In this document: piece after piece, positions 1-17,710 of the stretch
How positions within the stretch are numbered: position 1 is the stretch's first letter
Layout of the letters: every line of letters starts with the position of its first letter
IMG/VR virus record: IMGVR_UViG_3300022752_000033
Coordinates: 1 to 17,710 of that record
Origin: a virus
Taxonomy: Duplodnaviria > Heunggongvirae > Uroviricota > Caudoviricetes
Direction: 5' to 3' (one strand)
DNA: 17,710 nt
Made by a program: the position numbers and the translations under genes
Notes under the pieces: model-generated
What the model was told of the DNA's origin: nothing
The model's input: only the letters and a program-made list of their open reading frames with translations
Databases searched by the model: none

Positions 1-1
1 T

Positions 2-112
2 AAAAACATTTTTGGGCGGGAATGTTAAGTTTTTATTAAAAAATTGAATTTTTAATTTTTGATAGTTCTTATCAAAAAAATTACCATCAATTTTTTGAGA
101 ATATAAATTCAT
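2..112 (-). CDS. Possible partial hypothetical protein (5' end, runs off the left edge)
   Basis: Open frame from the ATG at 112: MNLYSQKIDGNFFDKNYQKLKIQFFNKNLTFPPKNVF...; too short to verify. Confidence 0.35.
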   Translation of the reverse strand, partial: MNLYSQKIDGNFFDKNYQKLKIQFFNKNLTFPPKNVF

Positions 113-230
113 ACATAAAAAAAATGGGATGATATATAATAGATTTTTCATCTTAAATTATTTTATTATAATAATAAATATGAAAGAATTTTTATTAAAA
201 TAAGAAGTATTTATAATAAAAAGAAACAAA

Positions 231-653
231 ATGATTAAAACAAATTTTTTAGTAACAAAAGAAGAAAAAGATAGAATATTAAGTCTACACGAATCAGCAA
301 CAAAAAAACTTTATTTGGTAACGGAAATCTCTGATATGGAAGCAGATGCAGAATTACCAAACGAACCGGAACCAACAAATAAATCAGATGAAAATATTGC
401 TAGAGAGTGGGAGGCAAAAAATATAAACAATCCAAGTTTTCAAGATTGGTTTAAGTCGGAGTTAGTGTCATCAAAGTACCCAAGATTTAAGAAAAGAGTT
501 AACGCAATACAAAATGCTGTGAGAGGTAGTAGTATACCGGATGTAAGAGATTACCAAAAACTAGGTAGATATTTGAGAAAAAATCCTGAAATAGAAACAG
601 AAATAGAGGATTATAGTAGGAAAAACCCTAAACCTATTATTAAGATTAAGTAA
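231..653 (+). CDS. Hypothetical protein, probable virion/head protein
   Basis: 140-aa ORF; N-terminal 'FLVTKEEKDRILSLHES' leader; TATTTATA at 208-215; followed by a terminator. Confidence 0.8.
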   Translation: MIKTNFLVTKEEKDRILSLHESATKKLYLVTEISDMEADAELPNEPEPTNKSDENIAREWEAKNINNPSFQDWFKSELVSSKYPRFKKRVNAIQNAVRGSSIPDVRDYQKLGRYLRKNPEIETEIEDYSRKNPKPIIKIK

Positions 654-672
654 TTATAAATTTTTTATAAAT

Positions 673-712
673 AAAACCCCCATCTTTTTATTAGAGTGGG
701 GGATTTTTTTTT
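673..712. terminator. Bidirectional intrinsic terminator between convergent genes
   Basis: Imperfect hairpin CCCCCATCT...AGAGTGGGGG (677-702) flanked by an A run and a T run. Confidence 0.75.
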
Positions 713-717
713 CTAAA

Positions 718-1482
718 TCAAAACAAACTTTCTATCGCCATTTCAGTAACCGTACCCCAAGTTTTAATTTGGTTCTTCGGTACCCAAAATTCCATACTAC
801 CGATTTCTTCCACTCTCTTCAAGTATTCCTCACGGAATCTTTCCGCTTGACTTGCGTCTTTAATATATTCAACCTGCATGTGTCCCGCACATTGTTTACC
901 CATACGAGTTAACATAGAGAACTCATCAGTCAGTGTTTTAGCACAACACATACACACATCACCACGTTTGATAGTCATCTTCCCCACGAACTGAACCGCT
1001 TTTGGAGATATTGCAGTCACCTTTGTGATATCAATTAGAATCGGGTTGAACTTCAAGCCATACTTCTCTTTAAGTTGTTGTCCTATCTTTCTACCAATCT
1101 TGATTGTCTCTCCCGGTGTTGGTATTTTTATTTTCAAGGTTTTTGCCTTGTTTTCTTCCTTCTCAATTTGTTTAAGAGATGCTTGAACCTGTCTGTCGGT
1201 TAGTGTACCATAACTCATCAATTTTGACTTGATGTCCTTTACGAAGTCACTTACACCTTCATACTTGGCAATTCTTTTCATATAATCACTTAAAGTTTCA
1301 ACGTTAACTTCAACTTTAACTTCTGCGTTAAGACATTTGTCAGCCGCGTTTAACTGATTGTCGGTAAGGTTTCCCCATTTCTTTAATGCATCTCTCATTT
1401 TAATAATGAATGAGTTTGAACCTTGATAGTTACGAACTCTTGAGATTGTAATGTCCTTGGTAGTGGTAGTTGTTGTACTCAT
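718..1482 (-). CDS. Phage protein with two helical repeats and a C-terminal DUF6011-type Zn finger
   Basis: Start revised to the ATG at 1482 (MSTTTTTTK) because a promoter lies at 1504-1535; internal repeats SFIIKMRDALKKWGNLTDNQ / DFVKDIKSKLMSYGTLTDRQ; CMCCAKTLTDEFSMLTRMGKQCAGH matches the CxxCxxxLT..S...G..CA pattern. Confidence 0.8.
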   Translation of the reverse strand: MSTTTTTTKDITISRVRNYQGSNSFIIKMRDALKKWGNLTDNQLNAADKCLNAEVKVEVNVETLSDYMKRIAKYEGVSDFVKDIKSKLMSYGTLTDRQVQASLKQIEKEENKAKTLKIKIPTPGETIKIGRKIGQQLKEKYGLKFNPILIDITKVTAISPKAVQFVGKMTIKRGDVCMCCAKTLTDEFSMLTRMGKQCAGHMQVEYIKDASQAERFREEYLKRVEEIGSMEFWVPKNQIKTWGTVTEMAIESLF

Positions 1483-1503
1483 ATGTTTGATTGGTTTAGA
1501 ATA

Positions 1504-1535
1504 CAAAGATATCACTTTCCAAAATACCAACCAAA
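1504..1535 (-). promoter_or_regulatory. Bacteroidota primary-sigma promoter (-33/-7)
   Basis: Minus strand TTTG-N20-TATCTTTG, about 20 nt upstream of the ATG at 1482. Confidence 0.75.
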
Positions 1536-1536
1536 T

Positions 1537-1926
1537 TTATTTTTCATCTATTTCATACGCGAAACAATATCCAGGATATAAGGTTGCAACCTCAAGTATA
1601 TTCTCACCATCCACACTAGTCTTAATCATTACAGTCACATATTTACCATTTTTATCATATGCACTCCAAAAATAAGATTTATGGGTTGGGTAAGTAGTAA
1701 CATTTTTCCTCCCATAAGTTTTAAATGTAGATTGCTCTTCATTTGTTATATTTATATTTGAACCGTCAATGTTAACATATATTGAAAAAACACTTTTTTT
1801 ATTTTTAACTACCCACTCTTTATTTTCATAAACCTCATATCTAACTTCCACCACTTTATGAGATGTTTGTGCCTTAACAAGTAATGTTGACACAATAAAA
1901 AACAAGACTAATAATAATTTTTTCAT
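1537..1926 (-). CDS. Exported (Sec/SPI signal peptide) hypothetical protein
   Basis: MKKLLLVLFFIVSTLLVKA|Q: basic n-region, hydrophobic core, VKA cleavage site with Gln at +1. Confidence 0.8.
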   Translation of the reverse strand: MKKLLLVLFFIVSTLLVKAQTSHKVVEVRYEVYENKEWVVKNKKSVFSIYVNIDGSNINITNEEQSTFKTYGRKNVTTYPTHKSYFWSAYDKNGKYVTVMIKTSVDGENILEVATLYPGYCFAYEIDEK

Positions 1927-1954
1927 TTTTTTTGTTTTAATAGTTATTGAACTA

Positions 1955-1985
1955 CAATTGTAATAATTTTTTAGATAGTAGTCAA
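1955..1985 (-). promoter_or_regulatory. Possible degenerate Bacteroidota promoter
   Basis: TTGA-N19-TACAATTG on the minus strand upstream of the ORF at 1926; mismatches to consensus. Confidence 0.4.
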
Positions 1986-2047
1986 CTTTTTATCTTTTTT
2001 TAAAAAAAGGATATTTATTAGTAAATAAACTTTTAAAATTAAAAAAA

Positions 2048-2218
2048 ATGATTATTAAAGAACAAGTTTTAGGATTAATTAGACACACATTAACATTTGT
2101 TGGTGGTATCTTAATCACTAAAGGTCTTTTGACAGATTCTATTTCTGCAGACCTTATCGGTGGTATTATGACAGTTATTGGAACTGTTTGGTCTGTTATC
2201 TCAAAAAAAGCAGCTTAA
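2048..2218 (+). CDS. Small holin-like membrane protein (Pam3 gp28-like); missing from the ORF track
   Basis: Translated by hand, 56 aa: MIIKEQVLGLIRHTLTFVGGILITKGLLTDSISADLIGGIMTVIGTVWSVISKKAA; two hydrophobic segments; 'G.IRH.LTF.GG...G...W' pattern; TATTTATT at 2012-2019; followed by a terminator. Confidence 0.8.
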   Translation: MIIKEQVLGLIRHTLTFVGGILITKGLLTDSISADLIGGIMTVIGTVWSVISKKAA

Positions 2219-2240
2219 TTAAAGAAAATATCTTAAATTA

Positions 2241-2271
2241 AAAAAAAGGTCAGATTCGTCTGACCTTTTTT
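2241..2271. terminator. Bidirectional intrinsic terminator
   Basis: A7-GGTCAGA-TTCG-TCTGACC-T6, a perfect hairpin. Confidence 0.9.
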
Positions 2272-2275
2272 ATTT

Positions 2276-2475
2276 GACACCCTCATTTATCCAATTCACA
2301 AGTGTCCCGACTGTTCCCCATCCTTAAATGGGGTTAGGAATAGTCAATTCGTCCTTACGAGGTCGAGCTGACTTGCTCTGGAGTTATACCCGCCCACTCC
2401 AAAGTAGGTTCCCATACGGACATCACTCCGTTTCTCATCGTATAGGGTATACTATTCGTTGTATGTTACGAAACG
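2276..2475 (-). ncRNA. Unassigned structured RNA candidate downstream of the tRNA-like element
   Basis: GC-richer non-coding stretch with at least 6 stems: 2276-2282/2300-2306, 2316-2321/2328-2333, 2342-2346/2369-2373 enclosing TCGT-AAGG-ACGA, 2380-2384/2396-2400, 2416-2420/2427-2431, 2456-2460/2469-2473. Confidence 0.6.
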
Positions 2476-2477
2476 TG

Positions 2478-2560
2478 TAGTCAGAAACAGGACTCGAACC
2501 TATATGAACTTTCATTCTCGGGAAGGTTTCCCTAGCGTCTATCCATTCCGCCACCTGACT
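2478..2560 (-). tRNA. tRNA-like element (Leu/Ser-type scaffold) with a collapsed anticodon arm; pseudo-tRNA
   Basis: AGTCAGG TG GCGG AATGGATA GACGC T AGGGAAACCTTCCCG AGAATGAAAGTTCAT ATAGG TTCGAGT CCTGT T TCTGACT A: acceptor stem, Leu-type D arm, long variable arm and T arm are present, but the anticodon loop is only 3-5 nt. Confidence 0.75.
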
Positions 2561-2567
2561 ATTTAAA

Positions 2568-2810
2568 TTATTCGTCACATTCATTAGGCATAAAACATGT
2601 TTGACCCGCACCAACAATATATCCAACTCTACTTTCAATATTAGTAGATTGCAAATATGGGCTTTCTTTCCCACATATTAAACATTTATCATATGAATTA
2701 TTATCAATAAATTTTTCATGATTAAATTTACTCCTAATATACCTACCAAGTTCCATATCATTTGGTCTTTCCAAAATTTCTTTTTCCGTTAATGTTATAT
2801 TAATCTCCAT
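2568..2810 (-). CDS. Hypothetical protein with a Cys cluster (possible Zn ribbon)
   Basis: 80 aa; CLICG...GYIVGAGQTC; upstream promoter at 2826-2856. Confidence 0.75.
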   Translation of the reverse strand: MEINITLTEKEILERPNDMELGRYIRSKFNHEKFIDNNSYDKCLICGKESPYLQSTNIESRVGYIVGAGQTCFMPNECDE

Positions 2811-2825
2811 ATTTTTTTCTTTTTA

Positions 2826-2856
2826 CAAAATTAAATAAAAAAAGTTACAAATCAAA
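2826..2856 (-). promoter_or_regulatory. Bacteroidota -33/-7 promoter
   Basis: TTTG-N19-TAATTTTG on the minus strand. Confidence 0.65.
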
Positions 2857-2870
2857 GTATATTTATTGTT

Positions 2871-3806
2871 ATGGCAGAACAAATTTTAAATAAAAAGTGG
2901 AAAAGTCTTGCAAAAAGAATTGCTCCACTTATTAAAAGAACCGAACTAACCCCTAATCACGTTTTTTCAAGTTTTAAAGACATTTGTAGAAATCAAGATG
3001 TGTACTTTCGTCCATTATTTAATAATGATAAGATGGGTTATATTAAAACTACCTATTACATTTATTCATTACTAAAAACAGATAACTTTGACTTGGGTGA
3101 TAATATAATTAACAATTTATTTTTCGCATCCGTTCTTGAAACAGAAAATGAAAATTACACTGATTCGTGTGATGAATGTAATGGTAATGGATATGAAAAT
3201 TGTTATGATTGTGATGGTACCGGTGAAATCGTATGTCGCAACTGCGATGAAAGTGGTAAAGAAGAATGTGGTACTTGTGATGGAACCGGTAATATGGAAT
3301 GTGATGATTGTGAAGGAAGTGGTAGCGATGAAGAAGGTGAACCATGCGTCTCTTGTGATGGTACCGGAGAATTAAATTGTGACAATTGTAATGGTAGAGG
3401 AAATGTGACTTGTGAAGAATGTGGTGGAGATGGGAGAGAAAGTTGTAATAGTTGTAATGGTGATGGTACTGTAAGTTGTGATGAATGTGATGGTGTAGGT
3501 GACGTTCAAACAGATGAAACCACATATATGACTTACGATGTTTGCACTTCTAACAGAGATATCTATAACATATGCGAATTAAACGCAAATACAGAAAAAC
3601 CAATCACAACCGATGAAACTTATGGCGATTTTTGGAAAGAAACAATAACTTTGGGTAAAAGAGAAAAACACGGAGACCAAGATTTTGAATTAGAATCCGA
3701 ACAACTTTATTGTTATTTTTATACACAGGAACCTCGTTTATACATTAAATCGGATTTATCACTTGGAATATACGAAGAAGATGAATATTTTTATTATAAC
3801 TCATAA
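2871..3806 (+). CDS. Acidic protein with 10 DnaJ-type CxxCxGxG zinc-finger repeats
   Basis: CDECNGNG, CYDCDGTG, CRNCDESG, CGTCDGTG, CDDCEGSG, CVSCDGTG, CDNCNGRG, CEECGGDG, CNSCNGDG, CDECDGVG at a mostly 11-aa period; no J-domain HPD motif. Confidence 0.9.
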   Translation: MAEQILNKKWKSLAKRIAPLIKRTELTPNHVFSSFKDICRNQDVYFRPLFNNDKMGYIKTTYYIYSLLKTDNFDLGDNIINNLFFASVLETENENYTDSCDECNGNGYENCYDCDGTGEIVCRNCDESGKEECGTCDGTGNMECDDCEGSGSDEEGEPCVSCDGTGELNCDNCNGRGNVTCEECGGDGRESCNSCNGDGTVSCDECDGVGDVQTDETTYMTYDVCTSNRDIYNICELNANTEKPITTDETYGDFWKETITLGKREKHGDQDFELESEQLYCYFYTQEPRLYIKSDLSLGIYEEDEYFYYNS

Positions 3807-3808
3807 TT

Positions 3809-4294
3809 ATGGAATTTAAAACAGTATTAAAGATTTTAGCAAGAGAAGGTTATCCCAATCCTAATTTGGGTAATATATTTGACGCAATTGATTACGATAG
3901 TAGTAACTTCTTAACCGATTTGGTTGAAACTATTGGTGAAGAAGGTGCAACGGAATTCGTAAGTAAAACATTAAGCCGTCTATCATCAGGTATTAATTCA
4001 GAGATTCAAATTAAAATACCCAATATACATGGATATCCGGGTTCTTGGGTTAATATAATAATTCATAGTTTTTTTATTGAGTTGTCCGAAAGTGAATATG
4101 ATGTGATGGTAAATTATAGTTGGGGGGATAATAAATTCTTTCTTGATGATGGAACTGAAACAACAATTGGAGACATGGCGGACGAAGTTGATATGGGTGG
4201 GATGAGTGAATGGCATGATTTTTTAGATGACTTAATGAACTCCGCAAATGGATATATTACCGAAAGGTGCGGATTTGGTATATGGGACCAATAA
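3809..4294 (+). CDS. Hypothetical acidic protein
   Basis: 161-aa ORF starting 2 nt after the upstream stop; followed by a terminator. Confidence 0.8.
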   Translation: MEFKTVLKILAREGYPNPNLGNIFDAIDYDSSNFLTDLVETIGEEGATEFVSKTLSRLSSGINSEIQIKIPNIHGYPGSWVNIIIHSFFIELSESEYDVMVNYSWGDNKFFLDDGTETTIGDMADEVDMGGMSEWHDFLDDLMNSANGYITERCGFGIWDQ

Positions 4295-4324
4295 AAAAAA
4301 TGAGAGGATTAACCTCTCACTTTT
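4293..4324. terminator. Bidirectional intrinsic terminator
   Basis: A8-TGAGAGG-ATTAA-CCTCTCA-CTTTT between convergent genes. Confidence 0.85.
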
Positions 4325-4366
4325 CAGGACTGACCGATTTAGGGTCAATTCTCCACCATCCGGTTA

Positions 4367-4669
4367 TTAAGGAGCCGGAACCTGTTCCCTCATCAATTCA
4401 TTCACAACTTTTAACATCTGTTCCCGAGTAATATGTGGCATAATTTCACCCATACTATCACTATATTCAGGATATAACGTATCCGAAATAAAATTACCAC
4501 TTTTCTTCTCAATTAACGCAACCTCAAAAGTTTCATTAAAATCACCATAAAGCCCACCTCCACCACCAACGATGGAAATAATAATATCCGGCGTTTCGTA
4601 TCTAACCATTCTACCACCATTTATTAAATGGGGTTCCGATTTTTTCAGTATATCTTCAAATGTTATCAT
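4367..4669 (-). CDS. Hypothetical protein
   Basis: 100 aa; ATGA overlap with the upstream ORF (4666-4669); 'ISIVGGGGGLYGDF.ETFEVALI' segment. Confidence 0.8.
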   Translation of the reverse strand: MITFEDILKKSEPHLINGGRMVRYETPDIIISIVGGGGGLYGDFNETFEVALIEKKSGNFISDTLYPEYSDSMGEIMPHITREQMLKVVNELMREQVPAP

Positions 4670-4944
4670 AATGTTTCTAATGCCTCCAATTTTGATTTGT
4701 TTCTAATATGGTCTGTTATTGTATATATATCAAGTTTTGTCGTTATAATAGATTCTCTTAACCTATCATAAGGAATATGGATGAAAAAATCAACACCATT
4801 AAAAAAAGTTAAGTCTTGTTTCATCTCAATACAACTTTGAGTAAGTCTAAGAAACAATTTGAACTGAACCGGGTTAACAAATGTCTCCTCAAGTAAAGTA
4901 CCAAATTTTTCGTGTTGAATTTTAACGTTGTGATTAATTTCCAT
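4666..4944 (-). CDS. Hypothetical protein
   Basis: 92 aa; promoter at 4960-4990 directly upstream. Confidence 0.8.
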   Translation of the reverse strand: MEINHNVKIQHEKFGTLLEETFVNPVQFKLFLRLTQSCIEMKQDLTFFNGVDFFIHIPYDRLRESIITTKLDIYTITDHIRNKSKLEALETL

Positions 4945-4959
4945 ATCTTAATGTTTTAA

Positions 4960-4990
4960 CAAAGGTAATTAAAGTTTTTGAATTACCAAA
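4960..4990 (-). promoter_or_regulatory. Bacteroidota -33/-7 promoter
   Basis: TTTG-N19-TACCTTTG on the minus strand. Confidence 0.8.
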
Positions 4991-5005
4991 ATATTTATAA
5001 AATAT

Positions 5006-5272
5006 ATGGAAAAAGATTTAAAACTTATTGAAAAAATTCTTAATGACTTAAATTATAGTGAAAAATATTCTAATGTTCTATTAAATTCTTTAAAGTCCTA
5101 CTTCGAAGAGTCAGGTTTAGACCAAATCACCCCAAATATGATATATAATAATTTTTCATATGATTTGGGTAAAAAAGACGCAAGAGATATTGCAAATTAC
5201 TTCGAAGAATTAAAACAGACAGGTTCATACAAAACTGAGTTGGAGAAACTCATGGATAAATGGAAATCCTAA
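5006..5272 (+). CDS. Hypothetical protein
   Basis: 88 aa; TATTTATA at 4992-4999; followed by a terminator. Confidence 0.75.
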   Translation: MEKDLKLIEKILNDLNYSEKYSNVLLNSLKSYFEESGLDQITPNMIYNNFSYDLGKKDARDIANYFEELKQTGSYKTELEKLMDKWKS

Positions 5273-5276
5273 TAAA

Positions 5277-5315
5277 ATAAAAAAAGGGATAAGAGTAGCG
5301 AATTCTTATCCCAAA
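5277..5315. terminator. Intrinsic terminator (strongest on the minus strand)
   Basis: GGGATAAGA-GTAGCGAAT-TCTTATCCC (5286-5312) with an A run on its left. Confidence 0.85.
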
Positions 5316-5374
5316 GTTTGCGGAACATAACTGCTCCGGTCCTAAGTGGGGTTCTTACCCCGACGTATTTTTTA

Positions 5375-6199
5375 TTAAAATTTACGCTTTGGCGCGTTAT
5401 CATTAAACATTAAATCCGGAACATCACTATCATTTGCTGGAGGCATAGACGCATAATTTTTTGTTTGTGTGTCATCTACAGGTGCATCAGCATCTGTAAC
5501 ACCTGGTCTAGCATTATATTTAAGATTTCCTCCTGAATTATATCTATTTTTATATTTGTCCCAAGCAGCCTTTGTTTTTGACCCAAAATTACCATATCCT
5601 TTACCTTTGGTTTTGTTTAATTTAACTCCCGGTTTTCCTAACCAACCATCTATGGTTGAATCTAACCAATCTTGGAATTTTTTAACACCTTCAGCATCTT
5701 TTAAAGCACTTGGTATTGTATAAACAGTAACATTTGGTAATGTTTGAGTTGCCGGCAAATTAGAAACTTCTTTACCATTAATTAAGATAGTGTTTGGTTT
5801 AGTACCACAACTCCATTTTCCATACTCTTGTCCGTAACTATATAATGTTCCGTCAGAACCAAACATATATTGTTTTAAACTTCCTGTACCAATTTTCATT
5901 TCTACACCTGTTTTGGTAGGACCTTGTATATTTGTCCCTGTCGCCTTTTTTTGAGTTTGTAAATTTTTAACACACGGAAACGCCATAAAAGGGTCTGCAG
6001 GTGTTCCACCTTGTTTTGGTAATATTTTACCATCAGAACCTACTTTTAATGTCTTTGCATACTCATCTGTAACCGGACCCCATCCCGCAGCAGACGCCTC
6101 TTTTTGTTTTGTGGTTAATTGTTCAGATATTACTTGTCCCTTCTTATATCCAAAAAGGTCTTTCATTCTATTTACTTCATTTATAAACTGTTTTGACAT
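5375..6199 (-). CDS. Probable virion protein with a peptidoglycan-binding-like C-terminal region
   Basis: N-terminal 'FINEVNRMKDLFGYKKGQVISEQ' leader; 'GVKKFQDWLD...GYGNFGSKTKAAW' resembles the PG_binding_1 pattern (V..LQ..L...DG.FG..T..A); TATTTATT upstream at 6213-6220. Confidence 0.7.
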   Translation of the reverse strand: MSKQFINEVNRMKDLFGYKKGQVISEQLTTKQKEASAAGWGPVTDEYAKTLKVGSDGKILPKQGGTPADPFMAFPCVKNLQTQKKATGTNIQGPTKTGVEMKIGTGSLKQYMFGSDGTLYSYGQEYGKWSCGTKPNTILINGKEVSNLPATQTLPNVTVYTIPSALKDAEGVKKFQDWLDSTIDGWLGKPGVKLNKTKGKGYGNFGSKTKAAWDKYKNRYNSGGNLKYNARPGVTDADAPVDDTQTKNYASMPPANDSDVPDLMFNDNAPKRKF

Positions 6200-6232
6200 A
6201 ATATATTTTTATAATAAATAGTGCAAGGGCAT

Positions 6233-6258
6233 AAAAAAACCCATCACGAAGATAGGTA
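6233..6258 (-). terminator. Intrinsic terminator downstream of the large ncRNA
   Basis: Minus strand ACCTATC-TTCGT-GATGGGT-TTTTTT. Confidence 0.75.
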
Positions 6259-6269
6259 AATTAAAAAAA

Positions 6270-7135
6270 GGTTGAGAATACACCGTTTTGTGACAGTCTT
6301 TAGAAGGATTATCTTATTCCCTTCATTTCCACTTCCTTTTGAGAAGTAACCATCAATGACGATTGATAAAGTCAATCACACTTTGAGTCGAAAAATACTC
6401 TCTTACTACTCATCACTCTTCAAGGTTGCCACCCTGATTAATCCTTGCGGGACTAGAAGACTTTCATAAAAATCACATTAGTCTTGGGAACCTTTGTGGC
6501 CGTGAACAACTCACGACTATGTAGTCATCTTTCATTTCCGACTGACGGACACTTTTCCTTGATTGATTAATTTGATTAACTTATTCAAAGTTTGATTGGT
6601 TTGTGGATTTGAAAGGTAGCGGTCCGTCACCAGCTCAGTTATCTTTTGAACAACCGAATACTAAACTACCTTATGAAGTATCCCTACCTCCATATTTTAA
6701 GTCAACTTCAGTAACACGCTCTTGGTAGAGACGTATCAGGGTTGATAACAGCACCACCTGTACTCCAACTTACCTTTCGGTTTTAAATCGACTTTAATAT
6801 TGAGTCACGCAATAGTAGAGTCGGATAACCCTATGTTTTGCATTAACTCTACGAGTTATTCTTATTGGTGTTCCCACCTCAACCTGACGACCCACATCGC
6901 CAAGCCATCTAACCAACTCCCCTACAGTGTTACCCTCGAGTACTAAGGTTAAACGATATCTCGCTTGTATACTCAAGCACTCTTGCGAATGCCGCAACCC
7001 ACCTAAACCAAGGTGAATCACTTTAAGCCACTTTCGTGGTTTATTTAATGACCATATACGGCCAATTATCTTTTATCAGTAAACGTCTCAGAATCAACCC
7101 GAAGGTCTCATCATCAATATCCTGAATGGATAATA
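6270..7135 (-). ncRNA. Large ornate structured RNA, GOLLD-like (~870 nt; ends approximate)
   Basis: No credible ORF, clearly GC-richer than the flanks, dense hairpins with GNRA/UUCG loops (CCAC-GAAA-GTGG, CATTC-GCAA-GAGTG, ACC-GAAA-GGT, TCC-GCAA-GGA, GACC-TTCG-GGTT), long-range pair 6544-6550/6622-6628; size, phage context and tRNA adjacency fit GOLLD; family call from recall, no covariance model run. Confidence 0.7.
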
Positions 7136-7140
7136 TTTTT

Positions 7141-7153
7141 ATTCAAAGAACTA
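7141..7153 (-). promoter_or_regulatory. boxA-like antitermination element before the large ncRNA
   Basis: Minus strand TAGTTCTTTGAAT, similar to rRNA-leader boxA (GYTCTTT). Confidence 0.5.
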
Positions 7154-7171
7154 TCTAATTAAAGAAGATGC

Positions 7172-7276
7172 TGGAATCTTTACAACCACCCATTCCCCCC
7201 ACTTGTAATCACCGGTTTTATTTTCAATTTTAAAAATTACTTCCGGTAGGGAAAGAATAATGGAATCTTTACAACC
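7172..7276. repeat. 16-nt direct repeat pair TGGAATCTTTACAACC
   Basis: Identical copies at 7172-7187 and 7261-7276, enclosed by a 9-bp inverted repeat (7162-7170 / 7278-7286). Confidence 0.85.
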
Positions 7277-7297
7277 CCATCTTCTTCATTTGTTTCA

Positions 7298-7329
7298 CAA
7301 AGTTAAGAAGAACTTTTCAATTAGTCAAA
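7298..7329 (-). promoter_or_regulatory. Bacteroidota -33/-7 promoter (proximal to the ncRNA)
   Basis: TTTG-N20-TAACTTTG; part of a ~60-nt block repeated at ~7376-7435 and ~7622-7680. Confidence 0.85.
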
Positions 7330-7383
7330 TCTTTTTTGAAACTTTTTTTTAAGAACTTCAGGACTTTCATCCCGTTTGTTTCA

Positions 7384-7415
7384 CAAAGTTAAGAAGAAGT
7401 TTTCATTCTGTCAAA
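7384..7415 (-). promoter_or_regulatory. Bacteroidota -33/-7 promoter (duplicate)
   Basis: TTTG-N20-TAACTTTG, nearly identical to 7298-7329. Confidence 0.85.
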
Positions 7416-7436
7416 TCTTTTTTGAAACTTTTTTTG

Positions 7437-7508
7437 TAGCGGGAGTTGGATTCGAACCAACGACATCGTGGTTATGAGCCACGCGAGATACCACTTCTCT
7501 ATCCCACA
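7437..7508 (-). tRNA. tRNA-Met(CAT), initiator-like; CCA not encoded
   Basis: TGTGGGA TA GAGA AGTGGTA TCTC G CGTGG CTCATAA CCACG ATGTC GTTGG TTCGAAT CCAAC TCCCGCT A; complete cloverleaf, 1:72 mismatch, A11:U24. Confidence 0.95.
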
Positions 7509-7515
7509 ATATAAT

Positions 7516-7529
7516 AATTTAAAGAACTT
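7516..7529 (-). promoter_or_regulatory. boxA-like element before tRNA-Met
   Basis: Minus strand AAGTTCTTTAAATT between the promoter and the tRNA 5' end. Confidence 0.5.
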
Positions 7530-7544
7530 TAAAAATAAGTCCCA

Positions 7545-7575
7545 CAAATATAAGTGACTTTTTCAAATTACCAAA
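7545..7575 (-). promoter_or_regulatory. Bacteroidota -33/-7 promoter for tRNA-Met
   Basis: TTTG-N19-TATATTTG. Confidence 0.8.
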
Positions 7576-7630
7576 CTGTGGGACTTCTTTTGAGATTGAC
7601 CTCGGGGGTGGTCTTTCTCGGTTTGTTTCA

Positions 7631-7662
7631 CAAATTTAAAACAATTTTCTCAAACAATCAAA
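7631..7662 (-). promoter_or_regulatory. Bacteroidota -33/-7 promoter (distal)
   Basis: TTTG-N20-TAAATTTG followed by TGAAACAAAC, as in the other copies. Confidence 0.75.
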
Positions 7663-7738
7663 ACTTTTGTGAAACTTTTTCTGGGGTACTCACCCTTTCG
7701 GGTATGGATATATAAATATATCATATATTAACAAAAAG

Positions 7739-8164
7739 TCAATTTTTTTCAAAATATTTTTTAATAATCTTAAAAAGTTCTCCACCACACATCTCAGAAT
7801 CTATCTCATCTAACCTAAAATAAGACGCATCTGTATGCTCCTCTCCATCCTTTGCATTCTCTAAATCAGGATTTATTTCATTTTCAACCTCCAAACCAAA
7901 AACATACATAATCCCTTTCATTTTCTTTCCATCCCTAGTATATCTTGGAATCGAATCAATATATTTAAGTGGGGCATCATCAATTGGTATATCGGTTTCT
8001 TCAAAAAACTCCCTCTTTGCTGATTCCATAGGTTCTTCACCTTCCTCCATTCTACCACAAGGAATACTCCACATACCGGGAAATGAACCATGATTATTTC
8101 TTTTACATAAAAGTACTTTATCATTACATTTTACGAGCACTCCGGCGTATCTTTTTTTAAACAT
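7739..8164 (-). CDS. NUDIX hydrolase
   Basis: Nudix box GRMEEGEEPMESAKREFFEETDI; upstream 'KVLLCKRN...GMWSIPCG' segment. Confidence 0.93.
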   Translation of the reverse strand: MFKKRYAGVLVKCNDKVLLCKRNNHGSFPGMWSIPCGRMEEGEEPMESAKREFFEETDIPIDDAPLKYIDSIPRYTRDGKKMKGIMYVFGLEVENEINPDLENAKDGEEHTDASYFRLDEIDSEMCGGELFKIIKKYFEKN

Positions 8165-8178
8165 AATATTTATAAGTT

Positions 8179-8526
8179 ATGAAAGTAAAAATAAATGAAA
8201 ATATCTTTAACGTAAAGGCACTAACAGATAAAAAAAATCAATCTGTGGGGATGATGGGAAAAAAATTTAATAAAGGGTTTGAAGGATTATTATTTTTAAT
8301 GGGTGGTAAGAAACAATGCTTTTGGATGAAAAATTGTATTATAAATTTAGATATTATAATAATTAAGAATAATGTTATTGTAAACATCCACGAAAACTGC
8401 CCTCCGTGTAATGATGATGATTGTCCTTCTTATTGTGGTAATGGAAATATTGTATTGGAACTAGAAGGAGGTTCTTGTGAGAACCTCCAAATAGAACCTG
8501 GTGATGTGGTTGAATATATTTTTTAA
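8179..8526 (+). CDS. DUF192 family protein
   Basis: GMMG...GLLF...FWMKNC.I.LDII.I...CPPC...CPSY...VLELEGG pattern. Confidence 0.88.
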   Translation: MKVKINENIFNVKALTDKKNQSVGMMGKKFNKGFEGLLFLMGGKKQCFWMKNCIINLDIIIIKNNVIVNIHENCPPCNDDDCPSYCGNGNIVLELEGGSCENLQIEPGDVVEYIF

Positions 8527-8898
8527 TTATGGATTAAATTTAATAACATTCATTGATGGTTCTAACGTTAGAACTTCCCCATTAATAAATTTGATTGCTA
8601 ATTTACCCTTAACTACTTTTATTTTAGTTTGCTGTTCAATCACATCTCTATGTGTTTTCGGTGATAAATCAATCACATATTCTTCGTCTAACTCTCCAGG
8701 TAAAATTGTTAATTTATTATTTTTAATTGAAACCATCATACCTTCTTGTAGTTCATCAAATCTACCCGTTTTAATTATGTCTTGAACTATTTTTTTAGGC
8801 GATAAATTTGGTTCCATATCCATCATTTCATCTTCTTTAATTATTCTTTGAACTAATTTAATAAGTCCACTTTCAGTTAGTCTAACTCTTTTTCTCAT
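8527..8898 (-). CDS. Hypothetical protein, probable virion/head protein
   Basis: N-terminal 'VRLTESGLIKLVQRIIKED' leader; ATG overlaps the region just after the upstream stop. Confidence 0.8.
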   Translation of the reverse strand: MRKRVRLTESGLIKLVQRIIKEDEMMDMEPNLSPKKIVQDIIKTGRFDELQEGMMVSIKNNKLTILPGELDEEYVIDLSPKTHRDVIEQQTKIKVVKGKLAIKFINGEVLTLEPSMNVIKFNP

Positions 8899-8899
8899 T

Positions 8900-9271
8900 T
8901 TAGTATTTTAATGTTAATCTGTATTTTAATTGATTAATGTCTCCCAACATTTCATCTCTAATGTTTAACAAATCAGTATCATATCTTTTATCTAATTTGT
9001 CCGTCATCTCAACCAAAAATTCTGTAATACCATCCAAAAAGTTTTGAACGCTTAAATTTTTAATGTCTTGGAACATAATTGAAAACTCAGGTTCAAATTC
9101 AACTCTACCTTGTTTTCCCATCATTGTTTCAACAAACTTATCAATATTATCCCCTAAAGAATCATATATTTCACCATATGATTTATGTTTAGCATCTCCG
9201 AATGTTTGCCAATGTAAAAACTTAAACTGAGTTTGTATTTGAATAAGTTTTAATGTTATTTCTTCTTTCAT
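8900..9271 (-). CDS. DUF5856 / Dps-ferritin-like four-helix protein
   Basis: LHWQT.G.AKH...GEIYD.L...IDKFVE...GK and LLNIRDEML..INQLKYRLTL match the Dps-like H-W...H...D/E pattern. Confidence 0.8.
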   Translation of the reverse strand: MKEEITLKLIQIQTQFKFLHWQTFGDAKHKSYGEIYDSLGDNIDKFVETMMGKQGRVEFEPEFSIMFQDIKNLSVQNFLDGITEFLVEMTDKLDKRYDTDLLNIRDEMLGDINQLKYRLTLKY

Positions 9272-9281
9272 AATTATTGTT

Positions 9282-10382
9282 TTATGTTAATGATGGTGTC
9301 AATAAAGAACCTAGTAATTGTTTTATGAACTCGCCTGCACCATCTTTTTTATTCTCTTCACCGGCACTTTTCATTTGTGCCTGAAATTCAGGATTATTTT
9401 CAAACTCTTCTTTGAAGTATTGTTGAGCTTGTGGTGTTTTTTGATATTCTTCCATCTTTCTCATCATCGCTTCTTCACCTCCCACCATTTTAGCCACTTC
9501 GTCAGGACCAACAAAATTTCCTATACCAAGAAAATCTAAAAACCCAAAGAAAAATTTGGTTTGACCCATAAGTATTCTCATTCTTCTATTACCAAATAAT
9601 CTTGGAACCCCACCATAAACTACTTGTGCGAAAAGACTAGGTTTTGATAAAAGTTTTGGGTCTAATATTTTTTCACTTTTCATTATTTTCATTAAACTTT
9701 CAACCTCCTTAGCGGTTCCAGTACCCGCCTTAAATTTTGTTGCCAATTTTCCGGCTTCTTTTCCAATTTTAATACTTTTTAGTGATGCGTTTTCAAACAA
9801 TTTTAAATAATCTAATATTGTATTTTTAAAACCTTTAAATATACCTCCCGGTAATTTCTCAACCTTAGATGCAATAGATGGAGCCCAATTTTTTGCATTT
9901 TGTAAAAAACTACCAATAACACCAGGTTTTTCAGCCAACTTAGTTAATGTTGTCGCCGCTTCCGCAGTCTTACCTAATTTTGCAGCATCCATTGCAATTT
10001 TTAATTCTGCAGTTCCTGCCTTCCCCATTTTCAAAGCACCTAACACAGGTTTACCCACTAAATCGCCAGCATATGGTATTGCAGAAATTAAGGTTAATAA
10101 ACCAAATAAGTGTTCTCCCTGTGCGAAATAAGTTACGGCGTTGATTACATCGATTACTCCTGTTGGGTCTACAATTCCGAGTATATCCATAAAAGTATTA
10201 TACCACGCCTCATTCAATTTTTGTTTTTTTTGAGGATAAATTACTTTTATAATTTCAAAAACCAATTCTTTTTCATTAGTTGACATTTCATTCCACTTAC
10301 TTTCAATAAGTTTGATTTGCTTTTGTCTCAAATCACTTATCACTAATAAAGATTGTTCTTCATTGATTATATATTTTGCCAT
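9282..10382 (-). CDS. Hypothetical virion-associated protein with a pre-toxin-TG-like hydrophobic hairpin
   Basis: 'DILGIVDPTGVIDVINAVTYFAQGEHLFGLLTLISAIPYAGD'; leader 'YIINEEQ...KLIE...KLNE'; TATTTATA at 10408-10415. Confidence 0.65.
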   Translation of the reverse strand: MAKYIINEEQSLLVISDLRQKQIKLIESKWNEMSTNEKELVFEIIKVIYPQKKQKLNEAWYNTFMDILGIVDPTGVIDVINAVTYFAQGEHLFGLLTLISAIPYAGDLVGKPVLGALKMGKAGTAELKIAMDAAKLGKTAEAATTLTKLAEKPGVIGSFLQNAKNWAPSIASKVEKLPGGIFKGFKNTILDYLKLFENASLKSIKIGKEAGKLATKFKAGTGTAKEVESLMKIMKSEKILDPKLLSKPSLFAQVVYGGVPRLFGNRRMRILMGQTKFFFGFLDFLGIGNFVGPDEVAKMVGGEEAMMRKMEEYQKTPQAQQYFKEEFENNPEFQAQMKSAGEENKKDGAGEFIKQLLGSLLTPSLT

Positions 10383-10423
10383 ATAATAATAATATTTTTG
10401 TTTTTATTATAAATATGTAGAAA

Positions 10424-10455
10424 TAAAAAAAAGGGTTAATATAACCCTTCTATTT
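10424..10455 (-). terminator. Intrinsic terminator after the methyltransferase
   Basis: AAGGGTTA-ATA-TAACCCTT (10431-10449) with an A run on its left (U tract on the minus strand). Confidence 0.7.
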
Positions 10456-11287
10456 TTAATTGACTTTTTTGGTCTATGAAATGACGAACCCTATCCCTCG
10501 CAACTTTTGTATAATTTTCACTCAATTCAATTCCTATCCATCTCCTACCTAATGTCTCTGCCGCAACACAACTAGTTCCGGAACCGGCAAATGGGTCAAG
10601 GACGATATCATTCTTATATGTAAGAATCTTGATTGCTTTGGTTGGTATATCCATTGAGAATGTTGCCTTAGTCATCTGTTTGGTATCCGCAAAATATTGC
10701 CACTCCCCAAATACCAAATTCATAAACTCTTTCTTATCTTCGTCTTTATAAACCACCTTCGTTTTTATTGTTCCGTCTTCTTGTTCTATTTCAGTTGGAA
10801 CTCCAACCCAATGGGGTTCTCCCTTTTGTAGTTTTTTTGGCGATTTTTTATAACCCATTAAAATACATTCTTTGGGATTATAGATGTACGGTTGACTGGG
10901 ACTCATCCAACTACCCCAAGCCGTTTTTCTTATCCGGTGTGCGGAATCCTCAGTTAAATCTATCGTACCAAAATACTTAAACCCAACTTCCATCATTTTC
11001 GCATAAAACTCCGCATTGAATAAAAATCTACCACCTCTGTCCTTAACGTTCATCTCAATTGGAATGTTAATCGCAATTCTCCCATCATCCTTCAACACCC
11101 TTAAAGCCTCCACCAACCATTTTTTTGTGAATATCCAATAATCTTCCATAGATAGTGTATCATCATATGTATCATATTTAATTGCACAATTATATGGTGG
11201 TGATGTGACTATTAAATCAATTGAACCTTCGGGCATTGAGGACATAACGTCTATACAATCACCGGTTATAATTTTATTTGTTTCCAT
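10436..11287 (-). CDS. Site-specific DNA methyltransferase (N6_N4_Mtase, beta class; possibly N4-cytosine)
   Basis: Motif IV 'LIVTSPPY' near the N-terminus; motif I 'VLDPFAGSGTS' and 'RRWIGIELS' near the C-terminus. Confidence 0.95.
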   Translation of the reverse strand: METNKIITGDCIDVMSSMPEGSIDLIVTSPPYNCAIKYDTYDDTLSMEDYWIFTKKWLVEALRVLKDDGRIAINIPIEMNVKDRGGRFLFNAEFYAKMMEVGFKYFGTIDLTEDSAHRIRKTAWGSWMSPSQPYIYNPKECILMGYKKSPKKLQKGEPHWVGVPTEIEQEDGTIKTKVVYKDEDKKEFMNLVFGEWQYFADTKQMTKATFSMDIPTKAIKILTYKNDIVLDPFAGSGTSCVAAETLGRRWIGIELSENYTKVARDRVRHFIDQKSQLKIEGLY

Positions 11288-11523
11288 TATGGATTTAAAT
11301 TTTCAAGTAGTTTAATCCTTCTGTCAAGGTAGAAGGCCGCCTTTTTCAAATCTTCCAATTCTTTTGCTGGGTCTTTCTTTCCCGCCCTTGCAACGTATTT
11401 AACTACATTGAATAGATATGCGTCTTGGTGTAGTCCCCAAGCTTCACATACTTTTATTACTTCATAGACATTCTCCGACCCCCCATAGTGAGAGGGGTGA
11501 TTAACCATTTCTTTATTTTCCAT
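11287..11523 (-). CDS. DUF3310 family phage protein
   Basis: VNHPSHY...EVI...FNVVKYVARAGKKD...LEDLKKA.FYL. Confidence 0.92.
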   Translation of the reverse strand: MENKEMVNHPSHYGGSENVYEVIKVCEAWGLHQDAYLFNVVKYVARAGKKDPAKELEDLKKAAFYLDRRIKLLENLNP

Positions 11524-11644
11524 TGTTATTCCATTTTTTATTCATATACTCGTAATACCTATGTATTTTATTTCCATCATAAAGGAAATATACAAAATAA
11601 TAATCCCAAATCCAGTCTAATTTTCTAAGAATTTTGTTTAGCAT
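11513..11644 (-). CDS. Small aromatic-rich hypothetical protein; missing from the ORF track
   Basis: 43 aa, MLNKILRKLDWIWDYYFVYFLYDGNKIHRYYEYMNKKWNNNGK; fills the operon gap exactly (1 nt after the upstream stop, overlapping the DUF3310 start). Confidence 0.7.
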   Translation of the reverse strand: MLNKILRKLDWIWDYYFVYFLYDGNKIHRYYEYMNKKWNNNGK

Positions 11645-11645
11645 A

Positions 11646-11870
11646 TTATTGTCTTTGTTTTTCTTTTAACTTCATTCTTGACTCTTGTTTCTTGGAAAGA
11701 GTTTTTTCCTTTTTGGTGTAATCCGCAACTTGTCTCTCAGTTGGTTTCTCTTGTGTCTTTTTTAACTCCGACTTTGGGCAGTATTCCCAACTGATTCCAA
11801 CCATATTGTTTGCAATCTTGTCATCCACTCTTTGAATCTCTCCTGTTTTTTTGTTTCTAATTGTTTTCAT
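11646..11870 (-). CDS. Small basic hypothetical protein
   Basis: 74-aa Lys/Arg-rich ORF overlapping the end of the upstream gene. Confidence 0.75.
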   Translation of the reverse strand: MKTIRNKKTGEIQRVDDKIANNMVGISWEYCPKSELKKTQEKPTERQVADYTKKEKTLSKKQESRMKLKEKQRQ

Positions 11871-12054
11871 TTTCTATAATTGTTTTTTTAATTTCTTCAT
11901 CAGGTATTCCCTTCGTATATAAGTCATAAGCCAGTGAACTTATTTTATCAATAAAAATAAATGTGTCGGCTTTGAATAACATCTTCAAAGGTTTATTCTT
12001 TTCAAAATACTTCATCAGTATTTCTTTGTCAACTATTACTTTATTAAATCCCAT
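11857..12054 (-). CDS. Hypothetical protein
   Basis: Start revised to the ATG at 12054 (MGFNK...) because the TTG at 12060 falls within the -7 promoter element. Confidence 0.75.
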   Translation of the reverse strand: MGFNKVIVDKEILMKYFEKNKPLKMLFKADTFIFIDKISSLAYDLYTKGIPDEEIKKTIIENENN

Positions 12055-12057
12055 ACA

Positions 12058-12089
12058 CAAATTTAGGAAAAATAAAACTTATAGTCAAA
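12058..12089 (-). promoter_or_regulatory. Bacteroidota -33/-7 promoter for the DUF3310/methyltransferase operon
   Basis: TTTG-N20-TAAATTTG ending 3 nt before the ATG at 12054. Confidence 0.8.
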
Positions 12090-12837
12090 CTTTGTCTACT
12101 GCGGTAAAAACATATGTGAGGAGCTTTCTTTTAACAATGGGGATAATTGTCTCATCTAATGGGAGTTCTTGTGTAAGCTTAACTTCAAAAACCGGTAATC
12201 TTTTAAGAAATTCAATTTCTTTCCAAGTTGATTTTGTTTCAATAATTGAGGTGAGGGTTTCTTCATTTTCTTTTCCCTCATGTATCTTTTTAAGAACGGG
12301 TTTATAATTTAATTCTCCCTTCTTTGGTTTTTTCATTGTATATTCCCAAACAATAATTTTATTCTCAAACTTATTAAATAAAACAACGAACCCCGAACCA
12401 ACAACCGCACTATCTTTATTCTTTTTTAATGTGAGTAAAACATTATCGTAGGCGACAGTCCATATTGATTTTGCAATATTAAACGCATCAAATAATTTTG
12501 TGTTTGAATATCTAAGTGTCTTTTCCAACTCCGGTTTCTCTTCATCACTTATGTCTCTCGGTTTTTTGGGGTATAGTTCTTTGAGGAGGATTTCATCATC
12601 ACAAGCCTCAAACTTCTTGTCCGTCAATAAAAGTATATTCTCTTTTATAAGAGATTGCGTATTCGCAATGTGAAGTGATAGTTCAACAAAGTCAGGATAA
12701 ATCCTGAAACTATCAAAGTTTGTTCCACACTTTTTAAGGTAATCTAATAATGTGTATTTGTTATATTCAAAATCTATTGGCTCTTTAAACATCCATTCCG
12801 GATTAAGTTTAAATGATATTTTTTTCTTTCTTCCCAT
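12085..12837 (-). CDS. Hypothetical phage protein
   Basis: Long ORF; the ATG at 12837 (MGRKKK) is preferred over the TTG at 12843. Confidence 0.8.
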   Translation of the reverse strand: MGRKKKISFKLNPEWMFKEPIDFEYNKYTLLDYLKKCGTNFDSFRIYPDFVELSLHIANTQSLIKENILLLTDKKFEACDDEILLKELYPKKPRDISDEEKPELEKTLRYSNTKLFDAFNIAKSIWTVAYDNVLLTLKKNKDSAVVGSGFVVLFNKFENKIIVWEYTMKKPKKGELNYKPVLKKIHEGKENEETLTSIIETKSTWKEIEFLKRLPVFEVKLTQELPLDETIIPIVKRKLLTYVFTAVDKV

Positions 12838-12873
12838 AACCAATTATAACAAATCATTTAAATATAATGAATA

Positions 12874-14646
12874 TTAATTTATTCTAATAACGTAATAAGT
12901 TGTTCCTTCCACATCTACTTCATCCGCATTTCCATCATAACTAGATAATGAACTTCCGTATCCATCAGAATCTATAACACCTTGAATAAACTCATCTTTA
13001 TCAATAAAATCATTCATTTCCAAACTCATTTCTCTTAACCATCCCGCAGCATCATATACCGCATCATCCGTCAAATCTTGAACCTTATCTTCAATTAAAT
13101 CATCAGGAAAATCCCCTTCCGGACTACTTTCAATATCTTCAATCTCACTATCTATATCATCTAATTCATCATTTAACTCACTAATTTTATCTTCCAAGTT
13201 GCTAATCTCATCTTCATCTTCTGTATCTGTAATACTATCTTCAAGCGAACTTATCATCATTTCAATTTTCTGTTTTCTTTTGTTATATTGCAAAATTCTA
13301 TCTCTTTGTTGATTGGATAATTCTCTTTCATTATCATCAAAAAAACTTTCCGGATTGTCATTCACATCGTCATAATAAAAATCATAAGCATAATTTTTAA
13401 CTTGTTCTTTATCAATATAGTCCTCAGCAAAACTTCCGTTGAATCCTTCATAACCAATATCATCTATAAGCCCATCAACATAATCATAACAACTACTTTT
13501 AACTTCATCTTCATCACCAACCGCATATTCCCTACCTTGTAAATCATCACTATTTATAACTTCAAACGCTTGTAAATCATAATGCCCGCCATTAGGAACA
13601 ATATTATAAACATCTATTTTTTCCTCCAATTCCGTTAACTCATCTTCCAAATCACTTATTTCATCTAATAAACTTGTATCCGCATCTTCCGCCGCATCAT
13701 ATTCAGCATTTAATCTTTCAATCTCATCTCTCAACCTTTGCATTTCAACCTTATCTTCATTAGTCAAAACACTAACATCACTTGTATCAACCAACCAATC
13801 TAATAAAGCATGTGCCCTTAATCCCACGTCCGGACAATTATCATTCAATTCCCACTCCCCATTTAACCTTCTTTCATTTGCCTCTTGTGTTTTTCTGTCT
13901 AATATTCTTTGAGACTCTAATCTCGCCAACCTTTCTCTTTCTTTTCTCGCCAATTCCTTATCCCTAAATATTTTTAATGGTTCAGCAAATTCTTGTTCCA
14001 TATATTGATTGATACTTTCAGTAACCTTTGCGAATTCTTCATTTCCAACTACTCCCCATATTTGAGGTATGGATTTGTCTGTCGCATCCCAATAACTTTC
14101 TTCTCCATCAAAATTTCTAAGGATTGCAATTTTATAAAATGGGTCTGAACTATCTTTTGTTTTATCAATAATATAAAACAACTTACCTTCCGTATTATAT
14201 CTTCTAAAATGTTCGTCCCCTGTTGCTGCGGTGCACCACTTGGTTCCCTTACCATAATAACAAGAAGCTTCGTGGGTTAATGGATTAACAACATAAAATC
14301 TGTCATCATTATAAACTACATTACCACCATCATGCTTTTCAACTTCCCTTCTTTGTCTACCATTATATTGGTCTAACTCACCTATAAGTTCTTGTAAACT
14401 CTTGAACTGGTTAATATCTGTCTTATTTAAATTATGTGAGATTTTATCAAAATTTTTTAATGCTGCAACCAACTTTCCGTAATTCTCATCAAAATTAACC
14501 GAATCAAAGTTTTTACCAACCCATTCCAAATATTTGGGCGTTACCATATTAACAATTCTTTGCACGTTCTGTGCCCCGTATTTCTGTGTATACTTACTTT
14601 CAAAGTCCTCTACCCTACCTTCAATTAAAATTTTAGAAAATTTCAT
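12874..14646 (-). CDS. Large hypothetical protein with a highly acidic C-terminal half
   Basis: 590 aa; N-terminal domain 'PLTHEASCYYGKGTKWCTAA...HF.RY...GKLFYIIDK'; Asp/Glu-rich heptad segments; TATTTATT at 14661-14668. Confidence 0.85.
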   Translation of the reverse strand: MKFSKILIEGRVEDFESKYTQKYGAQNVQRIVNMVTPKYLEWVGKNFDSVNFDENYGKLVAALKNFDKISHNLNKTDINQFKSLQELIGELDQYNGRQRREVEKHDGGNVVYNDDRFYVVNPLTHEASCYYGKGTKWCTAATGDEHFRRYNTEGKLFYIIDKTKDSSDPFYKIAILRNFDGEESYWDATDKSIPQIWGVVGNEEFAKVTESINQYMEQEFAEPLKIFRDKELARKERERLARLESQRILDRKTQEANERRLNGEWELNDNCPDVGLRAHALLDWLVDTSDVSVLTNEDKVEMQRLRDEIERLNAEYDAAEDADTSLLDEISDLEDELTELEEKIDVYNIVPNGGHYDLQAFEVINSDDLQGREYAVGDEDEVKSSCYDYVDGLIDDIGYEGFNGSFAEDYIDKEQVKNYAYDFYYDDVNDNPESFFDDNERELSNQQRDRILQYNKRKQKIEMMISSLEDSITDTEDEDEISNLEDKISELNDELDDIDSEIEDIESSPEGDFPDDLIEDKVQDLTDDAVYDAAGWLREMSLEMNDFIDKDEFIQGVIDSDGYGSSLSSYDGNADEVDVEGTTYYVIRIN

Positions 14647-14736
14647 ATCCTTTTTTATTTAATAAATATAATTCTATTCTTATTATTATCACAAAGATAC
14701 TATTTATAGTAAAATAAACTACTAAAATTTAAAACA

Positions 14737-14898
14737 ATGGGCTGCGGTTGCAAAGGAAATCAAAATCCACCACCAGCACAACCTGCTCAAGGAACTACAA
14801 CTTCCCAACAGCAGAATAAGGTTGTGAGTGAAACTATTCAACAATCAATTAAAAAAACGATTGAGAAGTATTATAATGTTAACAAAACACAGAAATAA
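14737..14898 (+). CDS. Small protein with an N-terminal MGCGCK motif; missing from the ORF track
   Basis: 53 aa, MGCGCKGNQNPPPAQPAQGTTTSQQQNKVVSETIQQSIKKTIEKYYNVNKTQK; TATTTATA at 14701-14708; own terminator. Confidence 0.8.
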   Translation: MGCGCKGNQNPPPAQPAQGTTTSQQQNKVVSETIQQSIKKTIEKYYNVNKTQK

Positions 14899-14920
14899 TA
14901 CTTGAAAAACTTATGTGGTG

Positions 14921-14948
14921 AAGGAGCGTAAAAAACGCTCCTTTTTTT
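14921..14948 (+). terminator. Intrinsic terminator
   Basis: AAGGAGCGT-AAAAA-ACGCTCCTT followed by a T run. Confidence 0.9.
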
Positions 14949-14961
14949 ATATTTATATGTT

Positions 14962-15279
14962 ATGAAGATTTTAATAACGGAGAATCAAATGAGAAGAGTT
15001 ATATTTAAGTTTTTGGATTACTTATTTGAGGGTATGTATGAAGTTAAGTCAAAAAAAAACCCTAACGAAAGATTTTGGAAAAAAAATGGCGAGGTTGTAT
15101 TAAAATTGTCACCAATACACCAAAGAGATTTATTGGTTTCAAACTCAATTTGGGATGAGATATCAGATATGCTTTCATTAAATTATAATCAAATTCAACA
15201 ATTTATAAAAGACTGGGTGGAACAACATTTAGAATTATCGGGAATTACACCTTATCGCATTAAATACATTGAGCAGTAA
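14962..15279 (+). CDS. Paralog 1 of a tandem ~105-aa family
   Basis: MKILITENQ...FK.L.YLFE...WKK.GE..L.L...SIW..I.DM.S...IKDW.EQHLEL.GIT; TATTTATA at 14950-14957. Confidence 0.85.
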   Translation: MKILITENQMRRVIFKFLDYLFEGMYEVKSKKNPNERFWKKNGEVVLKLSPIHQRDLLVSNSIWDEISDMLSLNYNQIQQFIKDWVEQHLELSGITPYRIKYIEQ

Positions 15280-15302
15280 GGGGTGGAACAATATTTAAAA
15301 CT

Positions 15303-15632
15303 ATGAAATACATTATATCAGAGAATCAAATGATAAAAGTTCAATTTAAGTATTTGAATTACTTATTTGAGGATATGTATGAAGTTAAATCAGAAGAATA
15401 TCCTGATTCTAGATTTTGGAAGAAAAATGGTGAGGTGGTGTTAGAATTGAAAAAATCAGGTAATTTAATAGTTTTACTTTCAATTTGGGGCGATATTTCC
15501 AATATGTTTTCATTAGATTATGATGAAACTCAACAACTTATAAAAGACTGGGCGGAACAACATTTAGAATTGGATGGAATCACACCAACATTGGACTTGA
15601 TTCAAATTCGTCTTTGGCGGAACAACATTTAA
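15303..15632 (+). CDS. Paralog 2 of the tandem family
   Basis: Aligns end to end with paralogs 1 and 3. Confidence 0.85.
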   Translation: MKYIISENQMIKVQFKYLNYLFEDMYEVKSEEYPDSRFWKKNGEVVLELKKSGNLIVLLSIWGDISNMFSLDYDETQQLIKDWAEQHLELDGITPTLDLIQIRLWRNNI

Positions 15633-15643
15633 TATAAAAAATT

Positions 15644-15970
15644 ATGAAGATTTTAATAACGGAGAATCAAATGAGAAGAGTTATGTTTAAGTTTTTAAAT
15701 TACTTATTTGAAGGTATTCGTGAAGTTGATTCAGGAGAATATCCGGATTCCAAAATTTGGAAAAAGGATGGTGAGATAATATTACAATTGGATGAATACG
15801 AGCAGTTATGGGTTTTACGTTCAATTTGGAATGACATACGTGATATGTTTTCAATTAATTATCCCGAAATTAACGAACTTATAAAAGAATGGGGTGAAGA
15901 AAATTTAGAATTGGGAGAAATTACACTTCACCCAAACAAAATAAACCCAATCGTTTTTAACCCAGATTAA
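15644..15970 (+). CDS. Paralog 3 of the tandem family
   Basis: First 40 nt identical to paralog 1. Confidence 0.85.
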   Translation: MKILITENQMRRVMFKFLNYLFEGIREVDSGEYPDSKIWKKDGEIILQLDEYEQLWVLRSIWNDIRDMFSINYPEINELIKEWGEENLELGEITLHPNKINPIVFNPD

Positions 15971-15981
15971 TATAAAAAATT

Positions 15982-16959
15982 ATGAGTAATATTGATGATA
16001 TAGTTGAAAGGTTTAATGATGGCGATTATAGTGTTTTAGAATACTTTAGTGGTGATTATCAAACTTTTTTTAAATTTTTGGAAAGAAGAAAAAAACTAAT
16101 TGAAATAGACCCAAAAGGTTCCCTCGCAGATGAATATCAAAATGAATTATTAATTTATTTTCATAATACGAATATTGATGTATTCCATCATTGGTGTAGT
16201 GAATTATTAGGTGATATAGAGTTTGTTGATGGTAAAGCATATGTCGTTACTGACCCAGAATATTTTGCCGACCTATTTTGTGATGATAGAGATGTTAGTA
16301 AAGACACAATCGCCAAAATATTATCAGGAAATTTAGAATATGATTGGTATAATAGTTATGAGATTGACATATACGATAACGTGATTGATGATTTATCTCC
16401 TGAAAATTTAAATAAATTAAAACAAATCTTTTTAAGAGAATTAAACGGAAAAGAAATTTCAACTGATGAAGGAGAAATGACATTATCACCGGAAAATATT
16501 GATGAAGTATTTAACAAAAAAGATTTATTAAAAGAAATTTTAAACGATGAACTTTCTAACGTAAAATCTGAATTAAGTAGTTTATACTTTAATGCCGAAG
16601 AAAATGCATTGTCAGATGAGTATTACGAAGAAGTTTGGAACGAACTTGACGAGTTTTTTTATACCAACGATAGAAAATGGGTTACAATTAAGAGAGGTTA
16701 TAGTTGGAATAAAGATGGAAGTAAAAAAGATAGATTTGTTGAAATGATTAGATTACCAATAAGAGATTTTGACAGATTTGTTACTGATTATCTTGAAACT
16801 AATAAAAGATATAGTAATTCAAGTCTTGAATATCACGGAAGTTATGTTGATATTCTTAAAGATGGTGGTGATTGTTTAAGTGTTAGATTCCCCGACTACG
16901 CAGATTCTAGAAAAATTAGAGCCAATATTAATGATATGTTTAGTGAATATGTTTACTAA
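15982..16959 (+). CDS. Acidic hypothetical protein
   Basis: 325-aa ORF; preceded by the same TTAATATAAAAAATTATGA junction as paralog 3. Confidence 0.85.
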   Translation: MSNIDDIVERFNDGDYSVLEYFSGDYQTFFKFLERRKKLIEIDPKGSLADEYQNELLIYFHNTNIDVFHHWCSELLGDIEFVDGKAYVVTDPEYFADLFCDDRDVSKDTIAKILSGNLEYDWYNSYEIDIYDNVIDDLSPENLNKLKQIFLRELNGKEISTDEGEMTLSPENIDEVFNKKDLLKEILNDELSNVKSELSSLYFNAEENALSDEYYEEVWNELDEFFYTNDRKWVTIKRGYSWNKDGSKKDRFVEMIRLPIRDFDRFVTDYLETNKRYSNSSLEYHGSYVDILKDGGDCLSVRFPDYADSRKIRANINDMFSEYVY

Positions 16960-17010
16960 AAACTATTTAATTATATTCCAATTTTTAGTAAATTTCTAAA
17001 AATTATTAAT

Positions 17011-17710
17011 ATGATATTAAAATCACCCACAAGTAGAACGGCTATTGTAAACTTATTTGCCGATTTTATCCTATCAAAAATACCACACAATAAACACACC
17101 ATAATTCAGGTTGCAGATTGTATTAACTTCTTTGTTATTAAAGGAAAAACATCTTATAATGACTTGCTGAATATTGGAGAAATTCTTGATGAATTTAAAG
17201 AAAAATTTAACCTATCTGTATCCGACGGTAGGAAATTATCTCACACAATAAATTTGATTGAATATAATATTGAGATGACTGAACCGGAACAGATTACCCA
17301 CACATATCACAACACCACTAACTGCTCTTATAATAGTAATCAAATTGAAAATTATATATCAAATAATGATACCTCATTTGATAACACCTACTTCTCATCA
17401 CCAATCAAAGACGATACGAACCTCATAGTGACCTCCGAATTCCCTCACGGGTATTCCCTATCACAAGGAAGATTATCTTATTACTACGGAAAGTATATTA
17501 TGTATAACATCCCAACCAACTACCCTGTGGTTGAATTAACGATGTCTATAAGCAAGGATGAAGAAAAGTTTTTTATCTATGATGGTTTCTACAAGAATGA
17601 AGATAATAGATTACGTTCAGCTATCTTAGATATGTTTGATTTTGATATGACTTGGCTTGAATCAGAATTAAAAAAAGTGGATTGGTTCATTGAAGTTACC
17701 AACCCACTCT
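17011..17710 (+). CDS. Partial CDS (3' end off-window); possible degenerate SAM-synthetase (MetK)-fold protein; missing from the ORF track
   Basis: Frame open from the ATG at 17011 to the window end (233 codons translated by hand); eye alignment to MetK segments (see findings). Confidence 0.8.
   Translation, partial: MILKSPTSRTAIVNLFADFILSKIPHNKHTIIQVADCINFFVIKGKTSYNDLLNIGEILDEFKEKFNLSVSDGRKLSHTINLIEYNIEMTEPEQITHTYHNTTNCSYNSNQIENYISNNDTSFDNTYFSSPIKDDTNLIVTSEFPHGYSLSQGRLSYYYGKYIMYNIPTNYPVVELTMSISKDEEKFFIYDGFYKNEDNRLRSAILDMFDFDMTWLESELKKVDWFIEVTNPL

Follow-up and report, generated by a model that had tools for sequence, protein, structure and literature searches.

The gene-free stretch of this viral DNA encodes a full-length member of GOLLD, an already described family of giant phage RNAs. 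We consider it very likely that positions 6269–7064 on the minus strand, in a large uncultured phage, are a functional gene for a GOLLD RNA of the same structural type as env-38. The window, meaning the whole stretch of 17,710 nucleotides that was analyzed, is the first 17.7 kb of a 102,417-base IMG/VR virus record with a CheckV completeness of 35%, and this record holds a single GOLLD copy.

Identity, strand, and extent of the RNA

An Infernal search of the whole window against Rfam matched GOLLD (RF02032) at 6269–6673 on the minus strand with 326.1 bits (E 3.3e-93), against a curated cut-off of 150 bits for the family. All 416 model positions (1–416/416) were aligned and the match was untruncated. 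GOLLD and one tRNA were the two matches in total above curated Rfam cut-offs in the window. A permissive scan of 5900–7800 returned no Rfam match at gathering score or E ≤ 1 to ROOL, group I/II introns, or rRNA, and no ribozyme family, hammerhead included, at E ≤ 1. A sequence-only reading of this DNA had proposed a GOLLD member and named an Infernal search against Rfam as the way to check it; the match, together with motifs that the 5' part shares with env-38, bears the proposal out.

Because RF02032 covers only the conserved 3' part of GOLLD, we analyzed the 5' half separately. Its limit was set by comparing its motifs with those of env-38, whose sequence is given in the supplementary material of PMC12286853. 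The first env-38 residue corresponds, by motif only, to approximately window position 7064, and the core therefore spans 6269–7064. At ~796 nt its length is within the range of its clade (786–845 nt). The sequence-only reading had placed the RNA at 6270–7135 without naming a strand. The RNA is indeed there, but its conserved core is 6269–7064 on the minus strand and its conserved leader continues to ~7293; since the RNA is on the minus strand, what had been called the 5' end is the 3' end of the RNA. The core and its parts are as follows.

6269–7064, minus strand: GOLLD RNA core, ~796 nt, from the equivalent of residue 1 of the env-38 construct through the end of the Rfam model
6674–7064, minus strand: 5' domain of the env-38 type, from shared motifs and covarying helices
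6612–6673, minus strand: bulged hairpin that opens the Rfam model (positions 1–61), from the Rfam alignment and covariation
6622–6628, minus strand: 5' strand of the closing helix, GACGGAC, in the internal bulge of hairpin 6673–6612
6552–6611, minus strand: variable AU-rich linker, 60 nt and 73% A+U, 48–82 nt in relatives
6544–6550, minus strand: 3' strand of the closing helix, GUCCGUC, from covariation
6269–6543, minus strand: universally conserved 3' domain, from the Rfam match and covariation

Several general properties that had been read from the letters alone also stood. The longest frame inside the core was 75 aa with a GTG start (7021–6794, on the RNA strand), and its region had a median of 6 stops across 68 homologs, with the frame open in 1/68; we rejected it as a gene because of these stops, in agreement with the earlier statement that there was no credible ORF. 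GC content was elevated as described (0.400 in 6270–7135 vs 0.317 in the whole window), and the reported GNRA-capped hairpins correspond to seven GNRA tetraloops in 6269–7064, each closed by at least three pairs. The minimum free energy of the core was −238.5 kcal/mol (z = −5.09 vs 20 shuffles).

Homologs and covariation

A single relative turned up in the INPHARED phage collection: LR745206.1, an uncultured phage of 634,780 bp in which the gene order is tRNA-Met, GOLLD, tRNA-Pro (L002, record positions 417443–424287). Two stretches of 16–17 nt in the 5' half were identical between the window and LR745206.1 RNAs, and these 5'-domain motifs occurred in >200 IMG/VR contigs, each of them in >100. 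Among the IMG/VR loci that were fetched, nhmmer found 139 full-length homologs, and a near-identical GOLLD copy was present in another contig (L011, 809 bits). Also at the LR745206.1 locus was a tRNA-like gene whose “anticodon” was called as 2 nt long, and the 5' domain of its GOLLD had ~42 nt of extra insert relative to the window RNA.

We folded an alignment of the window sequence and 68 non-redundant IMG/VR homologs (69 sequences) with RNAalifold. This gave 39 consensus helices, nearly all 90–100% canonical and mostly 96–100%, and every one of them was intact in the window sequence. Several compensatory pairs were present in most helices, equally in both halves of the RNA. The sequence-only reading had named a lack of covarying homologs as grounds for giving up the GOLLD assignment; covarying helices were present across the 68 homologs.

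The 5' domain contained 22 of the covarying helices. It had the motifs GGCCG..GGUC, CGAAAG, GAGGGUAACAC, AAUAAGAAUAACUC, GUACAGGUGGUGC, UACCAAG, and GGUAGGGAUAC in common with env-38 and in the same order, and by these motifs and helices the architecture of the 5' half is that of env-38. In the bulged hairpin, helices 6673–6665/6620–6612, 6664–6661/6633–6630, and 6657–6649/6643–6635 were 92–100% canonical with 2–7 compensatory pairs each. Helices of the 3' domain (6543–6270) were 89–100% canonical with 2–6 compensatory pairs each over the 69 sequences, and the long-range helix of 6543–6534 with 6395–6386, which Rfam writes as a pseudoknot, was present.

Linker and long-range pairings

Of the two long-range pairings that had been proposed for this DNA, one was upheld and the other was not. 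The helix of 6628–6622 with 6550–6544 was canonical in 68–69/69 sequences at each of its seven positions, with compensatory changes in 5/7 pairs (pair types e.g. GC/AU/GU/CG/UA), while sliding one strand by 1–3 columns reduced pairing to 18–47%. The helix joins the bulge of hairpin 6673–6612 to the sequence just 3' of the linker and thus closes the linker into a loop. It is very probably a helix already drawn in the published env-38 structure. The AT-rich linker noted earlier (~6551–6620) is real and lies at 6552–6611, where it is unpaired in the Rfam consensus; ARAGORN found no tRNA inside it. In the literature this linker is named J13/15, and in env-38 it is disordered and inside the cage (PMC12286853).

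For the second proposal, an end-to-end pairing of GGTTGA and TCAACC, both sequences are present but the pairing was unsupported and we rejected it. In the pairing of GGUUGA (7099–7094) with UCAACC (6275–6270), no position was more than 64% canonical, most were <50%, and none covaried. The 3' ACC belongs to a local covarying hairpin instead (6284–6282 with 6272–6270; pair types GC, CG, AU, and UA), and GGUUGA forms the 3' side of a separate covarying hairpin, 7117–7086.

Predicted cage contacts

The env-38 GOLLD is a closed hollow cage of 14 copies with ten bridges between copies, determined by cryo-EM (PDB 9MEE; Kretsch et al. 2025, PMC12286853). One of these bridges is supported by covariation in the clade studied here. 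The linker end AAGGAAAAG (6560–6552) covaried with the loop at 6489–6483 (UCCCAAG in the window), and over the 69 sequences the pair took the forms GG:CC (window), GC:GC, GA:UC, and CG:CG. The corresponding bridge of env-38 is B7, in which the linker end contacts loop L20 through GA:UC (G546 and A547 with U617 and C618) and thereby joins neighboring copies (PMC12286853).

Kissing loops matching L21a and L21b of env-38 were found at 6449–6444 (CGCAAG) and 6430–6427 (GGCA). These palindromic loops were widely kept among the 69 sequences, the first as CGCAAG in 58 and UCGAA in 8, the second as GGCA in 54. A GC/CG switch has been reported for bridges B8 and B9 of env-38, and the first loop of the clade switches likewise; neighboring bases of one self-complementary loop, it has been argued, cannot pair within a single chain (PMC12286853). 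The GAAA loop of the first hairpin, at the position of the B1 donor, was conserved. At the place of bridge B4, the loop pair GGAUA/UAUCC could form 5 bp in the window, and the loops there (GGGA, AUCC) were conserved in the clade without covariation, with a mean longest complementary run of 3.62 vs 3.69 for swapped partners. The window RNA and most of the clade have a short GAAA hairpin (6783–6770) where env-38 has a longer branched insert. Such differences are reported in a 2026 review to alter the copy number, which is 10 to 12 in Streptococcus agalactiae vs 14 for env-38; the S. agalactiae GOLLD forms a 10-mer as its major species, with 8- and 12-mers (PMC12990946). By analogy with env-38, the window RNA likely forms a cage, and 14 copies per cage would be the best guess; because of the differences between the two RNAs, the copy number is not certain.

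Promoters, tRNA-Met, and terminator

The RNA is flanked on the same strand by a promoter and leader region and by a terminator, with these features:

7509–7682, minus strand: tRNA leader, with promoters at 7662–7631 and 7575–7545, a hairpin, and the boxA-like GTTCTTTAA at 7527–7519
7436–7508, minus strand: tRNA-Met (CAU), found by ARAGORN and matched by the Rfam tRNA model at 7437–7508 with 61 bits
7350–7435, minus strand: second promoter block region, with the block at 7435–7375, a short hairpin CGGGAUGAAAGUCCUG, and a degenerate box AGUUCUUA, and no RNA gene behind it
7289–7349, minus strand: promoter block P3, nearest GOLLD, with TTTGAC-N20-TAACTTTG at 7329–7298, flanked by GTTTCA/TGAAAC
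7152–7293, minus strand: predicted transcribed leader, its start near 7293 placed by the promoter position
7143–7151, minus strand: boxA-like GTTCTTTGA, followed by ATAAAAATATT up to 7132
7065–7131, minus strand: clade-specific 5' extension between box and core, read directly from the sequence
6239–6257, minus strand: intrinsic terminator, a 7-bp stem with U7, 12 nt past the GOLLD 3' end

Work on Bacteroides promoters established the Bacteroidota pattern TTTG-N18-21-TAnnTTTG. This pattern occurred 10 times in the window vs 1.16 ± 1.11 expected, and 10 occurrences were reached in 0/200 shuffles. Four of the copies fall within 7662–7298 (minus strand), and three of these are in a repeated 61-nt block (7289–7349, 7375–7435, and 7622–7682, all minus strand) whose extended form was found nowhere else in the 102 kb. 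Each promoter is followed by a hairpin and then a box. Among the 101 distinct GOLLD homologs with enough upstream sequence, 62 had an exact match to the promoter pattern upstream. Each 61-nt block is also flanked by an inverted repeat, GTTTCA(C)...(G)TGAAAC, with its halves ~45 nt apart, which looks like an operator. At the place of 7350–7435, loci L181, L153, L023, L164, L088, L196, L113, and L013 contained a conserved element of ~130 nt, which may be an undescribed small RNA that the window phage has lost.

GOLLD had been expected to lie near tRNA genes, and the tRNA-Met shares the strand of GOLLD and precedes its core by 372 nt. A tRNA-Met was also upstream of GOLLD in 48/101 homologs. The window tRNA has an initiator-like U1 × U72 mismatch atop its acceptor stem, and its anticodon stem has 2/3 of the G-C pairs typical of bacterial initiators. 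At the other end, the 3' end of GOLLD is followed by a run of seven U. Duplexes of the 45 nt preceding the core with the 45 nt following it gave no signal for an rRNA-like processing stem (mean duplex energy −11.45 vs −11.09 ± 0.32 for mismatched flanks).

Box and leader

The leaders contain a box of the form GTTCTTTRA at two sites, GTTCTTTAA just before the tRNA and GTTCTTTGA before GOLLD. We fetched 120 Bacteroidota loci by a 16S probe sequence and scored 84 16S copies. The exact 9-mer was present in the 400-nt leader window of 34/84 copies, where ~2.5 were expected from a background rate of 0.03 per 400 nt, and it was located ~105 nt 5' of the 16S start with the same ..ATTG.. tail. The likeness of the box to host rRNA leaders is thus real. 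In the GOLLD homologs, the box was found ≤195 nt upstream of the core in 99/101. Across the whole 102-kb contig the 9-mer occurred 9 times vs ~4 expected by a rough base-composition estimate, which is only ~2x, and its meaning therefore rests on position and not on count.

BoxA and Nus-factor antitermination have been studied at the E. coli rrn and lambda nut sites. Since the box is common to Bacteroidota 16S leaders and to nearly all GOLLD genes of the clade, the GOLLD leader looks like an rRNA-style antitermination leader, judged by sequence likeness and position. We had also considered GTTCTTTGAA..ATATT as an RNase processing signal, and dropped this for the boxA reading because the same 9-mer is in Bacteroidota 16S leaders. 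Literature searches found no paper in the searchable library linking GOLLD to an rRNA-like boxA leader, and those on boxA in Bacteroidetes and on the box string itself returned nothing useful.

Within the leader, a 10-bp stem of GAAGAAGAUG and CAUCUUCUUU closes a domain of ~120 nt with a predicted fold of −37.9 kcal/mol, and relatives keep a shorter form. The domain also includes two exact copies of GGUUGUAAAGAUUCCA (7261–7276 and 7172–7187, minus strand), each able to fold into a small hairpin whose loop is UUGUAAAGAUU; this loop motif was seen in the leaders of relatives as well, e.g. as GGGG-UUGUAAAGAUU-CCCC in L045.

5' extension

Between box and core, the window RNA has an extension that begins with a small 4-bp hairpin (AUCC/GGAU, 7131–7119) and continues with the hairpin 7117–7086 (minus strand), whose paired strands are UUGAUGAUGA-GACC and GGUU-GAUUCUGAGA. 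The second hairpin has two tandem G.A/A.G motifs, each beside a U.U pair, and fits the C-box/D-box pattern UGAUGA/CUGA without a bulge. Its motif was found in 31 fetched loci as 18 variants, with the middle pair as G-C, U-A, A-U, or G.U, and the 102-kb contig has a single copy. Other relatives have the box directly against the core, and the extension is therefore a clade-specific add-on. A hammerhead in the extension was rejected: there was no Rfam match, and UGAUGA is present but with GAUU and not the required GAAA.

Host and genomic surroundings

The carrier is most likely a large uncultured phage infecting Bacteroidota. The promoter statistics and the leader box in common with Bacteroidota 16S leaders point to this host group and agree with the sequence-only reading, which had called the DNA a Bacteroidota-type phage. 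A search of the accessible literature library found no paper that combines GOLLD with “Bacteroidetes” and “phage”. Immediately upstream of the RNA island is a NUDIX hydrolase gene (7739–8164, minus strand), and further on a Dps-like gene (8900–9271, minus strand) annotated as “starvation-inducible regulator” in PHROGs; most other ORFs of the window had no match to a PHROG of known function. A second GC-rich stretch without a long ORF (2100–2560, GC 0.39–0.45) had no Rfam match.

Proposed function and alternatives

We propose that transcription would start near 7293, a start predicted from the Bacteroidota-type promoters, and pass the hairpin and a box apparently taken over from the rRNA leaders of the host, through which the Nus antitermination factors of the host would be recruited. 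The long untranslated RNA could in this way be produced in large amounts, evade Rho, and fold during synthesis, and transcription would end at the predicted terminator (6257–6239). The RNA copies would then self-assemble into a closed hollow cage, fourteen copies being the best guess, with the linker facing inward. During lytic growth the cage may act on something linked to translation, such as tRNAs, ribosomes, or small cargo, which is the least supported step of the model. The part of this model that concerns expression we put forward tentatively: GOLLD of this clade may be made in the manner of rRNA, the box of the host 16S leader recruiting the Nus complex for high output and co-transcriptional folding, and the tandem-G.A hairpin could serve as a protein-binding or 5'-end-defining handle.

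The RNA could also be a genuine GOLLD that acts as a single copy or as an RNA–protein particle, bound for example to the ribosome or to a phage protein, in which case the active form in this clade would be something other than the cage observed in vitro. Ribosome pull-downs with GOLLD are cited in PMC12286853. The lack of the longer env-38 insert at 6783–6770, the absence of covariation in the B4-like loop pair, and the extra 5' hairpin, whose tandem G.A pairs could hold a protein, would all suit such a particle. We nevertheless consider it unlikely, because the linker-end contact covaries in four forms and is an inter-copy contact in env-38, and because the self-complementary GC/CG loops are kept, whose neighboring bases, as argued in PMC12286853, cannot pair inside one chain.

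A decaying, non-functional remnant is very improbable. In its favor, the contig covers only 35% of the phage genome, and the neighboring promoter block has lost its RNA gene. The GOLLD copy itself, however, aligns to the full Rfam model without truncation, has every consensus helix intact with no copy-specific helix-breaking changes found, and is of normal length for the clade; promoters, box, and terminator are all present, and L011 holds a near-identical copy. The chance that the stretch is another kind of sequence (a group I/II intron, an rRNA fragment, ROOL, or a protein gene) is negligible, as only GOLLD and the tRNA reached Rfam cut-offs even with permissive filters, and the 75-aa GTG-start frame on the RNA strand, the one feature in its favor, is interrupted in 67 of the 68 homologs.

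Comparison with known systems

GOLLD RNAs are among the largest non-ribosomal RNAs of bacteria and phages and form cages larger than the ribosome. The window copy adds a member to this known family and is not a new kind of RNA. With it, GOLLD of the env-38 type is placed in a clade of >100 contigs from freshwater jumbo phages, for which promoters and box indicate Bacteroidota hosts, and it adds covariation of a cage-bridging contact in that clade. The rRNA-leader-like box, nearly always present before the gene, speaks for an RNA that is stable and made abundantly, and it offers a concrete handle on expression.

The arrangement upstream of GOLLD is similar to that of rRNA operon leaders in having tandem strong promoters, a leader hairpin, and then a box before a long untranslated stable RNA, and the GTTCTTTRA box with its ..ATTG.. 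tail is as in Bacteroidota 16S leaders. It differs in that the window leaders serve a phage RNA and a phage tRNA, and in that we found no sign of an rRNA-like stem between the flanks.

ROOL, which forms an octameric cage (PMC12286853), is likewise a large phage-borne cage RNA near tRNA genes, but it is unrelated to the window RNA in sequence and fold. The S. agalactiae GOLLD, which also forms cages (PMC12286853, PMC12990946), belongs to the same family and has the same conserved 3' domain. It lacks helices P9, P11a-c, and P21b and forms smaller assemblies (PMC12990946). The window RNA retains the second kissing hairpin, with its GGCA loop, and has a 5' domain of the env-38 type.

The likeness to env-38 is the most extensive. 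Both RNAs are built of two domains in the same arrangement. The window RNA has the 5'-domain motifs of env-38, a 3' domain that matches in full, an AU-rich internal linker closed by a 7-bp helix (strands GAUAGAC/GUCUAUC in env-38), and the bridge loops GAAA, GGGAU-type/AUCC, CGCAAG, and GGCA. Like the window GOLLD, env-38 lies just downstream of a tRNA-Met (PMC12286853). The window RNA is 796 nt vs 833 nt for env-38 and has a short GAAA hairpin in place of the longer branched insert. Its linker-end bridge is GG:CC vs GA:UC in env-38, its B4-like pairing is GGAUA/UAUCC vs GGGAU/AUCCC, and its extension at 7065–7131 is absent from the env-38 construct.
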